Shown here: positions 1 through 64,000 of the stretch, piece by piece
How the letters are laid out: the number at the start of each line of letters is the position of its first letter
How positions within the stretch are numbered: the stretch's first letter is position 1
Assembly (NCBI GenBank): GCA_003489345.1
Contig: DNIT01000188.1
Location: 79-64,078, forward strand
Direction: 5' to 3'
Length of the DNA stretch: 64,000 nucleotides
Source: Pelotomaculum sp.
GTDB lineage: Bacteria; Bacillota; Desulfotomaculia; Desulfotomaculales; Pelotomaculaceae
The notes under the pieces: generated by a model
Database searches by the model: none
What the model was told of the DNA's origin: nothing
The model's input: only the letters and a program-made list of their open reading frames with translations
Translations under genes and position numbers: made by a program

Positions 1-2
1 CG

Positions 3-401
3 TATCCGCAGTTTGCGCCGGCCGGAGAAGAAGGAGCGGAGGTATACCTGGTACCGGAGGCAATACTGGAATCCTTCGTCGCCCTAGCCCACGCCAGTAT
101 CAAAGAAGCGCGGTATCATGATGCGTGGGCCGTCTGCATGGGGTTTTTTATCGCCCACTTCGCAACGCTGTGGCTGGAGGGGACAGCGGCGGCGGGAAGC
201 TCTGCCGCTAAAGTATTAGCCGCCGCAAAGGCAAAAGGCTTAAGAACCTCCAAGTCTGTAGACGGTGTTTCCGTTAGCTATGATTACGCAGCAATCGCCC
301 AGGATTTAGACGGATGGGCGGCTTGGAAGCTAACCATTTACGGCCAACAATTAGCTACCATGGGTAAGCTTTTTGGCCTGGGCGGTATGGGGGTTTGGTG
401 A
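3..401 (+). CDS. DUF4054-family head-to-tail adaptor (5' truncated)
   Basis: Frame is open from base 3 (YPQF...). IAHFATL, SKSVDGVSVSYD and W.LT.YGQQ motifs are typical of DUF4054. Confidence 0.8.
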   Translation, partial: YPQFAPAGEEGAEVYLVPEAILESFVALAHASIKEARYHDAWAVCMGFFIAHFATLWLEGTAAAGSSAAKVLAAAKAKGLRTSKSVDGVSVSYDYAAIAQDLDGWAAWKLTIYGQQLATMGKLFGLGGMGVW

Positions 402-407
402 TGCAAT

Positions 408-1016
408 ATGTTTAACGCTTTTGCTAAAGCAACCGTAACCAAAGACAATGCCTCAATTTTGTCCAAAGCCGTACAGGAACTATCGAACCTAGACGTGCTG
501 GTGGGCATTCCAGAGGATACCGCCGAAAGAAAAGACCAGAAAGACGATAAGATCAACAATGCGGAACTGGCATACATCCATACGCATGGGGTCAGGAGTT
601 TGCCCATGCGTAAAGAGATGGAAGAATCCATCAAAAAGGGTAAGACATACGGCAAGGCATTGCAGATGTATATCAAAGAACACGGTTCTCCCCTTTGGCA
701 CGTGCCGCCCCGCCCCATAATCGAACCGGCGATTGAAGATGAGGTCAACCGGGAAATTATTGTTGACGATCTAAAGAAAGCCGCCGAGGCGGCGCTTGAT
801 GGAGATGAGCGAAAAACCAGGGATGAATTAACAAAAGCCGGGTTGGATGCTCAAAACATGGTGCGTGATTGGTTTGAGAACCCTAAAAACGAATGGCCGC
901 CAAATGCCGAAGCGACAATCAAACAAAAAGGCAGCGACATGCCTCTGATTGATACGGGGGAGCTCAGAAAATCCATCACCTATGTTATCCGGAATAAGGG
1001 TGAGGCAAATGATTAA
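408..1016 (+). CDS. Neck/tail completion protein
   Basis: VLVGIP, NNAELAYIH..G, PPRP and PNA..T...KG...PLIDTG.LR.SITY motifs; position in the neck cluster. Confidence 0.75.
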   Translation: MFNAFAKATVTKDNASILSKAVQELSNLDVLVGIPEDTAERKDQKDDKINNAELAYIHTHGVRSLPMRKEMEESIKKGKTYGKALQMYIKEHGSPLWHVPPRPIIEPAIEDEVNREIIVDDLKKAAEAALDGDERKTRDELTKAGLDAQNMVRDWFENPKNEWPPNAEATIKQKGSDMPLIDTGELRKSITYVIRNKGEAND

Positions 1017-1371
1017 CGTAGCTGAAATTCTCTATGATCCAGATTTAAACCAGGACTTCACGGTTTACCGTAAAACCGGCACGTGGACTGCTGGGAGATA
1101 TTCCGAAACAGAAACGCCTTTATCCTTTACCGGGGTAATACTTCCGGCCAATGCAAAGGAAATCAATCAATTCCCAGAGGGGGATCGGGTTACGGGTATG
1201 ATGAAATTCTTTTCTGAGCGTGAAATATATGTTACCCGTTCCAACGACGAAGGGAAAGGAACGTCCGATCAAATCCTATGGAGCGGTCACAGATACCGGA
1301 TCATAAACGTCAAGCCCTACAAGGATTATGGATACTACAGGGCATTCGGTGTTTATATGGATGGTGAGTAA
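1009..1371 (+). CDS. Head-closure/neck protein
   Basis: Start reassigned to ATG 1009 (MINVAEIL), overlapping the upstream gene. PEGDR..G and D.ILW.G.RYRI motifs. Confidence 0.65.
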   Translation: MINVAEILYDPDLNQDFTVYRKTGTWTAGRYSETETPLSFTGVILPANAKEINQFPEGDRVTGMMKFFSEREIYVTRSNDEGKGTSDQILWSGHRYRIINVKPYKDYGYYRAFGVYMDGE

Positions 1372-1372
1372 T

Positions 1373-1969
1373 ATGGCTGATACGATCCTCACATTGAGAG
1401 AAACAGAAGACCTGTTTCGGACTTTGACGTTTACCGTCCTGGGCATTGATCTTGATGATGAAGAGACCGACAACAACGACAAGGTTCGTCTTTCCTGGCA
1501 TACCTATGGCGCGCCAGCCTGGAAGATAACCGACGACATTGTTTTTCTACGTGTCGCGACGGTGCCGGATGCTTATATTCAACAGCGTGAAAGCGATTAC
1601 CAGGATGCGGATATCACCGAAGAAGCAATCAATGTGGTTTCGGCATACACCCGTGTTTGGTCCGTGCAATGGGTTCTCTACGGCCCCAACAGCTTTGACA
1701 ATGCCGAAAAAATTAAAAACGCAATGTATGTGCAAACGATAAAAGAAACTCTTGCGGCTAAAAACATGTATCTAATACTTAACGTGCCCAATGTAACGAG
1801 AATACCTGAACTGTATAATGGACAATGGTGGAAAAGGGCTGATTTTTCGGCCACATTTAACGAACAGGTAACCATACGCACGAAGGTTCCTTATATTACC
1901 GGAACCGACATTAGCCTTGTAACTGAAGATAAAGGGGTGATAAAAATAAATGGCAACTCTACCTCTTAG
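1373..1969 (+). CDS. Tail terminator/neck protein
   Basis: Immediately precedes the sheath gene. YGPNS.D.A and R.PEL.NGQWW.RAD motifs. Confidence 0.65.
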   Translation: MADTILTLRETEDLFRTLTFTVLGIDLDDEETDNNDKVRLSWHTYGAPAWKITDDIVFLRVATVPDAYIQQRESDYQDADITEEAINVVSAYTRVWSVQWVLYGPNSFDNAEKIKNAMYVQTIKETLAAKNMYLILNVPNVTRIPELYNGQWWKRADFSATFNEQVTIRTKVPYITGTDISLVTEDKGVIKINGNSTS

Positions 1970-3422
1970 TGATATTGTGAATGTCACTTTGGAAATATCA
2001 CCGATGGCAGCCGTGCGCTCCGGGTTTAATCTTGGGCTCATTATCGGCAATAGCGCCGTTATTCCCCCAAGCGAAAGAGTAAGATTGTATTCCGGGTTAA
2101 CCGCAATGATCGAGGACGGATTTACGACAAGCGACCCGGAGTATTCAGCCGCGACGTTGTATTTCGGGCAAAATCCCAGACCGACCAGGCTTGCAGTTGG
2201 AAGATGGGGTCTCACTGACGGACCAGTGGTCCAAGCGGTCATGGCCTGCCGTGCGGCTAATTCAGAATGGTATGCCTGCACGGTATGCGGAGCGGAAAGC
2301 GAAGATGTCCTAGCCATTGCTTCGTATATTGAGGCTGCGGAACCAAAAAGCGCATTTTTCTATACAACTGCCGATACTGATGTTTTAACCGGTACCGCCT
2401 TGACTGCCGGATACGAAACAGGAGCTGCGGATCCATCCACTGATATTAGCGGCGGAACGGCGAATAAGTTTAAGATTGCGGTAGATGGTGACGCTTCCGA
2501 TCCTCCAGACTATCAGGGCGTCACACTTGCTTTGACGGGCCTCAATACCGGGAATCTCATAGCGGCTGCCATGCAGGAGGAAATTCGGGCCATTGGCGGC
2601 GCATATTCTGCTGTGACCGTTAGTTACGCCGACGGCGTTTACATCATAACCTCCGGGACGACAGGCTTACTGTCAAGAGTAAGGGTTGCAAATGGAGATA
2701 CGAACAACGTCGCTGCGGCACTGAAGATAGGCGCAGTCAATGGAGCCGTTGATACAGACGGCGCAGGCAGTATCATGTCTGATCTAAAAGAAAAACAATA
2801 CATGCGCACCTTGGGCCAATACAGTACCGTAACAGATGCAGCCGCCGCCATTTTAGGCTACGCCATGGGGGCCAATACCGGGGTTGCCAACAGCGCGTAT
2901 ACCCTTGCCTATAAGACAGAGGTTGGCGTTTCCACCGAGGACTTAACGCTAACCCAGGTAGCAACAATCAAGGGTCAAAACGGTAATGTCTACATCAGCC
3001 GAGGCAATACCTACAACCTGTTTGAGCAGGGCATCATGGCCGACGGCACGCCCTTTGACGAAGTAATCAACCTAGACATGCTGTCAAATGATATTCAGCT
3101 TGCATGCATGGACCTCCTGACTAGTGTCCGCAAGGTTCCGCAGACAGAGGACGGTGTTACCATGTTGATTGACGCCATCACTGGGCCTTGTGTTGACGCC
3201 AGGAATCGCGGTTTTATCGCCCCCGGCGTCTGGAAGGCAGAGCCGATCCTGACGCTTAATACGGGGGATGCCCTTTCGCAAGGGTTTTTGGTTCTGTCGG
3301 AGTCCATAGCAAGCCAGAGCGCATCCGACAGGTCGGCAAGAATTTCTCCGCCGATATATGTTCCAATCAAGTTAGCCGGAGCGATTGAGCACGTAAATAT
3401 CACCGTTAAGGTCAACCGATAG
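1950..3422 (+). CDS. Tail sheath protein (DUF3383 family)
   Basis: IVNV, PEY.AA..YFGQ.P.P..LAVGRW, KVPQT.DG and LAGAIEHV.I.V.V motifs. Confidence 0.9.
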   Translation: MATLPLSDIVNVTLEISPMAAVRSGFNLGLIIGNSAVIPPSERVRLYSGLTAMIEDGFTTSDPEYSAATLYFGQNPRPTRLAVGRWGLTDGPVVQAVMACRAANSEWYACTVCGAESEDVLAIASYIEAAEPKSAFFYTTADTDVLTGTALTAGYETGAADPSTDISGGTANKFKIAVDGDASDPPDYQGVTLALTGLNTGNLIAAAMQEEIRAIGGAYSAVTVSYADGVYIITSGTTGLLSRVRVANGDTNNVAAALKIGAVNGAVDTDGAGSIMSDLKEKQYMRTLGQYSTVTDAAAAILGYAMGANTGVANSAYTLAYKTEVGVSTEDLTLTQVATIKGQNGNVYISRGNTYNLFEQGIMADGTPFDEVINLDMLSNDIQLACMDLLTSVRKVPQTEDGVTMLIDAITGPCVDARNRGFIAPGVWKAEPILTLNTGDALSQGFLVLSESIASQSASDRSARISPPIYVPIKLAGAIEHVNITVKVNR

Positions 3423-3432
3423 GGAGGGATAA

Positions 3433-3864
3433 GTGATGTATACAACCTATAGCTTTGCAGACGTTTCGGTTGTCATTAAACACCCTTCCGTCGGTCGTAT
3501 TACGGCGAACGGTGAAGGACTCGGAAACATCAGCATTTCAATGGCGACCGACCGGACTGCTCATGATGTGGCGGCGGATGGGACCGTAATGGTATCGAAA
3601 ATACGCGGCAGAAACGGGACGGTCAGTATTGCTACTCAGCAATCGTCATCTTTAAACAGATGGTTAAAGAAATGGTATAACTACCTCGAAACCGCTGACG
3701 CTGATGAATGGGCGGATGCTACTATCACCATTAGATCAAATGTAATGGATGATCACCATACGATAACCGGCGTTTCCCCGCAGAAACAGCCTGACAGGCC
3801 GTATCAGGCGCAAGGGCAGCAAGTGACATGGACGCTGATGGCGGCAGATATTCAACAGGATTAA
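3433..3864 (+). CDS. Tail tube protein (DUF3277-like)
   Basis: Follows the sheath gene. YSF.DV, AADG.V.VS and Q.S..N.WL motifs. Confidence 0.85.
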   Translation: MMYTTYSFADVSVVIKHPSVGRITANGEGLGNISISMATDRTAHDVAADGTVMVSKIRGRNGTVSIATQQSSSLNRWLKKWYNYLETADADEWADATITIRSNVMDDHHTITGVSPQKQPDRPYQAQGQQVTWTLMAADIQQD

Positions 3865-3882
3865 ACCCGGGAGGAATCCATT

Positions 3883-4347
3883 ATGAACAAAAGAGAGATT
3901 TACAAACCGTTTGAATTTGAGGGCCGGAAGTGGCGTATCGGAAAATTTGACGCTATGACCGGTTCTTACATTGCATATAAGCTGATGGCCGAAATGCTTC
4001 CGATGGGGCTTAATGCTGCGGTTGGCATTCCTGCACCCGGTTCCCCCGAAGCACAGAATTTATCTCTAGCGCCTGCACAAACGGCGGTTATGTCGAAGGC
4101 CGATTTCTTTGAACTGCAACGGGACTGTCTGAGCGTTGTGGCCGAGATGCTTCCCGCCGGGCCGGCTCCGGTCTTGCTTGAAAACGGCCAGTTTGGGGTC
4201 GATGACCTGGAGCATGATGCAAGAACGGTGTTGGCGCTGACTATTCAGGTGTTGTCATGGAACGTGTCAAGTTTTTTCGACGCCGCCCTCTTGGGTTCCC
4301 TAGCCGATTCGATATCGAATATATTCCGGCCAAATGCGAAAATGTAA
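3883..4347 (+). CDS. Tail assembly chaperone (G-like)
   Basis: Lies between tube and tape-measure genes and contains the slippery heptamer T TTT TTC at 4272-4278. Confidence 0.75.
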   Translation: MNKREIYKPFEFEGRKWRIGKFDAMTGSYIAYKLMAEMLPMGLNAAVGIPAPGSPEAQNLSLAPAQTAVMSKADFFELQRDCLSVVAEMLPAGPAPVLLENGQFGVDDLEHDARTVLALTIQVLSWNVSSFFDAALLGSLADSISNIFRPNAKM

Positions 4348-4517
4348 ACGAATGGCTTTATTCCCCGGTGATAGCCGGGGACTGGAAGCAGTACGAGCTT
4401 TGGAACGGCTGCTATAATCTTGATGATTTGCTGGACTGGCATGAAATGGCTACGGTGAAAATAGAGAACCAACGTAGAGCCGAAGAGGCGGCGGCAGCAA
4501 AGAGGGGAAATCCATAG
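4272..4517 (+). CDS. -1 frame extension of the tail chaperone (GT-like product)
   Basis: The -1 frame is open 4257-4517 with W.Q.ELW.G.Y.LDDLLD.HE, and has no clear ribosome-binding site of its own. Confidence 0.65.
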   Translation, partial: FFRRRPLGFPSRFDIEYIPAKCENVNEWLYSPVIAGDWKQYELWNGCYNLDDLLDWHEMATVKIENQRRAEEAAAAKRGNP

Positions 4518-4543
4518 GGAAGGGCCATTACAACCCTTCCCTT

Positions 4544-6037
4544 TTGAGGGGCGTGATTAAAATCTTAAACGTGATCCGTGAGTATTTGATTAGTCTAGGG
4601 TATAAGGTTGACACCCAGGGCTTTGAAGCCGCCAAAAGCACCATGAACGAGATGGGCAAGGTCGTGGATGATTTTGCAGGATCTTCCGCTTTTCGTTTTG
4701 CGGCTGCCGGAGCTGCGATAACGGGTTTTGTTTATACGGCGGGAAAAGCTCTGCAGCAATTTACTTTTGGCGTTGCCAATGCCGACCTGCAGAATGAAAT
4801 GTTTGCCCGGCGCATGTGGATGAGCAAGGATGCGGCGGGAGCATACAGAAATTCCCTAAGCGCCCTTGGTGTTACTTTGAACGACCTTTACCTCTCCCCT
4901 GAGCTGATGGATAGATTCGTTGAGCTGCGGGAACAGGCGTTAACATTAGGTCCTCCCACCGGCTTTGAGGAAAGCATGAAGGAGCTGCGGGAACAGGCGT
5001 TAACATTAGGTCCTCCCACCGGCTTTGAGGAAAGCATGAAGGAGCTCCGCGACATTACTTTTGAGTTCCAGAGGTTTAAGTTGGAGGCCACGTATGCGGT
5101 GAAGTGGGTGAGTTATTATCTGACCAGGTACCTTTCCGGGCCGCTGTTTGGATTAAAAGGGGGGCTCCGGGAGATAAACGACTTGATCGTGGATAAGATG
5201 CCGGTTTGGACTCGCAGAATTGCACAAGTATTGAGCTGGTTTGTGCGATTCGGGAATGCGGCATATGCGACCGGCAAGGGGCTAGGAAAAATGTGGGACG
5301 GCTTGGATGAATCAACAAAGAAGCTCATTCTATTGCTTGCCGGTTTGCGAACATTGCTCTGGACTCTAGCGTTGCCCTTCGCTCCGCTTATACTTGGCCT
5401 TACGGCGCTCATTTTGCTTTATGATGACTTTATGACCCATGAAAAAGGTGGAAAATCAGCATTTCCTAAATTGTGGGAAGAAGTTAAGAGGCTAAAAGAA
5501 GAAATGGAGGAAGATGGGTCATTAACCAAATTTAAAGAAAATCTTGAAGGCATTTCTTCAACTACACTGGACATTTTAAATAATCTTGGCGGTATCATTG
5601 CAAAAATAACAGGAATAACAGACCTTGGTAGCGTTATCCATGGTTTTTTGGACCTGGTAAATAGGCTACTTGAAAATACTAAGTCATTTTTACAAACAAT
5701 AGCAGGATCTTTGAAGGATATCAGGGGATGGCTTGAAAACAACCCTGAACTTCAAGAAGAAGGAGTTAGACAACGAAACGAGGGCTTTAGGGGACTTTTT
5801 GGGATAAATGGACTGTTTGAGAACGGAGTTTTCGGAAGCGATCCCTTTGGAATGAATAGATACTTCGGTGCAAACCCTTATTTGCTCAACTCTATTAAAG
5901 GAAATACCAATATTTCAACGACTATAAGCCCGAAATATTATATCTATGGAGCAAGCAACCCTGAAACTGTTGCCCTGGCTATTGCCCGCAAAAGTGCCGG
6001 TCTGCAAACTCGAATCTTTCAAGGAGGGATTACCTAA
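4544..6037 (+). CDS. Tape measure protein (short, ~490 aa)
   Basis: IREYLISLGY.VD start, helical Ala/Gly/Leu-rich body, hydrophobic segment followed by LL.DDF, expected position. Exact start uncertain. Confidence 0.8.
   Translation: MRGVIKILNVIREYLISLGYKVDTQGFEAAKSTMNEMGKVVDDFAGSSAFRFAAAGAAITGFVYTAGKALQQFTFGVANADLQNEMFARRMWMSKDAAGAYRNSLSALGVTLNDLYLSPELMDRFVELREQALTLGPPTGFEESMKELREQALTLGPPTGFEESMKELRDITFEFQRFKLEATYAVKWVSYYLTRYLSGPLFGLKGGLREINDLIVDKMPVWTRRIAQVLSWFVRFGNAAYATGKGLGKMWDGLDESTKKLILLLAGLRTLLWTLALPFAPLILGLTALILLYDDFMTHEKGGKSAFPKLWEEVKRLKEEMEEDGSLTKFKENLEGISSTTLDILNNLGGIIAKITGITDLGSVIHGFLDLVNRLLENTKSFLQTIAGSLKDIRGWLENNPELQEEGVRQRNEGFRGLFGINGLFENGVFGSDPFGMNRYFGANPYLLNSIKGNTNISTTISPKYYIYGASNPETVALAIARKSAGLQTRIFQGGIT
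4922..5041 (+). repeat. Perfect 60-bp tandem duplication in the tape measure gene
   Basis: 4922-4981 is identical to 4982-5041 and encodes ELREQALTLGPPTGFEESMK twice. Confidence 0.97.
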
Positions 6038-6615
6038 TGGCTTTATCCCCCGTATTGCCTTATAGGCTGGAAGATGTACAACAACTTGTTTACGCTAAAA
6101 CAAATATAGGAGGCTATTTCTTTGACGCCTTTTTGCGCATGGAACATACAAGTTCGATTACTCTAACTGAGCACCCGATTCAATCCGGAGGGACGGCAGT
6201 TGATCATTCTTATCTTAACCCCTCCGTACTGATCATGGAAATAGGCATGTCTGATACGGCTAAAAGCCTTGTTGACGGTCAGTTCGCCGGAGGGTGGTCG
6301 CGGTCGGTAAGGGCATATGAAATATTGCTGGAGTTGCAAAAACAGCGGCTTCCGATTCAGGTTGTTACCAGACTAAAAGTATACGACAACATGTTGATTG
6401 AAACCATAGCCGCCCCGGATGACTATACTACGCTTTACGGCTTACGGGCTACGGTAACCCTTCGGGAAATATTCGTCGCTACGGTCAAAACGGTCAAGAT
6501 TAGTTCTAGGCCGCATGCGACGGATAGTACCCCAAGGGGAGATGTGCAGCCGGTAGAAACCAAAGAAGCCATTATTCTAGAAATGATTGATTTATACAAA
6601 AAGCTTTTTTTGTAA
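6037..6615 (+). CDS. Baseplate hub/tail-tube initiator (Dit-like)
   Basis: FDA....EH....T.HPIQ.G....DH, L.ELQ....P..V.T....Y.NMLI motifs. Confidence 0.8.
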   Translation: MALSPVLPYRLEDVQQLVYAKTNIGGYFFDAFLRMEHTSSITLTEHPIQSGGTAVDHSYLNPSVLIMEIGMSDTAKSLVDGQFAGGWSRSVRAYEILLELQKQRLPIQVVTRLKVYDNMLIETIAAPDDYTTLYGLRATVTLREIFVATVKTVKISSRPHATDSTPRGDVQPVETKEAIILEMIDLYKKLFL

Positions 6616-6667
6616 AAAATTTTGCAAATATTATGTTATGATATTTACAAAAAGGAAGAAATGCCTA

Positions 6668-7687
6668 ATGAACAAAATTGCAAAAACAATTTTATTTGCG
6701 GTGCTCATATTTATGTTTATTGGTGTTTCCGCTAGTTTGGTTTCTTGCGTAAGCCAAAATAATGGCAATGATACTGGACTACTAACTAATACAGAGACCT
6801 TAACTGATGAAACAAGCATGGAACCACCGATTCAATTAACAGTGGAAAAGCTAAGAAATGATTACGACGATAATCCGTTTGCAGCAGATCAGGCATATAA
6901 AAATAAAAACCTGGAAATAACAGGTAAGATACTTACGATTGATAGAAATAATAATGGCGTTCCTTATATTGATTTCGTTGCCGATAATACTCAGGATGTT
7001 TTTACTGATGTGTTTTGCCATTTCGACAAAAAAGACGAGTCTAGTTTAGCTCAGGTAAAACGTGGTCAGATAGTAAAAATACAAGGTATTTGCATGGGTC
7101 AGAAAAATTCCAATGTATTACCTGGAAGTAGCATATTTATTGATAATTGTAAAATTATTAGTGCAGAAGATGATCAAGAACCTGCAGAGGAGCATTCAAG
7201 CATACTTTACCAATATTACAATAGCAATAGCCCGCAAGAAGATAGTTCTATTGCTATTGTGCCTACCCAGGAAGAAATAAACTACATTATGTCCATAACT
7301 TCCGAAGTAGATGATCCAGCAATTTATTTCAAAGCATTACTTCAAACGCCTGTAACAACATCTGATGGGGGAACTGGATGGATAACGGCTGTAGTAGGAA
7401 GTAGATACCCAACAGCAGATGGATATGGTAGGATAGTATTTTTCTGGCACAATAAAGATTTTATTGGATTTGACTCTGATCACGAATCGCTTGCTTCAAG
7501 CATAAGCGAATCTGGTCCTGGATATATTCAGGTTTCTTATCACCAATATGCACCAGGAGATCCGTTAAGTTCTCCATCTCTACCAGACAAAAAAATAATA
7601 TATCGCTGGAATGGAAAAACATTCTCAGCGTCAGAAAACCTTAATAATAAAGACAATGGCTTAAGTTATGTTCATATTAAAAGATGA
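6668..7687 (+). CDS. Moron lipoprotein: tRNA_anti-like OB-fold plus LppP/LprE-like domain
   Basis: Signal peptide ending in lipobox LVSC; Y..N...AD..YK.K.LEITG.I (OB-fold); TADG....VFFWH...FIG.D (LppP/LprE-like). AT-rich. Confidence 0.7.
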   Translation: MNKIAKTILFAVLIFMFIGVSASLVSCVSQNNGNDTGLLTNTETLTDETSMEPPIQLTVEKLRNDYDDNPFAADQAYKNKNLEITGKILTIDRNNNGVPYIDFVADNTQDVFTDVFCHFDKKDESSLAQVKRGQIVKIQGICMGQKNSNVLPGSSIFIDNCKIISAEDDQEPAEEHSSILYQYYNSNSPQEDSSIAIVPTQEEINYIMSITSEVDDPAIYFKALLQTPVTTSDGGTGWITAVVGSRYPTADGYGRIVFFWHNKDFIGFDSDHESLASSISESGPGYIQVSYHQYAPGDPLSSPSLPDKKIIYRWNGKTFSASENLNNKDNGLSYVHIKR

Positions 7688-7809
7688 AAATTAGAAAGTG
7701 GAAAAATAAAAAATTTCCATAAGAAATTCTTAAAGCAAACTTATGGTAAAATAAACTTGGAGTTGCCGTTTGGCGGTCGGTCACTTTCCCGTGAGGGGAG
7801 GTGATGCCT

Positions 7810-7890
7810 ATGATTACATGGCCGGAACTTTTTGGTTTTTGCCTGTTGATTGTGGGTATCGTTTCTCTATGCTTAATGCATAAGAAATAA
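7810..7890 (+). CDS. Type I toxin-like membrane peptide (MITWPELFGFCLLIVGIVSLCLMHKK)
   Basis: Strong SD GGGGAGGTG; one hydrophobic helix with a basic C-terminus; alternative ATG at 7804. Not in the ORF track. Confidence 0.75.
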   Translation: MITWPELFGFCLLIVGIVSLCLMHKK

Positions 7891-7968
7891 ACAGACCGCC
7901 TTTAAGTAAGGCGGTCTAAGACGGTCTAAGGACCTGCCGCCCTGCCAAAAGCGGCAACTCCTTTTATT
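7885..7968 (-). ncRNA. Putative convergent antisense antitoxin RNA
   Basis: Minus-strand promoter TTGACG-17-TATCAT (8003-7975). Hairpin AGACCGCCTT/AAGGCGGTCT at 7893-7917 is followed by a U-rich tail on the minus strand. Ends approximate. Confidence 0.65.
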
Positions 7969-7974
7969 AAGCAT

Positions 7975-8003
7975 ATGATAACATTTGAAAAAAAATTCGT
8001 CAA
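7975..8003 (-). promoter_or_regulatory. Sigma-A promoter for the antisense RNA
   Basis: TTGACG, 17-nt spacer, TGn extended -10 TATCAT. Confidence 0.7.
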
Positions 8004-8089
8004 TGGGAGACCCCTTAAGGGGTGGCTCTTTTTCTCATTACTTGAAAGAGGATGACGTGCCGGTCATAAATTCTAAAGGATGGTTAAAT

Positions 8090-8635
8090 ATGAGAGCATT
8101 GGATGACCCAGCGCTTGAAAAAATAGCGATGGAGCTTGAGAGAACGGAGAGGAAAGGGATTGATATTGTTCTATGTGCGTCTAAGGCCATAGGGGAAATC
8201 ATGCAAATTACTGAAAAATACTTACCTGATGCAGTAACCGGGTTGATTGATGGAGATCTTGCTAAGGAAGATGCTCTTGAATTTGGTAGATTAGCAATGA
8301 GAATCACCGAAACGTCAAACATTATTCATGAGTTTCTTGGCTCTAATTATAGGTTTCGCGTGTCCCCATATATTGAACCTTCAAAAGATGGAGGATCTAA
8401 ACCAGTTGAAGTCCATAACAAAAGAGTAGATATTACAAAGGCTGTAAGGGTATCTGTTTTGAAACGAGACAACTACAGATGTCAATGGTGCGGAGCAACA
8501 TCGTTTACCGCTGAATTAGTAATTGACCATATTGTTCCAGTGGCGCGTGGTGGGAAAAACAATATCGAGAATCTACGCGTTCTTTGTAAAGATTGTAACG
8601 AAGGAAAGAGTTCAAAGCTGGATGAAGACATTTAA
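8090..8635 (+). CDS. HNH endonuclease with an N-terminal helical domain
   Basis: RD.Y.CQWCG...IDHIVP...GG.N...NL..LC..CN.GK motif; start reassigned to ATG 8090. Confidence 0.9.
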   Translation: MRALDDPALEKIAMELERTERKGIDIVLCASKAIGEIMQITEKYLPDAVTGLIDGDLAKEDALEFGRLAMRITETSNIIHEFLGSNYRFRVSPYIEPSKDGGSKPVEVHNKRVDITKAVRVSVLKRDNYRCQWCGATSFTAELVIDHIVPVARGGKNNIENLRVLCKDCNEGKSSKLDEDI

Positions 8636-8700
8636 TGCAGTGATGGAATTAATAAGAAATTGGGAGCCCATTCAGCAGGTTAGGAAAACAGGTTAACCCT

Positions 8701-8727
8701 AAAACGCCTCCGGGCGTTTTTCTTTTT
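8701..8727 (+). terminator. Intrinsic terminator
   Basis: AAAACGCC-TCC-GGGCGTTTT hairpin with T-tract. Confidence 0.6.
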
Positions 8728-8768
8728 GGTTTTTTAAACAAACGCCCCTATTGAAAGGTCGTGTCAAT

Positions 8769-8993
8769 ATGCAAAAAATATATGTCCAGCGCATAGAAAA
8801 TCTGGTTGACATCGAAGATAAGATATTTGAAATCCACGGTATCAGTGCAGCGTTAAATGCCGCCCTAGTTCAGGAGGTTACCGTGCAAGACTTGAAGGGC
8901 ATTGCAGTCGAATTGCACGAAAAGATAACAGATTTATCCAAGATGGAAATAAGGGTATCAACACGAGAAATGAGTTTTAATAAGGATAATTAA
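8769..8993 (+). CDS. Hypothetical protein
   Basis: SD AAAGGT upstream of ATG; helical 74-aa ORF. Confidence 0.55.
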   Translation: MQKIYVQRIENLVDIEDKIFEIHGISAALNAALVQEVTVQDLKGIAVELHEKITDLSKMEIRVSTREMSFNKDN

Positions 8994-9246
8994 GCGTTAG
9001 TTTGGCAGAGTTAAGCAAGGGACACCTATCTCCATTATCGCCTTTTCCATCACAGAAGAATCCGTCGTATTCATTTTGTTTTTTTATTTCCTTGCGATAG
9101 ATAATATCTGATATTGGACAACTAACAGAGTATAAAACAGCTATCCCAGAATCTTTTTCAGGCAAGCGATACCTTGCTCTTAATGACACATCAACGAGCC
9201 ATTTGGGGCAATATCCGTGTATGTATTTATATGTAAAATAAACCAT
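8977..9246 (-). CDS. Hypothetical Cys-containing protein
   Basis: SD AAGGAGTG upstream of ATG; four Cys (CP, CP, C, CP). Confidence 0.6.
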   Translation of the reverse strand: MVYFTYKYIHGYCPKWLVDVSLRARYRLPEKDSGIAVLYSVSCPISDIIYRKEIKKQNEYDGFFCDGKGDNGDRCPLLNSAKLTLNYPY

Positions 9247-9348
9247 TAACTACACTCCTTACTACTAATGTTTATTATCTAACGCACTATTCTGCAAGGA
9301 AACATAGTTTCCTTTTGCAAATAATGTAGAATCTGTTTAATCCAATAT

Positions 9349-9409
9349 ACCCGTTCGGGATCGCATGGCCAGCGAAAAGCGTCTCCCTCCAGCGCCTGCC
9401 TGAGCGGGT
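9349..9409 (+). ncRNA. Predicted three-way-junction RNA upstream of the antirepressor (C4-like topology)
   Basis: 11-bp closing stem ACCCGTTCGGG/CCTGAGCGGGT enclosing two hairpins, followed by a terminator-like hairpin at about 9419-9448. Confidence 0.5.
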
Positions 9410-9480
9410 TTAATTTTTAAATCTCCCTTACTTTGGGGAGATTTTTTTATGGAGGAAATAAAAAATATGGAGTGGTAAAA

Positions 9481-10248
9481 ATGAAAACACAGTTAATTCC
9501 TTTTAGCGGGCAACAGGTGCAAGTGAATGAAGCGGAAGTTAATGGAAAGATTCAGCGGGTTATTACCTTTCGAGAAATTAGCAGCGCCTTGGGTCTTGAT
9601 ATTCGCGTAATAAGAAGGATTGTAGCAAAAGACAAAGATCTGTTTGAACCCCTGAAGGGGGTGACCAAAATGTCCACCCCTGGGGGCGAGCAATACACAA
9701 GTGTATTAACAAGGGATGGTGTTGTAGCGCTGCTGGTCAAATTATCAGCTGGTCACGTAGCGCAAGCAAAACGAGATATTATTATTGGCTTCCAGCGCTG
9801 GGCCATTGAAACCCTTGGCGAGGTCATGGATGGAACCTACAAAGACGCTTATATGCTTCGCCTGCAGCTTGAGATCGACCGTTTGAGGCTTGAGGGAGAT
9901 ATCCAGGTTAAGGCCGGGATTATCCGGGTGGTTGAAAAGTATGGCGACAGACTTTCAGGAAGCGAACTTATCCCCTTGGTATCCGGCATTCTGGGTAAAG
10001 ACATACCTGTTGAGCGAACATACAGCGCTACCGAAATAGCTGAAATATTAAGCCATGAAACCGGTCGAAAAGTATCCGCTATTAAGATTGGAAGGTTGGC
10101 AAAGGAATTAGGACTACGGGTAGACGACGGCGAGAATGAATACACCCTCATAACGGTGACTAAGGCCGCACATACAGACAAGGTAGTACAGCAGGTGAAA
10201 TACAAAAAAGCCGGGGTGGATTTAATCCGCCAGGCACTTGTAAACTAA
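9481..10248 (+). CDS. Phage antirepressor-type protein
   Basis: M.TPGG.Q and FQRWA.E.L in the N-terminal half; TYSATEIA...SA.KIGRLA in the C-terminal domain. Confidence 0.75.
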   Translation: MKTQLIPFSGQQVQVNEAEVNGKIQRVITFREISSALGLDIRVIRRIVAKDKDLFEPLKGVTKMSTPGGEQYTSVLTRDGVVALLVKLSAGHVAQAKRDIIIGFQRWAIETLGEVMDGTYKDAYMLRLQLEIDRLRLEGDIQVKAGIIRVVEKYGDRLSGSELIPLVSGILGKDIPVERTYSATEIAEILSHETGRKVSAIKIGRLAKELGLRVDDGENEYTLITVTKAAHTDKVVQQVKYKKAGVDLIRQALVN

Positions 10249-10277
10249 ACACTCTCACGCGAGGGTGTTTTTGTTTT
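10247..10277 (+). terminator. Intrinsic terminator closing the moron block
   Basis: AAACACTCTC-ACGC-GAGGGTGTTT with T-tract. Confidence 0.65.
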
Positions 10278-10298
10278 GCTGAAAGGAGGTAATCCCCC

Positions 10299-10622
10299 AT
10301 GTCCTATTACACAATTCCTCTTACATCGGACCCGAGTCAAAATTTCACATGCACGATCCCGGTCGATGGCAGAAATATCACCCTGCGGTTTCGCATTAAC
10401 TACAACGACATTGCTGGATACTGGTGGATGTCCATAACCGACTCAAGTGGCGCTCTTCTCATCGACAGCTTGCCCTTGCTGACCGGTCAAAACATCTTAG
10501 GCCAATATCAATATTTGGGCATAGGAAGCGCTTATTTGTACAATAACGGATCTTCTGAGGATAACCCTGACAATACCAACCTGGGCACAGATTTCCTGCT
10601 GATATGGGGCGACAGCGAATGA
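10299..10622 (+). CDS. Baseplate plug protein (DUF6983-like)
   Basis: IPL...P.Q.F, YN...GYW.M.I.D, PL.TG.NILGQY.YLGIG and LG.DF.L.W motifs. Confidence 0.75.
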   Translation: MSYYTIPLTSDPSQNFTCTIPVDGRNITLRFRINYNDIAGYWWMSITDSSGALLIDSLPLLTGQNILGQYQYLGIGSAYLYNNGSSEDNPDNTNLGTDFLLIWGDSE

Positions 10623-10635
10623 CGGAGGAGCGATC

Positions 10636-12039
10636 ATGTCTGATTCAAACTACATCATAAACAAGCTGGTGTCCCACGGGGTGCCGTATAACGATGCCTA
10701 CGTTCTGGCTGCCGTAGGGTTTGCTGAATCAAGCTATTATACCGGGGCAATCGGAGATACCGCCTTAGCCCCCACAAACGGGCCGTCTATCGGAGTATTC
10801 CAAATCAACATAGCCGCACATGGACCAAAATTGGCCGCATGGACCGGCAGCAATGATAGAAATGTGTGGATAAGCTGGCTAAAAAACCTCGACAACAATA
10901 TCTATGCCGCCTCGCAGGTTTATTTTTCGCAGGGCCTGGGAGCCTGGTCCATGTACAAAAACGGCGGCTATAAACCATATCTAGGGCAAAACAAAACAGT
11001 GACCTATGGAGATTCAGGGACCGCGCAGACGCAAAGCGACGATACCGGTTTTTATGATTTTCGCCAGGACATAAAAATACCGGCCACGAACTACCAGGTT
11101 GTTTTCGGCAGCGCGGCCTACGGTGATACACTTTACGGGCGTAGGTACCGGGTGCTTGTTACTGCTAGCGAAAACGGGGAAACCGCCCTGGACGTGTCCG
11201 ATCTGAAGTGCACTTTTAGTATTGTAAAAACGATGTTTATTGAGCCGAATTATTCCGAGATAACAATTTTCAACCTTTCGGCAGAAACAGAAAACGCAAT
11301 TATCCAAGAAGGCTACCGGGCAATCATTGAAGCCGGTTACGAGGGGAGCCAATACGGGATTATTTTCGACGGCATTGTTGTTCAGCCGATACGTGACAAA
11401 GAGAACGGCACCGACTATAAACTAACTCTTGTGTCGATGGATTCCGATACCTTTATGGTCTATAGCATGGTGAATTTCTCTGCCACACGAGGGCAGAATT
11501 CACGTTCGCAAGTGCAGAACATAACGAACAAGGCCAGTGTTCCGAGTCAACTTGGTACGATATCACAGAATTTTTCAGACGCAAAACTCACCCGGGGAAA
11601 GGTCTACTTCGGAATGACGGCCGACTACCTGCGCCAGCTTGCGCAGTCCCAAAGCGGCACGTTTTACATGGAGGATGGTAAAGTAAATATCATCCGCGCA
11701 GATGACTATCCGGCAGATGAGATCATTGATCTTACCCCGGAGAACGGACTCATCGGGGTGCCGACGCAGCAGGATTATGGCGTGAAGGCAAAGATGCTGT
11801 TAAATCCCAGGGTTAAGATTGGCTCATTGGTACACATAGACAACAGTTTGGTACGGAATCAGAAATACGAAATGGGGCAACCGGTCTATTTGTTGGACAA
11901 TGACGGAATATACCGAGTGATCAAACTGACTCACACAGGAGACACCAGGGGAAACGATTGGTACACGGAAATTGAAACGGTTTCGCAGTCCGGTATTCTG
12001 CCGAGCACGATCTCTACCGGCAGCGCAAATCCGTGGTAA
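10636..12039 (+). CDS. Baseplate hub with an N-terminal lysozyme/transglycosylase-like domain
   Basis: AES...S.G.FQIN...N...A...QG.GAWS.Y in the N-terminus; hub motifs I.NL...T, EAGY...IFDG, GLIG.P, LLNP and H.GDTRG..WY downstream. Confidence 0.8.
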   Translation: MSDSNYIINKLVSHGVPYNDAYVLAAVGFAESSYYTGAIGDTALAPTNGPSIGVFQINIAAHGPKLAAWTGSNDRNVWISWLKNLDNNIYAASQVYFSQGLGAWSMYKNGGYKPYLGQNKTVTYGDSGTAQTQSDDTGFYDFRQDIKIPATNYQVVFGSAAYGDTLYGRRYRVLVTASENGETALDVSDLKCTFSIVKTMFIEPNYSEITIFNLSAETENAIIQEGYRAIIEAGYEGSQYGIIFDGIVVQPIRDKENGTDYKLTLVSMDSDTFMVYSMVNFSATRGQNSRSQVQNITNKASVPSQLGTISQNFSDAKLTRGKVYFGMTADYLRQLAQSQSGTFYMEDGKVNIIRADDYPADEIIDLTPENGLIGVPTQQDYGVKAKMLLNPRVKIGSLVHIDNSLVRNQKYEMGQPVYLLDNDGIYRVIKLTHTGDTRGNDWYTEIETVSQSGILPSTISTGSANPW

Positions 12040-12051
12040 GGGGCGTAAAGC

Positions 12052-12597
12052 ATGAGGACCTTTGGTGAAAGAATAGATAGGGAAGATGAATTTTACCGTC
12101 GCCTATCTGACAAAATCAAAAACGATATCCGGGTGGCAATACCCGGGATAGTGCAATCGTTTAATTCTGCGGAACAAACGGTTACGGTGCAACCGGTGCT
12201 CAGAGAAAGGGTCAGAGAGCAAAACGGTGATTTGTCCTTTGTAAATCTACCCCTATTTCTGGACGTTCCGATAATATTTCCCCGCGCCGGTGGTTTTGTT
12301 TTGACCATGCCCGTGCAACCAGGAGACGAATGCCTGGTTATTTTCGGGGACATGTGCATTGACGCCTGGTGGTCCAATGGCGGGGTGCAAAACCAGATTG
12401 AAAAACGAAGGCATGATCTATCGGACGGGTTTGCAATTCTGGGCGTATGGAGCCAACCGAGGCGCGTATCCGGCTACAGTTCTAGTTCGGCGCAGCTACG
12501 GACGGAGGACGGTGCAACTCGTATTGATTTGCGGCCGGGAGAAATAGATTTGGTCGCGGATAGCGTGAAAATCAACGGTACGCCAATAGGGAGTTGA
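12052..12597 (+). CDS. Gp138-family baseplate spike
   Basis: PGIVQSF, DVP..FP..GGF..T.PV..GDECL.IF.D.CID.WW and R.HDLSD motifs. Confidence 0.9.
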   Translation: MRTFGERIDREDEFYRRLSDKIKNDIRVAIPGIVQSFNSAEQTVTVQPVLRERVREQNGDLSFVNLPLFLDVPIIFPRAGGFVLTMPVQPGDECLVIFGDMCIDAWWSNGGVQNQIEKRRHDLSDGFAILGVWSQPRRVSGYSSSSAQLRTEDGATRIDLRPGEIDLVADSVKINGTPIGS

Positions 12598-12962
12598 TTA
12601 ATTTGCTCTACAGGAGACTTGATGCAAGCGGAGATTATTCCTTTGGAAAGTCAAAACAGGATTTCCTCAGCGGCGCGGAAGCGGTAGCGCAGGCGGTCAA
12701 GACCAATCTGCTGCTCCTAAAGGGCGAATGGTGGGAAGATGTGGCGCAAGGATTGCCGCTGTTTCAAAGCATACTAGGACAGCCCGGAATTACAGAAAAT
12801 ATCAGGGCAGCTGATTTAATCATCAAGGAGCGTATTGCAGCCACAAAAGGCGTTTCTTCAATTGATGATTTTCAAAGCGATTACAGCAGCCGCAATTATT
12901 CCATTGTCTGCACCATTACCGCTTACACAGGAGAAACAAGTACCGTGGAGGTGAGTTTGTAG
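12594..12962 (+). CDS. Baseplate wedge subunit (gp25/DUF2634-like)
   Basis: R.LD..GDY.FG and AVAQAV.T.L.L..GEWW.D...G.P motifs. Confidence 0.8.
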   Translation: MINLLYRRLDASGDYSFGKSKQDFLSGAEAVAQAVKTNLLLLKGEWWEDVAQGLPLFQSILGQPGITENIRAADLIIKERIAATKGVSSIDDFQSDYSSRNYSIVCTITAYTGETSTVEVSL

Positions 12963-14149
12963 TGGCCTATTTCGCTCCGTATGTTGATGAATCAGGGTTC
13001 CACATGCCAACCTATGCCGATGTCCGGGATGACCTCATAGTACAGGCAAAATCAATTTTTGGTCAGGATATCTACCTCGAAGCAGACAGCCAGGACTACC
13101 AATGGATATCAGCGGTGGCCCTAAAAATCTACGACACTTTTTTAGCCGCGCAACTTGCGTATAACAACAGAAGTCCCAGTTTCGCCATCGGGGCCGCTCT
13201 GGACGGGCTTGTTAAAATCAATGGGATCGAGCGGAATCCTTCTACCTACTCTGCTCGTTTCTCTGCCTGTCCTGTAGTATTAGCCGGAACGGCAGGAACC
13301 ACGATAAGCAACGGTATTATTCAAGATATCAGCGGTTACTACTGGAGCTTGCCCAGTTCCGTTGTGATACCTTCCGGCGGCAGCGCAACGGTAACGGCAA
13401 CTTGTCAAACAGCGGGCGCGATAGCGGCAAATCCAGGCGATATCAACATAATCACCACACCCACCTATGGGTGGACTTCAGTAAACAATTTGCTTGCGGC
13501 CACTATCGGCGTCGCGGTTGAGAAAGATTCTGCGCTGCGCATACGGCAAAGCATCAGCACGGCGCAACCGAGTCAAACCGTGCTGGAGGGAACAAAAGGA
13601 GCCATTGCGGCGGTTGACGGGGTAACCCGGTTTGAAGTCTATGAAAATGATACAAGCGAAGTAGACGCAAGCGGACTTCCGGCGCATAGCATTACGCCTG
13701 TTGTAGAAGGCGGAGAAGAGCAGGCGATTGCCGAGGCCGTATATTACAAAAAAGGTCCAGGCTGCTATACCAACGGAACAACTGAAGTAAATTTGACTGA
13801 TTCATACGGACAGATTACGGCAATTAGATTTTACCGGCCGGATTACGTGGATATTGATGCTGTAATTAATGTTAAACAGCTAACCGGTTATACATCACAA
13901 ACAACGGCAGACATTAAATCTGCCGTTGTAGCATATTTGAACAGTCTGGCGATAGGAGACGATCTTGCTATTTCCAGCCTTTGGGGCGCGGCTCTTTCGG
14001 CCATGTCAAACCTGGCAAAGCCATCTTTCTCAATTACTTCATTGACCGCGGCAAAACATGGAGGAGCACAGGCTACAGCTGACATTGCAATCGCATTCAA
14101 CGAAGTGGTAAGGGGCAATTCTTCTTACATTACCATTAATGTGACTTAG
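12962..14149 (+). CDS. Baseplate J/gp47 family protein
   Basis: A.G..LD, GW.SV.N, E.D..LR.R and YEN.T...D..G.P.HSI..VV.GG motifs. Confidence 0.9.
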   Translation: MAYFAPYVDESGFHMPTYADVRDDLIVQAKSIFGQDIYLEADSQDYQWISAVALKIYDTFLAAQLAYNNRSPSFAIGAALDGLVKINGIERNPSTYSARFSACPVVLAGTAGTTISNGIIQDISGYYWSLPSSVVIPSGGSATVTATCQTAGAIAANPGDINIITTPTYGWTSVNNLLAATIGVAVEKDSALRIRQSISTAQPSQTVLEGTKGAIAAVDGVTRFEVYENDTSEVDASGLPAHSITPVVEGGEEQAIAEAVYYKKGPGCYTNGTTEVNLTDSYGQITAIRFYRPDYVDIDAVINVKQLTGYTSQTTADIKSAVVAYLNSLAIGDDLAISSLWGAALSAMSNLAKPSFSITSLTAAKHGGAQATADIAIAFNEVVRGNSSYITINVT

Positions 14150-14154
14150 CAGGG

Positions 14155-14739
14155 GTGGTGTCAAATTTGGCTGATATACAAAAATATATAGACTTGATCA
14201 CCTCACAGCACAAGGATAAGCCGAAGTTTATTGCGTGGCTGACGGCCCATCTGGATATCGCAGACGACGCTAAAAGCCTTCTGGATGCCCTTGATAACTA
14301 TTTTGATATTGATAGCGCCGTAGGAACTCAGTTGGACATCCTGGGAGAAAAGATAGGCCGGGCCAGGGTGCTTACTTTTCAGCCGACGGACGGCTCCAGT
14401 CCCGTTCTTGAGGATGAAATGTATAGGCTTATCTTGAAGGCGAAAATAGCGCAAAATCAATGGGACGGCACCATAAACCAGATCTATGATCTTTGGTACA
14501 GCATATTCGATCAGGTTTATCTGGTATTAAAAGACAATCAAAACATGACATTGGACGTTCTAATTCTTGGTTTATCTACCGATTTAGAAAAGGATCTGGT
14601 GGCAAACGGCTATATAATACCAAAGCCGCAGGGCGTGAAGATAAACTATGCGTATTCTGCGACGGAAATTTTTGCCTATGGCATGGATAATGACAATTTC
14701 AAAGGTTACGGCGAAGGGTATTGGCTGCAGTATCTTTAG
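14155..14739 (+). CDS. DUF2612 baseplate wedge protein
   Basis: LITSQH..KPKF, FDID.A.G.QLDILG, KI..N.WDGT and PKP.GV motifs. Confidence 0.85.
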   Translation: MVSNLADIQKYIDLITSQHKDKPKFIAWLTAHLDIADDAKSLLDALDNYFDIDSAVGTQLDILGEKIGRARVLTFQPTDGSSPVLEDEMYRLILKAKIAQNQWDGTINQIYDLWYSIFDQVYLVLKDNQNMTLDVLILGLSTDLEKDLVANGYIIPKPQGVKINYAYSATEIFAYGMDNDNFKGYGEGYWLQYL

Positions 14740-14754
14740 GGGAGGGGAATTTAA

Positions 14755-16038
14755 TTGGCTGGTAGCAATATATTTAAGGTCTTCAATGAGAGTTTCAGCA
14801 ACGCTCAATCGAACGCTGACTATTTAGCTGAAACGCAAAGAGTGAGCGGCCTTTCTGACGGAATTGCAAAAACCACGATGCACAACAAGCTTTTTAGGCA
14901 GCTATCTATTATGGTGGCGGCGCTGGGGGAAACAATCAAGAACGAGGGAGGTGTCGCTAGCGACGCAGACCTGACGGCTTTGGTTCAAGCTATTTCGGAT
15001 TCTCTGATTTTGACATCACATTTCAACACGCATTTGTCCGATTATATTCGCCAGCCCGCATATGCCACTGCGACAGGCGCGGCGAATACCTACGCCGTGA
15101 CGCTCAATCCTGCTCCCGGCTCATACGTTGAGGGTATGGCAGTCGCGGTAAAAATAAACACCAACAACACCGGGGCATCGACACTCAACGTCAACGGGTT
15201 GGGTGCAAAGACCATAAAGAAACCAAATGGGAGCGACGTTGTATCCGGAAACCTAAAGGCAGCCAGCGTTTACACAATGAGGTACAACGGCACAAATTTT
15301 ATCTTACAGGGTAGTGATGCCGCCGGAAACGCTATACCTGCTAATGTGTCAGCCGGCAAGACCTTTTCAAATGATCAAGGGAGTGATCAAGTTGGTACGA
15401 TGCCTTACCGGGGGGCAGTGGTGCTTACACCCGGAACCGCAAATCAGGCAATAGCCGCAGGGGAGCACAATGGCAGTGGCTATGTGCTGGGTGACCCTGA
15501 CCTCGTAGCGGGAAACATCAAGTCTGGTGTAAATATTTTCGGCACTACGGGCAACCTGGCGCGACCAGGCATAAAGAGCATACAAAAAGGCACGGTCGCC
15601 GTTGGGGTGACTTCTGTCACCATTAGTGCCGTAGATACAGCTAAGAGTGTTACTTTATATAACTTCAAACCCAATGGAAGCAAAAACCTTTCAATAAATG
15701 ACCCAATGGGCCGCGTTCACCTGGCGAATTCAAATACTCTTGAAGTTGGGGGCTCTTGTTATTCCGAGTTGTATTGGATGGTTATAGAATTCGAGGAAGG
15801 AGTATCTGTTCAGCGGGGTATGGCAAACCCAAACAATGGCGCCGTCACAATAAGTTCGGTCAATGTTAATCGTTCAATACCTATCTTTAGCGGTAGTGAT
15901 TCCAGTTCTGAGCTTGAGGCTGGTTGTGTCTATGCGTGGTATGCGGGGTTATACTTGTCGTCTGGCACCCAGTTATCATTTCGAACAGACTCGTTATACC
16001 CATTCTATTTATGGTGGCAGGTCATCACATTTCTATAA
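14755..16038 (+). CDS. Tail fibre/receptor-binding protein
   Basis: NK..RQ.S baseplate-anchor start; NTGASTLNVNGLGAK.I; NIKSGVNIFG; two IQ.G/VQRG...W.VI.F beta repeats at the tip. Confidence 0.85.
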   Translation: MAGSNIFKVFNESFSNAQSNADYLAETQRVSGLSDGIAKTTMHNKLFRQLSIMVAALGETIKNEGGVASDADLTALVQAISDSLILTSHFNTHLSDYIRQPAYATATGAANTYAVTLNPAPGSYVEGMAVAVKINTNNTGASTLNVNGLGAKTIKKPNGSDVVSGNLKAASVYTMRYNGTNFILQGSDAAGNAIPANVSAGKTFSNDQGSDQVGTMPYRGAVVLTPGTANQAIAAGEHNGSGYVLGDPDLVAGNIKSGVNIFGTTGNLARPGIKSIQKGTVAVGVTSVTISAVDTAKSVTLYNFKPNGSKNLSINDPMGRVHLANSNTLEVGGSCYSELYWMVIEFEEGVSVQRGMANPNNGAVTISSVNVNRSIPIFSGSDSSSELEAGCVYAWYAGLYLSSGTQLSFRTDSLYPFYLWWQVITFL

Positions 16039-16052
16039 GGGAGGAGTATTTT

Positions 16053-16295
16053 ATGATTTATGCACAATTGAATGAAAATAACATTTGCATTGGTGTATCC
16101 CAGTTATCTGGCACGGTCGAAGCACCGAATATGATCCAAATCGATACCATAGATACGGATAAAATCTGGCGCAAGTACGAAAACGGGCAATGGTCAGCCG
16201 AGAAATACGAACCGCAGAGCACAGCTCCGTTGACTGAATTTGAGCAGCTCCGCGCTGACGTTGACCAACTGATTATCTCATCTCTGGGGGTGTAG
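16053..16295 (+). CDS. Tail fibre-associated protein (XkdW-like position)
   Basis: SD GGGAGGAG; YAQL.E.NIC.G.SQL start; directly follows the fibre gene. Confidence 0.7.
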   Translation: MIYAQLNENNICIGVSQLSGTVEAPNMIQIDTIDTDKIWRKYENGQWSAEKYEPQSTAPLTEFEQLRADVDQLIISSLGV

Positions 16296-16298
16296 CTA

Positions 16299-16430
16299 AT
16301 GTCTCCAATGTATCCTACGCTGGAAAGGTTGTACAACGAGGGCAAGCTGAACGCGACGCTGCTTAATAATGCGGTGGCGGTTAAAGGGTGGATCACTGAG
16401 CAAGAAAAGCAGCAAATCATAGCTGGATAA
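16299..16430 (+). CDS. XkdX-like small protein
   Basis: 43 aa; L.RLY..G.L......AV.KGWIT..E...I pattern. Not in the ORF track. Confidence 0.75.
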   Translation: MSPMYPTLERLYNEGKLNATLLNNAVAVKGWITEQEKQQIIAG

Positions 16431-16501
16431 ACAAGAGCGCAAGGCCCCCGCACGGGGGTGGGGACCTCCTGCGGGGTTGCGGATGGGGCTCCGCGCCTTG
16501 C
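16431..16501 (-). ncRNA. Predicted three-way-junction RNA between the fibre and lysis genes
   Basis: Closing stem GCAAGGC/GCCTTGC with two GC-rich arms; minus-strand promoter TGGACG-17-TACAAT at 16536-16508. Confidence 0.45.
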
Positions 16502-16525
16502 AAGACTATTGTACCTGAGTAACTG

Positions 16526-16555
16526 GGCGGCGTCCATGGGAGACGTTGCCTTTTT
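16526..16555 (+). terminator. Intrinsic terminator before the holin
   Basis: GGCGGCGTC-N7-GACGTTGCC followed by TTTTT. Confidence 0.6.
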
Positions 16556-16584
16556 GCTACAATTTTACAGGGGGTGGGAGTGGG

Positions 16585-16989
16585 TTGGATCAGTGGAACG
16601 TATATAAAGCAATAGTGGCGGCAGGCGGTGCGACCGCCTCTTATTTATTTGGGGGGTGGTCGTCATTGTTGGGGGTTTTGTTGACCTTTGTGGTAGCGGA
16701 CTATGTAACCGGCATGATGGCCGCAGGCGTAGAGGGCGGGCTAAACAGTGAAGTTGGGATGAAAGGGATACCGAAGAAGGTATGTATTTTTATCCTTGTT
16801 GCTGTTGCCAACCTGGTTGACACATCCATAGGGGATGCGCATTTTTTCAGGGATGCAACGATATTCTTCTATCTTGCCAATGAACTGTTGAGCATTATCG
16901 AAAACATTGGCAGGATTGGCTTACCTATCCCTGATGCAATTAAAAAGGCTGTTGAAGTATTAGGAGGGAAGGGGAAGGCGGGAAAATGA
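16585..16989 (+). CDS. Holin (Phage_holin_4_1/TcdE-like)
   Basis: DYVTG...A, S..G..GI.KK and FY.ANE..SI.EN..R.G.PIP motifs. Confidence 0.9.
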   Translation: MDQWNVYKAIVAAGGATASYLFGGWSSLLGVLLTFVVADYVTGMMAAGVEGGLNSEVGMKGIPKKVCIFILVAVANLVDTSIGDAHFFRDATIFFYLANELLSIIENIGRIGLPIPDAIKKAVEVLGGKGKAGK

Positions 16990-17720
16990 ACATCATTGAG
17001 GAGCAATACGCTTGGAACGGAGCGCTATCCTACCGGGACAGCACCAAGTACATTGTCCTGCACCATGAAGCAGGCTGGGGGACAGCGCAGGAAATCCACA
17101 GAGAGCACGTCAAGAATGGCTGGGTAGGCATCGGATATAACTTTTACGTCCGGAAGGATGGATCTATCTATCGTGGCCGACCAATCAATGCCGAGGGCGC
17201 ACACACGAAGGGGTACAACTCTGTATCTGTTGGCATCTGCGCGGAAGGTTATTACCATCCCGCGCCGGCCGGGGCAAAGATACAACCGGATAAGGTGATG
17301 CCGGAAGCGCAGAAGAAGAGCCTGGCCGAACTCGTGGCCTATTGCCGCAAGCTATACCCCAACGCTGAGGTTGTAGGGCACCGTGACCTGGTAGCTACGG
17401 CCTGCCCGGGAGACTATTTCCCATTTGATGAAATTCTGGTGCTGGTGGGCCAGAAAGAAAACCGAGAAGAAGGAGACGATGGAGAAGTGGTAAGGTACCA
17501 AAAGCTTAACGATATCCCTAACGAATACGGGTTTAGGGGCATCGTAGAAACCTTGATGAACGCGAAAATTGTTAACGGTGATGGGTCTGATAGTACCGGC
17601 AATGATGATGTGATTGACCTGAGCCATGATCAGGTACGTACGCTGGTGTTTTTGTATCGGGGCGGGGCATTCGACCGGCAGCTGATCGCTATGGGATTAG
17701 ACCCAGCGGTAAATGGTTAG
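16986..17720 (+). CDS. Endolysin, N-acetylmuramoyl-L-alanine amidase (Amidase_2)
   Basis: IVLHH, GW.GIGY.F, GAH..GYN..SVGIC and GHRD...TACPG motifs. Confidence 0.92.
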   Translation: MNIIEEQYAWNGALSYRDSTKYIVLHHEAGWGTAQEIHREHVKNGWVGIGYNFYVRKDGSIYRGRPINAEGAHTKGYNSVSVGICAEGYYHPAPAGAKIQPDKVMPEAQKKSLAELVAYCRKLYPNAEVVGHRDLVATACPGDYFPFDEILVLVGQKENREEGDDGEVVRYQKLNDIPNEYGFRGIVETLMNAKIVNGDGSDSTGNDDVIDLSHDQVRTLVFLYRGGAFDRQLIAMGLDPAVNG

Positions 17721-17733
17721 GAGGTGTAGATAC

Positions 17734-18744
17734 TTGTTTAGTCAAAAACCAATGGCTCTTTTCCCGTATCAAACGCAGGATGTCGCCCCGCAGGCAGAGC
17801 TGCCCTGGAATATTACCCAAGTCAATGCGCCGTCCTTCTGGCAGAAAACCAAAGGGGACGGCGTTGTTGTTGCCATCATCGATACTGGCCTGGACGTTAG
17901 TCATGCTGAGTTTGCCGGGCGCATTGTGGCCGGTAGGAACTTTACCACCGACAGCGCCGCGGACGCAGACGGCCACGGCACTAATGTAGCCGGCATTATC
18001 GGCGGGGCAAATACAGGTGTCGCTCCCGGGTGCCGGATCATGCCATTGAAAGTGTTCGGCAGTGGAAACGGCTTTGCTTTTCAGGATGCGTTTCGCTATA
18101 TCCGTGAATACAACAGCAAGGCAGCTGATGCCGACAAGGTTGTAGCCGTGAACTGCTCATGGGGTGGCTCCTACGACCCAGTCATCCATTACATTATTCG
18201 CGAGTTGGTTAACGAGGGTGTGGGCGTGATCGTTTCGGCCGGAAATGCTGGCGACGGTGACCCAGAAACATCTGAGATATGGAACTGGCCGGGATTCTTG
18301 TGGGAGCCGATCACGGTCGGAGCGCTGAACCAGGACGGGCAGCCGGCAGGCTACAGCTCCAGCTACGATGGCATTGACCTGGGCGCGCCTGGGACGCTGA
18401 TATACTCTGCCTGGCCAGGTGGGGGCTACAAGCTCCTGTCAGGTACCAGCATGGCCGCGCCGCACGTCACCGGGGCCTATGCGCTTTTGGTAGCGGCGTT
18501 TAAGCAACGTGAGGGGCGGCTGCCGAGAGGGGATGAGGTTGAGTGCATTCTCTTCAAGCACATCAAGGCTACTGGGGCTGACGAGAGACTATCCGGGACC
18601 GGCATCTTGGACTTGACCTATGAGACCAAGAGGTGGCCGCTGTATCGGGTGCAGACTGGGGCGTTCTATAACGAGGCAGGAGCTGATACTACCAAGGAAA
18701 GTCTTGTTGTTGCCGGGTTCTCTGCCTACAAAGTGAGGTATTAG
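17734..18744 (+). CDS. Subtilisin-like S8 serine protease with a short C-terminal SPOR-like segment
   Basis: Catalytic triad motifs IIDTG, HGT.VAG and GTSMAAP; C-terminal YRVQTGAF. Confidence 0.9.
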   Translation: MFSQKPMALFPYQTQDVAPQAELPWNITQVNAPSFWQKTKGDGVVVAIIDTGLDVSHAEFAGRIVAGRNFTTDSAADADGHGTNVAGIIGGANTGVAPGCRIMPLKVFGSGNGFAFQDAFRYIREYNSKAADADKVVAVNCSWGGSYDPVIHYIIRELVNEGVGVIVSAGNAGDGDPETSEIWNWPGFLWEPITVGALNQDGQPAGYSSSYDGIDLGAPGTLIYSAWPGGGYKLLSGTSMAAPHVTGAYALLVAAFKQREGRLPRGDEVECILFKHIKATGADERLSGTGILDLTYETKRWPLYRVQTGAFYNEAGADTTKESLVVAGFSAYKVRY

Positions 18745-18745
18745 T

Positions 18746-18889
18746 ATGGAAGATTGCAAAGAAAAAGACTGCGATAACTGCCCCAAAGTTACGGAGCTAC
18801 TACTGGAGAAAAGCAAGTTGTTTGCTGAGAACAGCAGGCTGCGGCAAATCATCAGCCAGGCAGAGAATGTACTGGCTGCTGCGAAGTAG
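18746..18889 (+). CDS. Hypothetical 47-aa protein
   Basis: ATG 2 nt after the protease stop with GTGAGG upstream; C..C motif then coiled coil. Confidence 0.5.
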   Translation: MEDCKEKDCDNCPKVTELLLEKSKLFAENSRLRQIISQAENVLAAAK

Positions 18890-19078
18890 AGAAAGGAATG
18901 ATCGCATGTACCCCAGTTGCTACGGCTAAAGGCACTCAAATATCTATGTAGCAAGCCGCTCCCATGGTGGAAGCGGTTATTTTTACGCCTGAGAGGCAGG
19001 TGATGCCCTATCAAGCCGAACGACTCATCTGTTGACCTGCGCTTTATATGAATTTACAAAACAAAAGGAGATGTTATT

Positions 19079-19402
19079 ATGGATACCATTCTTAGTATGT
19101 TTGATCCAGCGGTGTTGATTGGCCTGAAAGTTGCCTTCTTTGCTATCCTGGGGGATGCCGCGCTTGGTTGGCTGTTTGCTTTTTCGCAGGGCTCCTTTGA
19201 CATCCGGGAGGTACCCCGATTCCTTCGGACTAACCTGTTGCCGTATATGGGAGCGCTGGTAATTACGGCGCTTTTGTCACTCCTAGGGGATGACTACAAG
19301 GCGGTATTTTTTGTGGTGACGGCCATTGTGACCGCTAAATTTGGCGTAGAGGCATTGAAGGATAAGTTGGTGAGGTATTTCAAGCCAACATCTGAGCCGT
19401 AA
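19079..19402 (+). CDS. Small membrane protein (second holin-like)
   Basis: SD AAGGAG; about three hydrophobic segments; end of the lysis cassette. Confidence 0.6.
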   Translation: MDTILSMFDPAVLIGLKVAFFAILGDAALGWLFAFSQGSFDIREVPRFLRTNLLPYMGALVITALLSLLGDDYKAVFFVVTAIVTAKFGVEALKDKLVRYFKPTSEP

Positions 19403-19450
19403 GAGTTGTCCATTATGTGCTTATAATATAAGTAGAAAAAGTACAGAGAC

Positions 19451-19484
19451 AAAGGGCCGCTTCCTTCGGGAGGCGGTCTTTTTT
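19451..19484 (+). terminator. Terminator of the late/lysis operon
   Basis: AAAGGGCCGCTTCC-TTCG-GGAGGCGGTCTTTTTT. Confidence 0.8.
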
Positions 19485-19559
19485 GTTTACTGAAGGAAAT
19501 TATCTGTAATATATTAACAATTAGAAAATATCTTATAAAACTAAAAGAGGTGTTTCCTA

Positions 19560-19697
19560 ATGCCCGTTGAAAAAAGAGAGAGACCAGTAATCAAGGGAAA
19601 TGATGCAAAACGGTTCTTAGAAGAAGAAAAGAAAGTTAATGAAAGGCTAAAAAATCACGTTGCCAAAAAACAACAAAATGCACCAAAAAGTAATTAA
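19560..19697 (+). CDS. Small antitoxin-like protein, copy 1 (45 aa)
   Basis: SD AAGAGGTG; RERPVIKGNDAKRFLEEEK is paralogous to the next ORF. Not in the ORF track. Confidence 0.7.
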   Translation: MPVEKRERPVIKGNDAKRFLEEEKKVNERLKNHVAKKQQNAPKSN

Positions 19698-19798
19698 ATA
19701 TCATTTGGTAAATAATAGCTTGATTAATGTATTTTTATGGTTATAATTAATTATACAATTAAATATAAAAAATTTTATAATGGAGGGAGGTGTGTGCG

Positions 19799-19975
19799 AT
19801 GGCAGTAAGTCTACGGGAAAGGCCCGTTCTTAGGGGCAAGGATGCTGAAAGATTCCTTTCCGAAGAAAAGAGGGTAGACGAATGCCGCGCACGATTAAGC
19901 AAGGGGAAGGGTCAAGATGCTGAACCCATACCGGTAAGAAATAAAAAGACTGTGCGTCTATGTCTAACAGAGTAA
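19799..19975 (+). CDS. Small antitoxin-like protein, copy 2 (58 aa)
   Basis: SD GGAGGGAGG; RERPVLRGKDAERFLSEEK; overlaps the GNAT start; promoter TTGATT-16-TATAAT at 19720-19747. Confidence 0.7.
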   Translation: MAVSLRERPVLRGKDAERFLSEEKRVDECRARLSKGKGQDAEPIPVRNKKTVRLCLTE

Positions 19976-20484
19976 ACCCTACATCACTCCGCTTTCATCC
20001 CATCGCAGAGCAAGATCACACATATTGTCAGAGTTTTTCTAGTGGCAACCAAAGCATGGACAGCTTTTTGAAAGAAGAAGCTTATTATAGGCATATATTA
20101 AGAGAAGGTAGCAGTACCTTGATAATGCTTAATAGTGAGTTGGTTGGTTATTTTACCTTACAAAGAAAAGATATTCAACTGCAGGATGGGGTAGCAGAAG
20201 TAAGGAGTAGTTTAGATATTGCGAGGTTGGCAGTTTCAGAGCCAATGCAAAACAAAGGCATTGGTGAAGCAACCATTAAGCTCATTAAAGAGATAGCTAA
20301 TATGATTAATGAGCGGTATATTACGCTTGATGCGCTTTTTGAAAAAAGAGAGTGGTATCGCAAGCTAGGGTTTAAACCGGCAATTGAGCAGGAGTATGAA
20401 ACAGAATGCGAAGATTCGCTTGTTTATATGTATCTTGATACCTACGATCCGAAACTCATAGAGGATTACTTTGAAAATCCATAG
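19960..20484 (+). CDS. GNAT acetyltransferase, TacT/AtaT-like toxin
   Basis: F.SGN..MD.FL, LVGYFTL, IARLAV....Q.KGIG, ITLDA and WY.KLGF motifs. Confidence 0.8.
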   Translation: MSNRVNPTSLRFHPIAEQDHTYCQSFSSGNQSMDSFLKEEAYYRHILREGSSTLIMLNSELVGYFTLQRKDIQLQDGVAEVRSSLDIARLAVSEPMQNKGIGEATIKLIKEIANMINERYITLDALFEKREWYRKLGFKPAIEQEYETECEDSLVYMYLDTYDPKLIEDYFENP

Positions 20485-20523
20485 ACCGCCTCCGGGCGGT
20501 TTTTCTTTGCAATCAAATATCCC

Positions 20524-20826
20524 TCACTTTGGCTTCAGCTCAAACCTTCCACAACTTTGTGTTTCCGGATCGCCCCCCTTAAGAGCGTCCTGCAACCCTT
20601 CAAGCCCAATCAGTTTAACGATCTCCATTACCGGGACAACCGGGGGAATGCGTTTTTCCATGTTTCCATATGCCTTGATACTAACTACACAGCCATATTT
20701 TACCTCTGTTTTTCCTTTAATGGGGACAAAAAATTTACAATGCTTGCAGCGGTGAACTGCCTTCTGTCGCATATCGGGGAGATACATCCGGTGCTTCTCC
20801 CACAAAACATTACTTTTATCTGCCAT
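20524..20826 (-). CDS. YolD-like partner of the Y-family polymerase, with a Cys-rich C-terminus
   Basis: N.LWE..RM.LP start resembles YolD-like proteins; overlaps the polymerase 3' end; C..C plus two more Cys. Confidence 0.55.
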   Translation of the reverse strand: MADKSNVLWEKHRMYLPDMRQKAVHRCKHCKFFVPIKGKTEVKYGCVVSIKAYGNMEKRIPPVVPVMEIVKLIGLEGLQDALKGGDPETQSCGRFELKPK

Positions 20827-22006
20827 ACTTCAAACTGTCCTCCGTGAGTGATATGCCCCTGAAAATTGCGCTTTCGCCAAATCGATCCCGTATAGCGTCA
20901 CAAGCTTTGACCATTTTCTCCTGACGCTCTTCCCAACCGAAAAGGTCAAACTGCTGGTGTTCCTTCTTGACGAGATTGCTGAACGTCACGCCAACAAGCC
21001 TTGTCGGCCATGATTCATTCCAGTGTTTCGACAGAAGTCTGCAGGCCGTTTGGTAGATATCGTCGGGAAGATCAGTATACTCCCTCATAGTCATTGCCCT
21101 AGATAAACAATTGAACTGCGTATCCCGAAGTGTCAAAAAAACCGTTCGTCCTACATAACCGCCCTGGCGGACCCGCCTTGATACCATCTCACTTAGTTCT
21201 AAGATAACCACTTTGATCTTCTCAAAGCCCCGAAGGTCACGCGGAAGAGTTCTCTGTTGTCCGATGCTTTTGGATGTGTCCAAAGATGTGGGAGTGACAG
21301 GAGAATGGTCTATCCCTTGGGCGCAATACCAGAGCATTTCACCATTTTTCCCCCAGCGTTTTTTTAATATCTCTACCGGAAAACTTGCTAGGTCCCCAAT
21401 TGTATGGATGTTAAAGCGGTGCAAGTGGCGTTCATATCTGGGACCTATTCCGAACAACTCCCTAACGGGCTTGTCATAAAAAGCTTTTCTGTAATCCTCC
21501 ACCGTTTTCAATATGGTCAAGCCGTTTGGTTTCTGTAGGCCGGCTGCCATTTTTGCGATCAATTTGTTCGGGCCGATACCTATGCTGCACATTATCCCGA
21601 CCTCATTCCGGATTCTCTCTTTTATTCTTATGGCGATTTCTAAAGGCGTGCCGAATAAGTGAATGACACCAGTCAGATCCATAAAAGCCTCATCAATGGA
21701 AAACGGCTCAACTAGGTCCGTGAAGTCCCGCATGATCTTAAGAATCCGGGTTGAGTATTCAACATAAAGCGAATAGTCAGGCTTGAAAAAGAACGCATCC
21801 GGGCATAACCGTTTCGCTTCCCAAAGCGCCATGCCGGTTTTGATCCCAACCGCCTTGGCCGGATAGGACGCAGCCAGAACAATACCGGTACGCCTCTCCG
21901 GATCGCCGGCAACTATCACCTCTTTGCCTTGCAGCTCTGGTTGCTCGGCGATATGGCAGGATGCGAAAAAGCTATTGGCATCGGCAAGCAGTATGACTCG
22001 TTTCAT
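20816..22006 (-). CDS. Y-family error-prone DNA polymerase (DinB/UmuC/UvrX-like)
   Basis: D.NSFFAS, AASY.AK..G, FSIDEAF.D, NK..AKMA...KP.G and V..LFGIG motifs. Confidence 0.95.
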   Translation of the reverse strand: MKRVILLADANSFFASCHIAEQPELQGKEVIVAGDPERRTGIVLAASYPAKAVGIKTGMALWEAKRLCPDAFFFKPDYSLYVEYSTRILKIMRDFTDLVEPFSIDEAFMDLTGVIHLFGTPLEIAIRIKERIRNEVGIMCSIGIGPNKLIAKMAAGLQKPNGLTILKTVEDYRKAFYDKPVRELFGIGPRYERHLHRFNIHTIGDLASFPVEILKKRWGKNGEMLWYCAQGIDHSPVTPTSLDTSKSIGQQRTLPRDLRGFEKIKVVILELSEMVSRRVRQGGYVGRTVFLTLRDTQFNCLSRAMTMREYTDLPDDIYQTACRLLSKHWNESWPTRLVGVTFSNLVKKEHQQFDLFGWEERQEKMVKACDAIRDRFGESAIFRGISLTEDSLKYGR

Positions 22007-22028
22007 AGGATCACCCTCTTATATCCTC

Positions 22029-22076
22029 AAACATGTGTTTGGTGGTAATTATATGGTGTATTCTTTCATTCATCAA
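22029..22076 (-). promoter_or_regulatory. Sigma-A promoter and LexA-like box for the polymerase
   Basis: TTGATG-17-TATAAT (22076-22048) followed by AAAC-N4-GTTT at 22029-22040, a variant of GAAC-N4-GTTC. Confidence 0.75.
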
Positions 22077-22124
22077 CAGGTATATCTTGGATTGTATTTG
22101 GTAGGCTACAGTGAGCAGAGATAT

Positions 22125-22175
22125 TTCACGAATACGAGAAAAATATCTTGACTATTCACGTATTCGTGATACAAT
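22125..22175 (+). promoter_or_regulatory. Promoter with two TTCACG-N4-CGTGAA-type operators
   Basis: TTGACT-16-TACAAT at 22148-22175; TTCACGAATACGAGAA at 22125-22140 and TTCACGTATTCGTGAT at 22155-22170. Confidence 0.75.
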
Positions 22176-22206
22176 AGAACCATAAAGAGGAAGGGGTGCA
22201 GTAAAA

Positions 22207-22605
22207 ATGAAATACGCCTACAAAACCCGCTACGGCAGCCCTGAAGCCGCAAAAGTAAAGGCCGCAGGAGCCAAATGGAATCCGGACATGAAACTCTGGC
22301 TCTCCGAAACCCCAGTTGATGGACTGGAAGCGGTACAACCGAATCATACATACGTTTGGAAAATGTACAATGAAAAGAATGGACAACCAGCCACCCGCAC
22401 GGTCAACAACCTGCGGATGTATGACCCTGAGAAAATTCCGGATGAAGCCGTCGCTGGACTCATCGGCCATGTCAACGATGGAACCTTCCTGGGGGCCTGC
22501 TGCGTAGAGGCGATCAAGCTCTATACGGAGACCAGGAAGCGCGGCCTGGACACCCAATATTTCTGGTCTACCCCTGATTGGGAAGACAAACTCAAGGAGG
22601 AATAA
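22207..22605 (+). CDS. Hypothetical protein (anti-defence/Acr candidate by context)
   Basis: Strong SD; VKAAGAKWNP..KLW resembles DUF5710-type small domains; first gene of an operator-controlled operon. Confidence 0.65.
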   Translation: MKYAYKTRYGSPEAAKVKAAGAKWNPDMKLWLSETPVDGLEAVQPNHTYVWKMYNEKNGQPATRTVNNLRMYDPEKIPDEAVAGLIGHVNDGTFLGACCVEAIKLYTETRKRGLDTQYFWSTPDWEDKLKEE

Positions 22606-22608
22606 CCG

Positions 22609-23088
22609 GTGATAAAAGAAAAGATTCGAGCCGGAATAAATAAAGCCACCCCTCCGATGGTGACATTCGCCGAAAACGAGGCTGGAAAGACCAGGCTGGC
22701 GCAGTATCTCATCTCCGGCATGCTTGCCAAGATAGAAGCCGGATTAGACCTGGACGCTATAGATTATGATGTTATTGTTGCGGCCCGAATAGAGAATGGC
22801 ATCATAGATGCCCTGAAGCTGCGCAGGGGTGAAAACCCTGACGCAGGCGGGCTGTTGAATTGGCTGGATGCCTGCAGCCTGCCGGTGGAGTACAATTTCC
22901 CTTGGGAGCAAACCAAAAAAGAGGTGATGACGATCCAGGAAGCCGCGCGCCTCTGGGATCAGGAAACCAGCACGATACGAAAAGCCTGCCTTGCTGGTAG
23001 GTTCACAGAAGAAGAAGCATGGAAATCTGGCGGCACCTGGTTGGTCACCGCCGTTGGTATGGAGAGGTTATATGGGAAAAAACAATGA
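22609..23088 (+). CDS. Protein with a C-terminal helix-turn-helix (Aca-like autoregulator candidate)
   Basis: VMT..EAA.LW....STIRKAC..GRF...EA.KSG.TWLVT..GMERLYG. Confidence 0.75.
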   Translation: MIKEKIRAGINKATPPMVTFAENEAGKTRLAQYLISGMLAKIEAGLDLDAIDYDVIVAARIENGIIDALKLRRGENPDAGGLLNWLDACSLPVEYNFPWEQTKKEVMTIQEAARLWDQETSTIRKACLAGRFTEEEAWKSGGTWLVTAVGMERLYGKKQ

Positions 23089-23108
23089 CCCCGGCAAAAG
23101 CCTGGGTC
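23087..23108. terminator. Hairpin terminator shared by convergent units
   Basis: GACCCCGGC-AAAA-GCCTGGGTC (one mismatch), followed by ATTGTTTTTT on the minus strand. Confidence 0.6.
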
Positions 23109-23110
23109 TC

Positions 23111-23173
23111 TCCTTATAGGTAGGCTATCGTAAAATCATACACGTTTCAATTCCCTTCGGGCACACTACAGGG
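23111..23173 (-). CRISPR. Isolated crRNA-like unit: degenerate repeat, 11-16 nt spacer, truncated repeat
   Basis: Minus strand reads CCCTGTAGTGTGCCCGAAGGGAATTGAAAC, GTGTATGATTTTACGA, TAGCCTACCTATAAGGA. Both flanks match the 30-nt clostridial repeat type GTTT.TAGCCTACCTATAAGGAATTGAAAC. No cas genes in the window. Confidence 0.75.
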
Positions 23174-23176
23174 TTA

Positions 23177-23205
23177 ATTATATCTTCTTTCTGTTTGCAG
23201 GACAA
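23177..23205 (-). promoter_or_regulatory. Sigma-A promoter of the crRNA-like RNA
   Basis: TTGTCC-17-TATAAT; predicted start near 23169, inside the 5' end of repeat 1. Confidence 0.75.
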
Positions 23206-23315
23206 CCCCGGCTTGTGCAGGTGCTGGCTGGCGCTGTTATGTGTGTGGGGTGGTGGGCGGTGTAGTATCTACCACATCGCAGACGTCCGCTATTTATAAT
23301 ATATACCGAACACAT
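23178..23315 (-). CDS. Hypothetical 45-aa Cys/His-rich peptide
   Basis: SD GAGGAGGG 6 nt before ATG; MCSVYIINSGRLRCGRYYTAHHPTHITAPASTCTSRGCPANRKKI. Not in the ORF track. Confidence 0.5.
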   Translation of the reverse strand: MCSVYIINSGRLRCGRYYTAHHPTHITAPASTCTSRGCPANRKKI

Positions 23316-23393
23316 AAAAATCCCTCCTCTGCTGCAGGATTTTACAAGATATTGCAGAATAAATCAGCATAATTTTCTTTGGAGGGGTATAAA

Positions 23394-23669
23394 ATGGAGG
23401 ATAAAAAACCTATACGGATATACTGTAATCGTGTTAGTATTGGATTAAGCACATTCGATATCACCCTTGCTCTTGCCTCTTCCTTTAAGGGTGGAGAGCC
23501 AGACCCGGAAGATATTGTAGCAGAAGTCATTATGAGCCCGCAACACGCAAAAGCATTTGCGGTTGCACTGGGCAATAATATTAGAGATTATGAAAAGATT
23601 TATGGTGATATTAATTTAAATCCTAATCAATCCGCTTTAGAAGAAATTACGAAGCAACAGAATGATTAG
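23394..23669 (+). CDS. DUF3467-like protein
   Basis: Y.N.V.I..S.FDI.L and V.MSPQHAK.F...L..NI..YE..YG.I motifs. Confidence 0.75.
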   Translation: MEDKKPIRIYCNRVSIGLSTFDITLALASSFKGGEPDPEDIVAEVIMSPQHAKAFAVALGNNIRDYEKIYGDINLNPNQSALEEITKQQND

Positions 23670-23684
23670 ATCCGAGGTGGGCTT

Positions 23685-24020
23685 ATGTTTACGACAAAAG
23701 ATCCACTCGGCAGGAATGTAGTGTTGAAGGCAAGTACATGGAATGTTCATATCGTAAAAGGCCACAATGAAATGTATAAACAAGAAAATTTAGTAAGAAA
23801 AGTAATCGAAAGGCCAGCGTTCATCTTGAAAGACAGGGATTCAGATGACAGAGATAATTATTTTGATCTTTGCCATCATCCCAAAAACGGCTCTCTCTCA
23901 ATTCTGAAAGTGGTTGTAGAGTTTTCTGATAGCACTGGTGATGTGGTTACCGCATATCCTATTAAAAACACCATCACTCAAGCAACCACAGTAAGGGGTG
24001 TAGTCTATGAGCGCCCGTAG
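23685..24020 (+). CDS. BECR/RelE-like nuclease toxin candidate
   Basis: W..HI..GH.EM, I..P..I, LKVVVE and VVTAY motifs; sits upstream of DUF2283. Confidence 0.65.
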   Translation: MFTTKDPLGRNVVLKASTWNVHIVKGHNEMYKQENLVRKVIERPAFILKDRDSDDRDNYFDLCHHPKNGSLSILKVVVEFSDSTGDVVTAYPIKNTITQATTVRGVVYERP

Positions 24021-24249
24021 GAGAAAGCTTACCCTGAATTACGACAAAGAGCATGATGTTATGTATGTGTCTTTAGGGGCACCTAAGCCGTCATATTGTG
24101 ACGATGATATTGAGGGGGTGCTTATTCGGCGTTCCCTGGAAAGCAATAGACTATCCGGCGTTACGATAATGGACTTTTCCAGGAAAACCAAAGAGCAACT
24201 AAAGCGGATAATCCCGTTTAACTTGGATATAAGCGAACTGTATAGATAA
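24007..24249 (+). CDS. DUF2283 family protein (putative antitoxin)
   Basis: YD.E.DVMYV.L and GV.IR.......GVTI.DFS motifs. Confidence 0.8.
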   Translation: MSARRRKLTLNYDKEHDVMYVSLGAPKPSYCDDDIEGVLIRRSLESNRLSGVTIMDFSRKTKEQLKRIIPFNLDISELYR

Positions 24250-24281
24250 TGCTAAGTTAAAATAAACCAAAAGAATGCGAC

Positions 24282-24307
24282 AGCCCGGCGGTAGCCGGGC
24301 TTTGTTT
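24282..24307 (+). terminator. Intrinsic terminator
   Basis: AGCCCGGC-GGTA-GCCGGGCT followed by TTGTTT. Confidence 0.7.
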
Positions 24308-24365
24308 AGCATCCGCGTTTGTGTTACAGTTTAGTATTATTGCAATAGAACTTTGATGGAAAGGC

Positions 24366-24485
24366 TCATTTGTTAATATTTTGTGTGGTTGATTTTTGTT
24401 TCTCAATAATACGGTCGGCCACCCGGAGCATTATTCTTAAAGCTTTGATCATTTTCAGCTGCTTTGGTGTGAATTCTTTCTTCAT
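24366..24485 (-). CDS. 39-aa basic protein starting at the edge of attP (candidate recombination directionality factor, copy A)
   Basis: MKKEFTPKQLKMIKALRIMLRVADRIIEKQKSTTQNINK; 22 of 25 core residues identical to 28419-28562. Not in the ORF track. Confidence 0.7.
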   Translation of the reverse strand: MKKEFTPKQLKMIKALRIMLRVADRIIEKQKSTTQNINK

Positions 24486-24488
24486 AGG

Positions 24489-24534
24489 ATATCAACTGGT
24501 CAAAAGCCCTTTAGTGCTGTTTACCAGTTGATAT
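24489..24534. other. attP-like site of the serine integrase
   Basis: 46-bp dyad around a central TT (24511-24512): perfect 12-bp outer arms ATATCAACTGGT/ACCAGTTGATAT and 19 of 22 positions symmetric; 6 bp past the integrase stop. Confidence 0.8.
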
Positions 24535-24540
24535 GGATAA

Positions 24541-26013
24541 TCATAGATTATAGTCTATTTCGATTCTGTTATCGCTATAAACTTTAACAGAATTAACCAT
24601 ATTGGTTATAATCCCTCGGCGCTCTGCTTCGTCTGCCTCTTCCCAGATGGCAGGAAAGTTTTCTAGCGTTTCAATCCTGTTTTTAGCACTGGTTTGCCTG
24701 GAGCTATTTTCTTGAAGCTGAATTTCAATATTTGTTATTTGTTCTTGTAGGTATGTTTTCTTCTCTCGGAGCGACTTAACCCTTTCCATGAGTTCGTCTG
24801 GTTCCAGCGCGCCCTTTTCAAAAGCAGAATACCATCTATCCAGCTTTTTATCAATTGATTCAATGTCTTTTCGAGCCTGGTTGATCCCTCGCAGAAGAGA
24901 TTTTTCGTCAGTAGTCTTGGCGTTGGCCTCGTCAACCACATGTTGGATTAATTTTTTATCATTGCTAAAACTATATAACTCCAGGATAACTTTGTTTTCT
25001 ACCTCTTCAGCCTGTTTGTAGCCACATTTACATCCTTCTTTTTTGATCATGTATTTTGCTGAACCATCTTGGCTGTAACATACATAATACCGGATCACTT
25101 TTTTGGGATCGGTACACGGATGGTTCTGCCATGTGTTTTTAACTCTCATCCTGGCACCGCATTCGCCACACCAGATCATACCGGATAGGAGTCCGGAATA
25201 GATATTGGCAGATGCCCGGATCGCGCCCCTTCCGTTGATTAATGACTGGACCTCTTCCCACTTTTCAAAGTCTATGATAGCTGGATGTTTTCCCTTATAA
25301 AGTTCCCCTTGGTGGTAAACTAACCCGGCGTAGAGAGGATTGGTCAATATGTTACGGATCTCTTGTTTGCTCCATCCCTTTCCGGTTGGCCCGGGAACTC
25401 CGCGTTGCTCAAGCTTTTCCCCAATGGATTGATACCCATATTCTCTTTCGAGATAACAATCATAGATCCATCTTACTATCTGTGCTTGTATTTCATCAAT
25501 CTCTAGCACTTTTAATTCAAAATTATACCGGTATCCATAGGCTGCAATGCCACCCAAAAAACGACCTTGTTTAGCGCTTTCTTTTTTAGCCATCCGAACA
25601 CGCTCAACTATGGTTTCCCGTTCAAGCTGGGCAAATACGGCCATCATTCCGATGGCAGCCTTGCCAAATGGGGTAGTTGTGTCAAACGTTTCCGTGGCGG
25701 ATTTAAAGCCGATTTCATTAGGCTCAAAGACATCTTCCAAAAGATACAGGACATCTTTCTGCCGGCGTGAAAGTCGGTCTAGTTTCAATACAAGCGCAGC
25801 GTTAAACTTTTTATCCTGGGCATCCGTCATAAGTCTTTGCATAGCCGGACGTTCCAGATCCTTGCCGCTATAGCCATCATCTACATAGAAATCAAATACC
25901 TCCCACCCTTGAGACTGACAATATGCAAGAAGGCGGGATTTTTGGGCAGGGATGGATATACCCTGTTCGGCTTGTTCGTCGGTGCTGACCCTAATGTAAA
26001 TTGCTATGAGCAT
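24541..26013 (-). CDS. Large serine recombinase (integrase)
   Basis: YIRVST..Q, D.GYSG...RP, LDRLSR, AQLERE.I.ER, recombinase domain, CGECG zinc ribbon and coiled coil. Confidence 0.97.
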   Translation of the reverse strand: MLIAIYIRVSTDEQAEQGISIPAQKSRLLAYCQSQGWEVFDFYVDDGYSGKDLERPAMQRLMTDAQDKKFNAALVLKLDRLSRRQKDVLYLLEDVFEPNEIGFKSATETFDTTTPFGKAAIGMMAVFAQLERETIVERVRMAKKESAKQGRFLGGIAAYGYRYNFELKVLEIDEIQAQIVRWIYDCYLEREYGYQSIGEKLEQRGVPGPTGKGWSKQEIRNILTNPLYAGLVYHQGELYKGKHPAIIDFEKWEEVQSLINGRGAIRASANIYSGLLSGMIWCGECGARMRVKNTWQNHPCTDPKKVIRYYVCYSQDGSAKYMIKKEGCKCGYKQAEEVENKVILELYSFSNDKKLIQHVVDEANAKTTDEKSLLRGINQARKDIESIDKKLDRWYSAFEKGALEPDELMERVKSLREKKTYLQEQITNIEIQLQENSSRQTSAKNRIETLENFPAIWEEADEAERRGIITNMVNSVKVYSDNRIEIDYNL

Positions 26014-26057
26014 GGTATCACCTCAAAGATAAACCCGGCTAAGGTTGGGCATGGGCA

Positions 26058-26900
26058 TTATTCCTTAAGTTCTCTCTTGGTTTCTCCCTTGACTCTCTTA
26101 ATCCTTCTTTCTATTTTTTTGATATCTTCTTCAACTGGTAAACGTTCTGGCATTGTCCCGCCAATATCCTTAATGGCTTTTCGCACTTTTGCTCCGACTT
26201 CATAATGCGTATCATTGGCTTTTTGTTTTCCTCTAATATTTTCACGTCTTAGCTTTTCTTCGGTTTGGGTGGCTCTAAAGAGGTTTGCAGCAAGTTCAGT
26301 GCTCCCCATATGGTCGGAAATATTTTGAGTAGGTCTTAGGCCCCTTCTAAATTGTAAATCTTTTTGGGTTAAGCCGCCATAAAGACCCATATAACCATGG
26401 TTTTGAAAAATTGCAAAATCTCTTCCTGTCTCAACCCCTGCCCTCTTGGCCGTACTAAAAAGAACGCTATGGTGTTTTCTTAATTCTTCCCGAAGAATCA
26501 CCCTTTTTTCCTCATCGGAGCTCTGTTCAAATAATTCTTGCTTATGGGTTTGTATAGCAAAGTAGGTTTGCCCAAGTGCCACCATTGGCTTGGTCGGGTC
26601 AGCGTTTTGAATAAGCAGGTAACAAGCGTAACGAGATAACAAATAATCTTTTATTAGCCGTTTTGCGCCGGAACCGATATCAACCATTTCGTTGATGTCA
26701 ACGAAATGGTCTGCGACGTTCTGACCGCTATTTACACATGCTTTTTTCGCTCTTGCTATTGCAAGTTCTAGGTTTCTAAAATCAGTATATTCTAATATTT
26801 TCTGCATATCTCTTGCAGTCCAAAACTCCATTCCATTTTTATTGACACGTTTTGCTTGTTCAAAAAGTGAAACATGACTAGGTGCTACAGGCTTATCCAT
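26058..26900 (-). CDS. dinD: DNA damage-inducible protein D (DinD/BRO-like)
   Basis: EFW.AR, LSRYACYL..QNADP.K, FQNHGY.GLYGG, DHMGSTELAANLFRATQTEEKL and GGTMPE.LP motifs. Confidence 0.85.
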   Translation of the reverse strand: MDKPVAPSHVSLFEQAKRVNKNGMEFWTARDMQKILEYTDFRNLELAIARAKKACVNSGQNVADHFVDINEMVDIGSGAKRLIKDYLLSRYACYLLIQNADPTKPMVALGQTYFAIQTHKQELFEQSSDEEKRVILREELRKHHSVLFSTAKRAGVETGRDFAIFQNHGYMGLYGGLTQKDLQFRRGLRPTQNISDHMGSTELAANLFRATQTEEKLRRENIRGKQKANDTHYEVGAKVRKAIKDIGGTMPERLPVEEDIKKIERRIKRVKGETKRELKE

Positions 26901-27093
26901 CTTTAACCGCTCCTTATATATTTTCTCTTCTTGTATTTTCTGGGTTCTCCAGGGGTGTCAATAATACTTACACCATTTTCTTTATTAATCATTTAACTAT
27001 ATACAAGAACCCTCCAGCCTTGCTCCTGGAGGTTCTCTCTGTTTTACGTCTCGGTCGTTTTACGTCTGGGAGGCATTGAGCAGACGGCAGTTA

Positions 27094-27291
27094 CTATTTG
27101 TGATTGTTGAGACACTTTTGGGAACACTGCTTGTCCTCCATACCCAAACAACATAGATTCTTGTCACATTTCTTTGAGCATGGCCTTTGATGATAGGGAC
27201 AAAGGGTTGAATCAACTAGGTGGATTGCTGGCTCTCTGCTGTCTGTAATTTCCAACAATCCAGAAGGCAAATGCGCAAAAAAACTTTCCAT
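27094..27291 (-). CDS. LexA-regulated 65-aa Cys-rich protein (candidate antirepressor)
   Basis: SD AAAAGGAGG upstream of ATG 27291; seven Cys; located directly downstream of the repressor gene. Confidence 0.65.
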   Translation of the reverse strand: MESFFAHLPSGLLEITDSREPAIHLVDSTLCPYHQRPCSKKCDKNLCCLGMEDKQCSQKCLNNHK

Positions 27292-27326
27292 CCTACCGCA
27301 CTCCTCCTTTTGATCCTTGTAAGAAC

Positions 27327-27355
27327 ATTTTACCATAGAACATATGTTCTAACAA
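27327..27355 (-). promoter_or_regulatory. Sigma-A promoter with a perfect LexA box in the spacer
   Basis: TTGTTA-17-TAAAAT with TG extension; GAACATATGTTC at 27338-27349. Confidence 0.85.
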
Positions 27356-27418
27356 GAGACTTGCGTCCCTATACGCTTATACGAACACAAGCATTACAAG
27401 GAGAGGGTTGTGTTTTAC

Positions 27419-27778
27419 TCATTTTCTCGGTTTATTATACCTTTTTCGAGCTTCTTCGACGGCGCGGATACCTGCTTCCAATAATTCCCGTTGAGCCTCG
27501 GGCGACAATCCTCTTCGAGCGTATTCTTCTGTGAGCGTGGCTGAAATATCTTTGTATTTTAGATCATCGGGAATAGGGAGTTTATTGCCGTGAATAATCC
27601 AATCAGTGGATACTTTGAAATAAGCAGCTATCTTTGTGGTTATTCCATAATCAGGCTCACGGCGACTTTTTTCATAATGAGATAAAGCCGCCCTCGTTAT
27701 ACCTATAGCATCGGCTAATTGTTCCTGCGTTAAACCAGCCTCTCCTCGAAGGAGGGCAATTCTTTCACCATACTCCAT
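27419..27778 (-). CDS. CI-like XRE repressor without a peptidase domain
   Basis: LTQEQLA..IGITR.ALS.YE...REP HTH_3 motif; 119 aa; divergent from the cro-like gene. Confidence 0.9.
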   Translation of the reverse strand: MEYGERIALLRGEAGLTQEQLADAIGITRAALSHYEKSRREPDYGITTKIAAYFKVSTDWIIHGNKLPIPDDLKYKDISATLTEEYARRGLSPEAQRELLEAGIRAVEEARKRYNKPRK

Positions 27779-27819
27779 TTATTTTATACCCCTTCCCTAT
27801 ATCATTCTAACCTATATTA

Positions 27820-27930
27820 TCTACAAATTGTATCGCCGATAAAATACATGATACAAAAAGTTTCAAAAAGGTCTTGACACGATACGAAACGTAGCTTATT
27901 ATAATAGTAGCAACGATACAATATGTCGCA
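27820..27930. promoter_or_regulatory. Lysis-lysogeny switch: rightward promoter and repeated operators
   Basis: TTGACA-17-TATTAT at 27874-27902; four GATAC-N5-GT elements (CGATACgaaacGTAGC, CGATACaatatGTCGC, TGATACaaaaaGTTTC and an inverted CGATACaatttGTAGA). Confidence 0.75.
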
Positions 27931-27949
27931 ATTGTGAGGTGATGAAAAA

Positions 27950-28171
27950 TTGAGATGGCATATGCGCAAGCGCAGGGTAGAGTTGGGTTTATCCCAGGAG
28001 GAAGTGGCTAATATGGCTGATATGGCTAGGGCTGTTTACTCCCATATTGAGGTTGGAAGAAATAAAAATCCAAGCATTGCACAGATGGAATCAATTGCTA
28101 AAGCACTAAAAGTCAAACCGGATATAAATTTTTTTCGAGATTTTTGCGACGAAATGGAGCAAACATCATGA
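27950..28171 (+). CDS. Cro-like HTH regulator
   Basis: GLSQEEVA...YS.IE.G..NPS...IAKAL motif. Confidence 0.88.
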   Translation: MRWHMRKRRVELGLSQEEVANMADMARAVYSHIEVGRNKNPSIAQMESIAKALKVKPDINFFRDFCDEMEQTS

Positions 28172-28413
28172 AGCAAAACGGAAAACAAAGCAACAAGAAA
28201 ACCGGCAAGCGTGTTAAGCAAGCAGTTAAGGAATCCGGCATGAGCCAGCCGGAGGTAGCAGGCAAAGCCGGGATGTCGGCAAGGCACCTTCACAAGATCA
28301 AAACCGGCCTCGTTGACCCAAGCATTAAAGCACTAGCCAGAATTGGTCACGTCGTTGGTAAGAGGCTGACCGACCTCAAGAAGCGCAATGGAGACAACAA
28401 GAAAGGCAGGTGA
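28168..28413 (+). CDS. XRE HTH regulator
   Basis: GMSQ.EVA.KAGMS..HL.KI..G..DPSI motif. Confidence 0.8.
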   Translation: MKQNGKQSNKKTGKRVKQAVKESGMSQPEVAGKAGMSARHLHKIKTGLVDPSIKALARIGHVVGKRLTDLKKRNGDNKKGR

Positions 28414-28418
28414 GAACC

Positions 28419-28562
28419 TTGCGTGACGATAAAGCTGTTTCGCTCGGTACAAAGTTCACGCCGAAACAAACCAAGATGCTCAAAGCTCTTCGGATAATGC
28501 TCCGGGTGGCTGATAGGCTCATTGAGAAGGACAGGAAGAAAGAGCAAAAGCAGGCCGTCTAG
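28419..28562 (+). CDS. 47-aa basic protein (candidate recombination directionality factor, copy B)
   Basis: MRDDKAVSLGTKFTPKQTKMLKALRIMLRVADRLIEKDRKKEQKQAV; SD AGGCAGGTGA; paralogue of 24366-24485. Not in the ORF track. Confidence 0.75.
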   Translation: MRDDKAVSLGTKFTPKQTKMLKALRIMLRVADRLIEKDRKKEQKQAV

Positions 28563-28578
28563 AAAGGTAGTGTCCCGC

Positions 28579-28941
28579 ATGAAACTCTACGCATTTCCAA
28601 CCGACAACGACCGCGCCAGAATCCACAGCCTCATACAGCTCAATGCCTGCGGTAGGATATCCCGCATGAGGGCCGATATCGCCATCACGCAGATAATGGA
28701 CAAATACGGTATATCGGCACTGCGAGTAAATGATTACACCATCAAGGTCGGTGAGCCGATCAAGACTATCATGGGCAGCTTCCAGGTGACGCACATAAAA
28801 ACGAGCCGGACAGCCCATGGCGACAGGTGCCCGGATTGCGGTGGAAAGCCGGGGTACCTGGAGGGCGATGCGGAGATAACCGCCGGATGCCAGAACTGCG
28901 GAGCGGTGTTCAAATTCAGCTACAAGGAGGAGGTAAATTGA
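28579..28941 (+). CDS. Hypothetical zinc-ribbon protein
   Basis: CPDCG and CQNCG pairs. Confidence 0.65.
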   Translation: MKLYAFPTDNDRARIHSLIQLNACGRISRMRADIAITQIMDKYGISALRVNDYTIKVGEPIKTIMGSFQVTHIKTSRTAHGDRCPDCGGKPGYLEGDAEITAGCQNCGAVFKFSYKEEVN

Positions 28942-28950
28942 AAGGGGTGG

Positions 28951-29121
28951 CTATTGCAATTTAATGGAACCGTGTTGTTTCTCGTATTCGGCTAAATGCT
29001 TCAAGAGGATGTACTCAATATAGTTTGTTGTTGAACGATGTTGACTTTTTGCAATGGATTCTATCTTATCAAACACCTCATCCTGTAAGCGAAGGGTGAA
29101 AACCCTTTTATTTGTAGCCAA
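28951..29121 (-). CDS. Arc-family ribbon-helix-helix protein (cassette 1)
   Basis: MATNKRVFTLRL...KI..IA....RS..N.IE; SD GGAGGG. Not in the ORF track. Confidence 0.8.
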   Translation of the reverse strand: MATNKRVFTLRLQDEVFDKIESIAKSQHRSTTNYIEYILLKHLAEYEKQHGSIKLQ

Positions 29122-29187
29122 TTAAATCCCTCCAGAAGATGTCTCTGACAATATTATATCCATCACAAAGTATTTTCATACTGCCAC

Positions 29188-29216
29188 TTGACAGCCAAAT
29201 GATGTATTAATATAAT
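29188..29216 (+). promoter_or_regulatory. Consensus sigma-A promoter
   Basis: TTGACA-17-TATAAT. Confidence 0.85.
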
Positions 29217-29239
29217 TAAGTAAAGGTAGGTGATGTCAC

Positions 29240-29389
29240 TTGACAACCAGGAGCAAGCGTCAAACATACAGGATAACCCCGGAGGTTGACAGGTGGCTAT
29301 CCGAAGAATCTAAGCGCCTGGGCATATCGAAAAACGACGTTGTAATGTTGACCCTGGCAAAAGCAATGCAGGAGAAGAAAGCTGGCTAA
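29240..29389 (+). CDS. CopG/RHH protein (cassette 1)
   Basis: TYRITPEVDRWL.EES.RLGISKN.VV...L; SD AGGTGAT. Not in the ORF track. Confidence 0.75.
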   Translation: MTTRSKRQTYRITPEVDRWLSEESKRLGISKNDVVMLTLAKAMQEKKAG

Positions 29390-29415
29390 CCAGCCCCGCA
29401 TGATCCGCAGAGGAG

Positions 29416-29604
29416 GTGAAAACGGTGACATTAGAGGAGTGCAAAGATGTGCCCAGGTCGGAGGAGCAGGCTCCGACCCAGACAATGAGAACCAAAAAAC
29501 GCCTTTGCGTTGTCTGCAAGGAGAAAAAAGCTACCCTGCAATTAAATGAATTAGATTGGATTTGCGAGAACTGCGCCCAGATTATGAGTGAGATGGCACC
29601 TTAA
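29416..29604 (+). CDS. Small zinc-finger protein
   Basis: CVVC and CENC pairs. Confidence 0.55.
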   Translation: MKTVTLEECKDVPRSEEQAPTQTMRTKKRLCVVCKEKKATLQLNELDWICENCAQIMSEMAP

Positions 29605-30221
29605 AGATTATTCCATAGGAAAATAAAATTATCGGCATCTGCTTCTAAGGCTAGTTTCATATCATTGGTAAGTTTTTCTGTAAATGGGTATAAGGTTGCT
29701 TTTTGAATATTAAGAACTGCCGGTTTGATTTTTCGCAGTTGTAAAGTATTTCTTGAAGCACGCATTAAGGCAAGAGCGATTCTGGTATTTCGCTTATCTA
29801 CCTTTTCTGTTTTTCCTTTGAAGTACAGTTTGACTAAATATGGTTCACCATTGATATTCAATCCTAAATCAGCGCTTGAACGAATGTGAAGATCTTTGAA
29901 AACCCAAAACGACTTGCCCGGATCGAACCATTGTACTTGCTTTTTCCTGAAAAACTTTTGATATCTACTGATTGCCTCGGCATAGTTTTTCTGCTTCTTA
30001 GCATCAACTTGTTCGATAAGATAGTTTAATCCGTCTAAGGAAAGTTCATTCTGATGGGCATTGATAATTTCTTCTCTGAGCTGTTTCCAGTAATCAAATG
30101 CTGGTTGGTAATCTTCTTGATTTTTAATTTTGCGAACATGAGTTACCCTTGCAGTGCTTGACTTTACGGTAAAATCGATAAACTGCGTGAGTCCAACCTC
30201 AATAAAATCAATATTTGCCAT
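29601..30221 (-). CDS. AT-rich hypothetical moron protein
   Basis: SD AAGGAGG before ATG 30221; oriented against the surrounding operon. Confidence 0.7.
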   Translation of the reverse strand: MANIDFIEVGLTQFIDFTVKSSTARVTHVRKIKNQEDYQPAFDYWKQLREEIINAHQNELSLDGLNYLIEQVDAKKQKNYAEAISRYQKFFRKKQVQWFDPGKSFWVFKDLHIRSSADLGLNINGEPYLVKLYFKGKTEKVDKRNTRIALALMRASRNTLQLRKIKPAVLNIQKATLYPFTEKLTNDMKLALEADADNFIFLWNNL

Positions 30222-30318
30222 CGACCTTCCTCCTTTTTGCAAATAGTTTTGATGGCTACCATTTCGACAGTAAAGGAGGAAAATCCTGGTGAAGATTGGC
30301 GAAAGGAGGGGTGAAACA

Positions 30319-31363
30319 TTGAGCATATCGGTCTATTCCTACAGCACCAGCATTCACTGCGAGAACATTGTGGAGCATGACATTGAAGTCTACGACTTCG
30401 AGGAAGGCAAAGATTCTCGGTCCATCATTGCTATTGGCTTTGAGAATGAAGAGCACCCCAATAGCAAGGCAAACATATATCTTGACCGCACTTCAGCCAA
30501 GGCCCTGGCAGAAGGGATCATAGCAAAGCTGGATCAGATGAAGTACGAAGGGAAGGAGTGACATCCATGCGCTACATAGGGGCCCAGACCCCAACAGAGA
30601 AACCGAAGCCACACCTTTACCTGGCAGTAGACAACGGCAAAGTCACAAATTATGCTGTCACATCTATTGACCTTGACCGTGACTATGGCTTCCTGCGGGA
30701 GCAGCCGCAGCGCCTTACTTGGCGGCAGTGGCCAGAGATCATTGCCATAGCGGTAGTGGCTGGCTGGATAGCGAGTACCATTGTTTGGAAGATAGCGGTG
30801 TGGTTGACGGGAGGGTGGTAATTGAGTAAGTCAGAGTTTACACCGGGGCCGTGGAAGGCTCGCGATTATACCAATAACGAAGGCGATGTTTGGATTGATT
30901 GCAATGCATTTGCATGCAAGGGTAAAGGTAAAAGCCTAGGTGGAACGCTTGCGACAGTTCATAAAAATGGGACCGGAAAGGGCACCATGGAGGCTAATGC
31001 TCGTCTTATCGCCGCGGCACCGGATATGTACGAGGCATTGAAGCGAATCATGGACGAATTGCCGGCAAAGCGTGATTGGCTTGACCCGGTGTCTGAACAG
31101 ATGGCACTTGCGGCACTCGCCAAGGCCGAGGGGGAATAGGGTTGTGGCTTGACTTTTACAGCATTGACTTTGCGGAAATCGAACAGATCATGAGTTCTAT
31201 ATTCCAGCCGCGACGCAAACCATACGACTCAAGGATCGGTATGCAGCCGATAGTACCTCGCGGCACGGTCCTGGTAGGCCGGCGGCATAGGCCGAACCAG
31301 AGAGACGGGGTACCGTATGGCAGGCAGCGGAAAAGGGGATCGGAAATCAAGGAGGCTGGATAG
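30319..31363 (+). CDS. Four tandem hypothetical early genes (30319-30561, 30558-30821, 30822-31139, 31142-31363)
   Basis: Coupled starts and stops; the third has the common phage TPGPW...ANARLIAAAPDM motif. Confidence 0.6.
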
Positions 31364-31517
31364 GACCATGCTCCTTCTCGTACTCCTGGACGTGCTTTTC
31401 GATTAGGAACTCAATCTCTTTATTGGTAGACCGTTTATTTGCTTCAGCAATTTTGCGGAGTTTGTTCAATAATGGTTCTGGTACTCGCAGAGAAAACGGA
31501 GGCAGTTGTGAAGGCAC
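31347..31517 (-). CDS. Arc-family RHH protein (cassette 2)
   Basis: MPSQLPPFSLRVPE.L..KL..IA..N.RS.NKEIE. Not in the ORF track. Confidence 0.82.
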   Translation of the reverse strand: MPSQLPPFSLRVPEPLLNKLRKIAEANKRSTNKEIEFLIEKHVQEYEKEHGPIQPP

Positions 31518-31616
31518 AGTATCATCCCCCAGAAATTATTATGATGGCACTATTATACCCATTTAAAAGCTGTAGGTATACCATCAAGGGGAATTAAAAA
31601 TGAATGCAAATAGATG

Positions 31617-31645
31617 TTGACATCTAATAGAAGTCACCTTATAAT
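31617..31645 (+). promoter_or_regulatory. Consensus sigma-A promoter
   Basis: TTGACA-17-TATAAT. Confidence 0.85.
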
Positions 31646-31666
31646 AAGGATGGGGGTGAGTTAAAA

Positions 31667-31819
31667 GTGAATGCACCGAAAGACGATAAACAAATGCTCT
31701 CGATTAGAATCCCCAAGGGATTAAATAAGCGGCTTGAAGAGCTTACAAAAAGGATGGGGGTGAGCAAGTCTCAATATATTTTGACGCTGATTGATGCGGC
31801 CATAAAGAAGGCTGGATAA
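31667..31819 (+). CDS. CopG/RHH protein (cassette 2)
   Basis: LSIRIP..L..RLE......GVSKSQYI..LI. Not in the ORF track. Confidence 0.78.
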   Translation: MNAPKDDKQMLSIRIPKGLNKRLEELTKRMGVSKSQYILTLIDAAIKKAG

Positions 31820-31926
31820 GGAGGGGAGATTCCCCGGCACCGTGGCCTCGATACCGGGGCTATGGGGATGTTGGGGATGGGGTTTGTTTCTGAGGATAAC
31901 TTTACCATGAAGGGAGGTGAAAATAA

Positions 31927-32376
31927 ATGGCAAAACGCGCAACGATAAACGCCGATAACTTGTATCTGGTATCGCGCACAAAGGCCGGATATACCAGAGG
32001 AGAGGCGGCAGAACTGCTTTTCGTGGATGAATCCACTCTGGAGCGGTACGAAGCAAGCAAGACGATACCAACTCATGACCGAGTATTGGAAATGGAAGAG
32101 TTGTACGATGACAAGGCGCTGGCATATAGGCATTGCACGGAAATGTGTCCATTGGGGAAACTGCATGACCGCATTGAGGAAAGCGATTTTCCGACAGCCG
32201 TGTTAGGCTTGATCAGCAAATATAACGACCTGGGGACGCAGCTTGATGCGCTGATCAGAATTGCGGCTGATGGCAAGATAACGCCAGATGAGGCAGAGGC
32301 ATACAGCAAGATAGAAAAAATGATGCTCCTGCTTAGAAAAAAAATAACCACGCTAAGTTTGTGCGCGGCTGTGTAA
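31927..32376 (+). CDS. XRE HTH / phage CII-like regulatory protein
   Basis: R..AG.TR..AAE.L.V..STL.RYE, C...CP.G and IAADG.I...E motifs. Confidence 0.75.
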   Translation: MAKRATINADNLYLVSRTKAGYTRGEAAELLFVDESTLERYEASKTIPTHDRVLEMEELYDDKALAYRHCTEMCPLGKLHDRIEESDFPTAVLGLISKYNDLGTQLDALIRIAADGKITPDEAEAYSKIEKMMLLLRKKITTLSLCAAV

Positions 32377-32418
32377 ATTGCTAAGAAAAGTATACCACAG
32401 ACACCGGAGGGTTGCAAC

Positions 32419-32948
32419 ATGTCAAGAAAACGTGCGGATTTGAAGCTTGTATCCCTTGCTATCGAGGAAGCCGGAAGTATAGACACCGGGACGGTGAGTT
32501 TGCAGCTGGAAAAGATACTTGACCGGGAAATGGTCAAGTGGCCGTCATATCAGAAGATGTCGCGGGCAACAAGGTATTCGGCATTATGTGGCAGGCTGGA
32601 GAGGTTGGGTATTTGCACCTCCAGCGACATCCAACGGTTGATTGAGGAGGCTAAAGGAGCATGAGTAAAGCACTGCAACTAACCGATTCACTAAAGGCAG
32701 CTGAAGCCGCAGTGAAAAACCTCGTTCATCCGGCATCCATTCAATGGGAAAACGGCAAGTGGCAGGTAATATTAAGCTTCTACAGAGACTTGGAGCAGAT
32801 CCCAGGGAGACCGGAGTTCATAGAGATAAGCAACGGGTTTCATGCGGCGAAGGCCATAAAGGAACTGCAGGGAGTGACATTCTTCTGCTACCTGGTGGAA
32901 TCGGAGTACCGGGAGTTGAAGGAGAAGAAGAAGAAGAAGATTGCGTAA
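32419..32948 (+). CDS. Two hypothetical proteins (32419-32664, 32661-32948)
   Basis: SD GGAGGG before the first; ATGA overlap to the second. Confidence 0.6.
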
Positions 32949-33047
32949 CCATTGGAGGCGGCGTGGGGGTATATCTGCATATGAGAGCAGTTTACAGCGA
33001 CCGGCCCGCCTCCTGCAAATTTAAATGAAACAGAGGAGATAGATTCG

Positions 33048-33176
33048 ATGGCAACATGTTCAAAATGCGGATGCACAAAGCCGTGCGCTTGCGATAATTA
33101 CACGCCGAACGATCAGGATACCTGCATCAAATGTGGTTGCACAAAGCCTTGTAGCTGCGACAACTATTCAAAATAA
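33048..33176 (+). CDS. Metallothionein-like 42-aa peptide
   Basis: SD GAGGAG; MATCSKCGCTKPCACDNYTPNDQDTCIKCGCTKPCSCDNYSK with 10 Cys. Not in the ORF track. Confidence 0.7.
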   Translation: MATCSKCGCTKPCACDNYTPNDQDTCIKCGCTKPCSCDNYSK

Positions 33177-33196
33177 AAAGATACGGAGGGTTAACC

Positions 33197-33483
33197 ATGT
33201 TAGAACTGCTCAAAAAGATGGCCGCTGAGGCTGAAGGCACAGACGGGGGGGCTTAACCGACCTCCTGCAAAAGCTTGAAGCACAAGAAAATAAGCCAGGC
33301 GAGATCAGGATTACGGTTGAGGGATGGAAGGAGAGCGGGCAGGAAGATCCGTTGCTCCATGAGGAGATCAAGGAGTTCACCTTGATCGCTAGAGACAAGG
33401 AAAAGACCATTGTCATGGTCTTCGCATCTAAGGCATTTCAGCAGAACGCCATCATGGCACTATTGGCAAGCTTGAAAAAATAA
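33197..33483 (+). pseudogene. ORF interrupted at a G7 tract
   Basis: SD GGAGGG plus ATG 33197 stops at 33256; one extra G in 33245-33251 gives a continuous ~95-aa ORF ending at 33483. Confidence 0.6.
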
Positions 33484-33671
33484 GAACCCACAGCAGGGCG
33501 ACCGAGGCGTCCGGCCCGCCGATGAGGGAGCCAACTATGAGATATGGGGTATGTGCAAGTGATAAGCACTAGGGCCAACAACGTGAGCTTTGTGGGGCGC
33601 GCCCAAAGTGAAACGAAGAGGGACACCGGGGTGGCCGGACCCGGATTGTTCCGTAGAAAGGAGATAGATCA

Positions 33672-34281
33672 ATGGATTTAACCGAAAAATCCAAAAAATA
33701 CATTGACAGCCTATCATACGAGAGTTTACTGGCCAGGTGGAGGTTTGCGCCTGTTGGCGATCCTTGGTTCCAAGGCGAAACAGGGGATTACTGGAGGAAG
33801 CGCATGTCAGAAATAAAGCCTCAGAACCATGCTGGAATATCAAAAAGGGTCGGATGGTAATGCGCGGCAAGTGTCATCTCAAGTGGCCGCCTGACTTGCG
33901 GCCGGGGGATGTAATAGAGCACCGCGACCTTCCCGGTAAGTCCCTGGTGGTCGAGTCAGGCCCGGAAGAGGGCCTTTCGGGAGAGCGGTATCGCGTGAAG
34001 ATGCCAGACGGCAAAGTGGTGCCGGTGCTGAAAAGGAATTTGATTGTTTGATTTGGGGGTTAACCATGAGCGAAGTCAAAACAGTGGAATTTGAAGGTCC
34101 TTGCCCATTTTTAACTTGTTTAAAGACTGAAAAACATACACACCCGATATGTCCTGTCTGCGGCGCTGTCCGATACGGTAACCTCTTTTGTGAAGAATGT
34201 CGGAACCAAATGGAACCGGGAGGACTAAGCAGGGACGAATGGGATGAGTATGTTCTGGATTTAAAAAAACGGAGGGGATAG
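33672..34281 (+). CDS. Three small hypothetical genes (33672-33860, about 33860-34051, about 34066-34281)
   Basis: Coupled ORFs with SD sequences; the last is Cys-rich. Confidence 0.55.
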
Positions 34282-34283
34282 GG

Positions 34284-35312
34284 ATGGAAAACAACTTGGT
34301 TGTTGCTGAGATAAACAATTACCCTGAAGCGAAGTATAATAGACTTTTTCCTTGCACGCTAACAGAGTTAAGTCCGCTGCACAAGGTTATGGTCAATCAG
34401 GTCAAGATCGACCCGACTCCAAACCGTGGCGATGTTTATTCACAGAATAGCGGCTTGGCGCTTACTAAAATAGCCTGCTTAAAGCTGATGACGGCCGCCA
34501 ATGTGGTCATGGAAGAATCAAAACAGATATTCCCGCGCGCCTGCCAGAGGTGCATGCAGGTAGCGCAGGCAACAAAACAAGCCCCTCAATGCGGCACTTG
34601 CCCCAGTAAAGACGATGTGGCTTACCAGGTCAGTATCCTTGTGCCGGAGCCATCAGGTGGGCATAGGCGGTATGTGGCAACAAAAGAAGTATCCAAGGAA
34701 CGGTTTGTCCATAATAACGGTGGTAAGGATGGCAAACCAGAGAAGGTCCCTGTCGAGCATATGCCTGCACAATGTGAAACAAAAGCCTTGCTTCGCGCGC
34801 TGCGAGCAGGCTTGGGTATCAAGGGTGTTTACTCTGCCACTGAACTTCAAAAGCCGTTTGCTGTCGCCGTGGTTGTTCTGAATGCACACGATCCAGAACT
34901 GAAGAAAGCGCTCATTGAAAGCTATGTGAACAGCAGAAACGCTTTGTTTTCTGCAAAGACCGCTCCGCAACTTTCAGCGCCGGATTTACATGCGCTACCT
35001 CCGGCTGACGATGATGAACTCCCTAATGATGGTAATACCGTTGTACTGACAGACGATGACGACGATGACATTCCTCCCGAGTTGGGCACCGATGAGACCC
35101 CGCCCTGGGAGCAGGAACAAGAAGAGCAAGGAGTCGAATCAAACCTGTTCGATCATGCTATTGTCTGCCAGGCTTGCGCCCAGGTCATTGAAAAGTCCGG
35201 TAGCTGGGAGCCTGAGACAATCAAGGAGTATTCGCAGAAAAACTTTGGCGGCGCGATTTACTGCCCGGCGTGCCAGCGTAAGATCAAGGCATCCCAGAAG
35301 AAGGGGGCGTAA
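34284..35312 (+). CDS. Putative recombination/ssDNA-annealing-type protein with an acidic linker and C-terminal zinc finger
   Basis: CETKA..RA.R..LG helix motif, poly-Asp linker, C..C...C..C; directly upstream of the SbcCD-like gene. Function inferred. Confidence 0.45.
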   Translation: MENNLVVAEINNYPEAKYNRLFPCTLTELSPLHKVMVNQVKIDPTPNRGDVYSQNSGLALTKIACLKLMTAANVVMEESKQIFPRACQRCMQVAQATKQAPQCGTCPSKDDVAYQVSILVPEPSGGHRRYVATKEVSKERFVHNNGGKDGKPEKVPVEHMPAQCETKALLRALRAGLGIKGVYSATELQKPFAVAVVVLNAHDPELKKALIESYVNSRNALFSAKTAPQLSAPDLHALPPADDDELPNDGNTVVLTDDDDDDIPPELGTDETPPWEQEQEEQGVESNLFDHAIVCQACAQVIEKSGSWEPETIKEYSQKNFGGAIYCPACQRKIKASQKKGA

Positions 35313-35314
35313 CT

Positions 35315-38300
35315 ATGCGCATCCTTCACACCGCCGACTGGCATCTTGGGGAGTTTCCCGGACCTGTCGTAGACGGCAAGAACGCCCGTCTCATGGACAC
35401 TGTACGCTGCATTGACTTCCTGGTTGAGAAGGCAATGTATGTGCAGCCGGACGCGATCCTGATCGCCGGTGATCTATTTCACAAGTCCCAGCAGTGGGCA
35501 AACCCCATGCTGAACCTGATCGACATTGCCGCTTCGAGGCTGCGGCAACTTGCGGCCATAGCGCCTACCGTATTAATGTTTGGCACCGCGAACCACGACA
35601 ATCTGCAGGCTTTTGAGAATATCAGAGCCATGCGTATAGATAACCTCTATATTATAACAACTCCTTATCTATTTACCTTTGATACCAAGTCCGGGCCGCT
35701 GCAGATCGCGGCGGTTCCGGGCCTGGACAAAGGTTACTTCCGCACGAAATTTCCCGGCATGGACCCAGCAGAGGAAAATCAAAAATGCAGTGAACTTCTG
35801 GGTGACATTGTTTTGGGACTCGGCGCTCAGGTTGATACCTTATTGCCTTCGGTGCTGATGACACACTACAGCGTGGCTGGCTGCGAGTATGACAATGGGC
35901 AGCAACATATCTTTACCCAGTCAGAGGTTATCCTCCAGCGCGAGGCCATTGCCGCGAGTCCGTTTGATTTGGTGTGCCTGGGGCACATCCATAAGGCGCA
36001 GGAGGTCGAGCATTGCGGCAGGCCGGTGTTTTATTCCGGGGCGATCAACGGGCTGACCTTCAATGAAGAGGGGCAGGATAAAGGGTTCTGGATACATGAT
36101 GTCGAGATGGATTCGCATGACCATGTATTTTCCCGCTTTATCAATACCCCATATCGTGAGTTTCTGACTGAGAAATGGGACGACCAGAACATTGAAACTT
36201 TCCTTTCTTATGAAGGAGAGGCCCCAACATGGTTGCACGGAACGCGGGTAAAAGACAAAATTATCCGCATCCACTACGAATGTTCCGACGAACTAAACAA
36301 ACAACTCAACCGCAAGGTACTGGAGAAGTCCCTCTACGAAGCCGGTGCCTTCTACGTGGCCGAAGTCAAGCCCGTGCAGATAATAACTGCCCTGACCAAA
36401 CAGGAACTTTCCGAGAATGCCGGACCGATGGAGAACTTGCGCAACTGGTGCAGGGCGGAAGGATTTACCCCGGAGGAAACACTTGAACTGGAAATACTAG
36501 CCAGACCGCTAATTGATACGGTGAGTTCCAGGATGCCGACCGGGAAGCTGTCAGGAGTATTTGAACCACGGCGGCTTGAAGTAAAGAACTACCGGTCATA
36601 CAGAGAAGCATCCTTTGATTTTAGCCAAGTCAATTTCGCGGTAGTTGGCGGCCCGAACGGAATCGGCAAATCAGCCTTCTTCATGGACGCGATCAGCGAC
36701 TGCCTTTATGAGGAAACCCGCGAGGGAGAACTCACAGGATGGATTACCAACGGCGAGAAATCAGGCGCCATTACGTTTGAGTTTTCCATGGGCGAATCAA
36801 TCTGGCGGGTGATCCGTACCCGTGCCAGGTCTGGCAAAACCACAGTGGCGCTCCAGGAGCAGATTGACGGCCAGTGGGTTGACAGGAGCGCCGAAAAGGT
36901 TCGCGACACACAGGAGAAGATTGTGGCCCTCTTGGGCATGGACGCTCTGACATTTCGGTGTTGCGGGATCATTATGCAGGACGCTTATGGCCTCTTCCTT
37001 GAGGCCGACAGGGAAGACAGGATGCAGGTTCTGGGCAACATCCTGGGGCTGGGAATATATGAGCAGCTTGAAACATTGGCAAAAGCCAAAGTAACTGATG
37101 CCAACCGGGAGTTACAGAAGGCGAAAGATAAATTGGCTGATCTGGATGAAAAATTAAAAGCGCTGCCTGGGTTGAAAACCGAGCAGGAAGTGGTGGAGGC
37201 CGAGATCAAGCAGGTGGCCGCCAATATCGAATCAAAAACTGCCGAATTAAAAGGGCTTGAGGAAACGGTCAGGACTCTGGAAGAGAAGCAGCGTAAGGCT
37301 GAGGAGTTTCTAAAACAAATGGAAACGCTCAATACCGAAAGTGATTCTAAGGTCATGGATCGGGCGGAGCAGATCAAGAGGAAAGAGAAGGCTCAATTGA
37401 TGCTTGACCGGGAACCGGATATTTTGACCAAGGCTGCGGAATATGACCGCGTTAAGCAGCAGATCGCGGTACTGGAAACAAAAGAGCCGCGGCTAAAAGA
37501 ACTGAGCGGCGAAGAAAATCAAGTTCTCCAGAATATTACCCGGGCGGAGGCCACTTTAAGCAGGTTAGGCGTGCAAATCCGGGATGCTGAGTACTTCATA
37601 AATGACAAAGATTTGATTGAACAGAAGGCAGCTGAATACACAAGCACCCTAGAAGCACTCAATATAATGGATGGACTTGGGGAAAAACATAAAGCTTATC
37701 ATGACCAAGTGGTTACTGTCGAGAGGACAATAGATGCATCAGGCGACACTATACGTAGGAAGCGGGATATCCTGAAAATCTATAAAGATAAACTCAGAAT
37801 GCTGGATGACGCCAACTGTATAGATTCGGAAAAAGCCTCTTGCCGATTCTTGACGGACGCTATTGAAAGCAAGGCAAAAATACCTCAAATAGAGGCCGAA
37901 ATTGTAGAGATCGAGAAAACCAGGACCCCTCTAATAGAACAGGTGAAAGATCTCGAGGCCTTAAAGGACGGCCTGGGATACAGCAACGAGGAACATTACC
38001 GTCTTAAAAAACTGATTGAGGAATTACGGCCGTATTCCGAGAAGGCCCTGCAACTGAGCGCTAAGGCTGAACTGCTGGATAATCTAAACCAGCAGCAAAC
38101 CCAACGGCAAGAGGAGTTAAAAAGCCACAAAGAGCGCCTGGCATCTGTGAAAGAGTGGGCGCGGGCGTTAGCTGAGGAACTGAAACCACTCGCTGAAATG
38201 AGATCCAGGCTGCCTAAATTGGAATCCTGGGCCAAAGCGAAAGACCAGCTGCCGGCCGCGAGGGAGATATTGAAAACCGCAGGCGAGCGGATTAAGACAC

Positions 38301-39094
38301 TGGATACTGAGATAGCGGCCAAGACGGAGCAGGCGGAGGCACTTGAGCTCAGACGCGCCGATATGGCAGAAGAGGCCAAAAGGCTCCCGGATGAAAAATA
38401 TGAACTGGATGCCACCAAGGTTGCGCTGGAAGAGTTGCGGGAAAAACAAAGCACCCTCCAATTGAAAGCCGGCGGCCTCAAGGCGAAGCTGGAGGCGCTT
38501 GCCGAGGCCGTAGCCGAACGGGCGCTAATCAATGAAAATATGGGGCCGCAGGCGGTAATGCTGACGCGGTACCAGACCCTGGCGAAATCCTTCGGACAGG
38601 ACGGTATTCCCTTCTCAATCATTAGGACTGCGGTACCTGAACTATCAACGCAGGCAAATGAAATCCTGGGGCAAATGACCGGGGGTAAGATGAGCCTGGA
38701 GATGCGGACGGAGCGGATTCAGAAAAGCAACAAGAAGGAAGTCAACGCCCTGGAGATATTTATTACCGACTACCAATGGGGGACGATGCCTTACAAGAGC
38801 AGGTCAGGCGGGCAGAAGGTACGGGCTGCGCTCAGTGTGGCGTTCGCGCTGGCGGAGTTGAAAGCGAGACGGGCAGGGATTCAACTAGGGATGCTGTTCG
38901 TTGATGAGCCAAGTTTCCTCGATGCGCAAGGCTCTGAGGCTTATTGTGATGCTCTTGAGGCGATAGCTGAAAGGTACGCAGGCATGAAGGTGGTAGCGAT
39001 AAGCCATGACCCGGCCATGAAAGCCAGGTTCCCGCAGATGATCGAGGTGGAGGACGGCGGAGAAGCCGGGAGCAGAGTCAGGCTGGTTGCATAA
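35315..39094 (+). CDS. Fused SbcD-SbcC (Mre11-Rad50-like) nuclease/ATPase
   Basis: HTADWH, AGD.F, NHD and GHIH phosphoesterase motifs; Walker A GPNGIGKS; coiled coils; SGGQ signature; LFVDE Walker B; ISH. Confidence 0.92.
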   Translation: MRILHTADWHLGEFPGPVVDGKNARLMDTVRCIDFLVEKAMYVQPDAILIAGDLFHKSQQWANPMLNLIDIAASRLRQLAAIAPTVLMFGTANHDNLQAFENIRAMRIDNLYIITTPYLFTFDTKSGPLQIAAVPGLDKGYFRTKFPGMDPAEENQKCSELLGDIVLGLGAQVDTLLPSVLMTHYSVAGCEYDNGQQHIFTQSEVILQREAIAASPFDLVCLGHIHKAQEVEHCGRPVFYSGAINGLTFNEEGQDKGFWIHDVEMDSHDHVFSRFINTPYREFLTEKWDDQNIETFLSYEGEAPTWLHGTRVKDKIIRIHYECSDELNKQLNRKVLEKSLYEAGAFYVAEVKPVQIITALTKQELSENAGPMENLRNWCRAEGFTPEETLELEILARPLIDTVSSRMPTGKLSGVFEPRRLEVKNYRSYREASFDFSQVNFAVVGGPNGIGKSAFFMDAISDCLYEETREGELTGWITNGEKSGAITFEFSMGESIWRVIRTRARSGKTTVALQEQIDGQWVDRSAEKVRDTQEKIVALLGMDALTFRCCGIIMQDAYGLFLEADREDRMQVLGNILGLGIYEQLETLAKAKVTDANRELQKAKDKLADLDEKLKALPGLKTEQEVVEAEIKQVAANIESKTAELKGLEETVRTLEEKQRKAEEFLKQMETLNTESDSKVMDRAEQIKRKEKAQLMLDREPDILTKAAEYDRVKQQIAVLETKEPRLKELSGEENQVLQNITRAEATLSRLGVQIRDAEYFINDKDLIEQKAAEYTSTLEALNIMDGLGEKHKAYHDQVVTVERTIDASGDTIRRKRDILKIYKDKLRMLDDANCIDSEKASCRFLTDAIESKAKIPQIEAEIVEIEKTRTPLIEQVKDLEALKDGLGYSNEEHYRLKKLIEELRPYSEKALQLSAKAELLDNLNQQQTQRQEELKSHKERLASVKEWARALAEELKPLAEMRSRLPKLESWAKAKDQLPAAREILKTAGERIKTLDTEIAAKTEQAEALELRRADMAEEAKRLPDEKYELDATKVALEELREKQSTLQLKAGGLKAKLEALAEAVAERALINENMGPQAVMLTRYQTLAKSFGQDGIPFSIIRTAVPELSTQANEILGQMTGGKMSLEMRTERIQKSNKKEVNALEIFITDYQWGTMPYKSRSGGQKVRAALSVAFALAELKARRAGIQLGMLFVDEPSFLDAQGSEAYCDALEAIAERYAGMKVVAISHDPAMKARFPQMIEVEDGGEAGSRVRLVA

Positions 39095-39163
39095 AGTTAC
39101 ATCCACCATGAATACACGGCGGGCCAACCGCCCGCCTCCAACGAAAGCGAGGGCATTGCTGAG

Positions 39164-39577
39164 ATGATGAACGAAACAAAACTCCGCTACGTTTACAAGC
39201 ATAAGAGAGACGGAGATTGGCAATATGACTACTTCACCCTGGATGAGATCGAAAGCGGAAAGGCTGCTGAAATGGTCAGAGCGATCAAGCGTGACGGGTA
39301 TGAGTTGATTGCGCGGGATCGGTTCATCGGGGTTGGCGACAAGAATGGGGTTGAGGTTTATGAGGGCGATCATATTGTTTGCAAACAATATATCGGCGGC
39401 AACTGGGTTGATAATGTTATCGAAAAAGGCACTGTTTCATTTAAAGATGGGGCATTTTATCTCTTGCGAAAACAAGGATATTATAGACCGCTTGCATGGC
39501 TTATTGAAATGGACTACGCGCTTGAGGTCATTGGCAACATTCACGAAGGCAAGGGGGATGCTGGAAGAAATGACTGA
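39164..39577 (+). CDS. YopX family protein
   Basis: G..DKNG.EVYEGD and EVIGNIHE motifs. Confidence 0.85.
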   Translation: MMNETKLRYVYKHKRDGDWQYDYFTLDEIESGKAAEMVRAIKRDGYELIARDRFIGVGDKNGVEVYEGDHIVCKQYIGGNWVDNVIEKGTVSFKDGAFYLLRKQGYYRPLAWLIEMDYALEVIGNIHEGKGDAGRND

Positions 39578-39932
39578 ACTTGAAATTAATAATTTTGCCT
39601 ACAACTTTATAAACCTGATAAACGCAAAAAATAACAAGATCAGACACCTGAAAAGCGAAGTTACACGTCTCCGTGCCGTTGTGACCCAGCAGACGGAGCC
39701 TGGCAGAAGGTTAACGGAAGAAGAGGTAAGAGAAGGAAAACAGCCAGTATATGCATATCACATGGCCCAGAAAACTATAGGGTGGGTAATACCTTTAAGT
39801 AACCTTATAGGGGTAATTAGCAATAAAAAGGGTGTCTATAAATACTCTGACTATGGGAAGACATGGTATGCACTTTCAGCAAGGCCTGAGCAAATTCCAG
39901 GCGGCGAAGGCGAAGAGGTTGATGCAACATGA
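39570..39932 (+). CDS. Hypothetical protein
   Basis: LT.EE and DYGKTW.A phage motifs; coupled to neighbouring genes. Confidence 0.6.
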   Translation: MTELEINNFAYNFINLINAKNNKIRHLKSEVTRLRAVVTQQTEPGRRLTEEEVREGKQPVYAYHMAQKTIGWVIPLSNLIGVISNKKGVYKYSDYGKTWYALSARPEQIPGGEGEEVDAT

Positions 39933-40735
39933 ACAAAAGACCATTCCTCAAATGGGCCGGCGGCAAGTATCGAATCATTGAGCGCATCAAGGCGCTACTG
40001 CCGGAAGGCGATTGCCTGATTGAGCCTTTCTGCGGTTCGTGTGCGGTGGCGCTGAACACAGGCTACGACAGGTACATTTTGGCCGACAACAACGCTGATC
40101 TGATTAACCTGTATCAAAGGTTGCAGGTAGAGGTGGAAGATTTTATAGAGTACTCCCGGTATTTCTTTTATCCTAGTTATAACAACGAGGAGTATTACTA
40201 TACATTCAGGGAAGAGTTTAACAGTGATCTTGTAGGCTATGACAAGGCCGCCCTTTTCCTCTACCTCAACCGCCACGGCTACAACGGCCTTTGCCGCTAC
40301 AATAAGCACGGCAAATTCAACGTCCCATTCGGGCGACATGATCAACCATACTTCCCGGAAGCAGAAATGCGGCATTTCCACGAAAAGGCCAAGGCCGCCG
40401 TGTTCAAAGTGGCAGACTTCCGGGATACGATGCGGGAGGCCAAGCTGGGCAGCGTGATCTACTGCGATCCTCCCTATGTGCCCTTATCTGACACAGCCAA
40501 CTTCAAGGATTACAGTCCAGGAGGATTCAGCCTATGGGATCAGGGCGACCTGGCCGATCTCGCCAAAGAGTGCGCCGGAAGGGGTATCCCGGTGCTTATC
40601 TCAAACCATGCGACGAAATTCACGCTGGCAGAGTACAAAGGGGCACGCATAGAGCAGTTCGACGTGCGGCGGAATATCAGTTGCAACGGCGGCAATCGAG
40701 GTAAGGCCGGGGAGTTGTTGGTGCTGTTTAGTTAG
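39929..40735 (+). CDS. dam: Dam-family DNA adenine methyltransferase
   Basis: FLKWAGGK, EPFCG, FLYLNRHGYNGLCRYN..G.FNVPFG and YCDPPY motifs. Confidence 0.93.
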   Translation: MNKRPFLKWAGGKYRIIERIKALLPEGDCLIEPFCGSCAVALNTGYDRYILADNNADLINLYQRLQVEVEDFIEYSRYFFYPSYNNEEYYYTFREEFNSDLVGYDKAALFLYLNRHGYNGLCRYNKHGKFNVPFGRHDQPYFPEAEMRHFHEKAKAAVFKVADFRDTMREAKLGSVIYCDPPYVPLSDTANFKDYSPGGFSLWDQGDLADLAKECAGRGIPVLISNHATKFTLAEYKGARIEQFDVRRNISCNGGNRGKAGELLVLFS

Positions 40736-40760
40736 TTACTAGTAAGGAGGGTTATGAATC

Positions 40761-41090
40761 ATGGGTAAGGATGACGTAAACGCCAGGCTATATGATTTTC
40801 TGAAAGATAATGAAACAGGCTTATATAGCAGGAGAAATGAAATTATAGCATATGTTCACATCAACTTCTATGACTTAAAAGAATTTATTGAAATAGTTGG
40901 AGATTACTATTTTGATGAAGGTGGTATTCAGGTTCAAATGCTTAAATATTCCATATGTGTGGACATTAACGACATTATTGAAGGTGAAGGACATTATTTA
41001 TCTGCATACAAGAATTGCTTTGATGAGCAAGACTGGAAATATTGCGAAGAACAAATTAAAGCAATGGAAGTGATCCCCAATGCCGGGTAA
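40761..41090 (+). CDS. Hypothetical protein
   Basis: SD AAGGAGGG; AT-rich 109-aa ORF. Confidence 0.6.
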   Translation: MGKDDVNARLYDFLKDNETGLYSRRNEIIAYVHINFYDLKEFIEIVGDYYFDEGGIQVQMLKYSICVDINDIIEGEGHYLSAYKNCFDEQDWKYCEEQIKAMEVIPNAG

Positions 41091-41256
41091 ACCAAAGCCG
41101 CAATTTGCGAAGCGACGAAGCAAAGACAAATGCATACAGAATGGGAGTAAGGCAAAAGCCGAGAATCCGTCACCGTCTGGGGTGAGTACCAGGTCAGCGT
41201 AACTGAGGTTACTGCGGGCCTGGTTTTTTAATTAAAACCAAAAAGGAGTGATAGCA

Positions 41257-41637
41257 ATGCCAATGTTCAACCTGGAGAATCTTGCGGAAGGAGCACTAGC
41301 GGAACAGATCGAGGATGCGTTAGGTAGAGTAATCCAAAACATCGCGGACCCGAACACGGCGTGGAAAACCAAGCGGAAATTAAACATTACCCTTACTTTC
41401 CAGCCGGACGAAAAACGCGAATTGGCTGAGGTCAACATGGAAGTCAAGCCGACGTTGGCGCCGGCAGCCCCAACCAAGACGCGGATTATCATCGGGCAGG
41501 ATGTTGCGACCGGCGAGATAGCCGCAGCGGAATATCGTTCCGGGGCCATACCAGGGCAAGTGGAAATGGTTGTGGACGACAAAACAGGGGACGTTACAAC
41601 CCAAGATCCAACAGCCGGATTGAGGGTTGTTAGGTAG
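41257..41637 (+). CDS. Conserved phage protein of the replication module
   Basis: L...A.GA..E, V..NI.DPNT....KRK and L.F.PDE.R motifs. Confidence 0.65.
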   Translation: MPMFNLENLAEGALAEQIEDALGRVIQNIADPNTAWKTKRKLNITLTFQPDEKRELAEVNMEVKPTLAPAAPTKTRIIIGQDVATGEIAAAEYRSGAIPGQVEMVVDDKTGDVTTQDPTAGLRVVR

Positions 41638-41669
41638 TCAATTAAAAAAACACGGGAGGTAAAAAAGTA

Positions 41670-42377
41670 ATGATTAAAAAAGCGCTGGAGTATTTGGTTG
41701 GCCTTGGTGAAGCAAAAATTCTGGACATCGGGACCGGGAAGTATTCGGATAAACCGGTAACAAGGATTTGCGAACCAACAGCAAAAGCGATTACCGCCAC
41801 GACCCTAACTTCTCTTGTGGATTATATCCGGTCTGATATTGATAAGAAGTCCAGTGAAAAACTAATCGTCCATGTTATTTCACCAAGCGAAGTTTCACTA
41901 AGAAGCGAGTTAAACAACGACAGCCAGAGGGATTCTTATATCATATGTGAGGCATTGCTGCCGAATAATCTCAGGTTTGGCCGCTTCGTTGATCCGGAGG
42001 AATTTAACATCATGCTACAGTCCAGCTTTGTTGATAACAGCGATAAGGGATTGTTGTTAAAAGTAACTGGGTTAATACAAGAAAAAACCGTTAAAGAAGT
42101 TGGCGACGATGGTACGAGCCAGGCTATTGTCATGAAAACCGGCGTTGCTAAGGTCGGAGACGTTATTGTGCCAAACCCGGTTACATTGGCACCGTATAGG
42201 ACCTTCCCGGAAATAGAACAACCGGAGAGTAAGTTTATCTTTAGGATGCAGTCCGGCCCGTCTGCTGCTTTATTTGAGGCTGACGGCGGCGCATGGCGCA
42301 ATGATGCCATGGAGCGGATTAAGGCATGGCTAGAAGAAGAATTGCACGGCGTGAATAATATCAGGATTATTTCGTAG
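41670..42377 (+). CDS. Conserved phage protein (partner of the previous gene)
   Basis: DDG.SQ, PNPV.L.PYRTF.E.EQP.S.F.FR and LFEADGG.W motifs. Confidence 0.7.
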   Translation: MIKKALEYLVGLGEAKILDIGTGKYSDKPVTRICEPTAKAITATTLTSLVDYIRSDIDKKSSEKLIVHVISPSEVSLRSELNNDSQRDSYIICEALLPNNLRFGRFVDPEEFNIMLQSSFVDNSDKGLLLKVTGLIQEKTVKEVGDDGTSQAIVMKTGVAKVGDVIVPNPVTLAPYRTFPEIEQPESKFIFRMQSGPSAALFEADGGAWRNDAMERIKAWLEEELHGVNNIRIIS

Positions 42378-42455
42378 TTAACGGTGTACTGGGCGGCGTT
42401 TAGCGGCGTCGCCCAGGAGTCACATAAGGCAGTTGGATAAGGGGAGGCGCGGGGA

Positions 42456-43238
42456 TTGGCTGAAGGGTGGATTAAGCTACATAGGAAAATCATAGAACAT
42501 GCTTTTTTTCAAGAAAGACGAGTTTTCAGCCGTTTTGAAGCATGGCTTTATTTCATCCTTCAGGCCAATCACGCCGACAATAAGGTCCTCTTCGGCAATG
42601 AGATTATAGAAGTGAAACGAGGTAGTTTTATAACCTCTAAGCGGAAGTTATGTGAGTTGTTCAAATGGTCAAATACCAAATTAGATAACTTTTTAAACTT
42701 GTTGGAATTTGAAAAAATGATCGTCCAAAATAGCGACACAAAAAAGACGGCTTTAACCCTTGTAAACTATGACTTTTATAACAATCCGAACGACACCGAA
42801 ACAGATCAAGAACGACACGAGAACGACACAAAAACGACACAAAAACGGACAAACAAGAATGAAAAGAATGATAAGAATAAACAACAGAATAAATATTCTG
42901 TTGGTGCACGCGAGGCTACGGACCTCTTAAAAACCCGTCTGAAGGAGAAGGGTATTACTTTAGCCAGAGACTGGCACTTAAAGTCCCTTCCTGTAGCCGA
43001 AAGGTTACTCCAAGGTGTTGACCTTGACGATTTAAAAGCCTGCATTGAGTGGGCTATTAAAGACCAGTACTGGTCAAAACAAGTTGATAGCATGAGCACT
43101 ATAGAACGTGCATTGCCTAAGTATCAACTGGTTAAACAACATGGTAATAGCCAAACGGAGAGAAAGCCATTTATTTATTATCCTGGGCAGGAAGCAGCAT
43201 ATAAGACTCCGTTTCAGAAGAAGAGGGCAAACCCATGA
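42456..43238 (+). CDS. Phage replication initiator
   Basis: GWIKLHRKI start, V.RG.FITS..L...W, T..T.VNY..Y; internal iterons; adjacent helicase. Confidence 0.85.
   Translation: MAEGWIKLHRKIIEHAFFQERRVFSRFEAWLYFILQANHADNKVLFGNEIIEVKRGSFITSKRKLCELFKWSNTKLDNFLNLLEFEKMIVQNSDTKKTALTLVNYDFYNNPNDTETDQERHENDTKTTQKRTNKNEKNDKNKQQNKYSVGAREATDLLKTRLKEKGITLARDWHLKSLPVAERLLQGVDLDDLKACIEWAIKDQYWSKQVDSMSTIERALPKYQLVKQHGNSQTERKPFIYYPGQEAAYKTPFQKKRANP
42789..42890 (+). repeat. Putative replication origin iterons
   Basis: AACGACAC at 42789, 42811, 42822 and 42833 with degenerate copies at 42800 and 42844 (11-bp period), followed by AAGAAT repeats. Confidence 0.75.
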
Positions 43239-44506
43239 CCGAGATACCAAGAAACCTGGATGCAGAGATAGCGATAATAGGGGCGGCTTTATGTAATCCC
43301 AAGTCACTACAAAAAGTATCCGTGCTTCAACCGCAAGACTTTTCAGAGCAGAAACATAAGCGCATATGGACCGGGATCTTATCGCTCTTGAAGCAAGGTA
43401 AAATACCAGATCCATTGCTCTTGAAGGATGAAGCGCCGGAGATAGACCTCGCAGACCTGGCACAGGCGATATCAAACGCATGTATTGAGCCGAGCCTAGA
43501 TCACTATATTGGCATCCTGCGCGATAAGGAAAAGGGGCGCCGGTTGTATTTCGCCTCCAGGAACGTCCAGGCCGCCATTAGCGACGGGGTGCCGTATGAC
43601 GACATAGAGGCCGAACTGCTTAAAGCCATGGCCTCCAGGACGGCGGCAGAGGGGACTACACAGCTTGATACGGCGGTTGACCTGGAAGCGTTTTTATCCG
43701 GAAATGATATGGCGCCGTTTACCACGTTTGGCATACAGGAGATCGATACGGCAACAGGAGGCATCAGGGGCGGAGAAATATGCATTCTAGCTGCAAGAAC
43801 AAGCATAGGCAAGTCAGCTGTTGCAGTATTATCAACTTTTGCCTGTGCGTGTACTGGGTGGAATCCCTTGTACCTGAGTTATGAAATGCCGAAGCGCCAA
43901 CTGTGGAACCGGTTTATCAGCTACCAAAGCAGAGTGTTTTTACGAAAATTCAGAGACAGGACATTTAACCAGAAGGACATAGGCGCCATTAAACGGGCAG
44001 AGTTAGAGCTAAGGCCGATAATGAGACATGTCAGCGTCAACACAGAAGCAAATACTCCGGGAAAAATAACCCAACTAATCCGTATGGAGCAGCTTGAGGG
44101 CAGGGCTGATTTTGTGATAGTAGACCATGCCGGCCGGATGAAGTCAGACGATAAGGCACGGAATAACTACGAGAAAATGAGCTCCATTGCCAATGAGCTG
44201 AAAGACATTGCCATCAATCTGAACGTGCCGATCCTGGTGTTGTGGCAGCTAAGGCGGGGAAGCGAAGATTCTCCCACGCTGGACGACCTAAGAGACAGCG
44301 GCCAGGCTGAAGAGGTAGCCGATACGGTAATCTTGCTGAACCGGAACCGTACAGAGGAAAATCCCATGGTTGACATAGATATCGCAAAAGCAAGAGACGG
44401 CGGGCAATTGGGTGTGATACAGGTTCCCTGGAAGCAGATAACCATGGTGCCGTATATTGTGCCAACTGAAGAGATGGGAGAGGAAGTGACTGGAATTGAG
44501 TTCTAA
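43235..44506 (+). CDS. DnaB-like replicative helicase
   Basis: P.NLDAE...IG, AARTSIGKS, SYEM, LRDSG..EE.AD and AK.RDG motifs. Confidence 0.92.
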   Translation: MTEIPRNLDAEIAIIGAALCNPKSLQKVSVLQPQDFSEQKHKRIWTGILSLLKQGKIPDPLLLKDEAPEIDLADLAQAISNACIEPSLDHYIGILRDKEKGRRLYFASRNVQAAISDGVPYDDIEAELLKAMASRTAAEGTTQLDTAVDLEAFLSGNDMAPFTTFGIQEIDTATGGIRGGEICILAARTSIGKSAVAVLSTFACACTGWNPLYLSYEMPKRQLWNRFISYQSRVFLRKFRDRTFNQKDIGAIKRAELELRPIMRHVSVNTEANTPGKITQLIRMEQLEGRADFVIVDHAGRMKSDDKARNNYEKMSSIANELKDIAINLNVPILVLWQLRRGSEDSPTLDDLRDSGQAEEVADTVILLNRNRTEENPMVDIDIAKARDGGQLGVIQVPWKQITMVPYIVPTEEMGEEVTGIEF

Positions 44507-44656
44507 AGACACCCGCGTTGACTTATTAGCGATACTCTTTCCTTCGCTGCAGAAAGAAGAGTTACAGGCCGCGGTGGAAGAGATGGACGAAAAGGCCACA
44601 GAGATATGCCAATGCCCGGACTATAGAATAACTTCATGAACCTGGAGGTGACCACC

Positions 44657-45192
44657 ATGCAAACATCTACCTGGACAGACGCCGAGAAAGACTTCCTGCG
44701 CCAAAACTACGGCAAGATGACCTACGCGCAGATGGCAAAACACATCCCTCACCGGCCCGAAAACATTGGTAAAAAGGCGATGTTATTGGGTGTAACCAAA
44801 GCTAGAGGGCCACAGGAAAGAAGCGTCCCGATGTCCAAAGCCCTCACCCTTGCCCAATGTGATAAGATGCGGTCATTTCTGCTGGCTTGGTTGCACTATG
44901 GCAAGACATATGGGAGAGATATATCAGCGACACGATTCCTGCAGGCGTGGCGGGAAAATGAGTGTGGTTATGTTTACGGGAGTAACCGGAACAAGAGAGT
45001 TGAATGCAGGGGGAGGTGACCACCATGCCCAAACAACCCAAACCTGACCCAATGGACGCCCGCTTCGCCAACCCCCTCCTTCGCGTGTGGTGCCACAAAG
45101 ACCCGCCGCCAGAGGGGTGGGAGCCGGTGGACAGGCTGGGGGAACTGCCGAAGTATTATGGGTACTGGGAGAGGGTGATGCCATATGCCTAA
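44657..45192 (+). CDS. Two hypothetical proteins (44657-45019 with a WT..E..FL..NY HTH-like start; 45025-45192)
   Basis: Both are preceded by the same GGAGGTGACCACCATGC initiation region. Confidence 0.6.
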
Positions 45193-45963
45193 AAAGATGC
45201 GGGTCGGTTCGCTCTTTGCTGGTATTTGATCGGCGGTTTCGACCTTGGCCTCCAGCGTGCTGGCTTTGAGATAGCATGGCAGGTAGAAATTGACCCATTC
45301 TGCCGCCAGGTACTACAGAAACACTGGCCGGACGTGCCAAAGTATGGTGATATACGAGAATTGCGGGGTGATGAGCTTGAGCCAGTTGACCTTATTTGCG
45401 GAGGATTCCCCTGCCAAGATATCAGCGAAGCAAACACAAGCGGTAGAGGTTTGGAAGGTCCTCGGTCTGGGTTGTGGTTTGAGTACGAACGCCTTATTCG
45501 CAAGATTAGACCAAAGTGGGTATTGGTTGAAAATGTTTCAAGGTTGCTCTCAATTAACGATGGACGGGACTTCGGAACCATACTGCGAAACCTGGCCGAA
45601 CTCTGGTATGATGCGGAATGGTCACTGTTATCATCGTGCGCCATGGGTGCCCCACATACACGGGAAAGACTGTTCATTGTGGCACACGCCGACAGCAAAC
45701 GATTGCAAACCGGCTGGGAAGAAAGAATTGGAAATGATGAAAAAATACCTCCAGGGGGGGCGAATACCAAATACATATATTCGCCTACGATCACAATTAG
45801 CCGCAGCAGACAACAGACTAGAGCCACCGAACCCGGAATTCCTAGAGTGGCTGATGGGATTCCCGATAGGATATACAGAAATAGAGCGATAGGTAATGCA
45901 GTTGACCCAGATGTTGCGGAGATAATCGGCAGAATGATAATCGCAGTGGAGGGATTGACATGA
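45185..45963 (+). pseudogene. C5 cytosine methyltransferase alpha chain, frameshifted in motif I
   Basis: MPKKMRVGSLFAGI then TGA at 45227; continues in another frame as IGGFD, GGFPCQ, ENV, PH.RER and GNAV. Removing 5 nt (ATTTG, 45224-45228) restores FAGIGGFD. Confidence 0.8.
45371..45892 (+). CDS. Overlapping alternative-frame beta chain of the methyltransferase (M.EcoHK31I-type)
   Basis: Nested in a shifted frame; QLTLF.EDSPA, WP.SGMMRNG, W.TPTA.D and motif IX-like NPEF.EWLMGFP.GYT. Start is 45371 or 45377. Confidence 0.8.
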   Translation: MSLSQLTLFAEDSPAKISAKQTQAVEVWKVLGLGCGLSTNALFARLDQSGYWLKMFQGCSQLTMDGTSEPYCETWPNSGMMRNGHCYHRAPWVPHIHGKDCSLWHTPTANDCKPAGKKELEMMKKYLQGGRIPNTYIRLRSQLAAADNRLEPPNPEFLEWLMGFPIGYTEIER

Positions 45964-46350
45964 GCCTAAAAGATAAAGACGGTTTTCACCCGGAAGCCAG
46001 AAGCGAGGGCAGAATGGCGAGGTTAAACGGAAAACCGCTAAATATCAATTGGTTCACCGGTTGGTTAGGTGAATCATTCGAGGCCGGCTGGCGTGAGGTG
46101 GATGAAGATCCGGAAGCACCAAAAGCGGATCTAATCACGGAACTACAACCGCTTGAGGAGGGATACCATGCCTAATACCATCGAAGCGGCAAAGCGTAAT
46201 GAACGGGAGCGGATAGCGCAGCTTTTAGCTGATGACCACGAGGAAACAGGTTTTTGCCCACCGGATTGTTGTTGTATGGATTTTGAATACGAGTGTTTTG
46301 ATTGTATCATGAAGTTCTTAGAGCCACCGGAAGAAGGCGAGGAAACTTGA
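45960..46350 (+). CDS. Two small hypothetical proteins (45960-46175, 46168-46350)
   Basis: Coupled ORFs with SD sequences. Confidence 0.55.
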
Positions 46351-46739
46351 CACGCCTGTCCGCCAGTCAACTAAAAAATCTCAACCTTGGCCCAAAGCCG
46401 AACAAATACCACAACCGAAAGGTCACGGTGGACGGCGAAACCTTCGACAGCCAGCGCGAATATGCGGTCTACTGCGAGCTAAAACTCTTACAGCGTGCCG
46501 GGAAAGTGGTCGAGATTGAGCGACAGCCGGAGTTTTTACTCCAGGAGCCGTTTCGTAGGGGCAAAGCGAATTACCCGGCAATCAAATACCGTGCGGATTT
46601 CCGGGTGACTTACCGCGACGGTAGGCAGGAAGTAATCGACGTTAAGTCAACGATCACGGCGCGGAACCGGGAATACCGGATGAAGTTGAAAATGCTGCTG
46701 TATAAGAACCCGGAATTGAATTTTAGGGAAGTGTTTTGA
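46347..46739 (+). CDS. DUF1064 family nuclease (resolvase-like)
   Basis: NKY.N.K...DG..FDS..E, QP.F.L, Y.ADF and IDVK motifs. Confidence 0.85.
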   Translation: MTRLSASQLKNLNLGPKPNKYHNRKVTVDGETFDSQREYAVYCELKLLQRAGKVVEIERQPEFLLQEPFRRGKANYPAIKYRADFRVTYRDGRQEVIDVKSTITARNREYRMKLKMLLYKNPELNFREVF

Positions 46740-46753
46740 AGGAGGCTTAACTA

Positions 46754-48304
46754 ATGCAATACGTTGCAAAATGCGGATTATCCTACTCAAGTGATGACTT
46801 AAAAGCAAAAACCAACGCAAAAGTTATCACCGTAACCATGAAAACAAATAAACCTTTCTTAGGGTACGAAGAACCCGTTACTCCGCCAAAAGAATGTGAC
46901 CCCAAATGCCTTAACCGCAGGAGGACAGGGCGGATTATGCAGTATAACGGCAAGGCGGACTTCCATATCGTGACGGTTTGGAGATGTAAGTTTCACCGGA
47001 AGGAGGCTTAATCGTGGATATTGATACGATGCAGGCTGGACGGGAACTAAATCTGCTTATTGCGGAGAAAATATTCGGTTGGCACTGGGAAGAAGTTGAC
47101 GATATTTCCAAGTGTTATGTTCCCAGTGATAAAAAGATGTTGTGCCCTCCAGGGAAGAATTGGGATAGCCTAGGTTGGCATGTGCCACTTTATTCCACTG
47201 ATATTACGGCGGCCTTTGAAGTGGTTGAGAAGTTGAAACAGCAAGAAATCTGGCTCACAATGGAATATGCAAGGCAACCGGAAAGCAAGGGCATGGTTTG
47301 GACGGCTCATTTTAGAGGAAGAATCAGAAAAAACAAAAACCGTTTTTACGCAGTCTACGGTATAGATGATAATCCTGCTACTGCTATCTGTCGCGCCGCT
47401 TATAAAGCTGTGACCGCCCCATGAGCCGCCGCAAGAAGCGCAGGCCGCAGGATGTGACCGAACTCGCCGCCGGGTACTGTAGCTACCACGACGAAAGCAT
47501 GAGTTACGGCGACATCTGCCGCAAGAGATGCATGGATCCGGTTAAGCAGTGTAGGTATGGCAACAGCAATGGGCAGTGTCGGCATTTGCACAAGGTGAAG
47601 TTGCACCCGGTGTGGGATATTTTGGAGGCGATACCGTGAAGGAGGGTGAGCGGTGGATAAAGCTAAATCATGGGCGATAAGTATACTCATGGCTTATCTG
47701 ATTATATCATCAGTTGCTTATATTATGAATAAGCCAGAGTATGGCAGAATAGAGCAACTCCAAACCGAAATCAAGCAACTAAAGACGCAGGTTGATACGC
47801 TGAACGCGAAAGTTACAGAAAACGATAAGATTGTGAATAGGTGGATAGAGGTGGAGGTGAGGTAGGGTGGAACGCACGATAGTTGACTTAAATATATGAC
47901 ATTCTTGAGGCTGCAGGATTTTTTGAACTACTAGAGGCGGCAGAAAAAATTCAAAAGGAACTTGATAGTGTCTGCCTTGGAGCCAATAAAGATTGCGATA
48001 GTTGCACAGATATGGAATGCGCCGAGTTGCATGAGGCTATCAAGAAAGTGGCAGGGGTGGGGAAATGGGTGAAAACACTAAATTACGGGAAATAATTGAT
48101 TTCTTTGAACAAGAACAGGGATACGACAAGGATGAAGTTATATCCGAAATATTGGGCGAAATAAAAGGGCTAAAAGGGTATGACGCTGACGAAATCGGGC
48201 TTGAATGGGACGGGGAAGAGATAATGATTCTAGATGATTTTGTGCAAGAATTTTACGCCAAGCTTATTGAAAAAGTGTGCAATGTTATAAAAAGTTTTAA
48301 ATAA
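46754..48304 (+). CDS. Run of small hypothetical genes (46754-47011, 47014-47424 ABA-sandwich-like, 47421-47639, 47653-47865, 48065-48304)
   Basis: Tandem + strand ORFs; 47014 has GREL...IAE, YSTDI.AA..VVEK and AIC.AA motifs. Confidence 0.6.
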
Positions 48305-48660
48305 GGCGCCCATCGACGTCGGAAAAATCAGTACATGAAGGGACTGGGTAAAATGTAACCGCCAGCGAAGTACCTCACAACAACTTAATCCACAAGCAGG
48401 GTATGAATCTACGCAAAGGCGGTGATGCCTATCGACCCTGGCGGATGCAGGACAACATAATATAGTACGAGCCGAGCAAGCACCACGTTTTGGGGTATCG
48501 CCTCCGTTGACGTTACGGAGTGCCTAGGGCGATGGCAAGTAAGATTTTCAGTAATAGGCAGTAGGCGCTAAGTTAAGCTAGATGTGTCGCAGCATCGGCC
48601 CTCGCCGTCTGAGTTAGGGCGGGCGGCGAGGGAGTACATAAAAACGAAGGAGGACGGATC

Positions 48661-49895
48661 ATGAAGGTTATATTATTAGTTTTGTTAATATGGATGTTAT
48701 CATCTAACATTAAAAGCCTTTTTAGAGCCACCACCATAAAATTTGAAGAAGTGGCCGAGAAAGATGGGAAAACGATTGATAAAGTAAAAAGCGATTGTTG
48801 TATGGCGATATTGATCACACTTTTTCTGGTGATAGGTGTTTATCTGTGGATTGCGGCGGCTATTGATACGCCATTAATCATATTAGGTGCGGCAATAGCG
48901 GTGCTTATTGATTTTCGTGGAGTGTTTAAATCGATCAAGATGATTAAAGACGGCTTATTCATTAGTAAGCCTGAAATATTTGATGTTTATGGAGTTGTCT
49001 TTAAAGGGTATGCGTTATATCTATTACTGGGGAAAATGTTTGGGTGGAAAGTATGGTCAATTTAGAGGAGGATGCGGATGAAGAAGTTTCTCTTGTATAT
49101 AATCCGGTGGCAGTTATCGACGCCGATTCTGGCGGTTGTAACCGGATGGATGGCATGGATGGGCTACTGGTGGGCTGCTGCAGTGGCTAATCTTGTTGGC
49201 GCGTGTATATTCTTCTGGGTGGACAGGTGGATATTTTGTAAAGAGAGGGGATGAGGTGGTTGATCTCGATTGAGAAAGCGAAGGCGCTGAAAGATGCTGG
49301 ATTACGGTGGGTTGCCAAAGGGGGAGATTGTTATTTTTATGCCAATGGCGAATTTACCGGGGATTTTATTATAAAAAGCGATCCAGGTGAACCGGTAGTA
49401 CGCCAGATGGATTGTCAAATATGGCTGCCGCGGCTTGACCAATTATTGACGGAGATTGAAAAGCGGAGGTATCGCGGAATGTGGTCAGCAGGGAAGTGTC
49501 ACGACGGCAAATACTTTGTATGTCTATACCCGGTTAAATTATTCCATGGCGACACTCCAGAAGATGTCGTTGCGGATGCGCTGTTGTGGATTCTGAGACA
49601 GGAAAGGAAGTGAAAATACATGATTACCGTGAAAGAACTGATTGAAAAACTTCGTAAATTCCCAGACGAAGCAGCTGTTATGGTGGTTTACCTCGCTGAG
49701 ACCGACGGAAAGCTTAAAGAGGGTGACGGGGATGCGGTCCATATATCCTTTGTATCTGACGGGTCTTACGTCGATGGACACAAAGAGCCAACCCTGCATA
49801 TTTCTCTGTTCGAGGAAGAAGCGTGGGAAGAAATCGACTTGATGGAGAACGGTATGGAGCGAAGAAGAAAACATGGGATGCGTGCGGTGAAGTAA
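48661..49895 (+). CDS. Four hypothetical genes (48661-49065 and 49072-49254 membrane proteins, 49251-49613, 49620-49895)
   Basis: SD sequences and coupling; hydrophobic segments in the first two. Confidence 0.6.
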
Positions 49896-49985
49896 AAAAA
49901 TAAACCCCGTCACCGGGGCATAGTCAATAGCTCAAACACAGTATACCAGACTGTAGAAACTATGTCTACGGGGAGGGCGGGGGAA

Positions 49986-50537
49986 TTGAAGAAGATATCT
50001 TTTGGGGTCGAAGATGGGGCACTCTACAAGCGGACAGAGGCACTTTTACGAGAATATAATTCCATGCAGGCCAGGGTTAAGAATCTTGAAATAGACCTGG
50101 CTAACCTTGCGCCGGAAGGGGTATTTGAGGAACAGGAGGAAACAATCGAGGGGTTGGCCTTCCGGCGCTGCGGGGAGGAAGGTATGCCTCAGGGAAGCGG
50201 GGAAACCAGTGACAGGACTGCATCGGTGGCCTTGAAATGGCGCAAGGAACACGGTATTGTAACACATGAAATGTGGCGACTATTTGTAGGAGACAAGTTC
50301 AATCTGGAGCATGAAAAAAGGCTAACTGAGGGGTTGCTTCGGAAAATAGACAATGCTATTGATTCATTGTCGGAAGATGAACAGTTGATTATACGCGGCT
50401 TCTACATTGATCAAAAGCCTTGGTATGACATAACCCATGAGGTTCAATATGTTGAACGGCACTGTAAACGTCTACGGACAAGGGCGATTTGGTATATGAG
50501 TAAGAGTATATTTGGAGTTGGGAGAGTAAGGGAATAG
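49986..50537 (+). CDS. ArpU/RinA-family late transcriptional activator
   Basis: E..L..Y start; ID.AI..L...E..II...YI....W C-terminal sigma4-like HTH; last gene before the packaging region. Confidence 0.8.
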   Translation: MKKISFGVEDGALYKRTEALLREYNSMQARVKNLEIDLANLAPEGVFEEQEETIEGLAFRRCGEEGMPQGSGETSDRTASVALKWRKEHGIVTHEMWRLFVGDKFNLEHEKRLTEGLLRKIDNAIDSLSEDEQLIIRGFYIDQKPWYDITHEVQYVERHCKRLRTRAIWYMSKSIFGVGRVRE

Positions 50538-50595
50538 AATGTCCTCTTTTTGTCCTTTTACACTATAAAAACGACAGGTATTATTATAATTAGAG
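50538..50595 (+). promoter_or_regulatory. Putative late-activator site and promoter 1
   Basis: AATGTCCTCTTTTTGTCC (TGTCC twice, 11 bp apart) right after the activator stop, with a -10-like TATTAT/TATAAT downstream. Confidence 0.55.
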
Positions 50596-50643
50596 AAGCG
50601 TCCAGGTGGGCGCTTTTACTATTTTACGGAGGTATTTAATCTT

Positions 50644-51201
50644 ATGGAAACGAGTCTTTGTTTAACGTGCTCAAATGCTATTCCTCAGCTATGTCGGTGG
50701 ATTAATTGCGGCCAAAAAGATAATGATATGATCTTTAGTAAACCAGTTGGTAAAATGAATACGATTGCCATTATTGGTTGTGCAAGATACAATAAAGGCA
50801 GATTGCCAGCCGTTAAGCTTGATACTGAGCAATCTAAGAAGATAGCCGCCTTGATAATCGTAACAGCGATAAAAGACTTGAGTTTATTATGCCATAAAGT
50901 TTTAAAAATACGCGAATTGTGCAACAAGGGGGAATTGTTTGCAACAATCAAAAAAGACAAAGAGAAAGATAAGATGTATCTTTATCCACTTAAAAATAGT
51001 GACGATAAGAAGTTGACTTACTTTTTTAGGGAAAATAATCATTGGCTTGCAGAACTTATGGACTACTGTGATATATCTGTATTACCGGGAGACGTGAAGA
51101 AGCAGTTAAAAGAAGTGCTGAGATATGAGAAATACTGTTCAAGGTGTGTTAGGATTTATGAAGGCATGGCAAGTAGAGAGATTAAAGACCGGGTTTTATA
51201 A
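50644..51201 (+). CDS. Hypothetical Cys-containing protein
   Basis: SD GGAGGT; C..C.....C.W start; AT-rich. Confidence 0.65.
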   Translation: METSLCLTCSNAIPQLCRWINCGQKDNDMIFSKPVGKMNTIAIIGCARYNKGRLPAVKLDTEQSKKIAALIIVTAIKDLSLLCHKVLKIRELCNKGELFATIKKDKEKDKMYLYPLKNSDDKKLTYFFRENNHWLAELMDYCDISVLPGDVKKQLKEVLRYEKYCSRCVRIYEGMASREIKDRVL

Positions 51202-51260
51202 TGTCCTGTTTTTGTCCCGTTTGGACTATAGATGTGGCATATAAGAGATGTTATAGTTAT
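51200..51260 (+). promoter_or_regulatory. Putative late-activator site and promoter 2
   Basis: AATGTCCTGTTTTTGTCC, 17 of 18 nt identical to site 1; TGTTATAGT downstream. Confidence 0.55.
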
Positions 51261-51516
51261 ACTCAGAAGAAAAGCAAAGCCAGTCCTGCCAAGCGGTGGG
51301 GCTATATTTATGCGGGAGATGGTTCCTATGTCGCCTAACGATATGCTCCGGGCTCTTGCCGACATATGGGCCACCTGCGTTATTGATTACCCCGAAGCTG
51401 ATCATGCGGAGATTTTGAGGCACATAGAGGCGCTGCAGGGGATTGTGTTTGGGCTGGATAAATGAAACTGGAGCAGGAAAAGCCTTCTTTTTGCCGAAGT
51501 ATAAGGCGGGAGGGGG

Positions 51517-51786
51517 GTGGTGATTATTATAATAAAAGATATTGATTTTGATTTTCAAGAATTTGATAATGCAGTTAGAGACGCTATAAAAATGAAAAAT
51601 AGACATTTAGAAGACATATTTCAGAGGTTTGAAAAGGTTCAGACTAAGGTTAAACAGCAACTGGAAGAATTAAAAAATAATGACCCTAACAAAAATAAAG
51701 TTCTATATCTTACAGGAGTTGTCGATGGGATAAATCTTATTGTGGAACCATTTAGAAGGTGCAAAGAAGAAATAGATAAATTATAG
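51517..51786 (+). CDS. Hypothetical protein
   Basis: G-rich SD; followed by the terminator AGAGCC-TTCG-GGCTCT-TTT. Confidence 0.55.
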   Translation: MVIIIIKDIDFDFQEFDNAVRDAIKMKNRHLEDIFQRFEKVQTKVKQQLEELKNNDPNKNKVLYLTGVVDGINLIVEPFRRCKEEIDKL

Positions 51787-51842
51787 AGCCTTCGGGCTCT
51801 TTTCTTTTCGCGCCAACAGCATAATCAAGGCAGGTGGAGGTG

Positions 51843-52949
51843 ATGGGCCGCACAGCAAAGCACAACTGGCAAAAGCTCTTCCTGGAGTATAACCAGGGTA
51901 GATATAAAAACGTGGCTGAGTTTGCGAAGAAGAAGGGCATCTATGCTGATAGGATGCGTAAAGAGTTCCGTAAACTGGAAACTGAAGCAAGTCAAGAGCA
52001 AGTCAAAATAAGTCCCAAAAATGAGTCAAAACAAGTCAAAAAAACCGGCTCAAAAAAGCGGACGAGTCAAAAACAAGTCAATAAGTTGCATCCATGGGAA
52101 TATCTCAAACAGCAATTCACCGACTGGCCTGAAGAAAAGCTTCAGGCTTATTTGTTACAGCTGGAGGCCCGCCTGACCGAACTAAACGCCGTCCCTTTCG
52201 AGGACCTCACCCCGGCCGAAGCAAAAGAACTCGGCCAACTCCGCCGTGAGCGCCGGGCTATCCTCTCCGACCCGGTTCCAGAGGTGATATGCTCTGCCCG
52301 CCGCCACGACGGCAGCCCGTGCGGGAACCCGGTAGAGCGCGGCAAGCGGGTGTGTTGGAACCACGGGGGAGCGCCGGGAAGCGGGCCACCGAAAGGATCG
52401 AAAAACGCTCTAAAACATGGCGCGTATGAAACCATTTGGCTTGATCAGCTTGATGATGACGAAAAGAAACTGATAACTCAGGTTCCCCATGATGAAATAG
52501 ATGCGCTGCAGCAGGATATAGACCTTCTTACAATCAGGTCGCGCCGGATGATGGCGAGAATAGCCAAGTTAACCGGTGAGGATTTCACGGTAGTAAAAAT
52601 TAAATACGAAAAAGGGGTAGGTCCACAGGGGCCGGTTGATAAGGTTAACAAGGAGTTTGATGCAACACTTGGACAGGTACAGGCAATTGAAAGGGAGTTA
52701 ACAAAGGTTCAAGAAAAAAGAATTAAAGCTACGGAAGTACTGTATAAGCTAAAAACAGAGCACGCTATGAAACTGGATAAGCTGAAGCAGGATATGGAGA
52801 TTGACCGGGAACGTCTTAAATTGGAGAAAGCAAAATCTGCTGAAGCACAACCGGAAGCCAAGGACGATGGTTTCATTGAGGCGTTAAAGGCAGAGGCTGC
52901 GAACGTGTGGGCAGATGAAACCGACGAGGCCGGTGGTACCGATGGCTGA
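51843..52949 (+). CDS. Terminase small subunit
   Basis: C..HGG...G.PKG.KNALKHG.YE motif; directly upstream of the large subunit. Confidence 0.85.
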   Translation: MGRTAKHNWQKLFLEYNQGRYKNVAEFAKKKGIYADRMRKEFRKLETEASQEQVKISPKNESKQVKKTGSKKRTSQKQVNKLHPWEYLKQQFTDWPEEKLQAYLLQLEARLTELNAVPFEDLTPAEAKELGQLRRERRAILSDPVPEVICSARRHDGSPCGNPVERGKRVCWNHGGAPGSGPPKGSKNALKHGAYETIWLDQLDDDEKKLITQVPHDEIDALQQDIDLLTIRSRRMMARIAKLTGEDFTVVKIKYEKGVGPQGPVDKVNKEFDATLGQVQAIERELTKVQEKRIKATEVLYKLKTEHAMKLDKLKQDMEIDRERLKLEKAKSAEAQPEAKDDGFIEALKAEAANVWADETDEAGGTDG

Positions 52950-54243
52950 GTCGATCAGAAAAGCAATTTATAATGCGATTATATACTTTGTCGCGTTTTC
53001 CCTTAAGCAGAAAAAGATCCTCACTTGGTGGACGCCAGACAGTCCCTATCGAGACTATAACGGCATAATTGCCGACGGAGCTATCCGGGCCGGGAAAACG
53101 GTCCCTATGGCAATGTCCTTTGTCTTTTGGGCAATGGACACATTTGAGAGTCAAAACTTCGGCATGTGTGGCAAGTCCATCGGAGCATTCAAACGAAACG
53201 TATGGGTTTGGCTTAAACCGGTTCTTTTAATACGTGGCTACAAAATAAAAAAGAGACCTGATATTTCCGAAAATTGCTTTGAGTTCTCACGCCAGGAGAA
53301 AAGCAATTTTTTTCATATATTCGGGGGTAAGGACGAACGCAGCCAAGACTTAATCCAAGGCATCACCCTAGCTGGGATATACTTCGACGAAGTTGCTTTA
53401 ATGCCGGAAAGCTTCGTCAACCAGGGCACCGGCCGGTGCAGCGTGGAAGGTGCTAAGCTTTGGTTTAACTGTAACCCAGACAGTCCGTTGCATTGGTTCA
53501 AAGTTAATTGGCTGGATAATGCTGCTGAATTAAAGTTGCTCCACTTGCATTTTGTCATGGACGATAACCCCAGCTTGAGTGAAAAGACTAAGGAGAATTA
53601 CCGCCGGAGATATATAGGCGTATTCTTTAAACGCTTTGTTTTGGGCCTCTGGGTTATAGCAGAGGGTGCTATATACGATATGTGGAGTGACGAGGAAAAC
53701 CTGTTCAATGACGAGACGCAGCCGCCGGCGCTAAAATACACAGGGCGGCGCACTATTGCGGTGGACTACGGCACGAGTAATCCGATGGTGTTCCTTGATC
53801 TATGGGATGATGGAAAGACCGTTTGGCAGGTCAACGAGTATTACTATGACAGCAAAAGCAGAGATAGCGGTGTTCAGAAAACGGATTCACAGTACGCTGA
53901 TGACCTGGAAGCCTTTATTGGCGAAGATATCCCTGATGAGATTATTCTTGACCCGTCTGCCGCTAGTTTCAAGGCGGAATTGCGCCAAAGAGGCTATCGG
54001 GTGAAAGATGCCGACAACGAAGTGTTGGACGGAATTCGTATGACGGCGACAATGATAGGGCGCAAGTTGTACCGGGTGCATGAAAGGTGTATCCACACCA
54101 GGCAAGAAATCACGTCCTATGTCTGGGATGAAAAAGCGCGCCTGCGCGGGGTGGAGCAACCGTTAAAGGTTAAAGATCACTGCCCGGACGCTTTACGGTA
54201 TTTCGTGAAAACGAAGATTAAGCCTAGAAGATTGGCAGCATAG
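52942..54243 (+). CDS. Terminase large subunit (PBSX-like)
   Basis: DGAIRAGKT, IQG.TLAG.YFDE, NCNP, VDYG, DPSA and DH..DALRY motifs. Confidence 0.95.
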   Translation: MAESIRKAIYNAIIYFVAFSLKQKKILTWWTPDSPYRDYNGIIADGAIRAGKTVPMAMSFVFWAMDTFESQNFGMCGKSIGAFKRNVWVWLKPVLLIRGYKIKKRPDISENCFEFSRQEKSNFFHIFGGKDERSQDLIQGITLAGIYFDEVALMPESFVNQGTGRCSVEGAKLWFNCNPDSPLHWFKVNWLDNAAELKLLHLHFVMDDNPSLSEKTKENYRRRYIGVFFKRFVLGLWVIAEGAIYDMWSDEENLFNDETQPPALKYTGRRTIAVDYGTSNPMVFLDLWDDGKTVWQVNEYYYDSKSRDSGVQKTDSQYADDLEAFIGEDIPDEIILDPSAASFKAELRQRGYRVKDADNEVLDGIRMTATMIGRKLYRVHERCIHTRQEITSYVWDEKARLRGVEQPLKVKDHCPDALRYFVKTKIKPRRLAA

Positions 54244-54292
54244 CAACCGGCACCTGTCTTTGCCGGTAATTTTATTTTAAGCAGGTGACCCT

Positions 54293-55744
54293 ATGAGCAG
54301 AAGCAGCGCAAAAATGAAAAAACAAACAGCGTCGCAGCAGAAAACAACACCTCCGGGTCTGACCATGGACGCTTTTCAGAACGTGCTTGCCCGTCTCGGT
54401 TGGGGTACGCCGAACATGTTAGAGGCGACAGAATATCCCCTGACCAGACTTACCAAGAACTACACGCTGATGAACAGCCTCTACCGGTCACATTGGATTA
54501 TCAGACGGATAATCGACATTATTCCGGAAGATATGTGCAAAAACTGGTACCAAATAAGCAGTCAGCTGCCGCCGGAATATGTTGACCGCATTGCAAAGCT
54601 GGAACGGAAAACGTCTATAAAATCAAAAATACTCCAAGGGCTCAAATGGGGTCGCCTTTACGGCGGGGCAGGTGCGGTTATAGTCGTTGATGGGCATGAA
54701 AACAACCTGGAGGAACCGCTTGATTATGACACGATTTTCCCGGGAAGCTTCAAGGGCCTCTTGGTTGTAGACCGCTGGTCTGGCATTAGTCCGGGAACGG
54801 GACTCGTGACTGATATCAACGATCCAGACTTCGGCCTGCCGGATTCATACCAGATCACAAACAACGCCTCGCACAACATAATAAACGTCCATCACAGCAG
54901 GATTATACGATTTATCGGGCGTGACCTTCCCTTTTGGGAAAAGCAATCTGAGGTTTATTGGGGAGCATCGGAGATAGAACACGTTTACGATGAACTGAAA
55001 AAACGGGACAATACGTCGCTGAATATCGCAAACCTCGTATTCAGAGCCAATCTAAACGTACTGAAAATGGAAGGACTTGGAGAAGTCCTAACCGTTGGAA
55101 ACGATAAACTGCGGCAGGATCTGTACAATACGATCCAGGCCCAAAACTGGCTTCTGAATAATTTCAGCATGTACCTTATCGGCGACAAAGACGACTTTCA
55201 GTCAAAGCAATACGCTTTTTCCGGGCTCAAGGATGTGTACGAATGCTTTATGATGGATGTGGCCGGGGCGGCTGAAATCCCAGTGACGAAACTCTTCGGG
55301 CGAAGTCCGGCGGGCCTGAACGCTACCGGTGAAAGCGATATGCAAAACTACTATGATGCCATAGAACAGAGACAGGAATCAGATTTACGACCGGCGCTGG
55401 ATAAACTGCTGCCGGTCATTTTTATGAGCGAGTTGGGCGCTATCCCGGATGACTTTGATTACCGTTTCAATCCGGTGCGGCGTCCTACGGATACCGAAAA
55501 GTCAGACCTGGCGGGCAAACGAACCGAATCGGTCATTGAGGCTTTTAACGCCGGTTTAATCGGCCGCAAGACGGCGCTCAAGGAACTTCGGCAGATGGAA
55601 GATACAACCGGCATGTGGTCAAATATTACGGACGAGGTTATTGAAAACGCCGATGACGAACCGCAAGCGGCCGGTGAGGATATAACCAATCCGGGATTCC
55701 TGGGAGGGTTGATCGATGGCGGTACGCAACCTGTGGGAACCTAG
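54293..55744 (+). CDS. Portal protein (DUF1073-like)
   Basis: LYR..W...RIID..PEDM, HHSR, AGA.EIP.TKLFG.SP.GLNATGESD..NYYD motifs. Confidence 0.92.
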   Translation: MSRSSAKMKKQTASQQKTTPPGLTMDAFQNVLARLGWGTPNMLEATEYPLTRLTKNYTLMNSLYRSHWIIRRIIDIIPEDMCKNWYQISSQLPPEYVDRIAKLERKTSIKSKILQGLKWGRLYGGAGAVIVVDGHENNLEEPLDYDTIFPGSFKGLLVVDRWSGISPGTGLVTDINDPDFGLPDSYQITNNASHNIINVHHSRIIRFIGRDLPFWEKQSEVYWGASEIEHVYDELKKRDNTSLNIANLVFRANLNVLKMEGLGEVLTVGNDKLRQDLYNTIQAQNWLLNNFSMYLIGDKDDFQSKQYAFSGLKDVYECFMMDVAGAAEIPVTKLFGRSPAGLNATGESDMQNYYDAIEQRQESDLRPALDKLLPVIFMSELGAIPDDFDYRFNPVRRPTDTEKSDLAGKRTESVIEAFNAGLIGRKTALKELRQMEDTTGMWSNITDEVIENADDEPQAAGEDITNPGFLGGLIDGGTQPVGT

Positions 55745-56552
55745 CCAGCGCATAGAGAACGGCTACTTTCGCTCACTTCAGGAAGTTACAAAATACATGG
55801 AAGTGGCGATTAAAAACGAAACAGATCCGTTCAAGATAGCCAGAATACTAAAAGCACTTCTTGCAACTCCTGCCTTTCAGCGCTATGCGCAGGAAACAGC
55901 CATGAAAATGGTCACGAATCTTTTTGCTGACGGGGCGAGAAACTGGCGGGATGCGGCGCGAAGGTCCAGCAGGGGACGAATTATTTACGAAGCGCTGCGA
56001 AGGGAAATGCAGGGTCCGGTGGGAAGCGAGGTGCGAAATCAGATTCAGCGCAATGCAGCGATCATTACCACTCTACCGGTAGATATCGCCGAGCGCGTAA
56101 CTGATTATATCGCTGATGAGAGCATGAAGGGAAGACGCGCTTCTGATATCGCAAAGGACATCCTGAAAATGTTTCCTGAAAGCAGCCGGGCTAAAGCCCA
56201 GTTGATTGCACGTACTGAAACGTCGAAAACCTCAACGGCTTTAACCAGGGCGCGGGCGGAAAGCATCGGAATTGAATGGTATGAGTGGGTTGCATCGAAA
56301 GACGCCAGAGTCAGGAAGAGTCATAAGATGATGGACCGGGTTCTGGTGCGCTGGAGCGATCCGCCAAGACCGGAGGAGTTAGCCGGAGAAAAAAACGCGC
56401 CGAAGGCTTACCACGCCGGAGAAATTTACAATTGCCGCTGTTACCCTGCCCCCTTGGTCAGTTTTGATCGCGTTTCTTGGCCGCATAAAGTTTACTCAAA
56501 CGGGGTCATTAGAATTATGACGTTAAGACAATTTAGGCAGCAAGCCGCATAA
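55716..56552 (+). CDS. Head morphogenesis protein (SPP1 gp7/Mu F-like)
   Basis: A.LIARTE, Y.W....D.RVR.SH and H.G..YNCRC motifs. Confidence 0.9.
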
Positions 56553-56565
56553 AGGAGTGAAAACA

Positions 56566-56745
56566 ATGCCCTTACAAAAAGGCTCAAGCCAACAGGCCAT
56601 AGGAAGCAATATCAAGGAGTTGATGGAATCCGGGCATCCGCAAAAGCAGGCTGTAGCAATCGCGTTAAAAGAGGCCGGGGAAAGCAACAAAGACTGCTGG
56701 TATGGAGTTGACGCAATTTATAGAAATACAAAAGTTCACAAATAG
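56566..56745 (+). CDS. Small conserved phage protein
   Basis: MPL.KG.S...I..NI.E....[11 protein letters not shown] motif. Confidence 0.7.
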
Positions 56746-56764
56746 AAAGGGGGGTTTATGAGGC

Positions 56765-57484
56765 ATGGCATTTCCGAACATAAATACCATCCCTCCCATA
56801 ACCGGTAGAAAGATAAAAGAAAACGGAACGGTTGTAAATACTGCGGAAATGGTTGAGGCGCTATACAATGCGCTGGTAACGAATAAAAATGCCGGTGTGG
56901 AAACATCTTTTTTGAATGGCGTAGCCACAGGAGGAAGTAAAACGTCTATTGTGGATTCCGGTAAAAATTTCGAAGCGGACATTCTTGTCGGAGGTATCGC
57001 CGAGATGATTATTGATGGCGTAACGTATTATCGAAGCATTTCCGCCAATATGGGAAACGCGATAACTATTTCTGCACTTCCGGGTGCCAGCGCAAGCGTT
57101 GTTGTTGGTGACCACGCAGGCGCAGAGGTAACCATTACATTTGACGAAGAAGGCGCTGCGGCCAATGAGTACATGCTTGAAATTGTTAACGGCGAAGGAG
57201 AAAACGTTCCACTAAGCGCCGACTTTACCGATGGTATACTGACGGTGACGCTTGCCACTGACGAAACAGGCGCGCCGGATAATGCTGAAAATACCGCTAC
57301 GGCTGTAGCTGGGGTTATTGACATACTGGATGGGTTTTCAGCGGTGATGACCGGATCTGGTGGCGTGATGGCGGTAACTGCGGAACCGGTACCGTTTACT
57401 GGCGGAATTGATACTGTTGAGGTGGCGAGCGAGACGCCGTACTTTTTAAAGCGAAAATTATCCCTCGCTGAAACGGTGGCATAA
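56765..57484 (+). CDS. Accessory virion-like beta protein
   Basis: G.ATGGS.TS..D..KNF and LTVTLATD..G....TA..VA segments; acidic and Ala/Gly/Thr-rich. Confidence 0.6.
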   Translation: MAFPNINTIPPITGRKIKENGTVVNTAEMVEALYNALVTNKNAGVETSFLNGVATGGSKTSIVDSGKNFEADILVGGIAEMIIDGVTYYRSISANMGNAITISALPGASASVVVGDHAGAEVTITFDEEGAAANEYMLEIVNGEGENVPLSADFTDGILTVTLATDETGAPDNAENTATAVAGVIDILDGFSAVMTGSGGVMAVTAEPVPFTGGIDTVEVASETPYFLKRKLSLAETVA

Positions 57485-57485
57485 C

Positions 57486-58307
57486 ATGGCTTCATTACCA
57501 CTCAATGAAATCGTAGATGTAAAAATTAGTATAACGGAGGGGGAAAACATGGCTCTTGTAGGTGAAACCATCAATGTAAACGTTCTAAAGGGCGGAAGGG
57601 TAATAAGCGACGCCAATCCGCTTCCTGTGTCAAATGAAAAATTAGATATTGCATTGTCTGCTCTTAGGGATGCATTTATTGCCGCCCTGGGAGAGACGCT
57701 TAATGTAGAACTAACGGGTAGTATTCTTGCAAAAGACCCATTGACAGGTGACTATAAAGAACTTTCTTGTGTACAAGACCCTGGTACTGGCAATTGGTAT
57801 CTACAAACCGTAGATGCTGCACCATTTGCCTATGATGAGATAAACGACAAAATAAAAGTTGATACTGGTCTTAATCTCAGTAAAAATGTAGAAACAATAA
57901 TATTATTCAACAATAGAGAAACACGCTCAACTACAACACAAACTGTAATTGTACCTAGTATTGTGAAGTATAAAAGTTTTGACATTATGGTGTCTAATTT
58001 ACTAGACAAACCTATAACTGTACATTTCAGATCAGCACCATCGTCACATGATATGCGGTGGGTTTTGAATGATGGAAGTGTAGTTTCTTCTGCAACAGCA
58101 GAGGGAAAAATAACTATCCCCGCTGACGCTAAAGGTGTTCCTTTGAGTGCGTTTAGTCCTGCCAATGTCGCAGATAGAACTCAGTGGAAGAAGTTTTTAT
58201 ATAATCAAGGATTGCTAGGGGAAACAGGGGTAACTATATTATTTGAAAGCTCTGAAGCCCCGACAACTGGTGGGTGCTCAATGATATTATATGGGATACC
58301 TAATTAG
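57486..58307 (+). CDS. Accessory virion-like protein with a sheath-like N-terminal peptide
   Basis: First 17 aa resemble the sheath N-terminus; second in-frame start at 57549 with a strong SD; DANPLPV motif. Confidence 0.6.
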   Translation: MASLPLNEIVDVKISITEGENMALVGETINVNVLKGGRVISDANPLPVSNEKLDIALSALRDAFIAALGETLNVELTGSILAKDPLTGDYKELSCVQDPGTGNWYLQTVDAAPFAYDEINDKIKVDTGLNLSKNVETIILFNNRETRSTTTQTVIVPSIVKYKSFDIMVSNLLDKPITVHFRSAPSSHDMRWVLNDGSVVSSATAEGKITIPADAKGVPLSAFSPANVADRTQWKKFLYNQGLLGETGVTILFESSEAPTTGGCSMILYGIPN

Positions 58308-58319
58308 AGGGGGGAAGAT

Positions 58320-60443
58320 ATGGCTGAATTTATTAATTTATGGTATCAATTAAGTATATCTGAACAAGGCGATATTGCTATAAAAGATGCTACTGGAAAT
58401 AATATTTGTGCTATGTCATATTCCTCTATATATGGAGTAATGGCTAATGGCGAATCCCCTATGTTAACCGCAAATAAAAACATTGCAAAATTGCGTGATG
58501 TGGGTATTTTTCAGGTAGGAGATACCGTTGAAATTTGCACAAAGAAAATTAATGATGAAATTTTACACACTACTACAATTACAGCAATAGACCCTGTGGC
58601 ATTAACAATAACCTTTGACCCTCCAACGCCTTCCGATTTTAAAATACCGTTATGGGCTTCACAAAGTCCAGTTGGTATAGTTGTGAGGAAGGTTACTGAC
58701 AGTATTAATGGTTTTACTTCTGTTGCCATATCGGAAAATACCACCGAGAACGGAAAAGATTTGACGATTGTTGGGGAGACACCAAAAGCAAGCGTATCTG
58801 TAACTTTTAAATGTAGTAATTCCAGTCCTAAAATAGAAATTGAAACCAACGCTACCTATAAGGATACAGTAAAGGTAATAAATGAATCATTGATTTTAAC
58901 CTTTATTGATAATGTGTCTGCTGTTTTTAGGAAAAATAGAAAGACACATACTCAAAATTTTGCTGATAAATATTGGTTAGGTAGTCAAGGAGTAAAATTT
59001 GGGGCAGATAGTAGGACTTGTTTTTTATACAACACACCTAATATTTGCTCCTTAGAACTAGAAACATTAAATAAAAAGTTAATTGTTAACCTTGATGATT
59101 ACCGCGACCATAGGTTTAGAAGATTAGACCAATATCGTGTTGGTTATTCAGAAGGTATGTGGATTGATAGAAACGCAGCAGAGTTTGACGTTTTAGATGT
59201 TAGGGTTAATTCTTTTTCATTATGGGTTGGGATGCCTATTAATAAAGACATTCCCCGCTTAATGATAAATCCAGACAAGTATTTATCAACTATGATACTG
59301 GATTCACATGCTGATTCATCGCCTGTGGCACAGCAAAGAGCGGTATTCTATGGACACCAAGATATCACTAACGGCGATAATGCAGCCAGTGGTTTTGTAG
59401 GAGTAGGATTACCTGTTACCCAGACATTCTTCTATGGCGGTGTTGATTATTCTTTGCGTGGTACGACCTGGGAAACTGACCCCGATATATTAACGGATGC
59501 TTTTAATGTTGCTTTAGATCTGTATCAGCGTGGTTTTGATATTGGTCTACATTCAATCTTTTTTACTACTGGTGATGCCCCAGGTCAAACACCGATACCA
59601 GACAGTAGAAGAACACAAGGTAAAAATGAGGCAATGCCTTTTATGAAACAGCATTTCGATTCTACAACATGGATAGACCACTCACCACAGCAAAACGCAC
59701 TAGATCAATGTACGGAGGGTTTAATACCGGAATCACCGTCTTATATGAAAGATTTATGGGAGCAATACGGAGTAAGGTATTTTTGGAATCATAGCAGCGA
59801 AGATATAAACTATTCTGGAATTGATTTGTTGTGTGGTGATAATGACGAATGGCGAAATCCTTTATATTGGCAGCATCCTACTGTTACAGATAATTTTTAT
59901 ACTAGAGCTGTGCAATATATTACTGCTGGTGATCAGGCTGGATGGGCTATTAACTATAGTGAGGATAATCTACAAAACTTAATAAATAATTGGGGTGTAA
60001 ATATTCATCACAATTATTTATGTATGGATGGGCATGGAACAATAATAAAACAAGCTGACGGTAAATGGGTTATTGATCCTGTCTTTGAAAGCGTTTTGCA
60101 ACGATTAAAAGGTTATAAAGATAAGGGGCAACTTAATGTAACTACGGTTAGAAAATTAATGGATTATTGGATTCAGTTGGAAAATATAGAGTTTAATTAT
60201 AATAGCGACGGTATTGATGTTACAAATAATAATGATGAAACAATAAATGGATTATCTTTAACGGTTGCTTCTCCTTATTATGCTATAGTCATAGATGATA
60301 GTCGAGTGGTTCGCAATCCACATCTAGGAAATGCTATATTCAGCTTTGATTTAGCTGCACATGAAACTAAAAAAATCAAATTGGAACAAGAGCAACCATA
60401 TGTTTACAGTGAACCAGTGAAATTTGTAAATAATCCCTGGTAA
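58320..60443 (+). CDS. Large protein with a polysaccharide deacetylase/NodB-like barrel
   Basis: LDSHAD, GFDIGLHS, WIDH and HHNY motifs; AT-rich. Confidence 0.6.
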   Translation: MAEFINLWYQLSISEQGDIAIKDATGNNICAMSYSSIYGVMANGESPMLTANKNIAKLRDVGIFQVGDTVEICTKKINDEILHTTTITAIDPVALTITFDPPTPSDFKIPLWASQSPVGIVVRKVTDSINGFTSVAISENTTENGKDLTIVGETPKASVSVTFKCSNSSPKIEIETNATYKDTVKVINESLILTFIDNVSAVFRKNRKTHTQNFADKYWLGSQGVKFGADSRTCFLYNTPNICSLELETLNKKLIVNLDDYRDHRFRRLDQYRVGYSEGMWIDRNAAEFDVLDVRVNSFSLWVGMPINKDIPRLMINPDKYLSTMILDSHADSSPVAQQRAVFYGHQDITNGDNAASGFVGVGLPVTQTFFYGGVDYSLRGTTWETDPDILTDAFNVALDLYQRGFDIGLHSIFFTTGDAPGQTPIPDSRRTQGKNEAMPFMKQHFDSTTWIDHSPQQNALDQCTEGLIPESPSYMKDLWEQYGVRYFWNHSSEDINYSGIDLLCGDNDEWRNPLYWQHPTVTDNFYTRAVQYITAGDQAGWAINYSEDNLQNLINNWGVNIHHNYLCMDGHGTIIKQADGKWVIDPVFESVLQRLKGYKDKGQLNVTTVRKLMDYWIQLENIEFNYNSDGIDVTNNNDETINGLSLTVASPYYAIVIDDSRVVRNPHLGNAIFSFDLAAHETKKIKLEQEQPYVYSEPVKFVNNPW

Positions 60444-60482
60444 CAGAACTATCGGGTGGCGAGAGTTGTGGAACACAATAGC

Positions 60483-60512
60483 AAAACCGTCTCCTGCGAG
60501 GCGGTTTTCTTT
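60483..60512 (+). terminator. Intrinsic terminator
   Basis: AAAACCGTCTC-CTGC-GAGGCGGTTTT followed by CTTT. Confidence 0.65.
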
Positions 60513-60540
60513 GTAACAAAAAAATCAAGGAGGAATCAAA

Positions 60541-61116
60541 ATGGCAGTTGACTCAAATACCCAAATTATAGTTGCAAGACAGGCCGTTGGCCCAGATAGG
60601 CCAATGCCAGTATCGACCGAAGGAAGCCGATCCGCATATGGTTATGCGGCAGTGGCGATTACACCGGCGGCAACTCCCACCGATATTGTGACGCTTTACG
60701 GCTCCGCGACAAAAACCGTGCGGGTCAAAAAAGTAACGGTTTCGGGAGTGGCTACAACCGCCGGAAGCATGGATGTGTCGCTTGTGAAAAGGACGGCGGC
60801 TAATACAGCCGGTACAACGACAAACCCAACGCCGGGTAAGCTGGACAGCACTTCAGATGCAGCCACGGCAACGCTTTCCCAGTACAGCGCGAATCCCTCC
60901 GCTGTTGGGACAGGGATAGCCATCCGGAACAAAAAGTTAAACTTCGGGCTTGCCGGCGCGGCTGGTGTCGTGGAGTTTGACTTCTCGCGCAACAATGATA
61001 AACCGCTTATTTTGCGCGGAGCAACCCAAGGCATGGCTATCAACCTAAATGGGCAGGCTGTTCCGGCAGGCGGCGCTTTGTCGTACGATATCGAGTTCGA
61101 GGAAAGCGACACGTAG
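60541..61116 (+). CDS. Accessory virion-like beta protein
   Basis: SD AAGGAGG; Ala/Thr-rich; PDRPMPVS motif. Confidence 0.6.
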   Translation: MAVDSNTQIIVARQAVGPDRPMPVSTEGSRSAYGYAAVAITPAATPTDIVTLYGSATKTVRVKKVTVSGVATTAGSMDVSLVKRTAANTAGTTTNPTPGKLDSTSDAATATLSQYSANPSAVGTGIAIRNKKLNFGLAGAAGVVEFDFSRNNDKPLILRGATQGMAINLNGQAVPAGGALSYDIEFEESDT

Positions 61117-61190
61117 CTGGACAAGAAAGAAAAAGGCATCTCCTAAACTGGGGGTGTTTTATTTTTGTCTGGAAGAAGGTGGTGGAGCGT

Positions 61191-62510
61191 GTGAAAGCAT
61201 ACTACGGGAGCCGGATTAGTCCAAATATGACAGAGACCCCGGAGGGGTTTCTGGTCTGTCACAACGTTCCCATAGCAAGAACGGGGTGGTATCAGTATTT
61301 GGGACAGGAGTTGAGACTGGAAGATCAATACGACGCAACTGTACCAGTATACCGTAGTCCGGAAGAGGTATTTAGCCCTGCCGCAATGGCGTCGTTTGAA
61401 GGAAAATCCGTAACCGACGACCATCCAAGTAATGACGTGCGGCCAGATAATTATGCTTCTCTGGAAAAGGGGCAGGTGACCAACTTAAGGCGCGGGCAGA
61501 ACGAAGAGTCCGACCTATTGCTTGCTGATCTCATTATTAAGGACCCTGTGCTCATTTCAGAAATCGAAAACGGTACCAAGCGCGAAGTTTCCTGTGGCTA
61601 TGACTGCGATTACGAACCTATCGGTGACGACAGATACGTTCAGGTGCAAATACGCGGGAACCACGTTGCGGTCGTTAAATCAGGCCGCGCCGGCGACCGC
61701 GTGGCAATTAAAGATGAAAAGCCAAATGAAAAACCAAAAAACGAAAGGAGAAAAAGCATGAAGTTGGACAACAAGAACATTTTTGCCAGGATGCTTTCAG
61801 CATTCGCAAAAGATGCGGAACCGGAGGAGTTGGCGGAAGCTGCAAAGATGGCCCCAAAGGAAGCAAAGGACGAAATGCCCGTCTCGCCAGTAGCGCCCCA
61901 GCCTGCCCCCGCACCTGCCCCGGCTCCAAAAGTGGGGGACGAAACTCCGGCAGTAGATCCGGCTGTGGCGGATCTGGCGAAAAAGATTGAAGCGCTGACC
62001 GCCATTGTTTCAAAGCTGGTCGAGAGCGACAAGGAAGTCCACGCACAGCTAAAACCGGAAAACGAACTGGACAGTCTCATCATGGAACTGGAAACCCCAG
62101 AAGAGCATGCCAAGGAAAACGAGGAATCGGTTACCGTGGCTCCGGAGAAAATCGCCTCCGACGAAGCTCCGGTTGCTTCCCCAGAAGAAAGGCCGAAAAA
62201 CCCGATCCCGGGCGCTGATACCAAAGCGGCTATTCTTACCGCCGTACGGGCAATCAAGCCGTATATTGCCAGCATTCCAGACCAGGCGGAAAGAAAGAAG
62301 GCTTCTGACGCCCTGGCTAAGACCTTCCGGGATCAGATTGCTAAAATGCCGGCCAGTCCGAAAGCGCCGACCAACGGCTATGAGGACATTTTGACCGCCA
62401 TGACAGCAAACGCAAAGGCGCAAGACAAAAACCCAGAAACCGACCCTGCGGAAGAGGGCAGGGAGTGGGCCAGAAAATACAATCCGCATTACAAAAAGGA
62501 GGCTAAATAA
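61191..62510 (+). CDS. DUF2213 prohead protease/scaffold protein
   Basis: TPEGFL....PIARTG, R..EEVF, T.DHP, E.S.GY and NHVA.V..GRAG motifs; charged scaffold tail. Confidence 0.9.
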   Translation: MKAYYGSRISPNMTETPEGFLVCHNVPIARTGWYQYLGQELRLEDQYDATVPVYRSPEEVFSPAAMASFEGKSVTDDHPSNDVRPDNYASLEKGQVTNLRRGQNEESDLLLADLIIKDPVLISEIENGTKREVSCGYDCDYEPIGDDRYVQVQIRGNHVAVVKSGRAGDRVAIKDEKPNEKPKNERRKSMKLDNKNIFARMLSAFAKDAEPEELAEAAKMAPKEAKDEMPVSPVAPQPAPAPAPAPKVGDETPAVDPAVADLAKKIEALTAIVSKLVESDKEVHAQLKPENELDSLIMELETPEEHAKENEESVTVAPEKIASDEAPVASPEERPKNPIPGADTKAAILTAVRAIKPYIASIPDQAERKKASDALAKTFRDQIAKMPASPKAPTNGYEDILTAMTANAKAQDKNPETDPAEEGREWARKYNPHYKKEAK

Positions 62511-63029
62511 ATGCCAGGTCAAGCAATCGGAACCTCAATGCTCTACGGGTACCCCGGGACGGTTTCCCGGACACCAGACTCAATCATCATGAACCGTCCC
62601 GTAAAGGACACCGACGAAACCGGGCCTGCTTTTGGTGAGCCTGTCGTTCTGAACACCGACAACACTTACAGCAGATTTGGCGCTACCGGTGCCATGGCTA
62701 CATTCGGCGGCGTGGCAATCCGTGAAGTCAAGCAGACGGCAGATTACTACAGCGCAGAAGGGCAGTACCAGCCAGGAGAAGCATGCGACGTAATCCAGCG
62801 CGGCTCCGTCATGGTCCTATGCAACATTGGAACGCCTACAGCCGGCGGCGAGGCTTACATCCGTACCGAGTTGGGCAGCAATCCTCTTGGTGTAGTAGGC
62901 CAATTTGAAGCAGCTGCGGCGGCCGACGGCGGGACAACGGTTGAGATCACGAACTGCCGTTGGAAAACCGGCCTCAAAGACGCCAATAACGTTGCTGAAC
63001 TTGAAATTCTGACCAAGAACTTACCATAA
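62511..63029 (+). CDS. Head decoration/cement protein
   Basis: Between scaffold and capsid genes; GYPG..SR, FG..V and RG...V motifs. Confidence 0.75.
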   Translation: MPGQAIGTSMLYGYPGTVSRTPDSIIMNRPVKDTDETGPAFGEPVVLNTDNTYSRFGATGAMATFGGVAIREVKQTADYYSAEGQYQPGEACDVIQRGSVMVLCNIGTPTAGGEAYIRTELGSNPLGVVGQFEAAAAADGGTTVEITNCRWKTGLKDANNVAELEILTKNLP

Positions 63030-63048
63030 GAAAGGGAGGCGTATAATT

Positions 63049-64000
63049 TTGTACGGAGTAACAACATCACCAATCAATGATGTGAAAACTATCGACACAA
63101 TGGTCAAATCCGGAGCCAGGTTTGCCATGATGACCACGGACGCGGCAACCGCCGGCGGCATGGCTTTTCTCGTCGGCGAACTTGAAAAAAGAGATCCAAA
63201 AATCCGCGAACCGCTCACATCGGTGACCTGGCAGCGTGATATCGTAGCCAAAACCGGCGGCGGCTGGGTTGAGTTTACCAGCACCTATAACGTGTCCTAT
63301 GCGACGGCCGGACCGAACCAGCACGGGATCATCGGCGGGCAGAGCAATAATATCCCAGTTATGCAGGCCGATATCGGCAAGGATATTTACAAGGTTTTCA
63401 CCTGGGCAAACAACCTGAAGATCCCCTTTGTCGATCAATCCAAGCTGCAGAGCATTGGACGCAACCTTGACGAGATCCTAGACAAAGGCATCCGCCTGAA
63501 CTATAACAAGACACTCGACCAGAACGTATATCGCGGCTTTGATGAATTCGGTACAACCGGGATAATCAACGATCCGTATGTTACGGCTTCCAGCGTGGCC
63601 GAAGGAGCCAGCGGCAGCACGGAGTGGACAACGAAAACGCCGGATGAGATCCTTTTCGACATCAATCAGACTATGGTAGCGGGATGGGCGGCTTCCGAAT
63701 ATGATCTGTCCGGTATGCCCAATCATATTCTCTTGCCTCCGGCGCAATATGCCTATCTGGTTGAGACGAAAATAAGCAGCGCCGGCAACATGTCAATCCT
63801 GGAATTCCTACTGCAAAACAACATCGGCCGCAACCAGGGCATTGATCTTTCCATCAACCCCAGCCGTTGGTGCATTGGAGCCGGAGAAAACGGCACGGAC
63901 CGCATGGTTGCCTATGTCAACAATGATGACAGGCTTTATTTCGACCTCACTGTGCCCTTAAGCCGCATTATGACCCAACCGTCAGTAAATGACTTGGCGT
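63049..64000 (+). CDS. Major capsid protein (DUF2184 family), 3' truncated
   Basis: SD AAGGGAGG plus TTG; AFLVGELEKRDP..REPL.SVTW.RDI; frame open to the window end. Confidence 0.9.
   Translation, partial: MYGVTTSPINDVKTIDTMVKSGARFAMMTTDAATAGGMAFLVGELEKRDPKIREPLTSVTWQRDIVAKTGGGWVEFTSTYNVSYATAGPNQHGIIGGQSNNIPVMQADIGKDIYKVFTWANNLKIPFVDQSKLQSIGRNLDEILDKGIRLNYNKTLDQNVYRGFDEFGTTGIINDPYVTASSVAEGASGSTEWTTKTPDEILFDINQTMVAGWAASEYDLSGMPNHILLPPAQYAYLVETKISSAGNMSILEFLLQNNIGRNQGIDLSINPSRWCIGAGENGTDRMVAYVNNDDRLYFDLTVPLSRIMTQPSVNDLA

What the first reader, a model, noticed from the sequence alone, without database searches (positions are those of the whole stretch)
23087..23205. Stand-alone crRNA mimic with a very short guide: candidate RNA anti-CRISPR or Cascade-redirecting RNA
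Seen on the minus strand: promoter TTGTCC-17-TATAAT; a 30-nt degenerate repeat ending in the intact 8-nt handle ATTGAAAC; 11-16 nt of spacer (GTGTATGATTT-TACGA); TAGCCTACCTATAAGGA; then a terminator. Known: these flanks match the 30-nt clostridial repeat type GTTT.TAGCCTACCTATAAGGAATTGAAAC, usually type I-B. The second copy stops where Cas6 would cut (after GGA), so the layout copies a mature crRNA. The phage has no cas genes. Inference: the guide is far too short for interference. It could sequester Cas5/6/7 in an aberrant complex (Racr-like), or steer host Cascade to repress a promoter by seed pairing (CreA/CreR-like). A two-repeat, ~11-nt-guide design for this repeat family may be uncharacterised.
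Basis: partly seen in the sequence, partly recalled or inferred. Interest (0 to 1): 0.9.

Follow-up and report, generated by a model that had tools for sequence, protein, structure and literature searches.

The report
Phage guide RNA targets cas6 promoter
A temperate phage carries a tiny imitation of a CRISPR guide whose first 11 bases match, beside the right recognition signal, the predicted promoter region between its host's cas6 and cas4 genes, so it likely turns the host's own CRISPR complex into a repressor of guide maturation or new-memory acquisition, a variant of a recently described phage trick.

Summary
Observation confirmed, except that the terminator is non-canonical. The element copies the host's type I-B repeat (array on contig C12) and the layout of the host's own cas-regulating mini-arrays. 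Key result: guide positions 1-11 match C89:9797-9787 perfectly, 5'-flanked by TTA, in the 180-bp gap between the host's divergent cas6 and cas4-cas1-cas2 genes. It is the only TTA + full-seed site in the 3.77-Mb assembly. Shuffled guides hit cas intergenic DNA at 0.00037 and the genome at 0.12. TTA flanks the target of 15 of 17 host mini-arrays examined (2 had no target). A host spacer matches this phage 36/36, tying phage to host. Best reading: a Cracr-like RNA (bioRxiv 10.1101/2024.10.29.618823) that likely redirects host Cascade to repress this promoter and competes for Cas proteins. Unlike published BLAST-found cases, its guide copies no host CreR, and it aims at the separate cas6/adaptation promoter, not the Cascade operon. 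No RNA data, no homologue in other phages, no start sites mapped. This scan noted Cracr-like RNAs of other subtypes on other DNA before.

The parts
23200..23205 (-). -35 hexamer TTGTCC of a sigma-70-type promoter (predicted)
   Evidence: 10 of 12 consensus, 17-nt spacing
23177..23182 (-). -10 hexamer TATAAT; start site expected near 23170, inside the first repeat remnant (inferred)
23144..23173 (-). First degenerate repeat: 20 of 30 identical to the host I-B repeat; 3-bp stem CCC-GAA-GGG in place of CCT-ATA-AGG (a change on both sides that keeps the pair); ends in the 8-nt handle
23144..23151 (-). 8-nt 5' handle ATTGAAAC, identical to the host repeat's last 8 nt
23133..23143 (-). 11-nt guide GTGTATGATTT; 11 of 11 match to host C89:9797-9787 behind TTA, between divergent cas6 and cas4; positions 12-15 mismatch, 16-19 match
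23111..23132 (-). Second repeat remnant (predicted 22-nt 3' handle): positions 6-22 match the host repeat 16 of 17, CCT-ATA-AGG stem intact, identity ends at the expected Cas6 cut
23111..23151 (-). Predicted mature RNA, 41 nt (8 + 11 + 22)
   Evidence: inference and the 8-nt/22-nt handle rule shown for CreA in PMC8501985
23077..23108 (-). GC-rich hairpin (23108-23087) and a delayed T6 run (23082-23077): plausible, non-canonical intrinsic terminator
   Evidence: not listed by the scanner

Best explanation
The element is a phage gene for a crRNA-like RNA whose 11-nt guide matches a TTA-flanked site between the host's divergent cas6 and cas4-cas1-cas2 genes, and it likely works as a Cracr-type anti-CRISPR: predicted to be cut by host Cas6 into a ~41-nt RNA, loaded into the host's type I-B (Cas8b-CXXC/Cst2) Cascade and parked on that promoter region without cutting. 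Shown: layout, repeat match, kept stem, PAM, unique target, phage-host link. Inferred: transcription, Cas6 processing, Cascade loading, repression. The likely result is less Cas6 (fewer mature crRNAs for both Cst2-type Cascade operons, C89 and C200) and/or less Cas4-Cas1-Cas2 (less spacer acquisition), plus competition with immune crRNAs for Cascade. Because the RNA would need Cas6 itself, it would act as a self-limiting damper, not an off switch.
For: (1) Host has the matching system: array repeat on C12; I-B genes on C89 and C200. (2) Guide 1-11 matches C89:9797-9787, 67 bp upstream of the predicted cas6 start and 100 bp from the cas4 start. It is the only TTA + 10/10 seed site in the assembly; the one other 10/10 site with a TTN flank has TTG and lies at the 3' end of an open frame on C212. 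Shuffled guides hit the 1,306 bp of cas intergenic DNA at 0.00037. (3) PAM: in PAM-blind searches, 15 of 17 host mini-arrays of this repeat family in cas loci had a best match of at least 9/10 seed positions nearby, and all 15 had TTA. TTA is also the tested PAM of the P. thermoglucosidasius I-B system, where an 11-nt guide represses and does not cut (PMC10551041, passages). (4) Same anatomy as those host regulators: all 17 lack the handle in the second repeat, and 16 of 17 keep a 3-bp stem before the first handle; the phage keeps it by a two-sided change. (5) Seed pairing at 1-5 and 7-11 is what CreA uses to repress (PMC8501985). (6) Phage and host belong together: a spacer of the host's C55 array matches window 3398-3433 36 of 36 with a TCA flank, and phage and cas contigs have like depth in run X1, 7.65 and 6.8-7.6 (X1 may be the source of this DNA). 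(7) Only two cas6 genes are in the assembly, and the other sits with a different repeat. (8) Precedent: Cracr preprint and Shmakov et al..
Against: Single phage-host pair: no second phage with the element (L067 is the same sequence), so no guide-target covariation. The target is not conserved upstream of the cas6 homologues of 13 relatives (best 8/10). A random guide of this make-up finds some TTA + 10/10 site in the genome 12% of the time, and the cas intergenic set was drawn after the hit was seen. Pairing is 11 contiguous nt, shorter than most host regulators (13-15 of 15 scored positions in 14 of 15). Start sites are unmapped: the scanner found no cas6-direction promoter at its threshold and three cas4-direction ones, one overlapping the site, so which gene is hit is open. 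The spacer that attacks this phage belongs to the other I-B system (C55), whose repeat the element does not mimic; none of the 4 readable C12 spacers matches the phage. The assembly is 78% complete, so another cas6 may be missing.
Confidence: 0.74

Rival explanations
1. Pure decoy (Racr-like): the RNA soaks up Cas6/Cas7/Cas5 or whole Cascade, and the promoter match is incidental or too short to hold.
For: Strong predicted promoter and intact Cas6 stems. In the tested Cracrs, competition explains much of the effect and repression is only about 30%. Pairing stops at 11 nt.
Against: Perfect seed with the system's PAM in cas intergenic DNA, 0.00037 by shuffle. Racrs are solitary repeats forming complexes without Cas5/Cas8 (PMC10651486); this has two remnants and a full 5' handle. 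Seed-mutated Cracrs lost their anti-CRISPR effect.
Confidence: 0.12
2. Adaptation-only brake: Cascade on this site blocks only the cas4-cas1-cas2 direction and leaves cas6 alone, so a resident prophage limits new self-targeting spacers. This shares the mechanism of the best explanation but not its cas6 part.
For: All 3 promoter-like sites the scanner found in the gap point toward cas4; one has its -10 inside the target, two would place the target 16-30 bp downstream as a roadblock. The host already holds a perfect spacer against the phage in its other system.
Against: A TG-n-TAAATT element lies 51 bp before cas6, about where TGnTAAACT-like elements lie in relatives, which puts the target on its -35 region; a second candidate (TTTATT-17-TATAGT) has the target as its spacer (read by eye).
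Confidence: 0.07
3. Relic: a host regulatory mini-array captured by recombination that has drifted and does nothing.
For: The guide shares a 9-nt run, out of register, with the host's C89 regulatory spacer (shuffle p 0.002), which suggests descent from it. No copy in other phages.
Against: Own promoter and hairpin are intact, the stem is kept by a two-sided change, and the guide gained a perfect match to a different cas promoter region.
Confidence: 0.05
4. Inter-virus weapon or phage self-regulation through host Cascade.
For: Viral mini-arrays that target other viruses are known (cited in PMC10120712).
Against: 11-16 nt is below the 27 nt needed for cutting in a related I-B system. No TTN-flanked site of 9/10 or better in the phage contig. 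Other viruses were not searched, since 14-mers match by chance.
Confidence: 0.02

Closest known systems
[quoted passage not shown]
   Same: Virus-borne, cas-less, own promoter and terminator, degenerate repeat(s), short guide with PAM-proximal match to a host cas promoter (CracrVA1 has 10 consecutive nt); guide shorter than the co-resident host regulators (11 against 15 and 16 nt). I-B targets are among their predictions.
   Different: Tested cases are V-A, I-E and I-F; none is I-B in the parts read. Their BLAST screen needed at least 9 PAM-proximal nt shared with a host CreR/CreA; this guide shares at most 5 of 11 with any of 17 host regulators. Tested targets are effector or toxin promoters; here it is the separate cas6/cas4 promoter region. 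No Acr partner identified.
Type I-B phage mini-arrays of Clostridium perfringens and Fusobacterium phages, Shmakov et al., PMC10120712 (read: section 26 and passages; 2 held supplement files searched)
   Same: Subtype I-B, phage-borne two-repeat unit, shortened spacer, predicted target upstream of cas6 with a I-B PAM.
   Different: Those are near-copies of a host mini-array that sits upstream of cas6 and shares 15 nt of spacer. Here the host's regulators sit upstream of cas8 and aim there; the cas6/cas4 gap has no mini-array and no host guide for it was found. That cas6 leads the effector operon in those hosts is recalled, not checked.
Host CreR/CreA regulatory mini-CRISPRs (bioRxiv 10.1101/2023.03.10.532045 and PMC8501985; passages read)
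   Same: First remnant keeps the 8-nt handle, second keeps the first 22 nt; seed pairing 1-5 and 7-11; repression without cutting.
   Different: They lie inside cas loci and act in cis on the effector or a toxin promoter; this one is on a phage and would act in trans.
Racr RNAs (solitary repeat units), Camara-Wilpert et al., PMC10651486 (passages read)
   Same: Phage RNA mimicking the host repeat behind its own promoter; competition for Cas proteins is likely shared.
   Different: Racrs are single repeats with no target; RacrIF1 forms a Cas6-Cas7 complex without Cas5/Cas8. This element has two remnants and a PAM-flanked target.

Membership tests
Cracr | Encoded by a virus or plasmid, outside any cas locus | tested here: met
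   Head, lysis and integrase genes in the window; no hit of 13 Cas proteins
Cracr | Repeat-like sequence matching the host repeat, with processing elements kept | tested here: met
   20/30 and 16/17 identity, handle and stems kept
Cracr | Guide with PAM-proximal, partial match to a host cas or creT promoter, flanked by the cognate PAM | tested here: met
   11/11 behind TTA in the cas6/cas4 gap; TTA in 15 of 15 host targets found. The promoter itself is predicted, not mapped
Cracr | Guide copies a host CreR/CreA spacer (at least 9 PAM-proximal nt): the filter of the preprint's first screen; its second screen did not use it | tested here: not met
   At most 5 of 11 positions shared with 17 host guides; only an out-of-register 9-nt run with the C89 guide. 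Hence filed as a Cracr-like variant
Cracr | Cas-dependent maturation, promoter binding, repression and anti-CRISPR activity | not testable with these tools
   Needs bench work; no RNA run listed
Racr / SRU | Solitary repeat unit without a targeting guide | tested here: not met
   Two remnants and a PAM-flanked target
Racr / SRU | Aberrant Cas subcomplex lacking Cas5 and Cas8 | not testable with these tools
   Needs pull-down
Host CreR/CreA | Located in the cas locus it regulates | tested here: not met
   On the phage contig; target on C89
Host CreR/CreA | Two divergently degenerated repeats giving 8-nt and 22-nt handles | tested here: met
   Sequence layout; processing itself untested
Interfering viral mini-array | Full-length spacer able to direct cutting | tested here: not met
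   11-16 nt against 35-39 nt in the host array and a 27-nt threshold in a related system

The most novel reading that the evidence does not exclude
A phage has re-aimed a captured CRISPR autoregulatory RNA at a promoter the host itself does not guard: instead of tightening Cascade's own feedback loop, it spares Cascade and uses it to throttle, from one site, both crRNA maturation (the one Cas6 found for two Cascade operons) and spacer acquisition (cas4-cas1-cas2). This would be a type I-B Cracr with a new target class, invisible to searches seeded with host regulators, implying many more hidden cases.
Probability: 0.4. Interest if true: 0.65.

Novelty: new variant of a known kind. Interest (0 to 1): 0.45.

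Why it matters
The class is known, so this is no new kind of system. Its value: a clean I-B case with phage, cognate Cas system, host regulators and target in one assembly, where the texts read give only predictions for I-B. If repression is confirmed, viral guide mimics are not limited to copying host autoregulators: they can be re-aimed at crRNA processing or adaptation genes. Searches should then match viral guides to all cas intergenic DNA, not only to CreR spacers. It also gives a natural 11-nt-guide scaffold for I-B CRISPRi in anaerobic Bacillota.

Tried and rejected
Rfam: 0 matches in the window. Homologues of the element: viral contigs, strict pattern 0; loose pattern 14 loci, none homologous, most inside open frames and likely chance; genome contigs 15 loci and metagenomes 18 loci were host regulators, ordinary arrays, or the same sequence (L067); 36 family and 162 class genomes gave no further prophage case that I could identify (of the 37 places, 30 came with loci and 18 new ones were read); blastn of window 22000-24300 against 50,697 phage records: no match. 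Neighbour genes as Acr/Aca markers: the 159-aa HTH_59 protein had no viral relative, and none of 10 HTH_59 loci in the order carried a handle motif. The 132-aa protein has 7 homologues, no Pfam, PHROG or NCBIfam hit, a confident model (pLDDT 87) without a PDB match, and its one viral locus has no such unit: no Acr claim is made. Target conservation upstream of cas6 in 13 relatives: not found. Expression: no RNA holder listed. Attachment site: no att-like match to host contigs, and one contig of X1 runs across the integrase region, so integration is not shown. Two stand-alone mini-arrays elsewhere (L108, L040): no exact TTA + seed target in their genomes. First spacer of the host C89 mini-array: no TTA + 10/10 target. 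The guide and repeat motifs were not found in the 2 held supplement files of PMC10120712; its larger tables and the Cracr preprint's Table S2 (219 candidates, some I-B) could not be seen and may hold like cases. Three paper searches listed no report of a phage guide aimed at a stand-alone cas6 or cas4 promoter; subscription journals are mostly not covered.

Full report
Observation. The minus strand reads as described: TTGTCC-17-TATAAT (23205-23177), a 30-nt repeat remnant ending in ATTGAAAC (23173-23144), GTGTATGATTT-TACGA, TAGCCTACCTATAAGGA (23127-23111), a GC hairpin (23108-23087) and a T6 run four bases later. The promoter scores 10 of 12. The terminator is not listed by the scanner and its fold is not significant against shuffles, so it is plausible only. 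The layout of handle plus repeat core arose 0 times in 300 simulated windows. The window is a temperate phage genome: head, lysis, repressor and serine integrase genes, no hit of 13 host Cas proteins, no Rfam match.

The host has the matching system. The assembly (78% complete, 234 contigs) holds an array on C12 with the repeat GTTTTTAGTCTACCTATAAGGAATTGAAAC. C89 carries cas8b (CXXC)-cas7 (Cst2)-cas5-cas3, then, further on, cas6 divergent from cas4-cas1 (and a cas2-like frame read by eye); C200 carries a second Cst2-type effector operon; C55 carries a separate I-B system with another repeat. Only two cas6 genes were found, on C89 and C55. That the C89 Cas6 serves the C12 repeat and both Cst2-type operons is inferred from this. 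The phage's first remnant is 20 of 30 identical to the C12 repeat; the second matches positions 6-22 at 16 of 17 and then stops, where Cas6 is expected to cut. This predicts a 41-nt RNA with 8-nt and 22-nt handles, the rule shown for CreA (PMC8501985, passages).

The guide has a target. Positions 1-11 match C89:9797-9787 exactly, with TTA on the 5' side, 67 bp before the predicted cas6 start and 100 bp from the cas4 start. Positions 12-15 mismatch and 16-19 match. Of 14 TTN-flanked sites with at least 9 of 10 seed positions, two are 10/10: this one, and a TTG site at the 3' end of an open frame on C212. Shuffled guides hit the four cas intergenic regions (1,306 bp) at 0.00037 and the whole genome at 0.12.

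TTA is this system's PAM by an independent count. I collected 17 distinct host mini-arrays of this repeat family lying in cas loci (2 in this genome, 15 in relatives; duplicates, ordinary arrays and loci outside cas genes left out). A PAM-blind search for each guide's best nearby match gave at least 9 of 10 seed positions in 15, always behind TTA; 2 gave no target. All 17 lack the handle in the second repeat, have 10-21-nt spacers, and 16 keep a 3-bp stem before the first handle while its loop varies. The phage keeps that stem as CCC-GAA-GGG. In P. thermoglucosidasius I-B the tested PAM is TTA, an 11-nt guide represses, and cutting needs 27 nt (PMC10551041, passages); that this system is a close relative is my recall, not tested.

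Phage and host belong together. A C55 spacer matches window 3398-3433 at 36 of 36 with a TCA flank, the same flank as the target of C55's own mini-array. In run X1, which may be the source of this DNA, phage and cas contigs have like depth. Integration is not shown: no att-like match, and one contig spans the integrase region.

Mechanism. Shown: anatomy, repeat match, stem, PAM, unique target, host link. Inferred: the RNA is made, cut by Cas6, loaded into Cascade and bound at the site without Cas3 cutting, lowering transcription and competing with crRNAs. Which gene falls is open. The scanner finds three cas4-direction promoter-like sites, one overlapping the target, and none toward cas6. By eye, two cas6 candidates put the target on the -35 region or in the spacer. 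Both directions may be hit. The RNA would need Cas6, so repression of cas6 would limit itself.

Against. One phage-host pair only; no other phage with the element, so no covariation. The site is not conserved before cas6 in 13 relatives. Pairing is shorter than in most host regulators. The spacer that attacks the phage is from the system the element does not mimic, and none of 4 readable C12 spacers hits it. No neighbour could be called an Acr.

Comparison. It works like a Cracr (bioRxiv 10.1101/2024.10.29.618823; introduction, results and discussion read), whose tested members are V-A, I-E and I-F, with I-B only predicted. Shmakov et al. (PMC10120712, section 26) report I-B phage mini-arrays that copy a host unit upstream of cas6. 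This one differs: its guide shares at most 5 of 11 positions with any of 17 host guides, so the CreR-seeded screen would likely miss it, and the host's own regulators aim at the cas8 leaders, not at this gap. A 9-nt out-of-register run shared with the host's C89 guide (p 0.002) hints that it descends from that regulator and was re-aimed. It is not a Racr in the strict sense (PMC10651486, passages). Supplementary tables that may list like cases could not be seen. Earlier notes of this scan report Cracr-like RNAs of types I-C, I-E and I-G in other genomes; I did not test them and had reached this reading before.

Verdict. Real feature; Cracr-like, new variant of a known kind; confidence in the mechanism 0.74; interest 0.45.

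Noticed in passing
window 3398-3433; G000:C55:153-188: A spacer of the host's second I-B array matches the phage 36 of 36 with a TCA flank, while phage and host contigs have like depth in X1. If the phage is resident, that system must be blocked or broken; its cas3 and cas5 contain assembly gaps, so this could not be judged. A protein Acr may be somewhere in the phage.
   Followed up: partly
window 58835-58864 (+): ATTGAAAC followed 5 nt later by 13 nt identical to the repeat core, inside a 707-aa open frame and in frame (EIETNATYKD). No room for a guide; probably chance, but an odd one.
   Followed up: partly
G000:C89:6613-6725 and 6471-6490 (L004): Host three-remnant mini-array upstream of cas8. 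Its second guide pairs with the TTA-flanked site in the cas8 leader at 9/10 seed positions in register, but at 15 of 17 if one guide base is bulged: the site looks one T short, a possible escape from autorepression. Its first guide has no target found.
   Followed up: partly
G000:C200:6188-6255 and G000:C55:9665-9745: The other two I-B effector loci also carry CreR-type mini-arrays with targets in their own leaders (TTA and TCA flanks).
   Followed up: yes
L051 (viral contig), match at 872-915 minus: Possible second phage-borne I-B mini-array beside an amidase gene: handle, ~15-nt spacer, second remnant cut after the stem; first stem imperfect; host genome not available.
   Followed up: partly
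L061 3001-3047; L040 3001-3035; L108 238-280: Other short repeat units outside cas loci: a viral multi-repeat mini-array (L061) and two chromosomal units with a near-complete first repeat, a short spacer and a hairpin (L040 beside a WYL-like frame read by eye; L108). No exact target for L040 or L108.
   Followed up: partly
window 22207-23088 (+): Two-gene unit convergent on the RNA: a 132-aa protein of a small unnamed family (7 homologues, no fold match) and a 159-aa protein with a C-terminal HTH_59 domain. The layout recalls acr-aca pairs, but nothing tested supports that.
   Followed up: partly
window 23394-24249 (+) and 19560-22006: Accessory genes around the element: DUF3467, an unnamed 111-aa frame and DUF2283 (toxin-antitoxin-like by recall), a GNAT acetyltransferase with a small upstream frame, and a Y-family (ImpB/MucB/SamB) polymerase.
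   Followed up: no

Follow-up and report, generated by a model that had tools for sequence, protein, structure and literature searches.

A predicted excision factor beside the attachment site of a cotJC phage may be switched on by the gene that the phage interrupts

The window analysed here, a stretch of 64,000 nucleotides that makes up nearly all of a 64,515-bp Pelotomaculum contig (G000:C201), holds a phage with tail, lysis, integrase, repressor, replication and head genes. We propose that this phage carries two gene copies for recombination directionality factors (RDFs): copy A, at the attachment site, would be driven by host read-through and translational reinitiation, and copy B, in the early operon, would serve lytic induction (probability about 0.6). 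Within this reading, it is very likely that the peptides are RDFs and probable that labour is split, with copy B on the lytic side; that the host drives copy A is favoured less firmly. In its fullest form the proposal is that integration builds the excision switch: attL would put a promoterless RDF gene under the host operon within reinitiation range, the attP hairpin would hide its start, the broken gene would trigger its own repair while the second RDF copy keeps lytic excision separate, and the design would have arisen or persisted in at least two phages. To that whole we give even odds. If true, a phage can occupy a host gene without a host-matched promoter by coupling its excision factor to the broken gene, and one copy per trigger is a possible reason for the two RDFs of the phage described in the available part of PMC12286644. 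The work also supplies a new putative RDF family, with 28 distinct members of 35–50 aa over all loci collected and with their matched integrases and att sites, and makes available a natural series of own-promoter, antisense and promoterless copies for comparison.

Twin genes at attP and in the early operon

The attP site is a 46-bp palindrome of two imperfect inverted arms of 22 bp each (24489..24510 and 24513..24534) around a 2-bp centre (24511–24512), with the arms 86% complementary. On one side it adjoins the stop, at 24541, of a large serine integrase of 490 aa (24541..26013, minus strand), which matches PF00239, PF07508 and PF13408 (the catalytic or resolvase, recombinase and zinc-ribbon domains) above cut-off. 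On the other side, 3 bp beyond the inverted repeat, lies the ATG of copy A, a 39-aa predicted RDF gene (24366..24485, minus strand) that has neither a promoter block nor a Shine–Dalgarno match. The original prediction, which had placed a 39-aa open reading frame here and an in-frame TGA two codons before its ATG, is borne out on both points: the TGA occupies 24492..24494 (minus strand), leaving a gap of 6 nt. Past copy A, a GC-rich hairpin (24282..24301), terminator-like on the plus strand and with a weaker T tail on the minus strand, would terminate transcripts.

Copy B is a 47-aa twin that starts at TTG (28419..28562, plus strand), with a Shine–Dalgarno-like AGGTGA 5 nt ahead, or a 50-aa peptide if read from a GTG at 28410. 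It had been described as lying downstream of cro; it does lie downstream, but two genes after the cro-like gene and behind a second helix-turn-helix (HTH) gene (both within 27950..28413, plus strand). A sigma-A-like promoter (11/12) at 27874–27902 precedes the cro-like gene, and a cI-like repressor is encoded at 27419..27778 (minus strand).

The twins share 22 of 25 core residues, and the 25 core codons divide into 11 identical, 11 synonymous and 3 non-synonymous pairs, exactly as claimed. This likeness is not due to chance, because 200 shuffled versions of the 25-residue core reached at best 11/25 anywhere in the window. In the core, which was picked post hoc, pS is 0.82 and pN is 0.11 (Fisher p = 3.5e-8); over all 35 aligned codons the values are 0.86 and 0.25 (p = 2.5e-7). 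Synonymous sites have reached saturation, yet pN in the core is 0.11, so selection acted on both copies at the protein level for most of the time since they parted, as had been suggested. The nearest relative of copy A is a copy in G020 (92%), followed by copy B (88%). Compared with these two, the core of copy A has no amino-acid change of its own.

A Logan contig, X1, contains the stretch in one piece with zero differences; X1 may be the source sample and so is not independent. An assembly error was rejected because X1 is identical throughout, with the same proviso on its independence.

The peptide family and its predicted integrase contact

Copy A is predicted to fold as a single helix (residues 7–38). 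When co-folded with residues 262–490 of the integrase it scored 0.74, against 0.00 for the best of three controls, in line with the binding proposed earlier; runs agreed in at least 94% of contacts, with partner pLDDT of at least 77. The mark used was reached by 116/157 solved complexes and 2/215 mismatched pairs, counts that apply only roughly here, and the score may be aided by likeness to solved integrase–RDF complexes. In the model, integrase residues 351–363, 442–474 and 488–490 meet peptide residues 5–27, a part common to both copies. Within this contact stretch copy B differs by I13L and I26L only; the third change falls at residue 10, which is absent from the contact list. We read the modelled contacts as falling on the coiled-coil base and the zinc domain, and the model supports binding of copy A at the junction of the two. 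The available parts of PMC11722253 and PMC11795197 place the RDF site of serine integrases at the same zinc-domain/coiled-coil junction. Because copy A co-folds at this junction, the peptides are very likely RDFs.

We give very little credence to the alternative that they are small, basic, helical proteins that accompany the att site and regulate, say, the integrase or early transcription. Models can place a lone amphipathic helix on a coiled coil, and Pfam, PHROGs and NCBIfam returned no match for the peptides. However, the controls scored 0.00 and the contact site is the one reported for RDFs in the available parts of the papers cited above, short non-phage elements retain the integrase gene at one end and the peptide gene at the other, and the twin copies of two other phages are mutual best or tied-best matches (L063, 76%; G053, 72%), which is expected if both copies track one integrase. 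Over 15 pairs, in which kin are not independent, peptide identity followed the interface-only identity of the integrases less closely (rho 0.51) than their whole-length identity (rho 0.66), and we do not count this comparison as support.

A profile search found the peptide in 18/162 genomes of the order, and in a sample of the phylum it was present in 1/401, the window's own. Searches with a single peptide sequence gave no confirmed match in viral scans, no match in a word index and one match only, the G020 copy, in a representative library. A match in G034 was rejected: it falls within a frame of 313 aa, and the larger profile no longer recovered it. The gene is mostly found directly behind the phage arm at attL. 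A copy counted as att-type if it adjoined or lay close to an att arm, or if it neighboured the integrase and had the same upstream block; 27 of the 28 members could be scored (the G084 copy is cut by a contig end and was left out), giving 21 att-type and 6 internal copies, most of the latter with a ribosome-binding site.

The two-copy layout recurs in other phages. The 49-kb prophage in cotJC of G053 has one copy at att and another in the early operon, and L063, a 5-kb viral contig whose integrase is 73% identical, also has both. In L064 and L066 only the early copy was found, with no att copy detected in the stretches examined, and G094 has a second peptide copy just ahead of its integrase.

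Insertion in cotJC and the control of copy A

The longest match of attP elsewhere in the genome, and the sole shared 15-mer, is a 15-bp core (24498..24512, minus strand) identical to host cotJC from codon 55 (G000:C151:3015). A core of 15 bp alone could be chance; relatives split at the same cotJC codons settle the target site. In G014, G020, G027, G075, G087, G094 and others the gene is broken at these codons and runs into the same arm, G053 is also split there, and the attP arms recur at the att junctions of relatives. The gene was identified by a manganese-catalase match and by its position after cotJA-like and cotJB-like genes, together with sequence features that we presume to mark cotJC. 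The phage likely integrates at codon 55 of this spore-coat gene, inside a host gene as had been predicted. In G014 the two halves rejoin in frame over the repeated core, so that exact excision would restore the frame. Modelled from the two sequences, integration would leave a host frame encoding a 60-residue truncated CotJC that stops at the TGA in the arm, with the ATG of copy A 6 nt on and copy A co-oriented with cotJC.

Several other accounts of this junction were rejected. Copy A is no substitute 3′ end of cotJC, given the in-frame stop and the absence of similarity; no CATAnnnT that could act as an alternative promoter occurs within the att arm; and stop read-through to a CotJC–RDF fusion fails for L063, whose copy is out of frame.

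The host bin has an intact cotJABC operon on C151 and sigK above cut-off. A reading frame spans the joined contig ends, so the contig is likely a circle, and in X1 neither attP nor attB is interrupted: what was seen is the free phage and not an integrated form. No att joints were present in the contigs of four runs, contigs being a form of data that drops rare forms. The same bin contains a perfect 36-nt CRISPR spacer (G000:C55:153-188), the second in an array with at least 11 repeats, against the tail region of the phage (window 3398–3433); together with sigK and the intact operon, this spacer ties the phage to a spore-forming host.

Insertions in cotJC take further forms. Elements in L231 (5740–6100), L232 (11400–11800), L145 and L068 have related integrases and no family peptide detected at attL, and some of them are inserted in the opposite orientation. 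Tandem cotJC elements, separated by an attP-like junction and an RDF copy, occur in G020 (C7:326000-367200) and G160 (C28); a degenerate RDF-like remnant (L020:15804) is a further feature of G020. A second split site lies at Gly-Gly-Pro codons near residue 31 (G013/L023 and L022, G062/L043, G063/L044, L063:5055); in G013 this split was made by a different recombinase, and several genomes have both insertions in one gene.

Most att-type copies have what copy A lacks. CATAnnnT stands 5–6 nt ahead of the ATG in 17 of the 21, a one-letter variant in 2 and nothing of the kind in 2, against a background of 449/113216 ATG triplets; most promoter-bearing copies also have AC 16–18 nt further up. The block matches the sigma-K consensus in the available parts of PMC3416734 and PMC3789822, and would imply a leaderless message. 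It travels with the gene away from att in G013 and G111. The two promoterless att copies are copy A and that of L063, both from phages with an early-operon twin and both co-oriented with the 5′ part of cotJC. The layouts and junctions of these phages differ; their stop-to-start gaps are 6 nt (copy A) and 1 nt (L063), against 37–50 nt from the arm motif in relatives. In G053, inserted the other way round, the att copy is antisense to cotJC and the promoter is kept. The proposal that a host promoter triggers excision thus stands in part: copy A and the L063 copy are promoterless and co-oriented, but 19/21 att-type copies have their own sigma-K-like promoter, a usual feature that the original prediction overlooked along with the antisense copy of G053.

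Upstream of host cotJA we found TCACA-16-CATAAACT, which matches the sigma-K consensus given in the available part of PMC3416734; it belongs to the promoter class now missing before copy A, whose timing could therefore be unchanged by the loss. Across the cotJC matches, the strict consensus was found upstream in 4/16 scanned and a −10 box in 11/15 rescanned. In Clostridioides difficile, cotJ-type operons depend on sigK, according to the available part of PMC3789822.

Taken as a mechanism, copy B would be produced from the early lytic operon upon induction, and copy A only once integrated, from the host cotJ operon. In a lysogen, a mother-cell sigma factor (sigma-K, by the consensus) would transcribe cotJA, cotJB and truncated cotJC; ribosomes would terminate at the arm's TGA and, 6 nt on, reinitiate at copy A; and the RDF together with the integrase would excise the phage in the mother cell, rebuilding cotJC, with the spore keeping the prophage. 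In the free circle, the attP palindrome would fold over the start of copy A, leaving integrase without RDF and letting integration proceed. Recombination itself would toggle copy A on and off. Opening the start region of copy A is calculated to cost 17.2 kcal/mol in attP versus 6.6–9.5 kcal/mol in modelled attL, and the available part of PMC12286644 reports that att sites can form hairpins and block expression. Short gaps permit reinitiation, which has almost disappeared at 20 nt; a 6-nt gap lowers it in a gene-dependent manner (PMC10666635, in the part available). By the available part of PMC5499854, SPbeta needs lasting sprB expression to prevent reintegration, an effect that a copy silenced on excision would lose.

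In a second alternative, the excised circle is where copy A is expressed, through read-through of the integrase transcript, and its product blocks reintegration during lytic growth, host transcription playing no part. In the attP arrangement the integrase and copy A share a strand, copy A being 55 nt downstream, and RDFs block attP × attB recombination (PMC5499854 and PMC5595907, in the parts available). We nevertheless consider this account highly unlikely, because the attP hairpin covers the copy A start at the cost given above, the L063 att copy is convergent with its integrase, and co-expression would hinder integration at infection.

A third alternative, the main rival although we consider it unlikely, treats copy A as a relic that fell silent recently: its promoter would have been deleted, it would be untranslated, and copy B would do all excision, both being RDFs. 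The consequence would be that cotJC is left broken in sporulation or that the phage is mostly lytic. In G020, the closest relative (core 92% identical), about 39 nt holding the promoter are present that are missing before copy A. Copy A has no Shine–Dalgarno match, the phage turned up solely as a free circle, in a host that holds a spacer against it, and the low dN between the copies may predate the promoter loss, which cannot be dated because only 2 synonymous changes are unique to copy A. On the other side, L063, with its different layout and junction, also has an intact ATG within reinitiation range of the cotJC stop; in G053, the sole prophage where host transcription cannot serve the att copy, the promoter is retained; and both promoterless open reading frames are intact.

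Host driving of copy A, the reading that we prefer, has to be set against its rarity. The integrase tree (23 rows; 3 loci without an extracted integrase were dropped) groups (L063,(window, first G020 integrase)) with support of 96/96, and the G020 copy has a promoter. The L063 and window integrases are near kin, so the two promoterless cases may not be independent. Of 13 relatives whose attL copy is co-oriented with cotJC, 12 keep their own promoter, which makes read-through the exception. A second element lies further upstream in the cotJC of L063, and read-through there would require its prior departure. A pattern scan of viral sequences for promoterless junctions gave 22 stretches, with L063 the sole family member and the other 21 without a profile match; the scan for a promoter-bearing junction gave 0 stretches. 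Host-promoter triggering, as proposed here, would be a derived variant in two phages and not the rule of the family.

Known systems and other features of the window

Among described phages, the closest likeness is to SPbeta of Bacillus subtilis (spsM; SprA integrase, SprB RDF) and phi3T (kamA), which are likewise active temperate phages with a large serine integrase and a site in a mother-cell gene; in the circle their int and rdf lie on either side of attP, and they have two excision triggers, as we propose for the window phage (PMC4191935 and PMC6957869, as far as their available text goes). SPbeta, by the same partial text, has a single rdf gene served by two promoters of the phage, one for stress and one for sigma-E/K, whereas the window phage has two gene copies; its att copy, which lacks a promoter, would be transcribed from the interrupted host operon, and its target is cotJC. 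The skin (SpoIVCA/Skr) and gin (GirC/GirX) elements have small RDFs of 64 and 42 aa that time excision from a sporulation gene (available parts of PMC6957869 and PMC5595907). The short cotJC elements of G014, G075, G087 and G094 resemble them; however, skin and gin are defective or non-phage elements with their own promoters, and the window holds a whole tailed phage. Judged by its sequence, the window phage is not a full member of the SPbeta/phi3T/skin/gin type, since a mother-cell RDF promoter of its own is absent. The available parts of PMC5595907 and PMC3442830 served as further comparison sources.

Two similar small RDFs, both active with one serine integrase, are described for the Int30 phage (Shin et al. 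2025) in the available part of PMC12286644, which calls the two-RDF state surprising and gives no reason for it in that part. The Int30 copies have nearby locus tags (RS27775 and RS27795), whereas the window copies are split between attP and the early operon; the comparison is one of position. A search of the literature outside subscription papers yielded none that describes phages splitting cotJC or RDFs under host control, and none joining cotJC, prophage and RDF, and no mention of cotJC, sporulation or directionality was found in PMC13626063.

Other features lie near the twin genes. A perfect GAAC-N4-GTTC box (27338..27349), which we take to be the LexA/DinR-type consensus, stands ahead of leftward genes that end with the integrase, and SOS control of these genes is possible. 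Behind the box, the leftward genes, which take in window 26058–26900, comprise a small open reading frame, a Bro-N protein and the integrase. Within the 3′ end of the integrase gene, a sigma-A-like promoter (11/12; 24584–24612, plus strand) points antisense into the integrase; it may be due to chance, as 14 such sites were found against 10.2 expected. A trio of DUF3467, an unknown gene and DUF2283 (23379–24249) ends at the terminator beside copy A. An HTH_59 protein (22609–23088) is labelled excisionase by PHROGs, and a 15-bp inverted repeat (22126–22169) stands ahead of an open reading frame without known function. Between the lysis genes and attP there is a Y-family DNA polymerase-like gene (phrog_1268; 20524–22006, minus strand) with a small downstream open reading frame. 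A subtilase-family protease (17713–18744, plus strand) follows directly after the holin and amidase genes, and a 1259-aa protein (35315–39094, plus strand) joins a metallophosphoesterase and an SMC-type ATPase domain, SbcD–SbcC-like in one chain.
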